From the NCBI GenBank assembly GCA_964035545.1, contig OZ037768.1, positions 22,539,319 through 22,603,318 of the forward strand: a stretch of 64,000 bases of DNA. Reading direction: 5' to 3'. A model generated the notes under the pieces. That model did no database searches and was not told the DNA's origin. It saw only the letters and a list, made by a program, of their open reading frames with translations. Of the stretch, positions 1 to 64,000 are shown piece by piece (the stretch's first letter is position 1; the number at the start of each line of letters is the position of its first letter). The stretch is from Bugula neritina (Eukaryota > Animalia > Bryozoa). Both the position numbers and the translations under genes were made by a program.

Positions 1-3000
1 TTATTCTGAGACACCAGAATTTTCGAATGAGAACAAATTAGTTTTAGTCATAATAAATTAAAGAATAAATGTAAGTGATAGCTAACAAGGTGAAATATGT
101 CAATGAAAGAATTTTGGCAGCACAGGCATGTTGAACTACTTTACTTGATGTGTCACATGATGTCACATGCAGTCTTTGCAAGCCTTAATGAATTGTTTTT
201 AGCTTTAAAAATAGCTTTAGAAAATACGACTTTGACATATTGTGCTAAAGTGACAGACGAATGTTCACAAACTATTTGACAGTTGTATGTTCTTGTCTAG
301 ACATTGGAAAGTGTAGCAAGGAATCTTTTACACAATTTTAAGTTTCAATTTTTTTTTCGGTAATGGCCATATGGTTCTGCTCCCTTACTTTATAAAGATT
401 GGCTTCATTAGTATGTAAAAAGTGCTCCAAACATTCTTTAACTTTATCTCAAGAAGTTTACAATTTATCCGTCAAATCTTCAAAATTTCTTGTAATTTTG
501 TTTACAAATGCACTGAAAATGTGCTGCCAATATTTTATATAAAATAATGACCTTTTCTCTTGCTCTCTTTGGCCACCAAAGATATATCTGACGATGATTT
601 ACAATTTTCAAAGTTTAAGCCCTACTTCTAGCAAAGGGACATAAATTCAATGTAAGAAATAAAACGACATTATAGTTGAACATATATGACTGCTACTGCT
701 GCTGCTGCTACTGCTGCTATTACAACCATTATTATTTCTATATACTACTCTTTCTAAAACATGTCAAAATATTTTACTTCTTCATACTATTCAGCTTGGA
801 CATTTGGACTTGTCAACTTGAGTTACGCAATAAACTGAAAGGCAAAAAATGTTATTGAATCAGAGTTGAAATATTTTATATCCATAAACATCGTAGGCAT
901 CCAGGTTATTTTGATAAAATCAATTACTGTTAATTGAAAGATCATACTTTTTTAGTTACATTCACAAAATATATAAAAAAAATCTCAACTCAATATACCA
1001 GAAAAAATGAATTAAAATATATGTGTTAATAGCACTAATATTGACGTGACCGTGGCACATGAAAAATCTGAAAGAAGAGTTGTCTTCTTTTTTTCTATAT
1101 TAATATATAGAGCTTGTCGTGAAAATAAAGATTTTTAAAAAAAAATATTGTGACCCTCTGGTAACTTCCAGAATTTAGAAAATTGGCTCATATATTTCCT
1201 TTCATGTGGACAACAGCTCACTTTTTTTAAAATTTATTTTGAAGCTCTTTTCGTAAAAAATATTTAAAAGTAAAAAATCCAAAATTTTTACAAATTGGTT
1301 CGGGGCTTGATGTGAAAGGCATTTAGACGAAGATGTCAAGGTCACCATTAATAACTTTATTCTATGACAATACTGCACGGAAAGTTAACCATTTGAGCTG
1401 AAAATTAGGTTGCTAGCATATTGGTATACATTATATTGATTGTTGCAGTATTATTTTTTAAATTTGTTTTATCAGTTATGTTTAACTTCTTCATAGAGCT
1501 GCTGTTAGACTAAGAGTAAGACATAATATTAGCAACAATGATAATAAATAATAATATTAAATTATTATTAAATTCACGAAGAAGTATCACTATCACTATC
1601 ACTATGACTATGATACACTATGACTATCACTATGAGTGTCGTAATCGTATAAATTAATTATGAGTATGAGTATCACTATGACATTAACTCAATCAGTGAT
1701 TGACTAATACTATGAATATGACTATGCATAACTCAATGAGAATATCAATATGAATATCAATATGGCTTCTAATTCTTGTAACTTTTGACTATGACGATGC
1801 TGATAGTCATAGTGATAATCACTGCCAGCCCAAGTCTCATACTCATAGTGATACTATTACTATTGTCTATTAGTATTAATAATTAGTATTACTATTAGTA
1901 CAACTACTAGTATTACTCATAGTTCTGTTAATGATGCAGATGATAGTTTTAGAAGTTCTACTTCTACTTTTATAGTACGCTAGATTGTATATGTTGAACT
2001 CTACTCATTTTTTACTACTAATGCTAATACTAATAGTAATAGTAATAATGATTATAGTTGTTATAATGATAGCAATACTAATAGTAATAATAACTATTTA
2101 AATTTGATAATTTATGTTTTACAACAGCATTATCACTTATCAATTACATTGGTTCATAATATGCTTATTTTAATTTTGCTTTGTGTGTTTTGTCATGTTA
2201 TAAAATTAAGTTCGTATGGTTATTTAATGAACTAGAGAACTAGCCAAATGTTATGTAACAGTTGCAATAATTTACTATAAACTCAGTGAAATTTAAAACC
2301 TAATTGATATTACTATGACATTGATTGTACAGAGGTAGCTAAAATATACATTAAATTACCAATAATTTTAACTCGCCAATACACTATGAGTAGAACAATC
2401 AAATGCAATGATAGAAAATTAATTAGTCATAGCAGCCCGTTGCTTGAAGAACATCGAGCTACAGGTCTAAAATGATGTAGTTTTGTGATCCATTACAAAA
2501 CAAAATAATTTTTTTCAAACTGGTTTAATACTTTTATTATGAACACGCTTATCAAAGTAACATGTTTGTGATGTATATTCTATTAAAAAAGCAATCACAT
2601 CAGGTTTTCAATTTGTATGTTGTACAATGTTTATTATGGTGACAAGTTACTAAATCATATGGTTCAGCTTTGTAAAGTAAAGCTGATAAAATAAATACAA
2701 GTATATGATTGTTTTACTGCTATATATTAAATTTAAATGAGTTGAATAATATCCTAGTGCAGTGAATTAGATATTTTTTAGCTTTGGTACACCTGTTTGT
2801 TATAGGCTAACATTCCACCAATAAAAGAATGGTGCAAGTAGAAGAAATTTCAGGCGCAGAAAGCTAAGGAGCAGTCAGAATGCTGCCAGAGTTGTGAAGA
2901 GGCACTTAAAAAAGCTGAATTTCAATAATGACATGACATTCGTAACATATCACCCTGGTGTATTTGAACTGACATGGCCAGCAGAGTTCTCGAAGTCACA

Positions 3001-6000
3001 TTCAACAGCTATTTACATCATCATGGTTAGCTTAAATTTAATTCCTATATCAGTCTCTAATATATAGTTTGATATCTGCTGTAAATTCGCTTAAGGAGCA
3101 TACACATAACCAAAACTGAGTTACACTATAGTATTTGTTCTTGAATATATTTACCAAGATAAGTAGATTTGCTAATTCATTAACAGTAAAATTATAATGA
3201 TACAACAATTTTTCTTTTAGATGATTCAATCAATAACACAAGACACTACAACATGGTTTTGCAGTTATAGAGTATTAATTTTCTGGCTCTTTCCAAATCT
3301 TCATAGAAGGCAAAGAAAACCACCGTCAGCTTGCCTTTATAACTGAGTGCAAGCTTCTTCCACCTACAAATGATGATAAACAATTTGCTGATGTGGAACT
3401 TTCTAATTTTGTTTACAATGAAGATAGATTATAGGACATTATTCTTTATGTAAAGATTGTCAAGTTTTGTTATAATTAAGAACAGTTTTAGTTTCAATAA
3501 ATCAGTTCAACATTATGGACATCATTGCACAAACATTTTAATCTTTACTACCTACAAAGGTATCTGATGGACTACTTGAAAATACAAAACTATGCTCCAG
3601 ATACACAATGAACTGACCAGCAAAGTTAAAATGAGTTGGAGATGTAGAACATAATATCTTGTTCAAGGCTTTTCCCTGCTGTTGGAACCTTCTACTTCAG
3701 AACACTGAATTGAACAAACATATGTAGATATATAAAACTTTGCAAACAATAATAATGTGAAATTAGTTGCTAAGTATCACATTGCTAATAAATACAGCGT
3801 TGTGTAATGTTTTATTTAATTTTTTTTTGAGCCATTTGATCTATAGGCCCGCATAGTATTTACTATATTATAACTAATAAATTGCAGACACATTATGTCA
3901 GACCAGTCTCCATTTAAATAGAATAGTGTAGGCTATCAAATTTGTAGAAGTAAAAAACCGCATTCTTATTGAGTAAAATACTTACCTTTTTTTTCATGAT
4001 GCCTCTACTGCTAAAAAGAGAAGTTTTTATCAATACAGCTCCATCAATCTGTATCCTGATGAAGCTAGTAGTTTAGGAACATTTGTGGCGGGGAGTGTAG
4101 GCTGAGCTGCAGTATAGGAAGAACCCCAACATATGTAATCTATTCAGCACGTTATATGTATTGTAGAAATTTATTCAAAAAAGAATTTAGAAAATGCTTT
4201 ATGAAGCATGAACAAAGTAAAAATTAATTAATATTATTACACCCATTAGAGTTACTAGCAGCTATAGCATTAAAATTATGTATTTTTATAAAATGTGTCT
4301 AATTTATGCTACAAAGTGATTACTGCCAAAGGTTACAAAATTTACCAGTCGCATTCATGCAGCTGATGGAGAATAACAAACCTTCACATGCAACAAATAC
4401 AATTAGTAGCTCAATCTAAAACTAATGTTAGGAGTATAAGTTATAGTTATTCTAAGGAATAATTGCAAAAAAAGTTACTTAGAGGAATTTAACTCTTATT
4501 ATAATGTAATTATCTTCCAAGATATATTACAACATCACTACTTGGATGCATACAATGTCATATTTATATTGGCATCAACATAATTTTCAATAATTTCCAA
4601 TCTATTAACTTGAGCATTATGATTGTGATTATTTTATAAATAAGGCGATGATTAGGCACTGTTGGTATTTTGGTTCAATTTATTTATAGCTGTAACAGGC
4701 AGAGTTGTAAATATAATGGATATATCAAAATTCCAATGGGTATAGTACTCTAACACAACATTGATACTAATAATTGTAGTCACTTACTCTTAGAGTTAGT
4801 GAATGATGATACAGTCATAACAATTTGAATATCAATCAGCATTAGAGATAGACTGACTGCTTTATAATATTATAGTTATTATGTCAAATTGAATTTATTC
4901 ACTATAACTAAAAAAATTATGATTATAATTATAAATTAAAATAATTTAAATAATATATTGATAATTATTGGAAGCATAATTATATTTATTGTTATGATCA
5001 TTATGATTATAATTATTTAATATTATCTTTATGTTTGTATTTAAAGTTGTTCCTTAAATCTAAAGTTGTTTAAGTTTTATAAATTTATTATAATTATATT
5101 ACTGTATAAGTATTGCTATTACTATTAGTATTAGTATAATTAAATTATTATAATTTATATTTTATTATTTATATTTATTTTACTTTTTATTTTAAGACCA
5201 ACAGTTCAAATTAATACTTGTGTCGTTTGCTTTATATTATAACTTACAAGTATAACTATTAACATAATAACATTAGATTTGCTATTAGTATTACTATGAA
5301 TATAAATATTTATGTTAATATAGCTATCGGTATAACTTATACTTATAGTTATAACTAATATTACCAGTATTACTATTACTGTATTAGTTTCGAAACTGAT
5401 CCTGCTCCGTAACATTAACATACTGATACTGTCATATGATTATCATTATGACTAATAATGGTATTAATAAATATAACCATTGAATATTATTAATAATAGT
5501 TCACCAATACTAATAGGCGATAGTCATAGACTTAGAGTGAGAGTCATAGACATAGACTAGTGATACTCATACTCTACTGATAGTCATAGTGATACTGTGA
5601 TTCACTGATTCAATTACAAATTTTAAAACTTGGTTTTACGTAGACAACTACTAACCTATAGTTCATCACAAAACGGTTGAAAATCATCATTTACTGCATA
5701 TTTAAGAGTAATTTTCTGGTAGTGTGGTCGACATGATAATTGAAATTAAAATAGGAAAAATAATTATTTTGTGATTTACAGCAAGTTACAAACTAGCGAA
5801 ATGGAATAGTCCATTTGAAAACAGTCAAATTAGTTACCTTTCTTGATGTTGCGTAGCTAACGTTAGTTATTAGTAGCCGCCCGAAGAGTAACATTCATGT
5901 GATTTGAGCTACGAATAACGAGAATCTGTGACAAACCCGCTTCTTAATAACTTTACGCGATATAAACTCACGCTACAATAGGGCTATTTTGCCATCCCCA

Positions 6001-6408
6001 CGTCAGAATAGGACACGGAGGGCAAGCTCGCGGGCAAGTCTGGGCAAGTCTAAGACACCTAATATGACCACTTTTACTTGCATTTTTGTAGTGTTTTCGT
6101 ATAAGAAATTGGATAAAATGCTGATAAAACAGTTGAAAAGCATGCAAACTTTCGCTCAAATGTAATAAATAACCTGGATGCTTACGGCCTTTAAAGGATT
6201 GTTGGATGGCCATTTGGTTGAAGTAGCACTGGTGTATAGTATCTGATCATTTAATACTAATAACTTACAAATTTTTCTCTTGAAAATTAGAGTAAAACTT
6301 GAGGAAAGCTTAGGGATAACTAAAAGCTCATTTCAAGCAGAATTACTGAGCTTTATAAATATTAAATGTTGTGAATAAGCTGTAGCCTTTGTATTATCTT
6401 TGTTTTAG

Positions 6409-9400
6409 ACCCCATCCCACATGTCCCATGGCAACTATACTATGCGGGTTGCTGGTTTCTCTGATCCCAAGCTAGAAGGACTGATTTTTTCTAACGAAAC
6501 TAAACTGTTTTTTGACAGCAAACAAGTTTCAGTCTTCATTTTCACGTCCAAAGCCTGGTACAGCCAGAAACAAACAGGTGAGATGGTGATAATATTACCA
6601 TAATATACTGGGATACATATGCAATACTATTTCTGTTATATTATAGTAAGCGTCTCTATTATCGGTTCAATAAATTTGCTTTGGTGAATAAGAAAATATA
6701 GCATCTACTATTAAGTTTTAAATGAGGAGATAAGGCGAAATGCAGATTTGTGGTAAAATATATCAGAATGTAGATAAAATATGTTTAATCTTATAGCTAA
6801 TTATTCTCATATGATATCATCAGTATATCAGCTGCGTGATAGATATGTGGTGATCTTGATGGAAATGACATGGTTATAGTGTGTGGGGGCGGAGTATGTA
6901 GAACTTCTGTACAGTTGATCCACTTTTTCTATTTCTATGTCAAGAGTGTGAGTGAAGCTTGGTGAGAGTAATTTTCCATCTTTGAGAAAATTCACAAAGG
7001 AAGTCTTTTTCTAAGTAGAATAAAATTGAAATTCATTTACATAATTCCAACAGTTTACAAAATGTCCACTTAAACAATAATATTTAAATTAGCATACGAT
7101 TCTTTGGTATTTGGAATGAGACTCAATAGCCTTCATCCCCCAACTGGGGAGGAGAGGGCTGTGGCGGTAGCATTGATATTATGTCTGAACAAATTATGGC
7201 AATTGTTTACCAAATAATAATACGAAAGATATTTTGTGTGGTTATCAAGAGATGGAACTAGCTGTTCACTCACTTTCACCTATGGATAGAAATTGACCTC
7301 TACAAGATTACTGAACCTATTCCTAGCTTTGTAAACTTATCGGCAAATCAAAACGCTTGTACCATTTCCTAAGCCAATGATCAGACTTCTTTAAATTTAC
7401 TCACCCTTGTTGGTTGCTAGCAACTTGAAATAGAGGAAATATACTCTATGCTCTCTTTTATGTTATAATGGCAACAGATTTGTGTAGTTAAACTAAAATT
7501 TTACCTCAAAAATAAAGCAGCTTCTATGATGTGAAGTTAATGTTATGAAATGGTTTGATACAATGAAAGAGATTTCTATAACAGGTGCACTTATTGCCTG
7601 GGAAATCTTTGCACTTTATCTCCGTACCATAATTTGAATTAGCTATCATTAATAATAATTATGCTGTAAATGATGAGATGAAGTGTTGAATATAGAATAA
7701 TTAATATTACAATAACTTAACAGTTATGATAATTTATTACACTTTTTTTGCATAAATCGTAAAATATTGCTTTGGATTATCCCACAGTATATGACTTGTG
7801 GCACAACAGCTACTGCAACTGGATTTTATTCTAATACTGCTATAGTAGTTTATAGTGTGAGCACCCCTGATGGAAAGGGTTTTTTAGTGGGCGAAACACT
7901 TGTTTCTATGGTGGTAAAAGAAACATTATGACTGAATTCCCTTCTTAACACCACCAATATGCTTTAATGGGATTCAAACCACTAGATCACTGCTGCTCCC
8001 TCAAACATTTGCTATACAATTATCTTATACTATATACGAATGTTTTAGTGCGATTCAGAGTTATCCCCCTTACCACAGAGTTAAAGCCAGTCTCAACCTC
8101 CATGGACGTCAGTATGATGGTAAGGAATAACTTCTGTTTATATAGCAATACTCTGCTATAGTTTATATCTATAAGTAATGAGCTAGCTGTGATTCTGGGA
8201 GGTTAGCAACACGTCCCAAACCTTCCAAGACTTTAGTCGAGTTGTTCACAGGCTTCTCTCTAATGACATGTAAAATATGCACATGTTTATACCTGATGGA
8301 GACATTTCTCTCTTTTTGCTATTAGAGAACTTTAACTGTCTTATTTGAATAATTCCAGAAATTATCTCTCTTGGTGCCCTTGTATGCAGAAGATTAGATT
8401 GTACAGGAAACCATGTCATGATTTTGGAAACAGGAAGCGGGGAAAGTATTGGAAGTGTTGAGTTGAGTTTATTTACTTTTAGAATGCGGCTGGTTTGGTT
8501 GTTAAAGAGTGGTTTTCACAGCATACAAATGCAGGAGGGGTGTTGAGCCTAGCGTACCCTCTCAGCTCGCACTTTGTCGGGTATGGAACTTGGACTATTC
8601 AGGTCAGATGTTTGGGCCACGTTTACACTAAGAAGTTTCAAGTAGAGGAATATTGTGAGTAAAGTATTGGCTTTATATTTGACATATCAATTACACAATT
8701 CTGGCTCATATTGTTTGCTATTGTTTTTGTTATGAGTACCTCTGTCACTTTTTGATATATATCATATTGTCCAAATTAATTATTCAAATTAAATTTTAGC
8801 GTATTACGTACATGCATCATATAGCGTTTTTTTGGTAAACAATTTTAAATTACTTCATATTTTGTTTGGCTTCTTGTTGCTATATACTATATAGTATAAC
8901 TGTCAACACAACATTACTCAAATTTCTATGTCATAATTGATGTGTTTTTTGTAGATGGTCCATTCTTCTGGGTCAGAGTAGTGACTCCAAACTACATGTA
9001 CCAGAGTACCAAGGCGCTCACTGGTAAAATCTCAGCAGAGTATGTTATTACGACCTCTTGACCTTTTGTTTTTCTGTGAAATAGAAGGAGACTGTGTTTA
9101 TTGTGCTAATAGAGCTTAGTATGCATTCCATTGTTCATGTAGCAAGTTTAGTAGATAAGATAGATTAACTGTTTTTTCGGGAAAAGAGAGAAAAAGTTTG
9201 TGAATTTTACTTCCTGTTTCTGAGTATTTTATGGGTAGTTCTTAATAATTTTGCAAATCGTTCTAAATTATCTTAGATAGTTGAATAGTAGACTTTGGGC
9301 TAACTAATCCATAATGATTTACTAAAGGTTTGCCTAGTGTCCCAAACAATTTAGGACTTTTGGCTAATTTGAAACTGTCAGAGAAGGAAGAAAATCATAA

Positions 9401-12400
9401 AGTTCAGTCATACCAAATTATGTTGTATCCTTCACTTAAAGCTAATCTTTCAATTCTGGATTTGAAATAACTTTGTGGCTAATAACCAAATAGTTTTTGA
9501 CCTTGACTTAAATGAAAGACGCGTCTGCTGTTTCTCTATGCTGACGATAAATGCCCAAGTAACTGCTGCTGAGACTTAGCAGCTGTATAGCTCCTTTTTG
9601 CAATGCTTAGAAATTATAGTAAACAATTTTATGTCACATCTGAAATAATATGAACTGATAAAGTTAATGCTGATCAAATTTTGTATTTTTGCATTAATTT
9701 ATCACGTTTAATTGGTTATCATTGATTGATTATAATTGATTAGTTATAATTAATTATCATTTCTTTCAGCTGGCGGTCATATTCTAAAATAATTCACCAA
9801 GTTTTCATGCTTGAAGCTAGTATATTTATATCTAGACTAAGATTCACACCAAGCAGTTTTTTATTAAGTAATTTTAGCAATTTTGTCATATGAGCAGATT
9901 AGATTTTCTATGATAGCCTTATTTCATGGAGATTGTGTTGGTATAGTAACACTAAACTAAAGTGGGTTGTACACACCACTTCAGTTGTTACGTAATAGTT
10001 CATTGAATATTTTTGTTGATCATTGATCATGGAGTTCAAGTATTACTCAAAGTAAATACTTAGGTCTTAGAGTAATACTTGAAGTAAGTGCTGGGAGTAA
10101 GTGCTTGGAGTAAGTACTCTATATACTTGAAGTAAGTGTTTGAAGTAAGTCTTTCCACTCAGTATATCCTAAGTCTAGACTCAAAGCATTCCACTATATA
10201 ATTATATGTTCCTATACTATTTTATTATATATTATATAGTTATAATTATTATGACTATAGACACTTGAGTATTTCCAGGTGGACCAACACACTGGACGTA
10301 AAGGGCAATGCCACCATGACCATTGAGTTTCTACACTCAGATGATCGGCCTGTTGCAGACGTCAAGCCAATGATTAGAGAGATACCAGAGGTTATTCTTA
10401 TATATTAGAGTCTTCCTTTCTCTTCTGGTTAAATATAGTATAATATACATATATACATTGTGTATTAGAGTCTTTCTTACCTATAGTTTTTGTTAAATAG
10501 GGATAAGAAAAGAGTTTTTTTATGCCTAAATGAGTCATTTCAGCTTTTACAAACTCAGAACTTTTTTTACTTTCTCTTTATTGTAAAATATATTTTATAC
10601 GATTCTTTATATATTTGTGAAACTAGTAAGTTTTCCCATTTTAATAAACTATTGAAACAGAAGCACAATTCTTGAGTATTTTCAATTAATTTCTGCCGGT
10701 CATTTTCACCAACTTTATACACTGTGTTGCAGTTTGACAACAGTAGGGGAGGAGCAGAAATCGCTGTGCCTACCGTGGATCTTGCGAACCATCTCGGCAG
10801 CCAGAACGCGCTCATAGGCAAGCAGGTGAAGGTCTCTGTGGTCATGTTGGACTGGCACTGGAACAAGACATACAGCGGCTTCTCGACGACTCGAGTCTTC
10901 TCTGATGAAGTCAATCTGAAGTTCCTGGGAGGGCGAGTTTGGACTTTCAAACCGAATGTACCGTTCAAGATTTATGTGAGTAACTCAATGAGAATATGTA
11001 GATGCAACTCTAGTATGTAGGAAAATATAAGGACTTGATAGATGCAGTCACTTCTTGATATTAGATTCAGTGTGAACCATTTTTGTGTACTCTGCGAGCA
11101 TTTGGTAGAGGAACAGATTTAAAACTGGAAGAATTGTGTCTCAATAAGTTTTAACCTGCATGCTGCATACTTGTCAGGTATTTTATTACCTCCTTCATGC
11201 AAGAACTATTACGTAGTATTTTTGGTAATGTGAATTTGGAGCATGTCATATGACGTGGTATATATCAGTATTGAAGTTTTGGTATGTGTGGTTTGTAGTA
11301 CTTCAATTCATGAATATACTGTATAATGTATATTTTTACTGTATATTGTATACTCTATATTACATATATTGTATACTCTATAGTGTACATTGTATGCTGT
11401 ATAACATTGTGTATTGTATACTGTGTATTGTATATTGTATATTGTACATTGTATACTGTGTATTGTACATTGTATACTGTGTATTGTACATTGTATACTA
11501 TATACTGTGCAGTAAATTTGTAATACTTATGAGTACATAGTATATAGTATGCTGTCCATGCTATAAAGTGTAAACTATCGCTGTTTACAGATTGCTGCCG
11601 TCAAAGCTGACCAGTCACCCATACAGAAAGTGGTTTCACAGTTTGAAGAAAAAGTCGAGTTACAAATTTCTGTGGAAGATGAGGGGGTCTCTGCCAGCAC
11701 CCGCACTGAGTATTTGACAGTCCCTAAGTCTAGTATTGTGGAGTACTGGCTCAGACCTGGTCTCACTACTCAGCGAATCACAGTGGTGGTGAGTTCACGT
11801 CTGCTAATCACTCGTAACTCGTAACATACACAACTCGTAACATACACAACTCGTAACATACACAACTCGTAACATACACAACTCGTAACATACACAACTC
11901 GTAACATACACAACTCGTAACATACACAACTCGTGACATACACAACTCGTGACATACACAACTCGTGACATACACAACTCGTGACATACACAACTCGTGA
12001 CATACACAACTCGTGACATACACAACTCGTGACATACACAACTCGTGACATACACAACTCGTAACATACACAACTCGTAACATACACAAAATATTTTCTA
12101 CCAGAAAAATCCATTATCTGTAATATAAGCGCATTTATTCAGAAAATGGCTTCAAAACATATATTTTTCTCTTTGGTATTCAAGAAGACTGAAGCTATAA
12201 TAATGTAATCTAGTTTGTCTGCATTGTAAGTTGTCTGCTACTTTTTTGAGAATGTAGTTTTGTTAGCCTTCATACTATCTAATAAAATTATGCAGTAGGT
12301 TTTGGAATGCTTTCTGAGGTGGCCCCCAATCTCACTGGTTTTCACATACAAGTTATACCATCACAGTGTAATGCAAAAAATAGAATCATCTTTAGCGTGG

Positions 12401-15400
12401 AAAGCCACTTAATTTATGGATTATTATTTAGAATTCAACTCATATTGTTTCTGTAAGCTGCCTATAAATGGTTAGCTTTTCTTAGTAGATCTGTTTGATC
12501 TTCCACATCTTTCATTTTCTCTATTGTTAATTTACTTGTCATTTAAATGTATACTCAGTATTTAGTTACCGTGGTGTTAAATATAGCTTTCTTTAATCCC
12601 TCCTCCACCTCCCCCAACTAAAACTAGCACTAAGCTAGAGAGTGAAATATGCTTTCATTTGTATTCATCCGTTACGGTTGAAAATAGTTTTTAATCTGAG
12701 AGAAACCTCTGACTATGTGCAGCTTTAGCTGTTTTACCTTGGCTGTTTCCTTTGTTAGACATGCCTCATGTCTCTTGAATTACATTGGCTATTTTGTAAA
12801 CTTGTTGATATGATTGGCAACGTTTGGGAATGTTGCATGAAAGCTTCGCTTTGGAATTTTATTTTTTGCGTAATATGCAATTTCAAACGCAATTCTATAT
12901 TGTACATAGCGGCTTCTATAAATTCAAATAAATGTATTTATATATTTAATGTAGAAAAGTCTATAAATTTGCTGCAAGTCGCATACTTTTCATCTATAAA
13001 AAAATTCAAAGTAATTAATCTTTATTGCTAAAAATTTTTTGTCAAGTTTCTATTTCAAAATTCTGATTGAAAGATTTCTCAATAAATAGCTGCAGTCATG
13101 TTATCAACTGATTGATTAATGGAAACCTTGTCTCGGAGCAGTTCAAGTGGTCACATGACTAGAATATTAGGGTAGATAATTTATGGCCGCCAAATTCAAG
13201 AAGTAGTTCACAGATGGAGCTCTCTTTCATCTAATACCATTTCTTTTTGATGTTGAGTTTGTAATAATAATCCTTGTATATGGGTTAAAGTTGAAATCTG
13301 AATAATGAACGTAGGTACTCTTGAGTATAGCATTTACTGCTTTCAATTTTTATGCATTCAATAATAACAGATATATACCTTAATGTCACTTACAGTATAT
13401 TATACTCAATCTGAGTGTATATTTATATGACTGTGGACTGTTTCCTGTCAAATTTATACTCCTACTTACCCTTTACGTACATTGCACTGAAATTACACTT
13501 ACACTGTACTTAGATTGTGCTATGCATTGCACTTGCATTGAGTGGCTCTTGTAACATAACATAATATAGTATAGTAAATTATAATAAATAGCAAATTGTG
13601 TTTGAAGTGTTTTTATATCTTTTCCTTTCTCGGAATTTTCCTGTTTAGAAGATTATGACTCATCAATTTTGCTGTCATGTTGAAACTCTTCAGCCATTTT
13701 TACCAACTATAACTTATGCTATTTTTAGCCCAAGTTCAACTGAATAGAATATTATATATTTCACTTTCTTTGATGCTTCTATTCATACCACACAGGCGAG
13801 ATACGGACAGAGAGTTGATACAGAGGAATCTTTAGTTGCCACCAGACATTTCTCTCCCAATGATCTCTACATCCACATCACAACAACGACCTCTAAACCC
13901 AGCGTTGGTACATACATCATCTTCACCCTGCAGACCAACACCTTTGTAGACTATGTGTATTATCATGTAAGTGTGTCCCAAAATAGCCTGCCATGTCTGT
14001 GTGTGGTCTGATATTAATAGATTTGTATTTTGTGTGGTCTGTTTGGTTACACAGTTGTCATGGTAACAATTATGCTTCTACAGGACATGAAATCTTACTT
14101 CTTGATAGTTTTAGACAATGCATGCAATTTTCGTTATCTTTTAGTGATTTGGTACTTTATATCAAAGTTATTGCGTGTGCATATGGCAAATGCTATTTAT
14201 AAGGGCTATGTGGGCATATGCATTCTAGGAACAATCTAGAGTTTAAATATAAACTATAGACAGCTAGCACTATCTAGAGTATAAATATAGACTATAGACC
14301 ATAGACAGCTAGCACACACCAGAGAATGACTCCAAGTTATGTTGGGAATGTAGACCTAGCTAGTCATTGTGGTTGTATGTTTCTTGAGATAATATTTATC
14401 AAAATAAAGTTAATAGAAAGTCACTAATACTCAAAGATAAGTCATTTGTAAGGATTAGTATGTCTTATCGTTTAACTCTAGTGATTAGACTGTCTACTAA
14501 TGTTGGACGGCTGCTGTATCCACTTTATCTCTACGTCTGCTGCGTTTCCTTTATTTCTACGTCTGCTGTAATTATCTAATTTTTTAAACTGAAAACTAAA
14601 TTAAAATTAGATAAGACTTTCATGCAATTGTATTCTGTTTATGTTATAGTGTTACCTTAATTGAGTATTTCTATAAGACATAGATGCACCTATACCTGTA
14701 CCCATCACTCTACGGTCATATGATGTAAATAATATGGCCGTGTTTGCAGATTGTTTCCGCTGGTCGTATCATCACCTCCGACAAGGTGGAAATGTTTTCC
14801 AGAAATAAACTCTTATCGATAGCTTTATCAAGAGCCATGGCGCCTGCTGCCAGAATAGTGGCCTACTTTATAGGTCCAGACGGCCAGGTGGCTGCCGATA
14901 GCCTGCAGTTCCATGTGGATGCCTCTAAGTTGCATCTGGTATGTCTAGCCCCTTCTTTATTTCCATTGCAGCTGGTAGGAACCTAGTCTTTTGACAAAAC
15001 TTAGGTGTTTTCATTTTTTGCCATTTTTAATCAATTTAACAAATATTTCATCATCTAAAATAGTTTGGTTTAGCTGTTTGAATTATGACATTTTTAATCC
15101 CAAATTCGATTTGCATGCCTTGTGGTCTTAAAATTGCTATCTTGTTTGAAGTAAAAGTAGATAACTCTTGCACTCACATACAATATGTTATAATATAACT
15201 TATGGAGTTATGTTATTACAATTAGATGGTTTTCCAGGTCGCATGATTAATCCTGTCTTGTTTGTTTACAGATGAAAATGGGTATCGGAAGAGGCAAGGA
15301 CTTGAGCTCGTCTGCTGTGAAGATTGGCGTGAAAACTCGTCCTCTGTCGTATGTTGGCGTCGCCATAACCAGGAAGGAGTTTTATCAAATGGGTCACCGT

Positions 15401-18400
15401 AACAGCTTCACTTGGGAACAGGTTTGTTGGAAATGTTTACCTGCGCCATTTACCTGCACCGTGGTACCTGGAAAAGGTCACTCCAAAGTTATTTGGTAAT
15501 TTATGTATGACGGTGCTCGGTAAAACGTAGCAGAGTTTTCAGCCAACTCAAAGCATCACGTGCCTCAGGCTTGCTTAGTCTGTGAACTCTGATTTATGGT
15601 CGTATCAACTCGAAGGCATGGCATTTTGACAAAAATGTTTGTGTGTTTATTTTTGGTCAAATTAAAGCATTTCCTAGTGTTTAGGTCAACTTTTTATGCG
15701 AATGGTTGTTTGCAAAAATATCTCCACCATGATAAAGCATAATTTGTTGCATTTGTGTGTTGTCTGCCCCTGAGAATGACGATACATGCGCACTATCATG
15801 GCTAATATAGTAGCATGGTATATATACCTGCATCATTTGTGTATTTTCAATCTCGTTTTCATAAGTAATGTTTTATTTTCTAGTGATACTATTAACGTTC
15901 ATATTATCTGAGTAACGTTCGAACCCCTAGGTTATTATAATTAGTCAACTTCTGTATTTATTGTAATGAATTTCTATACTAATAGTTAATAAACTAGCAT
16001 GAGTACAGATAGCACTGTATACGATGTACTGTAGGTGAACCGAGAGCTGTACACATACGACAGTCACGCTAATCAGAGTATTACGCACTACTGGAAGAAA
16101 CAAGGTCAAATTGAGAGCGCATTTCGAGCTCCCACACCGTCCTTTGCTCACGATGCCAACACTACTTTCTACGTGAGTCGGCAGCTTTACTTGCATTTCC
16201 TGTGACATTATATCATTTCCTGTGACATTATATCACTTCCTGTGACACTATCATTTATTACTAAAGACTCGTGTTGTGTTGAGTCGATTCGCAAATTCAC
16301 ATTTTTGGCATCTTCAAAAAATCGAGATTCACTCCATTTATTTATTATGAGGTTAATTGTGCTATAAAATTCATATTTGTGATGCGAAAAAGCAAATATT
16401 TCTCTTAGAATTATTTTTCAGACTGAAATAATGACAGACCATAAAGCATTTCCAGAGTTCATATCGGTTGTATTAGTTATAATCTTTTTGACACCAGGAG
16501 GCATTATTTTTTGATTTTTTTCAACTCCGCTGTGTCTTGCAGTACTCCGGGCTGTACATATTTACCGACGCCAATGTTTCCTCTGTCTACACCACTTGTA
16601 ACTCTACTAAAGGCGATTATCCCTGTATGGACGGGAACACATGCTACAACTACAAGCACGTCTGCGATCACGCTAACTTCTGCTCTAGTGATCATAAAGA
16701 TGAGATGGGTTGCCCCGCCCCCCTATATCCAGGTACTTTTCTATATTCAGGTAGTTTTATATATTTTCAGGTACTTTTCTATATACTCAGGTACATTTCT
16801 ATATATTCATGTCCTTTTCTATATACTCAGGTACTTTTCTATATACTCAGGTACTTTTCTATATATTCAGGTAGTTTTTATGTTGTTACTCTTATTACTC
16901 TTTTTTCCTCTTTTTTGTTTTGCATATACCAGGAAATGTTTGATCATAGATTTTCTCTTTCAACCTTCAACATACAAATTGGAATTTTGTGTCAAAAGTG
17001 TAATCATTTTTCGCCCTGAGGTCTCTATGCATCTGCATATCTTAAACTCCAATCTAGAAGTTTATGCAGAAAAATACTCACCGGTTTAATTAAAAAGAAA
17101 ACATTTTTAATAAGGTATTTATTTTTGTTAAAGGGGTTTTAGTATTTTTAAACTATTTGTCATGCTTGTGTCAATTAAACACAAGCACGTTTTCTGCCCG
17201 TGATTTGAAATGAAATTATATTTTTTTGCCACTTGTCTGAGGTTGCTCAGCATATTTCAGGCTGAACTCAGTAATTGCCTGGCTAATGGTGCACTTCAAA
17301 GTAAACTGGCACATTAATAACCACTAAGCTAAGAGACCTGGCCAGGTAAAGATTTTCCTGTGGCAAGGTCGATTCACCCAACACCTGTGATCCCCTCTAC
17401 AGTTACACAACAGAGTCATAACTCACTGCAACCTGTTTAATAGGTTGACAGTCTGCCAATTGAAAGTTTAAAGCACGTACAGAAAAAAATGTCCTCACAT
17501 ATGACTTTCAGTATATTTGAAAAATATTGTTTGTTTGCATAATCATAAATTTATGTATAATTACAGTTTTTTAAATGAGTTATTTTCTTGACTCATGGGG
17601 GCAGCGATGTAAGGGAGTGATATAGTACGCGCAGATTATGTCTGGCTGGTGGTCAAAATCACGTCTAGAACGTTGATGATGTCATAGTCATTCTCGTATC
17701 ACATCAAGCTTTAGGCATGGTCTATATTCTATAACCTCCATGTAGAACTTGTGTTACCAGGGATTGTTACTCTGACCATCGTCATAGCAATTGTCTAACA
17801 ATCCTCTGCAGTTCTTTTCCAAATTTTTGCAACCCTCCCTCACCCCTCTCCGTTACTATATCCACCCCTGTAGTTGTTCTACATGAACTCTGCAGTCAAT
17901 ACTCTCAGATCTAAAAGTGCATTTAATACAAAATAAAGTAGGCCTAATACAAAGTATACTATGCGTTAAAGCTCGTCAACCTAGTTTTGATACTGATAGT
18001 GTCTGACACTAATAGCATCACTCCTCGAATTTTATTTGCTTTTTTTCTTTCACTTGTGTAGAAAAATATATTATATTATGCTGCATTATTTCTCCCAACT
18101 AAACTACCCTACCTTCCTGTTCAGTTGGAGTTTCTTCTCTTGTATCCTTTGGTCATTAAATTTAAAAAGCATAAAGTTATATTTTATTCTCTAACTATTC
18201 TTCACAGCCTGGTTTCGCTGTGCCTATAGATACATGCAATAGTTACATTGTAAATTCTTTATGGTGTTAGATATAGTTTGAGTTCTTATGGTACGTGTAG
18301 GGCAGGTGGAGGACTCTGAAGACACCCCTTTGGATGATGACAGAAATCTATGGCGAGCTAAGCACGTGTGGCCATACCGTACAGATCTTGCATTCGGTTG

Positions 18401-21400
18401 GCTGCACAAATATACCAAGCAGAGCGGAGGCAATGCTATCACACTTAAGGCTTCACCTATCGGAGTCACGTGGGTGCTCAGCGGGTTTGCACTAAATCCA
18501 GAACACGGCCTTTCCATCGCTCAGCCCGTCACCGAAAAAGTTTGTTTCACGTCTCGCCTATTTACACACATTCTAAGATGACTATAATATTAACATAATA
18601 GACAATTTCAAGTACTATATTATAGTTTGAACTTTTAAGTTAGCTCAGTGATTAGGCTGTGTGTTGCAGCAGCTAAAAATAGCATGCAATGAAAGTTAGC
18701 AATAATTACTATTAATTTTATAATACCAAAAATTTCACTGCCACTGGAAATGTCATCAGGATGAGCGCAGAATTTATTATAAAACAAAATTCGTTAAGCA
18801 TAGCATACAACTCTCAGCCTGTAGATGATAGCTAAGATATATTTTAATACTGCGTAAATGAATTGTTTCAGGATTCTTTGGTAAAGGAGGTTGAATATCT
18901 ATCTTTTTAGTCTAACACTTACCTAGCATTACTGGTTTTATAAATTGAATTTTTTCTTTTTGTGGTTAAAATTACTGAAATGACAACTCCAAGTGTTTGT
19001 TTTACTTGTCAATAATATCTCATAATGTAACACCTACTCTGTACTAGCATTCACTACTGAGCAGTTATATGTACTGTCACTGGTGCATTGCGATAGGAAA
19101 ATGTGAGTGGTAGTTGTGGTATTGCAGCTTCACATGTGGATATTTATCAAAGTGGGCGGACAGAAAAAGGTGAGACTGGGAGAGATTTTGTCCCTGGAGA
19201 TTCTCGTGTCTAACAAGTGGTCTGAGCCGGTTGATGCCCTCCTTTCCATCCCGGCATCCGATGATTACTCATTCGTGCAGATTGACCGCGAGGAGGGGTC
19301 ACTGGGGTCACCAGTCAGCGGGGAACAACAGGTACCAGCAAATGTTTACTTGAATTACACAAACGTTTACTTGTGTACTCATTTGGCTTGTAGTTTTGGT
19401 CAGTATAATATATTTTAGATCTAAAACTTCTTGTAAAATTGAACATGCGGCTATTTTGGGGTGTTGGTTACATGATGTGACAAATTTCTATTGTGATGAG
19501 TCATGCTTTTCTGAACTCTACATTGTACTACTACATTGTGTTACTACATTGTGTTACTACATTGTGTTACTACATTGTGTTACTACATTGTGTTACTACA
19601 TTGTGTTATTACATTGTGTTGCTACGTCGTGTTATTACATTGTGTTACTACATTCTGTTGCTACATTGAGTTGCTACATTGTGTTACTACATTGTGTTAC
19701 TACATTGTACTACTGCATTGTGTTACTAAATTGTGTTACTACATTTTGTGTTACTACATTTTGTGTTACTACATTGTGTTTACTACATTGTACTACTATA
19801 TGCTGTAGATTCTGGTGCCTATGTTTGAGAAAAGCAAGAGAGTTATATACGTGCCAATAGAACCTCACAGAACGGGTTCCATGGCTATACCTGTGAGGCT
19901 GCTCAGTGTCATCGGGGGACACAGTGCCACCCTCAAGATCACAGTCGGGGTGAGAACACTGGCTGTATATTGTATTGAGAAATCAAATTATACAAGAGTT
20001 GCCTTCTTCCAATATTTTGCAATTAAATGCAGACCTACTACTCTGTATTTTTAATTACACACACGCGCACACACACGCACACACACTCACACATATATAA
20101 ACACAAAATATAAATAGCAATGTAATATATATACGCAGCATGATGGAATACAAGACAGAAACATCACCAACTACCAAGTTGATCTGAGACAAGCCAACTC
20201 TGAGAGACTACCAGATCTCTTTATCACGGTTGAGGAGAGTCACATAGCCCCCGAACAGAGACTGGAAGTGTACGTGGAGGGCTCAGCTAAATCATATGTT
20301 AATGTCATAGGTCAGTTATATATAGGTCAATCTCACAGGCTTTATGATTGGTCAGTTATATAGATTCAGTCTGTCATGTGATAAAATTGACTGCCATATA
20401 ACTATAGTAGATGTTGGATAAAGTATAAAAAATTTCTTTTAAAAATTTCTTTTTTTTTGTTGAGTTTATAGCCTGTTAAGAATGTTCTAGAATGTTCATA
20501 TTTATAACAATTGATTTTGTTGTTTTCAGGTGATATTGTTGGCATTTCATTTTTCCCTAAGACCAACTATGATCTCAAAACTACAAACTTGTTAGGGAAA
20601 CCGTATTACAGTGGTTCTGAAGCTACATTCAATTTTGCTGCGAACCTGTACTCCCTCAATATGGTCAGGTCACTTGGAACTCTGGATAAGTCTAAACTCG
20701 CCAAAATCACCACTTCTTTGAATGTTGGTAAGTCTTGGAGCCTCGCTGCCTGGTCACATGACTTTTAGTCACTGCTAGAAGGCAGCTTGAAAATTTTGTG
20801 ACAAGTTGCTGTTTCTGCTATACTTCAGAAGTTGTGAATCTTCTGTTTAGTTGATGGAGTTTATGTTTCAAGTTCTTTATGTTGTCATATTTATATCTTT
20901 TGCACCTTTATTTGTTTGTTTGGATTAATATGTGTGTGAGTCAAGTGGTACTCAAGCTGAGTTATATGTTAGGACTAAAATATTATATGTATATGTCAAG
21001 TAGTACTTGTGTATATCTTTCTTCTCAAGTAATACTTGTGTATCTCTCTTTCCTTTCAAGTAATACTTGTGTCTTTCTCTCAACTGTATGCTGTGTTCTG
21101 TTTGTAGAGATGCAAGAAATGTTGTCGTATCTGCAACCAGACGGATCATTTTTGGAGTTTAGATGGAGTTTTAGACCTAGTACCTGGTAACTTGATTATA
21201 TAGATTGTGGTTTGCCGTTAGATGCCCCTCAGATTTTTGTGATTTTGCTATTTGAAAACTTAGCCTTTAATTGAAATTATTTTAATATCAATTTTAAACT
21301 GTAATATATAAAACTAGTATCTAGTTTGGCTAAATTTTAAATTTAATTTTAATTTCTCAATTTGAATTTGAATAGGAAATAGTAAAATATCAATTAGACA

Positions 21401-24400
21401 GTTGAATAGCACAGTGTATGTCTATTTATTAAGAAGCTGTATGACTCATTGCCATAACATCTTCTAAAGGTTAACAGCGACAGCGTTGGAGGTCTTAGCA
21501 GATGGCACCAAGCTGACAGACCTGAGAGATGAGTTCAAGATGCCGTCGACTGTAGTCAACTTGACAGCGTCTTGGCTGGTTCAGCAGCAGGATAACACAA
21601 CCGGAGAGTTCTTTGAGTCCGGGGAGTTCCACAACCGTATGTATGTGGTGAGTTCAGTTCGTATTACTCCGCCGTGTCTGAAAGTACACAGACTTCTAAG
21701 TTCATTGCAACTAAATTTAATTGGTATGTTTTCAATTGAATTTTGTGATAAGACAGTTTGTTACATTTACTAAAGCTAAATTGTTGGCTACTAATTATTG
21801 TCTCATGAAGGTTTACTTGCCTTGAATTAAAAATGTTTTATTGTAGAAATAATTATGACAAAGTTTCTTGCTTTTCAGCTGTATTGTATGTATTATATAT
21901 GACGTCATGTGACGTTCATGTAACACTTATTAATAGATTAGCAAGCAGGATGACTGGAGTTATCTGCCCAATATTTTGATGATCTATTACGAGTCAGATT
22001 AACTCAATCCTTGTGAGTCACTAACTATGTTATTCTAGTATGTTACAACTATATATATATTCCAGAGTAGAACCAACATCTATGTAGATGATTCAGAGAT
22101 ACCTGCCAACCTGGCTCTGACAGCTCTCTGTGTCGCCTCTCTGAACAAGGCAGCGTCCACCACCACCCTGGTTAGTTCTGGCTCCTTCAATTCTTATGTA
22201 GTTCTCGGATAATTCTATGCATATTTATTTTGCAATTGAGTATTTAAATTGCCCTGTTGAGTTCAAAGTTTGAGTCGTTGATTTTCATCTTAAATATTTG
22301 TACAGCTTGGCTCTGTTTAACATTTTTTTGGCGCTTTTCAAATTAAAGCCTAAGACTTGCTAATTATAAACAACATAATGTTGTGGGAAAAATATACAGT
22401 TTATAAAGAAAAACATTAAGGTATTACCAAAGTTTTATTCAATCTTACTTCTCTCTTCCAACATAAAACATATCTTTGTTCTGAATGGGTTCTGTGAATA
22501 TCCAAGATATTGGTGATGTAGAAATATGCAGTAGACTGTTGGATAATAAAGTAAGCACAGCTGCAGCTACAGCTACAGGTACAACCTACAGGTACAGCTA
22601 CAGGTACAATGTTCCTACTTTCAGGGAGAAGATGCTCTAAAAGCCATTAAACTGGGCTCGGTGTTCCTAGCTCAGCACTTTAGAAAGAGCGTAGACCCCT
22701 TGGAAGTAGCACTGGCTACCTACGCTCTCTTTGCAACAGATGAAACTTCTTCCAAACAGCAAGCTCTCAGCTACTTGAAGTCTATGAGTAGAACTAGTGA
22801 GTACTGTGTATATGAGTAGAACTAGTACTGAGTATATGAAGAAAAATATTACTGAGTAGAATGAGTACTGAGTCTATGAGTAGAGTGATGAGTAACTTAC
22901 ACTGACTCAGTAACTATCACTGGTAGTTAGTCATGTTATTAGAAAGTTTGTAGTATTGATTACATGGCTAAGTATTATTAAGTGGCCATATTGTATAAAT
23001 ATGTAATAACAAACAAATATCCATCTAAAACCTTTACCCTCTACCTCCACTTGATGCTAGCAGATGGATTACACTGTGATATAGTACTGTGATGATGACC
23101 TAGTTCATATTATCCAATAAGAAAGTCATCTGACTGCTAAGTATTTACGGTTGCTACACGTCACAATTTATCTCAATCTAGTTTAGCCATAGTATAGTAG
23201 ACAACACAAAGTTTAGCGATAAAAACATGTTGATGTAGTCACATATTTCTAGCAAATAGCTTGGTTTTACCACAAAGTTCTTTGCTTATTTCTGTTACTT
23301 TTTTCAATGTGTGACTGTTTAGACAAGGAGATGCGATACTGGTCTTCTCAAGACATTGCCGCTGAGCTGATTGAGACCAACGGCCATGACACTACTCTGA
23401 GAATCATGCCTAAGAAGAGCGACAGTGTTGGCGCCTACACCGTAGCCGCTACTTCCTTCGCACTCATGGCGTACATGGAGAATAGCGAACCTATCAGCCA
23501 ATTAGATGAGATTCAGAGGTTCCTACAAGAGCAGCATTTGTCTGTCGGGGGTTTCTACTCGTCTCACGTGAGTTAAAACTTTTACATTGCAGTAGTTCTA
23601 TGGCATCCTTAATTCCTTCAATTACGAAAGTAGTCTATAGAAGTCGTGCATCAAATTTTGTAGTCTATACTCTCAAATTAGTTTGTGAAACAAAGCTCAT
23701 TCAACTATCTTCACCAGCATGTAGTGTTGGAGTTGTCCCACTATACCAGCATGTAATATTGGAGTTGTCTCTCTGTGCCAGCATGTAGCATTGGAGTTGT
23801 CCCCCTATGCCAGCATGTAGTATTGGAGTTTTCCCTCTGTGCCAGCATGTAGTGTTGGAGTTGTCCCTCTGTGCCAGCATGTAGTGTTGGAGTTGACCCT
23901 CTGTGCCAGCATGCAGTATTGGAGTTATCCCATCATTTCTGTATGTGGTATTGGAGTTATATTGAATGATATTCTGTGATGCTTTCAGGACACGCTGATT
24001 GCCATGAGAGCTCTCACCAGGCTGGCGGACAAGAACCAAGACCGTGCTACCTACGATATGACCTTCACATTCACCTCTGATCAGGATGATACATTCAGGA
24101 AAGTCATTCATCTCAACAAAGATAACTGGTTTGACCTCCAAAGGTTTCAGGTAGACTCTTGTTTACATCAACTCTTTATATTTTTGTTGTGGTAGCTAAG
24201 ATTGCTGGGGGTTAGAGTGTTGAAATAATCACTGAAGCCGAAATCAAATGATTTGAAAAACTTTGATGGTTTATTATTGCATTATGGGGAAAGTTCTTTT
24301 AGTTTTCCAACCAGAATTTATAGTGTGACGGCTGAGCTATGCTACTACTTTGTGATAGATTTGATTAATAAAGTTATTAAGTCTTTTTCATTTTAATGTA

Positions 24401-26280
24401 GCTACTTGATGAACTGATTGAGCTGACCGTTACTTGTGTTAAGGGAACATAACTCCCAGCAAACTAAATGCTCTCCGTTACCTTGTAGACTCCCTCTCAC
24501 TGGGGTAGCATCAGAACTCATGTGAAAGGACACGGCATAGCCTTAGTTCAACTGGAGACAACTAAGCACGTAGCTGATGATAGGGACCAGTTGAAGAAGC
24601 CACCTATCAGAGGCATTATTGACCTTGGTGACTTCAACACAGATATAACCACTAGAGGGTTTAACCACTCATTCATTGACTACAAGCTGTGCCCAAGGTA
24701 AAGTGGGCTGTTGTAGCATTCTATATTTATTTTATGAAGCATTGCTTCTAGTGTTGGAGTTGTCTTATTAATTGTTGTGAAGCATTGATTCTAATAGTAG
24801 AGTTATGTTCTCATTTATTTTTATTGCGAACTGCTTGTAGTGTTGAAGTTGTGTTATCGATTATTGTTGTAATGCATTGCTATCTAATGAAAGAAATAAA
24901 TATCATATCAGAGGTTCAACGACATATCTTGACATTCTTCACCACCCACTTGATTTAGGAACTTTTTAATGCATATCCGAGGATTTAAGGAAGTACTTTG
25001 TCTACGCAGGTGGAATGGTGAGTCCAACCAGAGTGGTATGGTAGTTCTAGAAGTTACTCTACCTAACGGCTACAAGGCCTCAAACTGGGGGTCACAGAGA
25101 CTCGTGAAGAAAAAGAGGGGAACAACTTCCCTTCGAGCTGCTCAACATCTCAATGGGCTAATGGTTTTCTACTTTGACTATGTGAGTTGTCTTCTTTTCA
25201 GACTATATAATTTTTTCTACTCGGGCTATAAGCATTGTCTTATACTTTGACTCTATAAATTTTTTTCAACAGCTGCGTGAATTAATAAACTATAGCATCT
25301 ATTGTTTTGCAACAGCTGTAAAATTATGAGCCGAATACAAAAAACAAGATTTATGGGTTGAGCTTTTATTTTTTTTAATGGCTTGATATATATTTGTCTT
25401 TCTTTTATTATTGTTGTGTGGGAATTATGTAGTCATCAGCTTAGTTTCAGATGGATATGTTTGCAAGCTAGGTGGTCAAAAAATCGCTAGATGCAGTACA
25501 AAATTTGGGGTTGGGAGTGAGATTTAGAGTTTGGGGTTCGTGCAATAATGTTTAAATTAATAAGCTCTGTCTACTGCACTCAGTGACCCAAGCTTTGCGC
25601 TGCATCTAGCGATTCCCAGGTGGTAAAGAAAACTTTAGCCGATATTTAATGCCTGAATACTTAGACATGAATGTACTTCCTATTAATTATTTTAATTTGA
25701 ATTTCAGATAAATAAAAGCAGATCAAACTGTGCAGAGTTTACAGCCAGTAGACAATACCCAGTAGCCAAGATAGCTGAGCTAACCAGAATTAAAGTGTAC
25801 GAGTATTACGAACCATGTAAGTTGTCTTCTTTTATAACAATAGTTTACAGGGTAAACAACTCCAAGATTTAATAGATTGCGTATGATTTCTAATAAATTT
25901 CAAAACATTTTTGTTCCATCATGGTTGTAACGCAAAGCAATAAGACTTTTCCTGAAATTAGAATTTCTCAATTTACTAAATTTCACTTACCAATATTATT
26001 CATTCAATATTATTTATCCAAGTTGAATTATAGTTGCGAAATCATCATTATCTATCTAATAACAATGTTGCATATTATTTCAGCAAACTTCCTTCTCACT
26101 TACTATGAGAAAATAGAATTAAACAAGCTAACCGTGTGTTTAGTGTGCGGGTCCTACCAATGCCCGTACTGTCCATTTTACAACACAGCTGGAGTTCATA
26201 GTCCGTACTCAGTCTATACATACCTCATCTATTCTATAGCTCTTTTTATTCAATATGTATTATACTCTATGGTTAGCTAG
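6409..26280 (+). CDS. Alpha-2-macroglobulin/thioester-protein family member, macroglobulin complement-related (Mcr/TEP6) / CD109-like; 27 visible exons, ~1489 aa, 5'-partial
   Basis: Phase-consistent GT-AG exons: 6409-6577, 8049-8119, 8483-8654, 8955-9039, 10279-10390, 10733-10975, 11591-11788, 13796-13966, 14750-14938, 15272-15421, 16035-16172, 16543-16732, 18301-18539, 19128-19331, 19809-19949, 20139-20310, 20530-20727, 21108-21186, 21470-21647, 22066-22170, 22625-22796, 23323-23567, 23989-24150, 24489-24697, 25010-25181, 25708-25816, 26084-26280 (4470 nt, no internal stop). A2M-family motifs: QTVRFRVIP, MAPAARIVAY..DGQVAADSL, YSGLYIFTD, PSTWLTA, GGFYSSHDT, SGMVVLEVTLPNGY, KVYEYYEP. Mcr-type LDLa module and terminal CGSYQCPYCP. 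Signal-peptide/N-terminal exons not found in 1-6408. Confidence 0.9.
11330..11510. repeat. Degenerate 7-bp tandem repeat (TGTATAT/TGTACAT/TGTATAC)
   Basis: Visible periodic run in the Mcr intron; explains ORFs 11250-11540 and 11326-11523. Confidence 0.75.
11817..12088. repeat. 16-bp minisatellite (ACTCGTRACATACACA), ~17 copies
   Basis: Near-perfect head-to-tail copies with no spacers; starts ~30 bp after a splice donor. Confidence 0.95.
16543..16732 (+). CDS. Exon encoding LDL-receptor class A-like module of the Mcr-like protein
   Basis: CNSTKGDYPCMDGNTCYNYKHVCDHANFCSSDHKDEMGC: six Cys with a C-terminal D..DE.GC pattern, placed after the FTD motif at the bait-region position as in Mcr. Confidence 0.8.
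16723..16880 (+). repeat. 20-bp minisatellite built from a splice donor (CAG|GTACTTTTCTATATACT), ~8 copies
   Basis: CAG/GTA junctions end at 16732, 16750, 16770, 16790, 16830, 16850 and 16870; a degenerate copy ends at 16810. Confidence 0.9.
19520..19800. repeat. 13-bp minisatellite (ATTGTGTTACTAC), ~21 copies
   Basis: Tandem array ending just before the acceptor at 19808. Confidence 0.92.
23714..23960. repeat. 32-bp minisatellite (CCAGCATGTAGTGTTGGAGTTGTCCCTCTGTG), ~7 copies
   Basis: 32-nt periodicity. A degenerate related motif (TAGTGTTGGAGTTGT) recurs at ~24750-24860. Confidence 0.9.
25482..25614. mobile_element. Small MITE-like element with ~28-bp inverted repeats
   Basis: AATCGCTAGATGCAGTACAAAATTTGGG (25482-25509) pairs with CCCAAGCTTTGCGCTGCATCTAGCGATT (25587-25614), 4 mismatches. 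AGGTGGT occurs directly repeated on both flanks. Confidence 0.55.
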
Positions 26281-27315
26281 CAGCTTCATATTTTCCACTT
26301 TTCCACCATTTAGCCTTTCTATTGCATAATGCTATATTTTTCAAAAAGTTATATGTACAATGTGTTGTTGCAATGCTTATGGTTAAATAAGTTTTTAGTT
26401 GTATATAATTTTTAGAATTAATGTTTTTAGTTACACAACATTTTACTATGTTAACTAATGTTCACTTATTTGAAATGTTTTAATTTGTTTTATGCAGGTG
26501 GCCACTCAAAACCATCTTTTTATCTCATCTGTTTGCAATTTACTTACATTTCTAATATCATAGACTCCTGTTTTGCTGAAGTTAGAAATTAATTTTTTGC
26601 TGTGGAGAATGAGGAATAGTACAAATATGAATCCAAACTGCTTTTAAAGCGGTTCTATAACCTCTTTTTACGGTTTATTTTATATTTTGATGGCGTTGAG
26701 TCTCAAAAAGAATGTTTTGAAAACGACGTGATGTATTTTTCACTCACAGATTGTTATTAGCTTTCAAAGTTTTGTGTGGATAGAAATCTACTGTGATATA
26801 TATGCTAGTATTCATTTGTAATATAAAATAAATCAATGAAACATAAAACCAAACGTATAAAAATATATTGGATACCGAAGTTAACATAATTTAAAATATT
26901 CAGTATTTTTGAAATTATATGAACTTATTTACAACATAGCATTCATTCGCTGTATAAAATAATATAGATTTCAACAACCAATGAGTTTTATCAGAACCAA
27001 ATTAGCATTTTAGTAAAGCTATTACATAAACATGTAAATATAATAAGTAAATATAAAATAAATATTATAATACATATAAATTAATTTCAAGTTAATAAGT
27101 TATATTTACTGAAGTACAAATTATAATCAAAGTTGAAAAATGAATTAGTGCCGTTAATTGTTTTTGTAACACTAAAGCTTGAGTATGTAAAAAACACTAT
27201 TTAACTGATTTGAGAAGTTAACACAATACATAATTGAGAAAATGATGATTTGGAACAAGCTGAACTGTGAGGAGATGAAAACTCCGGCAATCAAATTAAT
27301 AATTCTCATCTTGGG

Positions 27316-30300
27316 TCACCTTTTACCATTCGATTTATTTTTATTCTTTGATTTTGATTTCTTAACTGAAAGCATTTGTCCATAAAGTGAGTTCAAGGAC
27401 TCAAAAAGACCTTCACCAATCAGAGCGATAGCTGGCTGTATTGTCCAAGGGTGGGTAGAGCTGAGTTCATGTAAACCTAAACTCCTCTCCAGCTCGGCAC
27501 AGCTTCTGGCACCTGGCAGATCTTGTTTGTTGGCTATGATTACTATAGGCACTCCGAGGGTCTCCGTGTTCTTTGCTATTCTATTCAGCTCGATCTTTGC
27601 TTCTTCAAATCTTTCGCAGTCACAACTGTCCACCACAAATATTATGCCTAAAGCAAACAACCTTTCCATGAGAACATACAGTAACTAATAAATGGTGCCT
27701 AGTCATGTCATATCAGAACAATATGTATTTATGAGCTGTTTAATATACATGTTAAAGTAGGCTGTGGTAGATAAGATGTTGTGTGGATACAATCAGATGT
27801 TGGGTAGCCCATCATATCATTATGCTACATGCAACTTTGGCAGTTACGGTAATATATCTTTCTTTTTTATATTGGCCTTAGGTTTGGGCTGGGCATGTCA
27901 GTCAATCATGCTGGTATTGAAAACGAAAACCAGGGTTGGAATATGAAAATTTCTGTAGCTGCCAAAATCATAAATAACTCGGGTAATAATTTGGTTATTT
28001 TGTCTCTCTTAGTCAGATCAGCTTGGGTGGTTTCAGTAGGTAAGTTTGAGCAAAACAGGAGTCATATTTAGGACTATTATAAGCTGACAAAGTATGGTAT
28101 ACGAAAATACCTAATGGCGTGAGATATGACAGATAAGATTCTGGTAGCAAGTCTCAGAAAAGAATTGAACAAAGACAACATTACTGCTGACAACTAGTGA
28201 AAACTCATCAATAGAAGGTCACATGAAAAGTCATAATGATTGCTCCATTTCCCTAATGGATTGCTATTTGATGCACGATCTACATGCAGATAGCCACAGA
28301 AAGCAGCCGAACTCATCATTCACTAACCATGCTTCCTCCAACGAACTAGTATAACATTTTTTATCACTGTGATAATATCATTGATATGAGGAATCATATT
28401 CTAATATTACTATAATTATACTAAACATCCTTCTCCATAGTGAAGAAATTAGGAAAAGCCTGTGTTTTGGATAAGAAGCCATACAAATCAAGATTTTGTG
28501 AGATTTTCAACACACAATCTAAACCACAAATATAAAAAACAATTAAATAACTTGGGCTACGGAGATTTTTCAGTTGCCTCACGTACATGTTAGATTTTGA
28601 GATGGAGTTTAGATTATTCTTTGAAGATTTTAATGCTTGGACCTATGCTGTCACTTTGACCTATGCTGTCACTTTGACCTTTGCTGTCACTTTGACCTAT
28701 GCTGTTAGCAGCAGAAGATCACAAATCTTTTTTGATTCCAGCTGACATTCTTAGCAGTGTAATGATCACAGCAAGAGTCTGTAAAATCTATTTTATATTG
28801 TGTCAATTTAGTGTCGGCATAAATTTGATTATTAATAATAGACTATACCACGACATATTAATAATATTTTGTGGAATAGTCTTAAAACTAAGATTGTTTA
28901 TTACATCAGTCCCTGGAAGAGCCTTTAAGCATAGTTGAAGTAATTAAAAAAAATTTGAACAAATAATGATGTTCAGTAGAAAGAGTCTAAAATCTTGCCA
29001 GTCAGACAACACGAATTCTCATCAGATATTTTATGTTTGATTAAAAGATAAGCAAATTTTGGAAGATGCAGTTTCAGTTATTATAGTCTCTAAGTCACCA
29101 AATTCTCTGATACCTGTGAATTTGGTGACAAAAAGAGTGATAAAACTTGTTATAGATAAATTCGTGACAAGGTTAATAATGAATGGCTAATATTACTGAT
29201 AGTTGCAGGGTGAAAATCCAGTCAAACTCTCTGAAATGACGTGAATCGTGAGTCACGAGGATTATGTGCCCAAAAATCTTGAGCAAACAATGAAATGATG
29301 AAAGAAACAGAGTCACACATCATTGCACAAGATTAAAGAGTGTGTCTATTAAAATCGCTGAGTAAGTGTTGGGTAAATTGTACAGTAGTTCCGTATGCAG
29401 AGCAACAAGTAAAACCAAAGTGTTGAAATTTCTGCACACTAAGTGAACCAAATGCGTAATTGTACTTTCTTTAGGTTAGCACAAGTTCTAGTAGAACTCT
29501 GTAATATAAGAAGGTGATTGTCGTGTTCCAACCTGATATATAAAACCCAAGCTAGATAAAGCTCTACATCTCTATAATTATCGTTGAAATGCTGAATTAG
29601 AAATTGTCTTTCCAGTTGGTGTTTTGTGTCAAATTAAACCAGTGACTGATTGACTATATCAATTTGGCAAAAGCTACCATCTCTGTATATAAGAGTCCCC
29701 CCTTACACCCCCTACACCCTACACCCTATGTATACAGGTACAATGCTATTAGCTACCATCTTTCTCCACCAGTTTCCTATCATGTTTGTATAACTATAAT
29801 GTGAAGTCAATAAATGAGAAAAACCCCTTTCCATGCATCAAAGTCATGCAGTGTTTGATGCATGGAAACCAGTCTCAATGATGAGCTGATATAAGATAAA
29901 ACTTAGTATTCTGATACTTATATTCCTGGCTAGAAGATATACATCTCTAACATATAGCCTTGGTTTCAATTTACAGATCTGAACCTTATAGCTTTATTTT
30001 ACATCTTCACTAGAGCCAAAGCTACACAAAACCCTCTGCATGCTATTGTATGCATAGGAGGCAGCTATAAGTTGTTTTGGTATAGCCTCAGTTCTAGCAT
30101 ACAACCATGACATGGAGGGCTGTCTATCTTGTAAACAAACCAGCTAGAAATGGAATTACGCATAGAAGTTAGTTTATAGATTTTATACGCAACGTAAGTA
30201 GCTGCCATGTCACAACCAATGCTGCTAACTAAAATTTGCACACCACCTATACAGACTTTTTAACAAATGAGCCTTGGAATTTTTTAAATATTGCAGCTAG

Positions 30301-32687
30301 ATAAATATAATAGAGAACTAATAAATGGTATTATATTCTGAATACAGACTGCACATTTTTTACCATTGTTAACCTATTTATTAGCTATACGGGCATATTG
30401 AGTCATGCCTTTAGAATTTATGCAGACAAAGATAAAGTGAGTCACTTAGTCACGAAGGCTCTCTCTTCATGTAAAGAACATTCAAGAGATCAAAGCTTTA
30501 AATATAGAGGTACTCTTCATTTTATGGGCTATTTAACACAATTGTATAAAGGTTATATTATTGCACTTGACTTTACACTGTGCCATACAGTGATGGCCTT
30601 GATTATATATTTTAGCTCAAGTCTAAGTTTCAAAAAGATATGACTTGATGAAATTTTAAATGCACGGCTTGGCATGGAAGAAATCTTGAAATGGGCAGTT
30701 TTTCAGCTTCCAACCATTTAATATATGGTTATTGCCTTGCCAAAACCAACACGTTACATAATATTATAGCATATTGGGTATAACCATGTAGAGTTATATC
30801 TGTAATAGCTTTAGTAACACCAAAAGAAGAAAATTAAACTGCATGAATACAATAAGACATATGACCTACATATATAACCTTTCAACAAAACCTCCACTCA
30901 GATAAAATCTATCTTGAACAACAACAAGCTATATTCAAAAGCTGCCAATATTAGAGTGCTAGCCCCAAAGCAACAAACTTCCAGTTGCAATCAATGACTA
31001 GTAGCAGCAGACTAATGATTGTATAATAATGCAAGGTGTATGCTTGAATGAAATAGTCATAACAAATAAGTTGAATAAGGATTAGTATATGAACAGTAGC
31101 TATGCAGCTGCTGCCTGAAGCAGCAATAGCAGCAGCAGCAGTAGTAGTAGTAGAACATTGTGCTAAGCATCTGTTATACAGGCTAACATATAGGATTGTT
31201 ATTAAAATTAAGTATCAGAAAGTCATCAAATTATTCCCACATCAACTTTCCAATATGGCCACTAAAGTTAAGTGCATTTTTCTGCAGTTTTCGAAAACTG
31301 CTGTTAGCAGCTCAAAAAACCATGACAATATTTTAGCCTACCTTCCGTGTGATGCATATATGTGTTCCAAAGGGGACGTAGCTTATCCTGCCCCCCAATA
31401 TCCCAGATTGTAAATGAAACTCCTTTAGATTTGCCAATGTGACCTTTAACCTTCTCGCAGTTGAAGCCGATAGTGGGTACAGTGTTCATGTACTGCTCCA
31501 GCTTCATTCTGTACAGAACTGCAGTAACAGATATCATTGTGGTATTGTGGGCTAGACATTAGCTGTGGGTATAGCAAGATATGATACACAGGGCAGCTGA
31601 TGGGTCTTGCTAACCAAAGAGATAAAAAAGTTGATTTCAATCAGTCTGAGTTTCAGCTTAATGGAAGAAGTTGAACGCTCATAAGTTCTAACTAGTATAA
31701 GTAGAGGTTTAAGCTAAAAATAGCCTTCTGGAATGTATCCTGGCAGCCACGCTGCCTTAGGAGCAGAGTCAGCATACCTAGAGATAGCAGTTGATTAGAT
31801 AGATCAGTTGTATAGCAACATTAGCTGCCAGAAATATAACGGCTATCACCAAACATGTTGGTTACAAAACTACTTTCTCTATAATAAAAACAGGTAATGG
31901 AAGCATCTCAGTATATCATCATTTGTAGCTTAAACAGCGGAATAAATTGCCTAGTCAGGGGTGTACCTGGGGACAAAGTCAGGGGTTTGCTTAGGGGTAT
32001 AGGTAGGGGTGTACTTGGAGGTGTACCTGGGGGCAAAGTCAGGAGTACAGCCTGGAAGCTATTATATTTAAGGCTCATTAGTGTTGCCATCACCAAATAA
32101 ATAATATCTCATGAGGTTATTTTCGCAATATGTGTGGTCTAAAGGCTTTGACTGTCATTCAGTTTCCAATAGTTGAATAGGAGTTTAAACTTTGAACCCA
32201 ACCAATTAAGTCAGATTTAATTTCCTTTTCTGTAATCAACAGCTGGAACTTGGACTTCACCAGAATAATGATGTCTGGGCTAGCTGCCACAGAGTACAAG
32301 TGTTCAATGACTCAACTTGCCTCTTTAAAATCTATGTACTGTGCAGTAACCGCGAAATTTTATTAGCCTAAATTCTTTAACTTTTTTTAATGAACTTTGG
32401 TTTGGAGTGCGGGCTAATAGTAATACTCAAACCAGAGAACGTTGGCTTTTCTCAATTCTTTCGTTACTGCACATGCAACAATTATTAATCCCAAATATCT
32501 AATTCTATGAAAGCTGAACCCTATCTACAGTTGGTTAAGAATTAAGTAATCAAACGGCTCTCTTGTACAGAATGAGAATGACTAGCAACTTACCTGTAGT
32601 TTTACCTGCACAGTCTAGTCCTAGCATCACTATATGCCGGTATGTAGATGTGAACAGCTGACTGAAAGTAGATTGCTGACTACCCAT
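27316..32687 (-). CDS. ARL4: ADP-ribosylation factor-like GTPase 4 (ARL4A/C/D family), 200 aa, 3 coding exons
   Basis: Exons 32687-32594 (MGSQQS...HIVMLGLDCAGKTT), 31518-31342 (VLYRMK..NTVPTIGFNCEKV..WDIGGQDKLRPLW), 27647-27316 (GIIFVVDS..ANKQDLP..WTIQPA..GEGL, basic tail KKSKSKNKNKSNGKR). 603 nt, phases match. N-terminal Gly2 and C-terminal basic cluster are typical of ARL4. Confidence 0.9.
28640..28705. repeat. 18-bp tandem repeat (GACCTATGCTGTCACTTT) x3.5
   Basis: Direct reading, in ARL4 intron 2. Confidence 0.85.
32339..32473. mobile_element. MITE-like element with short TIRs; related copy inverted at ~51755-51815
   Basis: TA|CTGTGCAGTAAC...GTTACTGCACA ends. The internal TAGCCTAA...TTTGGTTTGG..GCGGG segment matches the reverse complement of 51755-51815. 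Confidence 0.55.
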
Positions 32688-35510
32688 ACCGCTGCCGATG
32701 ATGGTCTGTCGAATGATTGATGAGTATTGATTGTGTATAGATTATAGATGCTGTTACTCCAGTAAATATCCACTCAACATTCCCAGAGCACGCTGGTGTC
32801 TACTGACAAGTTATGAAATAATTCTACAAAATGGTTGGCTAATTATATAGTTAGCAATTATACCCCTCTATTATACAGTCGGCATACAAATGCTAGCTTA
32901 TTATACATGCAGATTGTGATCAATAATACAGCTAATGTAGAAGCGTGCACGTAGTATCGGTGCCTATGGTAATATACTATGTATATGTTATGATTATCGC
33001 GATACAACGTGCAACAACACTATTTGCGATGTATACATAATGCATGTTCCTGATTGGCTGGCCACCGCGCACTCATGCGTAGTATTAGAGGATACTTTTT
33101 ACTATACAAACAGAGTATTGAGCCTATCGTAATATCCGGTGTTAAGCCTCATCTCTAACTTATCATCTTAAAATATTATATAATTTTTATGCTATAACTT
33201 AAGGCTATCACAATGCACAATATGCATAATTACATACAAGGCAAGATATCTATTTAATAAAATGCATAAAAGCTAGTGGGCATAAACCATCATTGAAATG
33301 AGAGTTTATACCCAGTTATAGTGAAAGCTTTCTTAGCAGGAAGTGTATAAATCAAGTTCGGTCACCCAAAATGAATATAAATGTACAACTTCGTTCATAT
33401 AATATTTATAACTCATCAAATTGAATTGAAGATTTGAAATAGAATAAAATTGAAACTTCAAATGGAAATATTGCATTTTTTTACCTTAGCAGCTGAAAAG
33501 CAGCCGGTACTTCGGCAGCACCTGGCAGCAATTGAGAAGTAACTGCAGGTGATGTTGTCTGATCGCATATAAGCAAGGACAATGATGACTCTACAAGACT
33601 AGCTGAAAGCACTGAATTTGCACTGCCTCTCGTTTTCTGACCTTACATATTCAATCAAGATATCAATATTTACATAAGTCTTTTGTTACCAAACAATATC
33701 CTTTGGGCTTTAGCTATTATGATACAAGTCAGACCATTGAGAAAGAATCAATAGGTAACCTGATTCTCAGTGCATTCTAGGTGTACAATTCCATAATTAA
33801 ATAATTATTGTAATATAATTATTATTGTACTTATATTGTGCATGCTTTCATTACTTGGGGTTATGCTCTCTTCTATCACTGAGGGAATCAAGTACTAATA
33901 ACTCCAATTTATTATTTATGTAATGACTCATTATTATTATATTATGAGTATGTGCAGGTTTGTCTATGAAGGGTCTTTAGAACGCCTAGATTTATGTGAA
34001 TATCTTGATGTATTAGATATATACGATATATATATCGTAATTTATATATATATATATATGAGTAAGTGAGGGCATGTGTTATTAGTTATTACTATGTTAA
34101 CAGTTGGGAATGCTTTTTCTCATATGCTTTGAATCAGTATTTTTCTTTTAAGAATGTAGCAAACTGTGACAAAATCTAGTAGGAATGTCAGTTGTATCAA
34201 GTAGAATTGGATTCATGCCCCCTGAAGTACAGCTATTGTTAATTGTTACTATTTACATTAGCCATGTCTGTTGCGCTTTTATATATTATTATAAGGGTTT
34301 ATTGCCATCGGTACCTCACTAATCTTTCCTAAGCTATATGGACAATTCTGTGAGTTTCAATGCTTGCTACTGATTCAAAAAATTAATGCATATATATGTT
34401 CTGTTATATCTATTTAATGGGAAGTATGAGCAACAAAATATGCAGCTAGTTTATACTGGTTATTAATTTTATATACAACAAAAGTGAAGAAGTTGTATAG
34501 TTTATATTGCCGCTGATATATTTTTATTATAATATTTACAATGAAGGAAATGGATTCTAAAAAAATGTCTAGCAAATGGTGATGTCATTGAGATAGATTT
34601 TAGATACTAAAAAGCTGAAAAACGACTTTCAAGGAATTACAGCATCTCATTAGAATTAGATAGTAGGGGTTTGGCATCTGAGACATGAAAGAATATTGAG
34701 TTGTTGTGGCCTATTTTTAACAGAAACTTCAGAAATCAATCAGCATACAGACTCTAATATAAACCCGTGTCTCTACCCCTATGTATATCCCTATATCTAC
34801 ATGAACATCTATGCATTTTTCCCTATATCTTTAGTTATTTTGATTAATAGAATTTATAGTTTGAAAAACAAAGGCTGTTTTTAAGCTATCAAAAGTAGAT
34901 AGGACTTGTGGATCATAGGATATTATAGCTATTGATGGCTATAGGTACTTTCAGAGTGCCAAGGTTCGATAAACAAATTAAATTATGTTGGTTTAATTAC
35001 AGCAATAGCAAAAGCTGGATCAATGTAGAAAAACGAGGTTTTTGAATAGCCTTAAAACTGCAAAAGTAAAACTTGTAAATTGCATTCAACATCGTCATAA
35101 TATACTGAAGTTATTTTGGTTAATTGTATAATGTTTTGTTAAAATTTAAATAGAAAACATAAACAAAATTATTTTTTCAGCAAGTGCAAAAAACATGTAC
35201 TACGATTGAATATGCTTTCGGTTTAAGATTTTTGTTGAAACCGAAACCTGTCTTAATCTAGGTTTCAGTCTTTCTAAGTTCGTAATTCTTCATCAACCAA
35301 ACGAATAGCTAAAATGAAAATAGCAATTAATCTAATCTAGTAGAGCAATCTGTATCATGGCGTTAACAATTGGTTAATTTGCCGACATACACTAACATTA
35401 ACAGTTACACATACTTATAACATTGAAAGATAAAGTAAAGTGTCTTACATGTACATTCCGGTATCTATCTTCTTCTTGGTGCAGGATTAAATTTATTTAC
35501 TACCATAATC

Positions 35511-38500
35511 ATGAAAATTTTGAAGCCGCCATGGGTCAACCACAATGGTAATAACTTTTAGACTTAGTACTGCTAGTACTAGTACTACTACTAGTAGACG
35601 TAGTCACGTACTCGTAGTAATGCGAAAGTAAAAATATACTAATAGTAATAGTATTAATATCAGTTATCATTTATTTTTTAACTTGGAGTAATTTACAGTT
35701 ACTCTAACTCTTCCTTTTAGTACAACTACAAATGCAAGTGACTTACTTTTACTTAAACTTTTAGTTTTAATAACTATAACTCAGACTGTCAGCTTGAGTA
35801 TGACTATCACTGTGACTGTGAATTTCACTTGCACTTGCAGTATCAGTATGGGTATGATTGAGTACCAGTATCACGTAAACTTGCAGCTGCACTGTGATTA
35901 TAGCTGTGCCAATTATGCTAATAAAAAATCAACATGAACATTGGCAGTAGGAGTATAATTTTAAGTCTAAGATTATCAGTAGGAATATTATCATTATGAT
36001 CGTGCAGTTATAGTTCATCTAGACCTAAAGCTAAAAAATATTGTTGCTATTTCAGCTGTGACGTGGATTTAACTACTCACAATTTTTTTATTACTATTTC
36101 AAGTTGACATCATATATATATTCACTTGATCAAGTCGTTTAACATTAATTCAAATCAACTATATTAGGCCTACATTCAAGTCATTCATTGACTTGACTTG
36201 GAATTGACTTCAAACATGACTTGACTCAGTCAGCCTTCAGTACTATTATCATTATGATAAGTTATCATAGACATAGTTATACCTGTAGTCTTGCACTCAA
36301 CTTATAGCAATGCTTATACCTATACTTGTAGTAATGGTGAAATAATTAATAATTATTGAAGAATAACTATAAGCTTAATCTAAATCATACTGGAGCTCGT
36401 TTTAAGAATATTAATTGCCTTTATTTATCTCTAACCTTTTATAAAATTATAATGTTTTCATGTATACTTGCTTATAATAATGTATTTTGTTACTTGAAAT
36501 TTGTAACATTTGTCAACTCATTAATATCGCTACGTTTTCTGTTTGGAGTCACACTCGGGTTTCTAATCAATGAAAGAAAAGGTTGATGACAGAATGAAAT
36601 TTATGCAAAATTCGTTAACTATACAACGAAAATATCAGCTATTTTATATGTTACGAGATACAACTTTGATAGATTATAAATTTTATTTTCAGTATTGGAC
36701 AATGCTGAGATATTCCAAGTAAATCGTTACTAACTTGCTCAAACATTGCAGGTTTAAAATGTTTTTCTGTTGTTTTTCTAGATAAGCCTATCTTCTCTAT
36801 TGATGTGCACCCAGATGGGACTCGCTTTGCCACTGCTGGACAAGGTAACACTTAGTGAAAGTTAACAAACATGACATCTACAATTATGTGTAGTACGTAT
36901 AGTATATATTCACTAACATGTATTCTAAATGCTGCTTGTTGGTTGTGACAGGCGATTCATCTGGGCGCATCACCATCTGGAATGTTCTCCCGCTCATCTC
37001 ATTGGAGAACGAGAAGAATAGCAGTCTACCCAAAATGCTCTGCCAAATGGACAACCACTTTGCGTGTGTCAACTGTGTTCGCTGGAGTAATGCCGGAACA
37101 TTCCTAGCGTCTGCCGGGGATGACAAACTGATAATGATATGGAGGTGGGTGGAGCTAGCAGTTACACCTGGGGAGTAGTATTAGCTTGTTACTGCATAGT
37201 ATATATATTCACTGTTGTGTTTCTTGTAGATATGCCGGTGGGAGTTCTAAAGTGTTTGGAAGTTCTCAAGAGAATTTAGAGAGCTGGAGGTGTATATATA
37301 CTCTGAGAGGTCATTCCGGAGGTTTGTGTAAACATCCTGTACTTTATACTCTTCTACTGTATATCCTGTACTTTATACTCTTCTACTGTATATCCTGTAC
37401 TGTATGCTCTTCTACTGTATATCCTGTACTATATACTCTTCCACTGTATATCCTGTATTATATACTCTTCTACTGTATATCCTGTACTATATACTCTTCT
37501 ACTGTATATCCTGTACTATATACTCTTCTACTGTATATTCTGTACTGTGTACTCTTCTACTGTATGTCCTGTACTATATGCTCTTCTACTGTAATCATGT
37601 ACTATATGCTCACGAGATGTCTTCTACTGTATTATATAAAGTAATATTTATGATCTACTGCAGATGTCTTGGACTTATCCTGGTCTCCCCAAGACAAGTA
37701 TCTAGCCACTTGCAGTGTGGATAACACAGCCATCATCTGGAATGCCCTCAAGTTTCCAGGTATGAGAGTCAAAGCTGCCATCTATGTTTTAGTAGAACAC
37801 TCTTCATTACATGATTTTACTCATTTTGGATCCATTTTATTCAGTGTAAAAAATTAATTTTGTTGGTAAATAAAACTAGCCAATACATGTATGTTAATGC
37901 TATGAGTATGGGGATATGTCAAAAGAAGTGCAAGCTTACAGTTCCATGTGGGACAGCTTTTTCGATGTTGCTTTACCAGCTTCAACTTTTTAAGATGTGT
38001 ATTATATCACATTACCTGTAAGAATTCATATATTTTCTGAGCTACTGATTATACTGTGTTGAGAGTAAGACTGAGTCACCTGATACTGTCTATATAATGC
38101 CAGCTGTAAAGTACAGAGGTGTCATAAGAAAGTGGTGCAATGATTTTAGAGCAGCTGAGAGTTCTGAAGGGACACATGAGTATGGTGAAGGGGGTGACGT
38201 GGGACCCTATAGGCAAGTATGTGGCCACCCAGTCAGATGACAAGACTCTGATAGTGTGGCGTACTTCCGACTGGCAGCAAGATAAGGTTATAAAGGAACC
38301 CTTCGCAGAGTCTAATGGTACGACTCATGTCCTCAGGCTAGGCTGGAGTCCGGATGGGACATATCTAGTATGTATAGTTGTGTTTACAGTGGTCTATTAG
38401 CTAAACTGTACTGGATAATGTAGGCATACTATGTAATTGATAAGAGTTCAGCAACTTTGTATGTTATATACAGTGGAGGGCCTGAGTATTAGGTATGGAA

Positions 38501-41500
38501 CTTTGATAGGGGGGGGGGGGGGGGGGGGCATGTGTCCTAAGCAGTCAGGAGTTGTGGCTGAATTTGCTTTATTTTTCCAATAGAAGAAATTAATCTCTTA
38601 TGTAATTCCTGTTACTGGAAACATTTTCTTTACATTTTATCACATTTTTTATGTATTGTATATATAATCTATGTACCTTTTATAGCCAACTAAATATAGG
38701 ATTGCTATATTCAGTTGAAGCAAGGCATGCTATGTTGTCATACTATCTTGTATCATATATTTTATTGACACTTGGAACAGGTGTCGGCCCATGCTATGAA
38801 CAACATGGGCCCCACTGCGCAGATCATAGCCCGAGATGGCTGGGACACTGGTATGGACTTTGTGGGGCACAGGAAGGCCGTATCCTGCGTTGTAAGTGAC
38901 TCCTTCTACCTCTACTAGCAACTCCTATTTTTGTCTAAGTTTTTCTCTGGTGAATCTAATGAATGTCATAAAATCTGTGTCATGCTGCAGAAGTAGCGGT
39001 TGTGAAGTCAAGTGTCACTGCTTGCTTGACACTCATTAGCAGGTTCTAAAAGTGGCTTGTGTTGTGACACATGACACATTAACTACGACTAACTGACACA
39101 TGACAGCTAGACTACGACCATCTGATACATTTTATATTTAGATTTATACAGCTGAATGTGTATATGTGATTGCAGTCTCATGTACTTATGTATTATTCCT
39201 GTAACACATCCTCTGTTTGCGTTTAGCGGTTCAACCCTAAACTGTTGAGAAGGTCAGTTAAAGTAAAGAAGAAAAACAAGGAGGAGTGGGTGAAATACTG
39301 CTGCTGCGCTGTCGGCAGCAGAGACAGCTCCTGCTCAGTTTGGGTGTGTATTCACTCCACTCGTTATTATTACTAGTTGTTACTTACTCTCAGTCTACTT
39401 TATGCTCTGGTGTTATAAGGAAGGTGTAGACTAAGATCTAGGAGAATACAACAGTAATAAGCGATTAGTAATTCTTGAAAATTAGGCTGTAGTTCTTTGT
39501 TATCACTTTATGCTATGCGTAGCTGATTGGTTGAATAATCAATGAAGTAATAAAATAACTGGAGATTGTAACCCTGTACTCTGTTTCTATAGTACTAGTT
39601 GCAGTGTAACAGTTAACAGATTGTATATGTTTCCATAGTAACAGCTTTGTTTATATTGTAGTTGACAGCTTTGAGACGCCCTCTAGTGGTGCTGCACGAT
39701 CTCTTCAGCAACTCTGTTATAGACTTGGCCTGGTGAGTAGTAGAGAAGTACTTGCAGACGAGTTATAGTCATATAAATGTGATGTTGCGCTACTATTCTC
39801 TGTGGTATTCCAGGAACGGCAGGGGCACACAACTCTTTCTCTGCTCATCTGATGGCACTATTGCATTCGTAGAATTCACTAAAGAGGAAATTGGCACAGC
39901 CCTGTCAGATGATGAGAAGGTACTGGCTGTAAAAAAAGACATTTTCTAATAGAAAAAATAATATGTCATCTACTACAATTTAAACGCCACGGAAAGTTTG
40001 AATTCAAGTAGAAATGTAAACCGTTATTTTCCTGAGCGGCAAGTTTCTATGTGAGTCTCGGTAAAAACAGTAGTTCAGGTTCTGTATTTTGCTTTACTTT
40101 TAAAAGAATTTATGTGATTTTAATCATTTTGTAGAATAAGGTGCTGTGTGGTCGATATGGTAAATCTACGGTCCTCAATGGATCCGCCCCCACTCGTATC
40201 ATTGAGAATGCAGAGTTACTGAAGCTACACCAACAGAACTTAAGCAATGTGTCTGCAAGTCTACATGACAGAACCAATTCGGTCTCCACGCCAGCTCCTC
40301 GACTTCTAGTCAATGGTTATGTAGGTCTTTATGGTGTAAATATATATACTAGTACAGATGTCATTGTCTTTTCTATCCTTTCAGAGCTGTATGAGAATTA
40401 TTTTCACTCAAATTACTGTTGAGGTTAAATTGTGGAATCTGAAAAGTTGCTATACTTCATACTAGTTCTTATAAACTCTGACACAAAATAGATAGGACAA
40501 CTCCAAATTTTGTAACAGTGTGATTCTTCAAATACTTCTTTTAATTTGAATTGTGTTTTTTCATACTAAAATGTCAGAATAAATGTATAGGTCGTTTTAT
40601 TTTGTGAACCAGTAAGTTAGAGTCTTGAATAGTATAGTGTTGGATTTGTGTGCTGCTGGATTTGTGTAATAAATAATTGTTATTATAGTATAAAACAATT
40701 TTATAAATGATAAAAAAAACATTAGCTAGTCTTTATTTTTTATTTTAGATTTGTACTGAAAAAATTTTTGTATCGTTTTCAAATGGTAGTTTTATTGTAA
40801 CTTCATATTTTGTTTCATGAGAGAGAAGACAACTTCTGTTACCAAATCAAAAAATACTATCAGCATTATATCAGCATCTTATAGCTGAAATTTTATACTT
40901 TTCATATAAAGATCAACAGTTTTGTGAGTTTAAATCTGGCTATGTGATTATTTAGCTTTTTTATGCTTTATAAACAGCTGTTTATTTAAATTTTGTTCAG
41001 CACAATTTTAGTCGTTTTAAAAGATGCATGAATTTGTAGTCGACCTATAATTCAATTTTAGTGGTCTCTCTTTTTTATTTTAGCACACTCCTGATAAATC
41101 TTCTACATCCAGTGCAAAGACCCCATCAGGTGTTCCAAATGTAAGTAATATAGGTGTTGACTGTATGTACTAAAGGTGTTCACTGTAGGTACTAAAGGTA
41201 TTAATTTTTTGAATTTAAATGATTTGGAAACATTTTGCACAATAGGTATACATGTGTACTTGTTCATGGACTATAATTTTCATATATGAATATTTTATGT
41301 TATCTACATCCTAGGTTGAAATATTTCTGCTTTTTAGCTGCATGGTATTTGAAAAAACAGTTTTCGCTTAAATTCTTGAAAAAGCAATATTAATGGAAGT
41401 TATCTGTTGTAAATCCTGTTAAAGATTCAACTTCTCTTTTCAGTTATATAATGCTGAATTTTCTAGACTCCAAGCAAGCAGATTGAAACACGTACTAAAG

Positions 41501-43549
41501 ACGGCAGACGGAGAATTACTCCGATATTCCTCTCCCCTCCCCCGGCTGTTGCGTGAGTACTCTAGACTGTGCTCTAAGCATACCTCTCGCTCAGGCATGA
41601 ATTATGAGGCAAAGTTTAAATATATCTGTTAATTTTCACTGCAGATAAATTTTAAACAAGTGTTACTTTAATTTTACGAAATCTACTCAATGCTTTGAGT
41701 TAGTAATCAGCTGTTGTGACGAATATGTTGCAGTGACATAGCTCCTCCCATATTCACGTCCACCAATGAGATAAGTAAGATAGTCATAGAGCACGCCTCC
41801 TCAGATGATGCTTCCCTGTTTGCCAGACCTCAGGCTAACGAAAGTAAGTCCCCTGTAACTGTTGGTAAGACTCAGAACAAGGCAGCAGACAGTGGGGAGG
41901 ACGACAACATGGCTGCTATCAAGGTACGTGTAGTACACACACCACAATACACACACTACAATAAACACACTACAATACACACACAACGCGCACATTACTA
42001 TACACACATAATACACACACACGTACACACACACGCGCGCAAACTACACACAGTCAATAATCATTAATTACTTAAAATCAGAAAATTTTCAAAGTGATAG
42101 TACTAAAAGAATTATTGCTAGATTCTGCATCAAAGAGTTGTCCTTTCTATATTAGAGATGTTGAACTGGTTAGAAATGCTTTTATATCAACATGAAGTAG
42201 AATAGGTGGTGCATATAGAATTACGTAAGCATCAAAGTTATTGAAATTATTGCTATGCAATTATAAATCATAACAGCAGAAACGTTCTGATATGAAATAT
42301 ATTCACTTGACCTATTTATCACCAACAGCCAATGAGCTGTGCCGAAGCCAAAGCAAGAGCGTCGCCATCCAAGCAGAAGTTGAATGAACAGACCAAGTAA
42401 GTTTCTTTCTGCTCTGGTGCCTCATAGTCTCACTGCTACTCGAGTCAGTTCTGTAGCGTATGTTGGGGATATCTTCAGTACATACATTAGCATATGGGAT
42501 ACACGTTTAGCTTAAGGTCTATTGCCCGTGTCTTTGCAGGGCCGCCAAGTCAAAGACCTCCCAGGTTTCATCTACTAAGTCCACAGCAGAACCAGCTAAA
42601 GAAGTTATAAATAGAATAGCTGTGAAGAGGAAAGCTCCACCGCCCCAGGCCAGCAAAAAGTCTAAGAAAGATTCATCTAGTCCCGTCTCTACCTCCACTG
42701 CTGCCTCCACTGTTGCTGCTGCTGCCACTCCCGGCACTGCTGCCAGCTCAGTATCGACTACCTCAGTACAAGTAAGTGCAACCACTGTAAATATAATGAT
42801 TAATGTGAGTTAGTGTAATGATTACTGTAAGCTGTGGTCTGTCCTTGTGTAGCTTCAGTACCTAAACTTCTAGTCATGTATCATTCAATGCATCCAATAA
42901 ATACATTATTTTAAATTAATTATGTATTGTGAAAATTTTTGTACAAATTAGAATAGCTAATTTTTTTAAATTGCTGAAATAAGGAATTCGATAAACTCTA
43001 TTCTTATAGGTTTCTTTTACTTCTCTAGAACTAAGCCCATTGATTGTAATTGTTTAATGTTTCCATAGCAACTACCTTCAGAAGTTGCCGTGTCGCCTCT
43101 TCCAATAAAACACTTGAATCTCCCAGTACCTGAGGTTAAGAAAACACTGACCTATCAGGTGAGCCATTACATTTCTTCTTGTTGGCTAGAGATCAATAAA
43201 ACATTCATTGGCGCTGAAGAGGTCATGCGTTGATTATGCTGTATGCAGGTTTCCGATGGCGGCTGGACACTAGACATCTCCGTAACAAACAGTCATGTCT
43301 CAGCAGGCTCTCAGTCTATTAGCTCTCTCCGCTGCACCTCTCAAGACAACTCCTGGTCAGCCATGTTGAATCAGTCTATAATCTCTGTACAGGCCAGCAG
43401 GTGAGGTTCAATACCTGTTCAATACATGTTCAATACATGTCCAATACATGTCCAATACATATCCAATACATGTTCAATACATGTCCAATACATGTTCAAT
43501 ACATGTTCAATGCTAGCTGAAATCTAAGAATCTCATGTCTAGCATTTTT

Positions 43550-43585
<36 letters not shown>

Positions 43586-46014
43586 GTATCCTAGGAATTG
43601 CGGGAGTTGTTGTCTTTCCTGTTTTTTGATTTCCTTTAAAACTTGTGGTGAAGCTATTTTTAGAGCTATTTTTACCCTCAACTGTTGACTACCTTGTGTG
43701 TTATTTTACTTTGTGTAAAGTCCCTTCACAATAATATGATATGTAATATATATAATATAATATAATTATATTATATTGTATTACTATACTATTATAAATA
43801 TAAGGTGGTGTACGTTACAGGCACCTCGTATGCATATCCTGTAAAGACCACCTACTCTCTGTATATAATACTAGCGGACAAACTCTCTTGCCTTTTATCA
43901 AACTGGACTCTGATGTTTCCTATTTGTGTGTAAATAAATATCACTGTATGATCATAACTAGTGCATCTCTCCTCTCTCTCTGGTAAGTTGTACGTTGCAA
44001 TCAGTCGGCATACGATTAGTTCAACTTCAGTTTTATACATGGTTATATTTCTGTTTCATTCAACTCGTGATGGCTTTGTTTTTAAAGTTTATAATATTTT
44101 TGTAGTTATTGTATTTCAGAGAAACATCTGTAAATGGTTGCCTGTGTGTGTTTGGGTAGCAAGTGTCAAAGGAAATTAATTCAAGGGAATCGTAATTAGG
44201 AGTTGTTCTCTATTCACATTAAATTTGAGAGATTTTGTTATTCAAACTTTTCCCTGTTTGATTTTCCTGCTCTTTTGTGAGTTTATAGATTGACTGTTTT
44301 TTCATTCAGGGATTTTCAAGCAATGCGTTGCGTGCTAAAGTCAATAGACCTCTCTCCCTTATTGCGTTCAACTAACAGTTGTAACGGGAAACCTGTAAAA
44401 AAGATATCATTGAGCAGATGTTTCCTGTCCGAGACAAATATACCGTGTGTTCTTCTCTCAAACTCCAACTCCTACATCTACCACGTGGACCTGCAGAGCT
44501 GGTAGGTTTATTATTCTCTGGTAACACTATCAACTTTAATACACAGTTACAAATGTGGTAGGTTTGCTATTTTTTAGTAACACTAATAACATGTAATATA
44601 TACTTTGCGGGCTTAACAAGCTGGTAGGTTTACTATTGTGTGGTAACACTAGGTACTCGTAATGTGTTTACCTCTGAAGATGGTAAGTTTACCATTTCAT
44701 GATAACGATTATGACACATAATTTATACGTTGTGGTAGGTTCACTATTGTCTGGTGTCTTTGCATTGCTTATAAAATGATGATTGTATCGTCTCGTTTTA
44801 GGCTGCTGTTTAATCAAAGTGATGATATTATTAGACAATACTCTAGTCATGAAATAAACGCTAAACCCGAGACCTCCGTGTTTGGGGAAGTGACTGCCTT
44901 GTCCGCTCGACTTTGCAGGTATTTTGTGTGCAGCAGTGTTTCCTGTGATGTGTGCTACAGTGTGTATTGCTACAGTATAGTACAGTATCGTATCTATTAC
45001 AGTGTGCTACAGTATGTATTACAGTATAGTACAGTATAATATATATTACAGTGAGGTATAGTATGTATTACTACAGTATAGTACGGTATCGTATCTATTA
45101 CAGTGAGGTATAGTATATTATATATTACAGTGTGATGTAGTATAATATATATTACAGTGTGGTATAGTATATAGTATGCTATATAATATTCCAGTGTGGT
45201 AGTGTGGTATAGTATATTATATATTACAGTGTGGTATAGTATAATATATATTACAGTGTCGTATGATATATAGTATGCTATATATTACAGTGTGATTATA
45301 TACATTGTGATGTAATATAATCAGTATTTTTACCAAGCACATGTTCTTCATATATACATGTATTTGTAGTTCTATTTCTGACACCTCGCCAAGTCACATG
45401 ACCAAAACAGATGCTGCCGTACACGAGCAATGCACGCTGTCGCACATCCAGCAGCAAATGGCTGTTTGTAGAGCCATGAACAGTCCTTCGGAGTTTAAAG
45501 TCTGGCTTCTGGCGTACATCAGATATCTGACTAAACACGGTGAGATAGTTCAACTGCTGCCTTCTGCCAATAGCTAATTGTGATTGGCCAATATATGTTA
45601 GCAATTTGCTGACTCTTTATTCTGGTACTTTTAGACAAGGAGTCTACTCTCAGGGAGTTATGTTCTCAATGTGCTGCATCTGTCTACAAGTCTGTTAAGT
45701 CTTCTGTAGCCTCAGCACCATCTAATCTCTCACAGCCTTCCTCTAGTACTCAGCTGATGGTATGTGGGTGATTTATTTCTTAGCGTAATGATATCTCGAG
45801 TATTTCTTATAACTGTGTTTCTTATCGTAAGAAGATACTAGAAATACTTCAACTAAAAGGCTTAAAGTCAAGCTTCACTTTTTTGTTTTAGAATTTAGAC
45901 CGAGTAAGCTTGCTACGTGAGTTGTTACCCATCATTGGATCTAATCTGAAGTTACAGAGACTCTACACAGAATACAGTGACATCCTAGATATAATGCAGT
46001 CGGGGTTAGGCTGA
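35511..46014 (+). CDS. HIRA: Histone H3.3 chaperone HIRA, 24 exons, ~1017 aa
   Basis: Exons 35511-35547, 36782-36844, 36952-37144, 37230-37321, 37664-37759, 38150-38367, 38781-38891, 39227-39343, 39662-39732, 39814-39919, 40135-40320, 41084-41140, 41467-41552, 41734-41923, 42329-42396, 42540-42771, 43069-43158, 43249-43400, 43821-43982, 44310-44501, 44802-44918, 45370-45539, 45635-45759, 45892-46014 (3054 nt). MKILKPPWVNHNDKPIFSIDVHPDG start; WD40 repeats ([48 protein letters not shown]); B-domain KQIETRTKDGRRRITP; C-terminal NLKLQRLYTEY. Confidence 0.96.
37330..37635. repeat. 29-bp minisatellite (ACTGTATATCCTGTACTATATACTCTTCT), ~10 copies filling HIRA intron 4
   Basis: Tandem array occupying nearly the whole intron 37322-37663. 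Confidence 0.9.
43408..43510. repeat. 11-bp tandem repeat (CAATACATGTY), ~9 copies
   Basis: Direct reading, just after the HIRA donor at 43400. Confidence 0.9.
44945..45320. repeat. Degenerate minisatellite (TATATTACAGTGTGGTATAGTA-like)
   Basis: Repeated TTACAGTG/GTATAGTA units in HIRA intron 21. Confidence 0.75.
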
Positions 46015-46860
46015 ACTAGTCTCCCCCTTTACTTTAGGAATAAACTGCAAATTACGATGGACCTAATTCACAATCACCATGCATGTCAAAGCAATCCACT
46101 GTTTCTGGAGTTATCTTCTTCTAACTGTGACTAGTGTTTGTATGAACTTAACCTCTTTTGGCTGGTAACGATTTACATTTTTTTAACATTTTTTTCTATG
46201 CAAACCTATTTTTTGGTAATAAGCGAGGATTTTGCAATAAATTTATTATGGCATGTGTAGAATTTCTCTTAGTATATACACTATATATCGATTTTCTTAT
46301 TTCAGAAATACATGCGTAGTTTCCATTCTATAAAATTTGTTTATTGAACTGTGTGCTAAAATCACATTGATTTGTTAACGTAGAACTGGGCGGAGCTTAG
46401 CAAAAATACAAAATCAAGTAAAAAATATGAAATTTAACAAAAACACACTAATTAGAAGAAAACTTCAAACTAATGGAGCTGAAAGCCATTGCATGTACAG
46501 TGTGCATTAAAACAATTGAACTAAAATAAAACACAAAAAGAAATTGCCAAAAATATACAAGATCACAAGAAATAAACAATAAATACTACAATATATAATA
46601 TGTATTATGATAGCTAGCAGTTTTTCTTCACAAATAAACAAGAGCTCTACAGCTTAAGGGACTGAGTGTAAAAATTATATAAAAAGGCATGACTATTTTT
46701 TTCTTTATTTATTAATTTTAGTCATCACCTGGAATATAATTACTGGTAAATATACTAATTGCAATGACAAAAAGATGAGTCATCTACACATACAGGTCAA
46801 TGGCAAGAGTCCAAAAGAGTGAAATAAATGAATTCCTGCAGCTCAACAGTTTGAGTTTGT

Positions 46861-49800
46861 TTAGAGATCAATAGCCCAGGAGTTTTTATCGGCAAGATTT
46901 GTGCGTAACTTATCCAGTTCGTCCCGCACTGCTTTGAGGCGTTCATCCCCGCAAGACTCACATGATCTCGGTCTTGATGACAAAATGTCTTCAATTTCTA
47001 TCTGCAATTGCGTAAAGATTATAGATATATAAAACTTGTGGTGGTATGTATTTTATAGTGATCATTTGTGGAGAAAACAACTTCTATTACATAAAACCAC
47101 AATTAGCCTTTAGTCTCCGATACATTAAAAACTATAATTTATTTAAATAATAATTATTATTATTAAACTTTTTCTAAGGCAAGTAATTGTTAATAACAAA
47201 CAGCATCATTTGAATTTAAACTATAATAGTTATTATTATTTAAGTTATACATCAAATTATCCAAAGATGTTACATTGGTTGGATTGAGTTTTTTTAAATA
47301 TTTAAAATAAAGAATAATAATAGAAATATAGTAGCTCACAATCGTACCAAGCAATTCTTTAGTAATATATTCTCTTTCCTGTAAGACTCTATCATATCAG
47401 ATTTATATTTAGATCTTGCAGACGGATTCTACAACAGACATTATCATACAACTAGTCTGGCTGGTAGGTTTATTGGTTAGCATTCTACAGAAAAGCTACA
47501 ATTTCATGTTTTGTATATGGAATAGTAAGTATAGCCTGAAAATGCAGTTACAACAACCTCAGTCTTGTAAGAAACAATGTCATTACAGGAGAGGGCACAA
47601 CTCTCCATTTCACACATTTACTCAACATGCAGGCATTTAGTTTTCTGAATAGTAAGTCTTCTGTACCAGATTAAAATCTTCACATGTGCTTTTACTTAAA
47701 TTTACAAGAAATAATTATTAATTCGGATGCTTATAGAGAATATAATATTTCTGCAGAGAAAGTGCAGATAAGTGCTAGAAACTTCCATGCTATAGAAACT
47801 ATGAAGAAACCAGATTGACAGATAAAAACATTTAATGAAAGATAATAAGTTCAAATTATTGCTATTTGAAAGCTAATAATGATTTCTTAACACGGAGTTC
47901 CTAATGAGGAGTTATGCTCTCTAATAAAATAGCTTTATTCCCAAACTTGTACATGAAATACCCAGTTAGAAGCATTATTAGCACCCTCCCTACTAAATTA
48001 TCTTACCACTCGTGAAGCAGTACTTCTCTCGATGTCTTGGTAGCCCCAGATCTCTATGCTAAGATCCTGGTTGACTACATAGTCTTGGAAAAGATGGTTA
48101 GCGTTGGCAATAGAGATCATTTGATTCAGATTGTACACTGGGTTGATTCCGGACTTGGGTTCGCAGAGATATGGCTGATTGTGGTCAAAGAATGCAAACT
48201 TACACCACGTCTGTAAAAATGCAGAGTCTTGCATTTAAAGCTGTTGGAATGAGGTCATTTAAACTATGGCAAGACTTAATTAATTTAATTATACACAAAA
48301 AATTTTTTGTTTCTAAGTGTGAATCGTATTTCAAAGAGAATACAAGGTTTTAAAAAATAATCATACTAATAATTTGCAACTAGTAATTTTATTTCTAAAC
48401 AACAAAACCTTCTTTTAAATAATTACATTACAAAGTTTAATGAAAAGAATAGACAGTTGTTAAAAAACCGAAACTTGTTTGACTTAAAAAAGCTCAAGCA
48501 GTTGTATTATTGTAAAAATCTGCAAACATCAATAATAATTTGCTTTCTACAAATCCAGATTCTAGTAGCTTACCTTGGTGAAGTTACTTGGAATGTTAAA
48601 AGCCTGTAAAACTTGAATCTTGAAGTGAAGATTTTTCCCAATCTAAAATAAAATAAATACTCAAAACAAAAAATTTCTAGTCAGCATAAAAGTAGTCTCT
48701 CTGTGTGTGGTCGCTTAACACTTAACATAGACTGTGTTTCACTCACCAGATCGGTGGGCTCGTCAATATCATAGTCGTGGTCCTCGTTGCCTTCTGCATC
48801 ACAAGGAGTTATCTGCACCTCCAGACTTCCAACACGTTCTGCTTCGTAGTTCAGCATTACTAGAGTGTCTTTATATGGAACCATCATAGAAAGAGCCAAA
48901 AGTGGAATAGCTGCGATACCCAGCAAACATTCGGTCTCAGGTGGCTCGTAATATGGGTCCTCAAGCTATACCAGTTTTAACAATTACTAATGAAACTTTC
49001 GCAAGTTCACATAGCTATATGTTTATATTATAAACTACTAGTTACTATATTGTATTATATACTAGTTACTATACTGTATTATATACTAGTTACTATACTG
49101 TATTATATACTAGTTACTATACTGTATTATATACTAGTAACTATACTGTATTATATACTAGTTACTATACTGTATTATATACTAGTTACTATACTGTATT
49201 ATATACTAGTAACTATACTGTATTATATACTAGTTACTATACTGTATTATATACTAGCTACTATACTGTATTATATACTAGTTACTATACTGTATTATAT
49301 ACTAGTAACTATACTGTATTATATACTAGTTACTATACTGTATTATATACTAGTAACTATACTGTATTATATACTAGTGACTATACTGTATTATATACTA
49401 GTTACTATACTGTATTATATACTAGTTACTATACTGTATTATATACTAGTAACTATACTGTATTATATACTAGTTACTATACTGTATTATATACTAGCTA
49501 CTATACTGTATTATATACTAGTTACTATACTGTATTATATACTAGCTACTATACTGTATTATATACTAGTTACTATACTGTATTATATACTAGTAACTAT
49601 ACTGTATTATATACTAGTGACTATACTGTATTATATACTAGTTACTATACTGTATTATATACTAGTTACTATACTGTATTATATACTAGCTACTATACTG
49701 TATTATATACTAGTTACTATACTGTATTATATACTAGTAACTATACTGTATTATATACTAGTGACTATACTGTATTATATACTAGTTACTATATTGTACT

Positions 49801-52800
49801 ATATACTAGTAACTATACTGTATTATATACTAGTAACTATACTGTATCATATACTAGTTACTATACTGTATTATATACTAGTTACTATACTGTATTATAT
49901 ACTAGTTACTATACTGTACTATATACTAGTTACTATACTGTATTATATACTAGTTACTATACTGTATTATATACTAGTTACTATACTGCATTATATACTA
50001 GTTACTATACTGTATTATATACTAGTAACTATACTGTATTATATACTATACCATATACTGTATTATATACTAGTTACTATACTGTATTATATACTAGTTA
50101 CTATACTGTATTATATACTAGTTACTATACTGCATTATATACTAGTTACTATACTGTATTATATACTAGTTACTATACTGTATTATATACTAGTTACCTC
50201 ACTATACTCATCAAGCACGTGTTCCCCCTCTGATATATATCTGCCGTACTGGTCCATCATAACCCCCTGTCTCTTCACAAACTTCTCAGTGCCCCACATA
50301 TACACATTTCCCGTGTTCTGATCCATCATTTTGATGTATATCTGGAAGCAGGTAAAAGCACTCTCGGCTACATGAAAACCATCTTGTATTCTAATTGCTA
50401 CATGAAAACTATTTTACTATACCAACCTAGCTGTCCAATAAAAACCATTTGAGTCTAAATGATAACATACATTTTACCCAAAGCAACCAAGTTGCTAAAC
50501 TAAAGCTACTCATTTGCTAAACTAAAGCTAGCAAGTTGTTAAACTAAACTGATACTCATCAATTAAATTCACTCCAACCCCAGCCATAAGAGACACCCAA
50601 ATTTAACTTTTAGTAGTATATAAAGCATTATGTACGCTGACCTCATTTCGACCTTCACTGAGACCTCTAGCTAAAGGGGAGACAATTACCACCTCAAACT
50701 TATAGCCTTTGGAGAGATCTTCAGCTATAGCTGTGGCGTCTCGCACTAGAGGTAGTATGGAGAGAACCTCATGCTTCAGAGTCTCGTCTGCAGTGAGTCA
50801 TAATATGGATACAGGAAGTGTGCGATAAAAAGTGAGAAAGTGGGGATAGGAATGCACACTAGACTATAAAATTTTACTATTCATCAGTGGATACAACGCT
50901 TGAACTATCACCAGTAAGGTTCTAAACAGCTGTGATACTAATGTGTAGACAATAAGAATATGTTTGTATAATTTACAGTACATAGCAAATAACCATACTT
51001 ATTGTACATAATCATGATAGAAAAAATACCTAAAGGAATACTATGTATATGTAAAGTTATAATCAGTAGAATAATATATTACAGCTATAACAATCAACAG
51101 GGAGTTAGTGCTGGTCTTTCAAGCAAACCTGTATTCAGTAGAACTACAGTAAAAGAGAGCAGTTACAGAGTACACATTCCAGAATATTCGTATGCTCACC
51201 ACCCTCAATACTCTCTACAAACTGGCGGGACAACTCCTTCTGTGCAAACTCGTAGGAAATTGATTCCAGCTTCTTTCCTTCCTTTTTAAACTTGGCAACT
51301 TTTCTGGGATCAGTGATGACAAAAATAGCGCGGTCCTCAAAGCAAACTCTATAAAACATAGTCTAAACAGTTGTTCAGTCTGCAAATAATATAATCTCAT
51401 GTAATTATCACTGAAATCTAACAGCATCACAACAACTTGGAACTGTCTAACATTAATCCAACACTTTTTCATTTAGAGTTATCTTATTTTAAAATAGCTT
51501 CCACGGTAACTTTGATGTCTACATATTAACTCGTGGTAGTATAATATTATATAACTATTCGCCATGAAACAGCGAGTTTGCCAGTGTATTTCTATAGAGG
51601 AAATTTCTGTCTCTTAAATGTTGCAGTTGATGTTGCATGTTGATATGCTGGCACATTTTGTTGCTCAAAGTTTCGAGGTAGGTGCGATAATCAAGAAGCT
51701 GAAAAAAGCCTGTGTTCCAGAGTAGAGATGTAGCAAATGAATTTATGTTTTCGCGAGAATTTTAACCCGCGTCCCAAACCAAAATTTAATAATAAAATTA
51801 AGGAGCTTAGGCTATCTCAATTTTTCAGCAACTGCTCCTAAATGCCAGTCTATCACTGTGATAGACTGAGTACCTATCATTGTGATGCAGTGACTTTTTA
51901 TCCTTGACCTCTTTGCCATTCACACAGACTTTGCCCTGCTGCCGAGTTATACTCATTTTGCCATCCACAAACTTTATGACAGCATGCTGCTGATAGTAGC
52001 CAGGGCCTGACAGTACAATGTCAGCTGCAGGTTCAGCTTTAGTATTGCCTACTAGCCTCACTTTACCTGCAGTGTATATACAGACACTATAACTCACTCC
52101 AAAAAAATACACCATATTTTATTTGATGCAAAATATGCAAAAGAAGTTCATAGTCAATATTTTTAAGATACGAGTGATTATTGAAGTTTAAATATTTTAC
52201 AAAATAGCTGAAAATACACAAAAGATAATGCACCAATTCATCAATTGAATAACCAAATATATTTCATTAGATTAATATTTAGCAGCTGCCACATACCCTC
52301 AGGGAGGAAGTGAATAATCTTAGCACATAGACTTAGATCTTCGTTTAAGTTCCACAGATATGGAACTCTGTCCTTCTGCTTTTCCTCGGCCTCCAACTCA
52401 TCAATTCTCTTCTGCTTAGCTTCTTGCTCTCGTGATAAACGCTCAGCCCATGACGTCTGCAAGTCTTCCATTTCTTGTTTATATCTGAAATGCAACAATG
52501 GTGACACAACTCCCACGTGAACAAAACTGGTTGGACGGAGCTGAATATTATATTATACAAACAAGTTGAACAACCAGACATTTTGGTGTAGTAATAGATC
52601 GATTTCAATAGCCTCAATTTTTTAACTGCTTGCTTTTTCTTAGGGGTGCAGGTTAAAAATCTCATAAAAGTATTACTTCTTTATCTATCTTTCTCATCTA
52701 TAACAGACCTAATGCAAAGTACTTAGGATATTTAATAACCAAATGTTTTCAAAGATTTAATGATTAAATAAGCATTATGGTTATGACTAACACATTGAGC

Positions 52801-55800
52801 CTTGAGTCTACAGGCTATATGAGTCATTGGGTGACTCATATATAGACCAAAGTTTATATATGAGTCATCCAATCATTGACTCACAAGTGAAATAAGTCAC
52901 ATGACTACCAACTCACCAGCTCAGGGGTAAAGTCTACTGCCAAGTTATGCTAAGATCTCAAGTGAATCACAACGACGTTACAAATGAAAAAACTTGCTAC
53001 ATGCTTAACTTGCTCCAGAACAGCAGAATACCTGTTGATTTGTTCTTCGTATTCAAGTTTAGCCTTAGTAAGAGCCTCGGAGCTAAGACCAGCAGCTGCT
53101 TGTTTGCGGGACATCTCCAACTCGTACAGTAACCTCTCCTTCTCCTGAAGCAGTTCTTTGACTAACTGATCAGTAGCTGCCTGATTGACATGAGCCTGGT
53201 TTTTAATGCGCTTCGTACGATCAGCTAAAAAAATTATATGTTGCTTAAAATTTCTTCAAATTGAAGCAAAAGAGAAAAACCTCCAACTGTGTGTTAGCAA
53301 AGTTCATAAAAAATTGAAACATTTTTTCTGTATTCAATTTAAAACTTTTTCTCAATCATACTATATTTTACTGGAAATATAGAAATCAGCACAGCTAGCA
53401 TAGATCTTACAATCTCATTGTGAAAATACCTACATATGTATGAGGTTCCATAACACTTGTTAAGATAATACGCGAAACAATGACGATCAAAGATGACATC
53501 GACAAGTATTATCACATGACTGCTACAAAACTGAAGGTGATTGTCATTAAGACTTACCACGATTGTCACTTAAATTCACTATGACTGTCACAAAACTTAC
53601 TTTGACATTCACTAAGACTTATTGTGACCCTTACTTAAATTCATTGCGACTGCCACTGTAATTGTCACGGTGACCGTCACAAAACTCACTGCAACTGTGA
53701 CCACTCACCATATCTAAGAGTAGAGAGTGTTTGCTCGTAATTCTCTTGTGCTGGACTAATAGTAGCTACCATGGTAGCCTTAGAGTTTCCTCCCAAGGCG
53801 TTCTTCAACAGCATGGTGAGCTTAGAGTCACGGAAATTCACGTGAACTTTCTTGCCTGCCTGCTTTTTCACCAAAGCTGAAAATCAAAAGCTAGTAATTT
53901 GCATATTAAAGTACATAAAATACATAGACAAAGTAATAATTGCATATAGTAAAAGAATACCTTCTACCACATATAAGTAACATTTAATCAATCGGCAAAA
54001 GAAACCGTATATGTTTTATGGAAAACTAATGATCACTCACCTTCAAGAACATTACCCAGAGATGTCAAGGATTTATTAATATTAGTTGACTCTTTAAACC
54101 GATCGCCAATCGCACCAGTTTGACTTTGTCTTTCACTACCAAATCATACACAGTTACCAGTTAATTCACTAGTACCAACTGAAAAATTGCTAAGTTTCAG
54201 ATAACACAATGTAGATAATTCAACATAGAGTTGCAAAAACCTACCTTCCAGCTAAATCCACCAAGTTGATGGCCGCAAACTTTGTGATATTGCCAGGAAA
54301 GTTCTGCCGCAAGTGTACCGTGACAATAGTGTGGGCTCTGCTGCTCGTCTCGTTCATGCGTGTAGCAGCAAGACTCCTGTTTCGATCGCCTTCTGCGAGA
54401 CTAGCTTTGATGGCCTGGTAGTCGGCCACAGGTCTTACGGTCAGACCATCGGCTGCAAGTAAGTGCAAGGTGTGTTGAGATACTAATATGTATGTACGTA
54501 TGAGCATATTTGTGTATCATGGAAATTGCATCATCAAAATGGTGGTAGTCTAGTAAAACTTGTATTCTAGGCATTGTGGTTCCAGTAAAGCTATATTTAC
54601 AATTGTAGCTTAGACATAGTTGTAGTTGTATTCTAGGTTCTAGCTTTTGTAAATAGGCATCATTGAGTTACATGTTAGTTGCAGTTACTAAAATTTTCAA
54701 TAACGCTGTAGAGTATGCTATCAAAACGAACCCACTTATTTAGTGCAAATATATTGCAGTCAATAACATTGCCTATACAATATTGAGCTGTCTTTTAGTA
54801 TAACATATATTTTAACTTTAAAATGCAAACTGTACAATAAATTTGATCTCTTCCGGTCGAAGATATGTCGCATTAGTATTACATTGCATAGAGTATTAGT
54901 ACTACACTGCATAGAGTATTAGTACTACACTGCATAGAGTATTAGTACTACACTGCATAGAGTATTAGTACTACACTGCATAGAGTATTAGTACTACACT
55001 GCATAGAGTATTAGTACTACACTGCATAGAGTATTAGTACTACACTGCATAGAGTATTAGTACTACACTGCATAGAGTATTAGTACTACACTGCATAGAG
55101 TATTAGTACTACACTGCATAGAGTATTAGTACTACACTGTATAGAGTATTAGTACTACACTGCATAGAGTATTAGTACTACACTGTATAGAGTATTAGTA
55201 CTACACTGCATAGAAAACAAGTATTAAAAGTGTATAAATATATTCACCAAAAAACCCAGTTCGATCATGACGTTCCCGGAGAGTTAAAGATCTCTTGACT
55301 TTGCCTCTCTCTAAACTAAGCAGATCTCTTACTTCTTCATTGTAAATCTCCAGCATACTAAATGTAACCTCATAAGATACATCAGATTTGCCCCGATTAT
55401 TGATTTGAGTGAATAGATTAGAACAGACTTGTGGAACTAAGCCTATAAATAACAGAAATGAGGCTATCCGTGAGGCAGGCCTAAATTTGTTTTAAAATAA
55501 CATAAAGTTTTTTATAAATAAAATAAATCAAAATCATTATGTCAACTAATATATTCTGTTGATATTTTAAAAATATTCAATATTCAAATTAAGAGTAAAA
55601 GTGGTCAAACTAAAAGTGCATTAGCAAAAAGCAAATTATTTGTGATGATTTCAATATGATAGCCTACCCAAGTTAGGCTCATATCCCATGATTGTGTAAG
55701 ATTTCCCACTACCAGTTTGTCCATAAGCAAAAAGAGTGCAATTGTAACCTTTCCATGCATTTTCCAACAAGTCACTTCCAATTTCTTGGTAAACACGGTA

Positions 55801-56703
55801 CTATAAATTCAAATTTGAAAATTAAACTTTAATTAATTTAGTAATTAATAATTGTATGCTATTGAAAAATGTGTTTCATCCATCAGTATTCTTATTATTA
55901 ACATTTGAGTCAGCAATTGAATTTCATTTTACCTGATCAGCATAACAGCTGTTAGCAGGTTTAGAGTAACCTTTCTCATCAACTTTGAATCCATCATGTG
56001 ACCAATAGGAGTGATCAAATGTAAACTCATGTGGCTCAGAATCCGATCTACATATTTAAAAAATATTACTGCAATTCTATCTTGATGGTGTTTGATATCT
56101 CAAAAGTTTTTAATACTTGCAGTTTTATAAATGCTTATCTACTAGAGTTTAGTTATTAAATTTTTTATATTAATTGAACATCACTTTGTTTTCAGATACA
56201 ATTAAATGAAACGTAATAATACAATATGCATATTAATACTTATTATCATACATCAAGAATAAATTTTGTAGTGATGAGTTCACCCAGTGGTCCCCGTGGT
56301 GTAATGGTTTGCACACTTGCTTGCAAGCCGGAGGTCTCGGGTTTGATTCTCAGAAGGGGCAATTATTTTTCAAATTTAATTATACCCATAACTCTGAGGC
56401 TAGTGATACTGATAATCATAATGATAATGATAAATATACTCACTCTCAGCACTAAGTAAAGATTAAAACTTGATGATAATCTTCAGTAATAAAAAGATGC
56501 AAAACGCCCACACACAAAATGTTAAATCAATTACACTAAACAGAACTTGAAAACAAGGATTGCACAAATATACATTACCTCAAATCGAACAGAGTGGTTT
56601 TGTTATTTTTCATTTTGACTATGCATGGTGTGTTGGTTTGTATTTCTCTCTCATTAAATGGACGAACACGTACAACGACTTTTATGTTTTGTGAATCTGT
56701 CAT
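46861..56703 (-). CDS. KIF28: Kinesin-3 family motor, KIF28/KLP-6-like (motor domain + coiled coil + FHA + tail), 18 exons, ~921 aa
   Basis: Exons 56703-56579, 56047-55933, 55800-55668, 55442-55248, 54452-54245, 54135-54041, 53876-53709, 53224-53032, 52484-52297, 52066-51874, 51348-51200, 50787-50642, 50341-50198, 48965-48747, 48642-48574, 48210-48007, 47428-47348, 47001-46861 (2766 nt, open). Motifs: [23 protein letters not shown] (KIF28-type), P-loop [39 protein letters not shown] plus FHA (IVLSGPG...LHHNDR), DPYYEP. The last two exons are less certain. Confidence 0.88.
49031..50197. repeat. 24-bp minisatellite (TAGTTACTATACTGTATTATATAC), ~48 copies filling kinesin intron 13
   Basis: Highly homogeneous array starting exactly at the minus-strand donor (50197). 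Confidence 0.97.
54870..55213. repeat. 23-bp minisatellite (GCATAGAGTATTAGTACTACACT), ~14 copies
   Basis: Near-perfect tandem array in kinesin intron 4. Confidence 0.95.
56290..56361 (+). pseudogene. tRNA-derived sequence (SINE head or tRNA pseudogene, TGC at the anticodon position) in kinesin intron 1
   Basis: GTCCCCG-TGGTGTAATGG (A box)...GGTTTGATTCT (degenerate B box)...AAGGGGCA; 72 nt tRNA-like layout, but acceptor, anticodon and T stems are mismatched. Confidence 0.6.
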
Positions 56704-56827
56704 TATAAAAGTCTTATTAGAAGCCAAAAGTAGTTATTTAGTAATTTTATAATCTATTGTTTTACTTTTATCAAACCCTACGTGCTACGGAATAATATTA
56801 TGGCTATGGACACTATCAGTATGGTAT

Positions 56828-56920
56828 GGGTGTGACTAAAATGGGTGGCCACCCGGTGTCGCGGTCCGTGACACCCATTTTAGTCATAAGGGGGGGTTTT
56901 GACTAAAATGGGTGTCGCGA
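56828..56920. repeat. Putative terminal inverted repeat region of the MULE, with internal palindrome
   Basis: TGACTAAAATGGGTG at 56833-56847, its exact reverse complement at 56872-56886, and a third direct copy at 56900-56914. Confidence 0.7.
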
Positions 56921-57984
56921 AAAATTTTCGTTTTATTTTTACATTTTTAGACAATTGTGACCATTGAAATCATTGTTAAATTATTCTTCAGTAAATATTG
57001 AATATTTCACAATAATTTAAAACCAAAAATCGCCAACTTATCATAATAAAATTTAAAAAGTTAGAAAAACTAAAGTCTACCAAGAGTTATCTTTCCTTCG
57101 CAATCAATAGAACTAGTACTAGGTCGTAGTGGCGGTGGTGGTGGTAGTACTATAAGTATAAGTTATAAGTATTACTATAAGTATAACTAATTGCTACTAG
57201 TTGCAAAATGAATTTAAATTTTCATTTCAATTCACAGTTGGAATTATAAAATTAACTCAATGGTGAATGTGACAGTAGGCTACAGTGAGTAGGACTAGGA
57301 GTATGTCTTGCTCAGTCTAAGTGTAACTTCAAGTCTGCTAACAGCTATCTCAATTTGTTATGTCAACAGTCAATTGTAGTACCTATTTATACTAGGATTA
57401 ATTCTACCTATACAGTCAGTATGGGTATACAACGAATAAGCAATCATTATACGAGTAATGCTAAAAAGTAGAGTAAAACTACTATAGTACTAGTACTAGT
57501 CATACTAAATCTAATTGTTGTACTTTTAATTTCATAATTATAACTTTAACTATAAGACCTAGTATAGGATTTAAATTAATATTATAATCATAGTGGTTTT
57601 TACTATTAGTATTAGTATTCTAGAGTTTTACTATTAGTATTACACTTACTATTAGTATTACTATTAGCATTAGACTTATTGTTTTATTATTGTAGCATAT
57701 TCAACTATATCATTATATCCTTTAAGATTTTGTATTAGTACTATTATCAAAAATAATACTAATATATTAATGATTTAATAAATATAAAATTAGATAACTG
57801 ACCAGTAAACTAATATTTATTTTTAATTTTGTCAAGTTTTTTAAATTTATTGAATATTAAAATGAACATGATTGTTTTGTTTTACCTACTATTTTATACT
57901 TCTTCAAATATATGTTGCAACATGAAATGAACAAAATTATATTTATTTTCATATTCAATGTGGTTTAAAAAACTATTTTGCTGA

Positions 57985-58155
<171 letters not shown>

Positions 58156-59430
58156 ACTCACGCAAGTTTATAGTCACTATCACAGTGAGAAACCCCTGAT
58201 AAAAAGGGTTTTTGTTAGATCAAGATAAGAGCATGTTTAGATGAGGCACTGGAGAAATTATGACTGTATGCTCTTCCTAACATCACCAATGGCCTTTGTT
58301 GGGGTTCCAACCCTTGACTTCGTGTTCACTAAGCAAGATCTAGATCACAGCTGCTGTTTTAACTGTCACTTTAACACCATTAAATTTAGTTTATCAGAAC
58401 AACTCATAATTACAATGATGATTATGATAATGATGGTTAACTGTAGTGTATGATATGCCAAGCAATCTTCGATGGCTTGGGTTTTTTGCTGACCCAATAG
58501 GTAGGTAGGTTGGTGGGTGGGTGAGTAGGTAGGTAGGTAAGGTATGTAGGCTCTTTTAAAATTAGTTTTTATATGTTTAATGTAATTGCAGACATGTCTG
58601 GTAAACAATTATAGTTACACAAATTTAGTAACTCCATTGAAGAAAATTAAGGTGTATTTTAAAGAACTTCTTTTACTATAATTTAGTTTTTGCTAATATA
58701 TATTAATGTGATTACCAACTAGTATTGTAATATCACATGGGGTATATGATTATTACAATGGTTGTGAAATGTATTATATTCAAAAGCACTGTTTAATTTT
58801 TCTGCAATGCTTTTACTCAACTAATTTATTTTATTAAATTTTAGTTTATTTAGACTTCAGCTTGATTTACGTTCAGCAAACCACTAGGCTACTGTAATTC
58901 CTAAATGAGTCATCGTAGTTTCACGTCAAACAAACTCAATTTGCAAGCCAAATATCCTTGATCTAAATTCTAGATAATAAAGTGCACAAAGTCTAGAATA
59001 AGCATGACTGAGACCTAATTTCAATAATCTTTATTTCATGGAATTAAGGCGAAATTTGATAATTTGAATGATTGTTAATGACTAAATTATATTGAATAAT
59101 CAACATTAAACACCAATGATTATGAATTTAGTAGTATTACCTGTTGCAAGACTTTGGACAACAATTTTTGAATGTGGCATTTAAATAGTTTATTCGATTA
59201 CAATTATAATTTATTTACAACCAAAACCTATATAATATGAATGTAATATAATTGTTTAAAAAGACTTTTCTCAAAGGTCTTATGACAATACTATTGGAAA
59301 AAATGCTAAACAGGGCATTACAAAACTACAGTAACATTTGTATAGGCAAATATTAGTAAATGACATTTGTTGATTTAATGGTCTTGTTGAACAATGTTTT
59401 TAGTTATAGTTAAATGATTTTTAAAATATA

Positions 59431-61738
59431 CTACCTTGGAATTACTGTAATACCTTTTTGGTAGCATAACTGATGAACTTTTTTGAAATCTATCGATCCA
59501 TCTGCTACCACTGTATTAGAAAAAATACATCTATAGATTTTTGATTTCCTAATGCACATTTTGTCAATATGAAAAAAGTTGTGTTGGTGTTTAATAACAA
59601 AACTGTCAAATAAATTAAAATCTTGTTTACATCCAAAGCAGTTTGTTATGCGCCTACTTCTTCTAATAACTATGAATTCTAGATTAGTAGAGTTTAATTT
59701 GTTCGCAGTTGTGAGAGCTGAATTTTCACTAGATCCTTGCATTTTGTTAATATTTTTTACGGTTACACTACTATATCCATTTTCAGATTTGTTTCGGAAA
59801 ATACTCTTTTTGGACTGATTGCTATCTTTCTGTGCTCCACGCCTCTTCCTTGGCTTTTCATTTCTTTTTCTTCCTCCATATTTGTCGAGAATGTTTTTTA
59901 GCTTTGGTTTTGGTGTCAAGTTAATAGAGGAATAACTGCTATCTCCAGCATGCTGTGCAACAGCCACTATATGTGCACAGGTCATCAAATTTTTGTAGGT
60001 TTCACAGCTGCAGCATCGTTGAGAGTTGTGCCTTGATTTTATAGTTTCATATTGTGGTGAATTGTCAAGTTTTGAAACATGATCTTCACTGTTCCTAACT
60101 TGTACAACTTCTGCATTACTAGCTTTACTCATTAGCAAATTCATCACTTCATTTTCGTGCGAAATTTCTATATTCTTTTGATTATTAATTGTTCTAATTG
60201 GATCTAATTTTATGCCTTTCCAAGTATCTAATAAGATAAATTTTTTCGATATTCCAGATATTCCTTTTTTCATTTCCTCTAACATTCCATCAACCATTTC
60301 TTTTAGGCAGATGCAAAGGTTGGACACTGTTAATTTTTTTCCTTGAATGTATCTTTTGATCATTGCATTACATGACTCAGAGGCATTTGTTGTAACAAAA
60401 GTTGATTGCGCGAAATTGTATTCTTGGATCTTTTCATTAGAATTTACGATAAGAGAATCCCAGATTTGTTCGTTGAAATAGTGTATAAATTTGCAAACAC
60501 TTTGGTAGCAGTTGTTTCGACTAATATTCTGCCAGTTTTCAGTGGTGTTTTTTCTCTCTTCTTTCATTTTACTCTCTGTCTCTCCACTCAATTTTTGACT
60601 AATGTCATATAAAATAACCTTTTTTATGCTAGCTGGTATGCATAATTGAGTTAGCTTTCGTTGGATGTTATCGTACACATGTGAAAAACACCGAAATGCA
60701 TGTCTTTTAGGAAATATTTGAAGAGCCTTTAGTATTGCTTTTTCACCATCAGTTACAAATACTAATTGTCTATGTTGTAGCTTTGGCAACTTTCTGATGA
60801 GATGTTGGAAGAACACAGTGTAGCTACCACTATCCATTTTCTGAGTCAGCATCATTGGTCCAATTGTTATTGGGGATCCAGCAAATCGCTCATCTCTCAA
60901 TGTAAATATCACTGTGTACATGTTCGTTAGATTAAATGTAGTGTCCAGGTATAGTGGCCTCCTTAAGTTTATGGCACATTCTTCAAATATTTTCAATTGT
61001 TCCTTTGTATATAGGATGACTGTTAAATTTCCATCATCAAAACTAATTTGTTGGATAAACTGATCATGTGACTTTTGCGCAAAATACAATGCGTAAAGTG
61101 ACTCCACTGGATCTGCTTGTTTTTTGTTCCTAAAATTTCTTATTTGTTTTACATCTCTTGGCACTGCCCCTATTGTTCTTACTGTATGCAGTTTTTTAGT
61201 TATGGCAGATTTGTTGTATATTGTCACTGGGTTTTCGTTGCTATGTAGGCCTGTTGATTTGTCCTTTAGCTCTTGCAGCAATGCTTTGTCACTCGGAAAG
61301 AAAGGAACTGGTCTTTTAGAGTTTCCATGGGGTTTGACAATAACTTTACTTTCAGATGCATTGTCAAACCTATATTGAATAATTAATAAATCTAAAAAGC
61401 TTCCATCTCTTTTCTTAAAAGTTATTTCCGTTTTCTTCAACCCCTTATTGCCTTTGCAAACAAAGCTGTTTCTTCTGCTTGACATGAAGTGTTTTCCATT
61501 TACTTGAGTGGCTCTGGAATTTGTTTTTATCCAGACCCCACAGCCATCTCTTCTCATTTCGTAAATATCAGCATTTACTACATATATAGCGCTACAAATA
61601 ATGCCATTTAATCGTTTATGGGTCACTACTTGCTCGTAAGTGATAGTGTCTTCTATTAGTTTGTTGGTTAGCTCTATGGCATGTTCAGTGGTTATCAGTG
61701 TGTCAGTGTGCAGTGCTGGCACATTTTGATGACATGAC
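59431..61738 (-). CDS. MULE (Mutator-like) DDE transposase exon with SWIM zinc finger
   Basis: Stop-free 2.3 kb exon. D1 YLDTTFNL (~60945), D2 FVTDGEKA (~60750), CxxH RCFSHV, E in TTNASESCNAMIK (~60378), SWIM CSC..YKNLMTCAH, basic NLS GRKRNEKPRKRRG, C-terminal CxxC (NCFGC). Acceptor ttttcag immediately upstream of 61738. Confidence 0.9.
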
Positions 61739-62013
61739 CTGAAAATAATAAAAATATATTTATTTTTATTTTAACTGTCAGATAATTCTTAACTATTTTG
61801 ACCACAGGCAACATTGATTATATAAATAAAGTTATGTTGTATGCCTAGAAATCATATGAATTTTAGGTATGTTATTATTACAATTGTGTCATATGTTGCC
61901 ATTGCATGTTACAATATGGCCTTTCAGTAGCATGCATGATAAACCAATCAATCTTACAAAGAGTAACAGTTACAATCTAAAATTACAGAAATTATTTCTT
62001 TTCCAAAACTTAC

Positions 62014-62649
62014 ATTCTAGTGAATTGGCCATAAGTTTTGAACTTTACTTCAGCATCTGCTTTTTCTTGTATGTTGATAGGCATATGATGTTGCGGAGAT
62101 CTGGTCATTGCTGTGCACACAACAAAATGGTCTGGAACTAAACTATTCTCGTCTTCAACATATCTACCAGCAGTAGTCCAACTGAGAATGATTTTGTCAT
62201 CACTATTTTCATTGAGCCTTAGAAGACAGTTCATATATCGTGGTGGTGTTTGAACAGGGTATATAATTTGTACATTTATTCCTAAAAGATGAGCTATTGC
62301 AATTATTAACCATTGACTGCCATATTCCCCATTTCTCATAATTTCGATAGCGTGATCTTGCATCAGCAATTTAGACAAATTTTCTGCACCGAAATCCAAA
62401 TTACCTTGTGTCATGGCACTAGCAAGTAGAGCACAATATTCATCATCATCAAGCTCAAAGCCAAACCATTTACTCAGGTTATTTCGATTCATTATAGTGT
62501 CCATGCTGTTATATAAGTGTACACATGCCCGAATACGAAGTTCTACATGGCTCTTTTCATCTGAGTAAAGAGCACAACTCAGCGCTCTGAACAAGCAATT
62601 CCCATCACCGTTAGTTTTAATGGCTCTAATATCATCTATTCCTATTTTC
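62014..62649 (-). CDS. OTU-like (vertnin-type) cysteine protease/deubiquitinase domain exon of the transposon gene
   Basis: KTNGDGNCLFRALSCALY..H.ELR, GEYGSQWLIIAIAHLLGINVQIIYP and PDHFV: OTU Cys box (Cys ~62597) and His box (His ~62129). Acceptor ttttcag upstream of 62649; donor AT|gtaagt at 62014. Confidence 0.85.
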
Positions 62650-62854
62650 CTGAAAAATATAGTTTTACATATACATACATACATGCATGCATACATACAT
62701 ACATACATACATACATGCATACATACATGACACATCTCATTTTTAAAAATAAAATTATCATTAGGTATTATAATTTAGATTATTATACCCTTTTCTCTTG
62801 CATGGAATTATTTAATAATAGTTATTTTAATCGATTCATTTTTTGTCGATTTAC

Positions 62855-63651
62855 CTCAAATATTTGTTGGTAATCTCGTCATCACATGTATTTCCCGTCT
62901 CACTTTGTAAACGGTTTTCTTTTCTCTTCTGAATAGTGTTTATCTGTAGAAAATCACCAATAAAATCATTGAAATACACTTGGTTGGAAATTCTCTATTC
63001 AGACAAAAATTCTTTGGATTTTGTTAGCAGCAAAGAAAGAATTATAAATTTAAAAATTAATTGCTACCAAAAGTTGGATCTAAGGCATTCGATTATTCCA
63101 GACAATGTTTTATTTTAAAATAATTGAATTTATTTAAATTGAAAATATTTGTGAAATTACTGCAAATTCTTTTAATTATAATTATTGTCAGTTTGAGAAT
63201 TGTTTTTCACTGCAGGTTGACGTTTACCTTTTGGACTATCTTGGGATCAAGGGCTCTGCCAGGCTCACTCAAAGCTACTAGCTGGGTCTGAATTTCTTGA
63301 AATTGCTTTTCTCTAATGTGTGTAGATGGTTGGTCATCTTGTGTCTTTAGAAAATAACAAGCGCACATGATGATTGTTTTTCAAAAAGGTCATATAATGT
63401 AGCCTACATAGCTTTAGCTGCTTTATTTTGGGTGAGTTCAAGTAAATTATATTATATTGAGGAACATTATATTTTTAGCTTGTCCAAGTTGTTTTTATGG
63501 GAAGGCTTATTTTGTACAAAAATGGTACTAAATTAATTTATATAGTACTAAGGCTTTTGGTTACCTTCTGAACAACAGAAACTTCTTCAATTTCTCTAGA
63601 AGCTACAGGATTTTCGTCAATGTTATGGCTTTGTTGTTCTTCTTCTCGCAT
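62855..63651 (-). CDS. Three small upstream exons of the OTU-MULE gene (acidic/polar N-terminal region)
   Basis: 63651-63565 (MREEEQQSHN...VVQK), 63344-63228 (TQDDQPSTH...KIVQK), 62943-62855 (INTIQKRK...NKYLR). All open, GT-AG, and phase-compatible with the OTU exon. The true start may lie further upstream. Confidence 0.65.
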
Positions 63652-64000
63652 CTATAAAAAATGATCAGGTTCATGTTCAAATTAATATATTTAGTTGAAA
63701 TATATCCATATAAACTAGAATTTTATTACAAAAAAATAAATGAGAAACATTGTGTTTTTACTTTATTTGCATAAAAGCCAAGTAAACTATTTTGTTTTTA
63801 TATAAAAAATTAGTCTATTTCTAACATGTTATATGTATATTATGTTTCACTTTATGGCACCAATTCTATGCAGGTTAATGATCACGTGAAAATTAAGGTA
63901 TATTATGTATTATATAGTTTAATAAATAATTTTATATTTACACCCACTGTGTTTCCAGTTGCCTTTAATGGTCTACTTAGATATAAGCACAAGTTTTACG

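Follow-up and report, generated by a model that had tools for sequence, protein, structure and literature searches.

A window of 64,000 nucleotides from the bryozoan Bugula neritina (contig OZ037768.1, positions 22,539,319 to 22,603,318) probably contains the coding core of a full-length, 17.2-kb DNA transposon of the Mutator superfamily, in which a multi-exon gene encodes an OTU-type cysteine protease fused to a Mutator-like element (MULE) transposase. The element is read on the minus strand and occupies window positions 56828 to 64000, where it overruns the window end. The whole unit measures 17,221 bp (G000:C4:22596146-22613366, corresponding to window 56828 to window-equivalent 74048) and extends approximately 10 kb past that end. 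Its placement in the Mutator superfamily is based on a MULE-type DDE domain, a CxxH motif, long terminal inverted repeats (TIRs) and 9-bp target-site duplications (TSDs) at both full-length copies; TSDs of about 9 bp (range 8-11) were taken as the standard for MULEs, and a SWIM finger was regarded as common but not universal. Pfam, homology and fold searches were made exon by exon or ORF by ORF.

The end of the element on the 3' side of the gene is a TIR (56828-57099) that starts with GGGTGTGACTAAAATGGGTG and is bordered by the TSD GTATGGTAT (56819-56827), whose partner stands just beyond the far element end, outside the window. The outer ends read GGGTGTGACT..., with 97.7% identity from end to end over the first 132 bp and 84% over about 272 bp. 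A second full-length copy is present on another contig (C3:24770687-24787916) and differs from the window copy by 2 substitutions and a few indels, including an 8-nt length difference in an (AT)n microsatellite (57992-58075) that lies in the element's 3' non-coding region, with CA-rich repeats behind it. The five in-window coding exons show no substitution between the two copies, and the second copy has its own 9-bp TSD, TACTCATAC, unlike that of the window copy. The 17.2-kb element has evidently moved very recently and is evidently very young. The full-length copies number only two and are almost the same in sequence, which might suggest that no transposon is involved and that a host gene was caught up in a segmental duplication or was duplicated in the assembly; however, homology stops exactly at the inverted repeats, the 9-bp direct duplications differ between the two sites, and the same ends are found on many short copies, most of which have clean 9-bp TSDs. 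This TIR and TSD structure refutes such a reading, to which we give practically no credence.

At least 40 TIR matches were scored, and 12 non-autonomous copies were inspected. Copies flanked by the same TIR are numerous and range from 0.8 to 2.6 kb (mostly about 1.7 kb), and 9-bp TSDs were found at no fewer than seven of the 12 (six exact and one with one mismatch). What these copies share with the element is limited to its ends and a palindromic segment in the interior, as might be the case if the OTU-MULE gene were a passenger in a composite whose outer TIRs belong to a MITE-like family and which is moved in trans by another transposase. Three older copies point in the same direction (C, D and L042, the last on a metagenome contig): their homology to the element extends only up to window 58994, and its TIRs were not found nearby. 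Because these copies lack this TIR and end at that point, the 17.2-kb unit may be chimeric, and its outer TIRs are not necessarily the cognate sites of this transposase. On the other hand, 9-bp TSDs together with long TIRs are what MULEs typically show, the element was found to hold no further intact transposase gene, and the in-window coding exons are intact in both full-length copies, so that we consider a passenger gene unlikely. From two insertions separated by 2 substitutions we infer instead that this transposase acts on the GGGTGTGACT... ends of the element. No match to a second, decayed OTU or transposase gene was obtained within the element at E<1, and no useful inverted repeats were found in L042 or in the SRA contig L044 (genomic or transcript). 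A dispersed repeat was also considered for the segment at window-equivalent 68589-69557 and was ruled out, since in this genome only the two full-length copies contain the segment; it occurs inverted downstream of the gene in L042.

The gene was listed as two ORFs on the minus strand, at 62010-62735 and 59431-61722, and the original prediction held that the stop of the former is a splice donor through which both are joined in frame. Both ORFs and the junction to 61738 can indeed be read from the sequence as proposed. The OTU exon (62014-62649) ends in ACT AGA AT/gtaagt, with the in-frame TAA (62012-62010) inside the donor; it is followed by a 275-nt intron (61739-62013, GTAAGT...TTTTCAG) and by the last exon, which encodes the MULE transposase (59434-61738, beginning ttttcag/G TCA) and is closed by a stop codon at 59431-59433. 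Since AT and G are joined into ATG, the reading frame continues across the intron. Three further coding exons lie upstream on the same strand, all with GT/AG borders and compatible phases: a short exon of 29 codons plus 2 nt (62855-62943), which has no recognised domain and is conserved no better than introns, an exon of 39 codons (63228-63344) with 98% identity to copy D, and an acidic exon of 29 codons (63565-63651), which begins with an ATG and had been taken as exon 1. The sum of the five exons, 3234 nt or 1078 codons, agrees with the protein of about 1078 aa proposed earlier, but the start does not hold as well: the ATG at 63651 sits right behind an acceptor-like site (ttttttatag), and at least one more conserved exon is found upstream (window-equivalent 64350-64084). 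For these reasons the acidic exon is probably internal, its ATG is probably not the true start, and the protein probably exceeds 1078 aa. No Pfam domain was detected in seven candidate upstream exons and ORFs, and no near-identical full-length protein in protein collections.

Evidence that the two main exons belong together comes from diverged copies. The search for other OTU-MULE copies that had been recommended returned the near-identical copy described above and the decayed copies C, D and L042; a 94% identical copy is present on JGI metagenome contigs. In the decayed copies, the donor and acceptor of the 275-nt intron and all other splice sites are kept and indels relative to the element are confined to introns, and copy D has a 4.85-kb insertion inside the 275-nt intron. 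Identity to copy D is 96.5% in the OTU exon and 94.7% in the transposase exon versus 85-92% in introns, and Ka/Ks against the same copy is 0.52 and 0.33 for the two exons, respectively.

The in-frame TAA immediately behind the OTU ORF could nevertheless mean that two proteins are made, as in MuDR-like two-gene MULEs, with OTU ending at 62012-62010 and the transposase starting at an internal Met, or that alternative splicing gives both an OTU-only product and the fusion. A Met is located 61 codons into the transposase exon (residue 56 of the ORF listing), and homology to Clytia begins at residue 116; a separately made transposase is thus possible, as this Met precedes the conserved part. However, the intron borders have survived in all diverged copies, and the frame stays open downstream of the acceptor, across all 61 codons up to the first Met, which is true of only 4% of background positions. 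Moreover, no plausible separate start was seen for the OTU exon, its sole ATG lying within an intronic TGTA/TGCA microsatellite, and relatives from Styela clava and an SRA contig have OTU and MULE in one continuous ORF. Two separate products are therefore a very unlikely alternative, and the OTU exon is most likely joined to the transposase exon by splicing, as one protein. Conserved splice sites, exon conservation and the one-ORF relatives all lend support to the fusion that was originally proposed.

Both domains exceed their Pfam cut-offs when examined ORF by ORF, as anticipated. OTU (PF02338) was detected in ORF 62010-62735 with an E-value of 4.9e-8 (34 bits against a cut-off of 23.3), and the OTU exon has 282 relatives at E<=1e-3, including a Helitron protein (P0150) and a pogo-like DDE_1 transposase (P0119). 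The catalytic residues that had been claimed for both enzymes are present. In the OTU domain, an alignment of 40 relatives shows D14, G15, C17 and H173 to be near-invariant (at least 90% conserved), with the Cys in GDGNC at 62597-62595 and the His in PDHF at 62129-62127; a phmmer alignment to the GHY of OTUD1 had placed the catalytic His at 'GRY', which was ruled out, the conserved His being that in PDHF. Judged by these residues, the protease is apparently intact. The third catalytic residue of OTU proteases is acidic or Asn; here the residue two positions past the catalytic His is Val (HFV) and no acidic candidate was seen behind the His, so any catalytic acid must come from elsewhere; in A20, the catalytic acid is Asp70, which is located elsewhere. 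A confident AlphaFold2 model of the exon (pLDDT 84.8, pTM 0.81) has an OTU fold, and its best PDB matches in Foldseek are OTUD3, OTUD1, OTUD5, viral OTUs, Cezanne and A20, with a probability of 1.00 for OTUD3, OTUD1, OTUD5, viral OTUs and A20.

In the transposase ORF (59431-61722), MULE (PF10551) was detected with an E-value of 6.2e-8 (33.4 bits against a cut-off of 27.6). The DDE triad is composed of D265 (60945-60943), D330 (60750-60748) and E454 (60378-60376), and the CxxH motif (C350-F-S-H353) is found between the second D and E. Across 10 MULE relatives these residues vary little or not at all, H353 being invariant and C350 conserved in at least 90%. Further motifs in the exon are PHGNSK, the basic clusters RKRR and RRSRR, and CFGC at the C-terminus. 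The domain order first proposed, from a DDE core with CxxH through a SWIM finger and an NLS (seen here as basic clusters) to CxxC, is thus largely borne out, while the SWIM assignment is less firm: a SWIM-like CSCx8CAH is visible at 60012-59971 and its CxCx8CxH pattern aligns with relatives, but the profile (PF04434, E-value 0.002) scores 18.1 bits, slightly below the cut-off of 19.6. Neither Ulp1/Peptidase_C48 (PF02902, in either ORF) nor Vertnin_mid (PF28388) gave a match at E<=1.

On the basis of these features, the multi-exon gene would produce one protein containing the OTU domain, a MULE DNA-binding region, the DDE/CxxH core, a SWIM-like finger, basic clusters and the C-terminal CxxC, once the 275-nt intron with the apparent stop in its GTAAGT donor is removed and the two main exons are joined. 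The element would then move by cut-and-paste using its own transposase, and the OTU domain may strip ubiquitin or ubiquitin-like proteins (Ubl) from the transposase itself, or from chromatin or repair factors where the element is excised or inserted. We consider the chances of such a deubiquitinase role in cis to be about even. A different function, in which OTU is a processing protease that cuts the precursor and so frees N-terminal peptides or the transposase, a behaviour known from some viral OTU-like proteases, would agree with the long N-terminal region of several exons without domains, and polyprotein processing was previously suggested for MULE-OTU fusions (Babu et al. 2006, PMC1702500). 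However, every one of the nearest solved structures is a deubiquitinase or deISGylase, and no cleavage site is evident. In addition, Ulp1, USP or VTD domains are carried by other transposon superfamilies (PMC2836005, PMC9741609), which points to ubiquitin/Ubl removal as a common need. A processing protease is accordingly improbable, and removal of ubiquitin or Ubl appears the better account of this OTU domain.

The closest counterparts of this architecture were found in the tunicate Styela clava and on an SRA contig. Both exons were matched collinearly by three proteins that carry PHD, OTU and MULE domains: P0049, the 1083-aa ORF of a Logan contig from SRR26065830, and two RefSeq proteins of Styela clava, P0134 with 987 aa and P0065 with 955 aa. 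This group, made up of the SRR26065830 ORF and Styela clava proteins XP_039247589.2, XP_077969092.1, XP_077976471.1 and XP_039258759.1, has OTU followed by MULE; its members share the OTU motifs seen here (GDGNC/GNGNC ... W ... P[DN]HFVP) and are 24-30% identical to the window exons; one Styela clava copy lies inside an element with TIRs of about 670 bp. They differ from the Bugula gene in having OTU and MULE in one uninterrupted exon (Styela clava) where an intron splits them here, in a much longer linker, and in an N-terminal PHD finger. No PHD finger was detected in the present element, where tblastn with the three PHD-OTU-MULE relatives matched only the OTU and transposase exons. Taken together, the predicted proteins show that animals of at least two lineages possess an OTU-MULE form with OTU at the N-terminus. 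No publication was found on the Styela clava and SRR26065830 PHD-OTU-MULE proteins.

Ubiquitin and SUMO proteases have been gained by several unrelated DNA-transposon superfamilies, with Ulp1 known from MULEs and Ginger1, OTU from Ginger1 and Helitrons, VTD from Helentrons, and USP from others, and for transposon-borne OTU domains no role in transposition has been shown to date. The present element makes this role testable: it is intact and evidently very young, its ends are defined, short non-autonomous partners are abundant, and the catalytic residues of its OTU domain are in place. Muta1 has reportedly been studied by a yeast excision assay.

Among known systems, OTU fused to a transposition enzyme has been described in Ginger1 and in the RepHel of Helitrons/Helentrons (PMC2836005, PMC9741609, PMC6431247), and none of the transposon-borne OTU domains has been assayed (PMC9741609). 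The enzymes of Ginger1, Helitrons and pogo-like elements (integrase-like DDE, HUH-helicase and pogo DDE_1, respectively) are unlike MULE, and their element structures are also different. When the OTU model was compared with the ESM Atlas, the N-terminal OTU-like domain of vertnin (VRTN) ranked second among the structural matches (by query TM 0.68, over 172 residues with an rmsd of 3.1), with canonical plant OTU entries lower (TM 0.54-0.56). Human vertnin is regarded as lacking catalytic activity (PMC10318531), but both Cys and His are present here; membership in the vertnin family was ruled out, as only the OTU fold is alike and Vertnin_mid gave no match in the transposase part. It would be a long shot to propose that animal MULEs of this lineage (in this genome and in tunicates) depend on an active vertnin-like OTU, that a transposon OTU clade also including Helitron and pogo-like members was the source of the domesticated vertebrate vertnin, and that intron retention serves as a switch to an OTU-only isoform.

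Ulp1-carrying MULEs, such as KI-MULEs of Arabidopsis, melon and rice, hydra and lancelet MuDR, and NOF/Foldback-like proteins, also possess a papain-like Ub/Ubl protease and sometimes a PHD finger (PMC2836005), and one relative of the present transposase (P0003) combines MULE, Ulp1 and PHD. Their protease, however, is Ulp1/C48, whereas that described here is OTU (clan CA, family C85-like); given that PF02902 was not matched, the element is, by its domain content, analogous to KI-MULE-type elements and not a member of them. A survey of MULEs mentions neither OTU nor any other protease (PMC6446971), and in the literature searched on OTU with Mutator-type elements or vertnin, a MULE-OTU fusion was found only in one sentence of Babu, Iyer, Balaji and Aravind 2006 (PMC1702500), which concerns MULE transposases of Medicago truncatula that carry a protease of the OTU superfamily at the C-terminus. 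Those plant proteins likewise combine MULE with an OTU-type papain-like protease, but the OTU domain is C-terminal there and N-terminal in the animal element. The original prediction had left it to a search whether the architecture is already catalogued, and the answer differs between the two arrangements: the C-terminal one was mentioned in 2006, and the animal N-terminal form appears in RefSeq only as 'uncharacterized protein'. The pairing of MULE and OTU is thus not a new kind of fusion and is known in outline.

The host genome (216 Mb, about 33% GC) is eukaryotic and intron-bearing, and the window (G000:C4:22539319-22603318, i.e., contig C4 of assembly G000) contains two minus-strand ORFs that had been proposed to form one spliced protein, an OTU domain fused to the transposase of a Mutator-like element (MULE). 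This original prediction was confirmed as an observation, and its structural interpretation as a fusion by splicing is supported by comparison with other copies and relatives. Both the MULE ORF (59431-61722; PF10551, 6.2e-8) and the OTU ORF (62010-62735; PF02338, 4.9e-8) scored above the Pfam cut-offs, whereas the anticipated SWIM-like finger within the MULE ORF fell just under its own (0.002). Read base by base, the OTU frame ends in ACT AGA AT/GTAAGT, with the TAA "stop" lying inside a consensus donor (62014), and no stop interrupts the transposase frame as far back as a TTTTCAG/G TCA acceptor at 61738; joining AT to G restores the frame at this phase-2 junction over a 275-nt intron. Three further minus-strand exons upstream (63651-63565, 63344-63228, and 62943-62855) have GT/AG borders and matching phases, and the five exons sum to exactly 1078 codons, with introns of 205-284 nt. 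The start of the listed OTU ORF (MCHVCMHVCMYV...) is spurious, being created by an imperfect TGTA/TGCA microsatellite (62680-62735, minus strand) in the intron upstream of the OTU exon.

The splice was tested by comparison among copies and relatives, with exons used as separate queries. The genome contains a second full copy on contig C3 and two decayed copies, C (C4:12.46 Mb) and D (C3:6.89 Mb), in all of which OTU is retained upstream of the transposase, and a further 94% copy was found on the JGI metagenome contigs L042/L043. All donors and acceptors are kept in the diverged copies, and small indels sit just within introns. In the alignment to copy D, identity is 96.5% without gaps for the OTU exon and 94.7% for the transposase exon, versus 85-92% for introns; Ka/Ks is 0.52 for OTU, based on few changes, and 0.33 for the transposase. 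The frame stays open over the 61 codons that separate the acceptor from the first Met of the transposase exon, which only 4% of background positions in the window achieve. The strongest test of the splice comes from relatives containing both parts: with just the OTU exon as query, a full HMMER scan gave 282 relatives, three of which (P0049, 1083 aa; P0134, 987 aa; P0065, 955 aa; all PHD + OTU + MULE) were also matched, collinearly, by the transposase exon. P0134 and P0065 belong to the tunicate Styela clava (RefSeq), which encodes them at several loci, and residues 70-987, covering OTU and MULE together, lie in a single uninterrupted exon at a Styela locus; a 4.1-kb SRA contig encodes P0049 in an unbroken ORF. 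These relatives and the kept splice sites make the N-terminal OTU-MULE form a conserved architecture and the spliced reading the natural one here, the rival being that OTU-only and transposase products are separate or alternatively spliced. In Styela, locus L045 (OZ123525.1:985494-999114) contains an ~8.1-kb element encoding PHD-OTU-MULE, with the PHD finger on its own exon and TIRs of ~670 bp (2176-2840 and 9614-10280, 89.5%); the presence of the 987-aa protein at three loci makes it likely that the family is young there as well.

The exon at 63651 stood as predicted, but its ATG is doubtful as the start codon because an acceptor-like ttttttatag directly precedes it and more phase-compatible GT/AG exons can be read upstream. 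These predicted exons lie at window-equivalent 64350-64084 (minus strand; 5′ part 93-97% identical to copy D versus ~80% in the flanks), at 3990-3862 and 4752-4656 of L022, a locus in the out-of-window part of the element, and at two positions further upstream. None of them has a Pfam domain, and 1078 aa is probably an underestimate of the protein's length.

The catalytic Cys and His of the OTU domain and the DDE triad and CxxH of the transposase are in place. In a 40-sequence alignment, the OTU subfamily has the consensus GDGNCLFR ... IMWT ... PNHFVP, with D14, G15, C17, and H173 conserved in at least 90%; because of this conservation and the P[DN]HFVP motif in fused relatives, the catalytic His is assigned to PDHF (62129-62127), in agreement with the original prediction, and GRY, which phmmer had aligned to GHY of OTUD1, was ruled out. 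No third catalytic residue was found, the position two after the His being Val. AlphaFold2 models the domain with confidence (pLDDT 84.8, pTM 0.81). The PDB structures closest to this model are those of OTU deubiquitinases (OTUD3, OTUD1, OTUD5, nairovirus OTUs, Cezanne, and A20); a structural comparison with the ESM Atlas places vertnin second (TM 0.68), a protein regarded in humans as an OTU homologue without activity (PMC10318531). In the transposase, D265, D330, C350xxH353, and E454 show little or no variation across ten relatives. The nearest relative of the transposase (Clytia hemisphaerica) is only 26% identical.

The unit common to the two good copies is 17,221 bp (C4:22596146-22613366, window 56828 to window-equivalent 74048). 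Its TIRs start GGGTGTGACTAAAATGGGTG and are 97.7% identical over 132 bp and match at 84% out to about 272 bp, and the flanking 9-bp TSDs differ between the two sites (GTATGGTAT and TACTCATAC). Between the copies there are 2 substitutions and a small number of indels in microsatellites or homopolymers, with no difference in the five in-window coding exons. Many non-autonomous copies, ranging from about 0.8 to 2.6 kb with most near 1.7 kb, have the same ends, and 9-bp TSDs that are clean or carry one mismatch flank at least 7 of the 12 inspected. This combination is a textbook Mutator signature and indicates very recent movement. The remaining 10 kb of the element contains no other long ORF. Beyond the window (window-equivalent 69833-72155, L022/L026; element 1894-4216 in gene orientation), the element contains an internal inverted repeat of 1 kb (94%) whose inner ends resemble the element's own TIR, and the roughly 1.7-kb copies retain this palindromic segment between their TIRs, a Foldback-like architecture. 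Outside the element, the longest ORF is an ATG-started one of 443 aa (48990-50321, plus strand) with no Pfam match at E<=0.01.

Homology of C, D, and the L042 copy to the element covers only window-equivalent about 64692 to 58994, ending 3′ of the transposase stop; they lack the final 2.2 kb of the element (58994-56828), TIR included, and this TIR does not flank them. A chimeric origin of the 17.2-kb unit is therefore possible, and its outer ends need not be cognate to the transposase. The element, found inserted at two sites and bordered by 9-bp TSDs at each, carries an intact MULE transposase gene whose N-terminal OTU is in frame; cut-and-paste by the OTU-MULE protein is the proposed mode of movement, with a composite mobilised in trans as the rival. 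Copy D (loci L020, L024, and L025) has a 4.85-kb insertion in its OTU-transposase intron (G000:C3:6887641-6892490), and ~4 kb downstream lies a second, far more diverged MULE fragment (C3:6898510-6900811; 33-54% protein identity). On L042/L043 (JGI samples 3300003318 and 3300002729; contigs AY690838_*), a 5′-truncated OTU-transposase copy, roughly 94% identical, precedes an inverted version (79% identical) of a segment that the present element has upstream of the gene.

OTU may act as a deubiquitinase in cis, with the transposase itself or ubiquitinated chromatin and repair factors as its substrate. This idea has been put forward for the Ulp1 and OTU domains of transposons (PMC2836005) and, in the case of Helitrons, for their DUBs (PMC9741609). 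A less likely reading is a polyprotein-processing protease, as suggested for a MULE-OTU fusion of Medicago (PMC1702500).

Ulp1 in MULEs and OTU in Ginger1 and Helitrons/Helentrons are established (PMC2836005, PMC6431247, PMC9741609). Among related proteins, P0119 (HTH_psq + DDE_1, pogo-like, with a C-terminal OTU) and P0150 (N-terminal OTU + Helitron RepHel) have OTUs related to that of the element, P0003 (MULE + Ulp1 + PHD) is a relative of its transposase, and P0108 has PHD + OTU only; their domain content indicates that the same protease modules recur on different transposases. The 2019 MULE survey (PMC6446971) mentions neither OTU nor any protease, and an Atlas cluster of plant MULE proteins auto-named "OTU domain-containing protein" is a lead only. 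The Medicago fusion was noted in one sentence in 2006 (PMC1702500); its OTU is C-terminal and its host a plant, whereas the Bugula element has an N-terminal OTU in an animal, a form on which our literature search found no paper. The element is therefore a new variant of an old principle, valuable mainly as an experimentally tractable case of OTU-MULE fusion.
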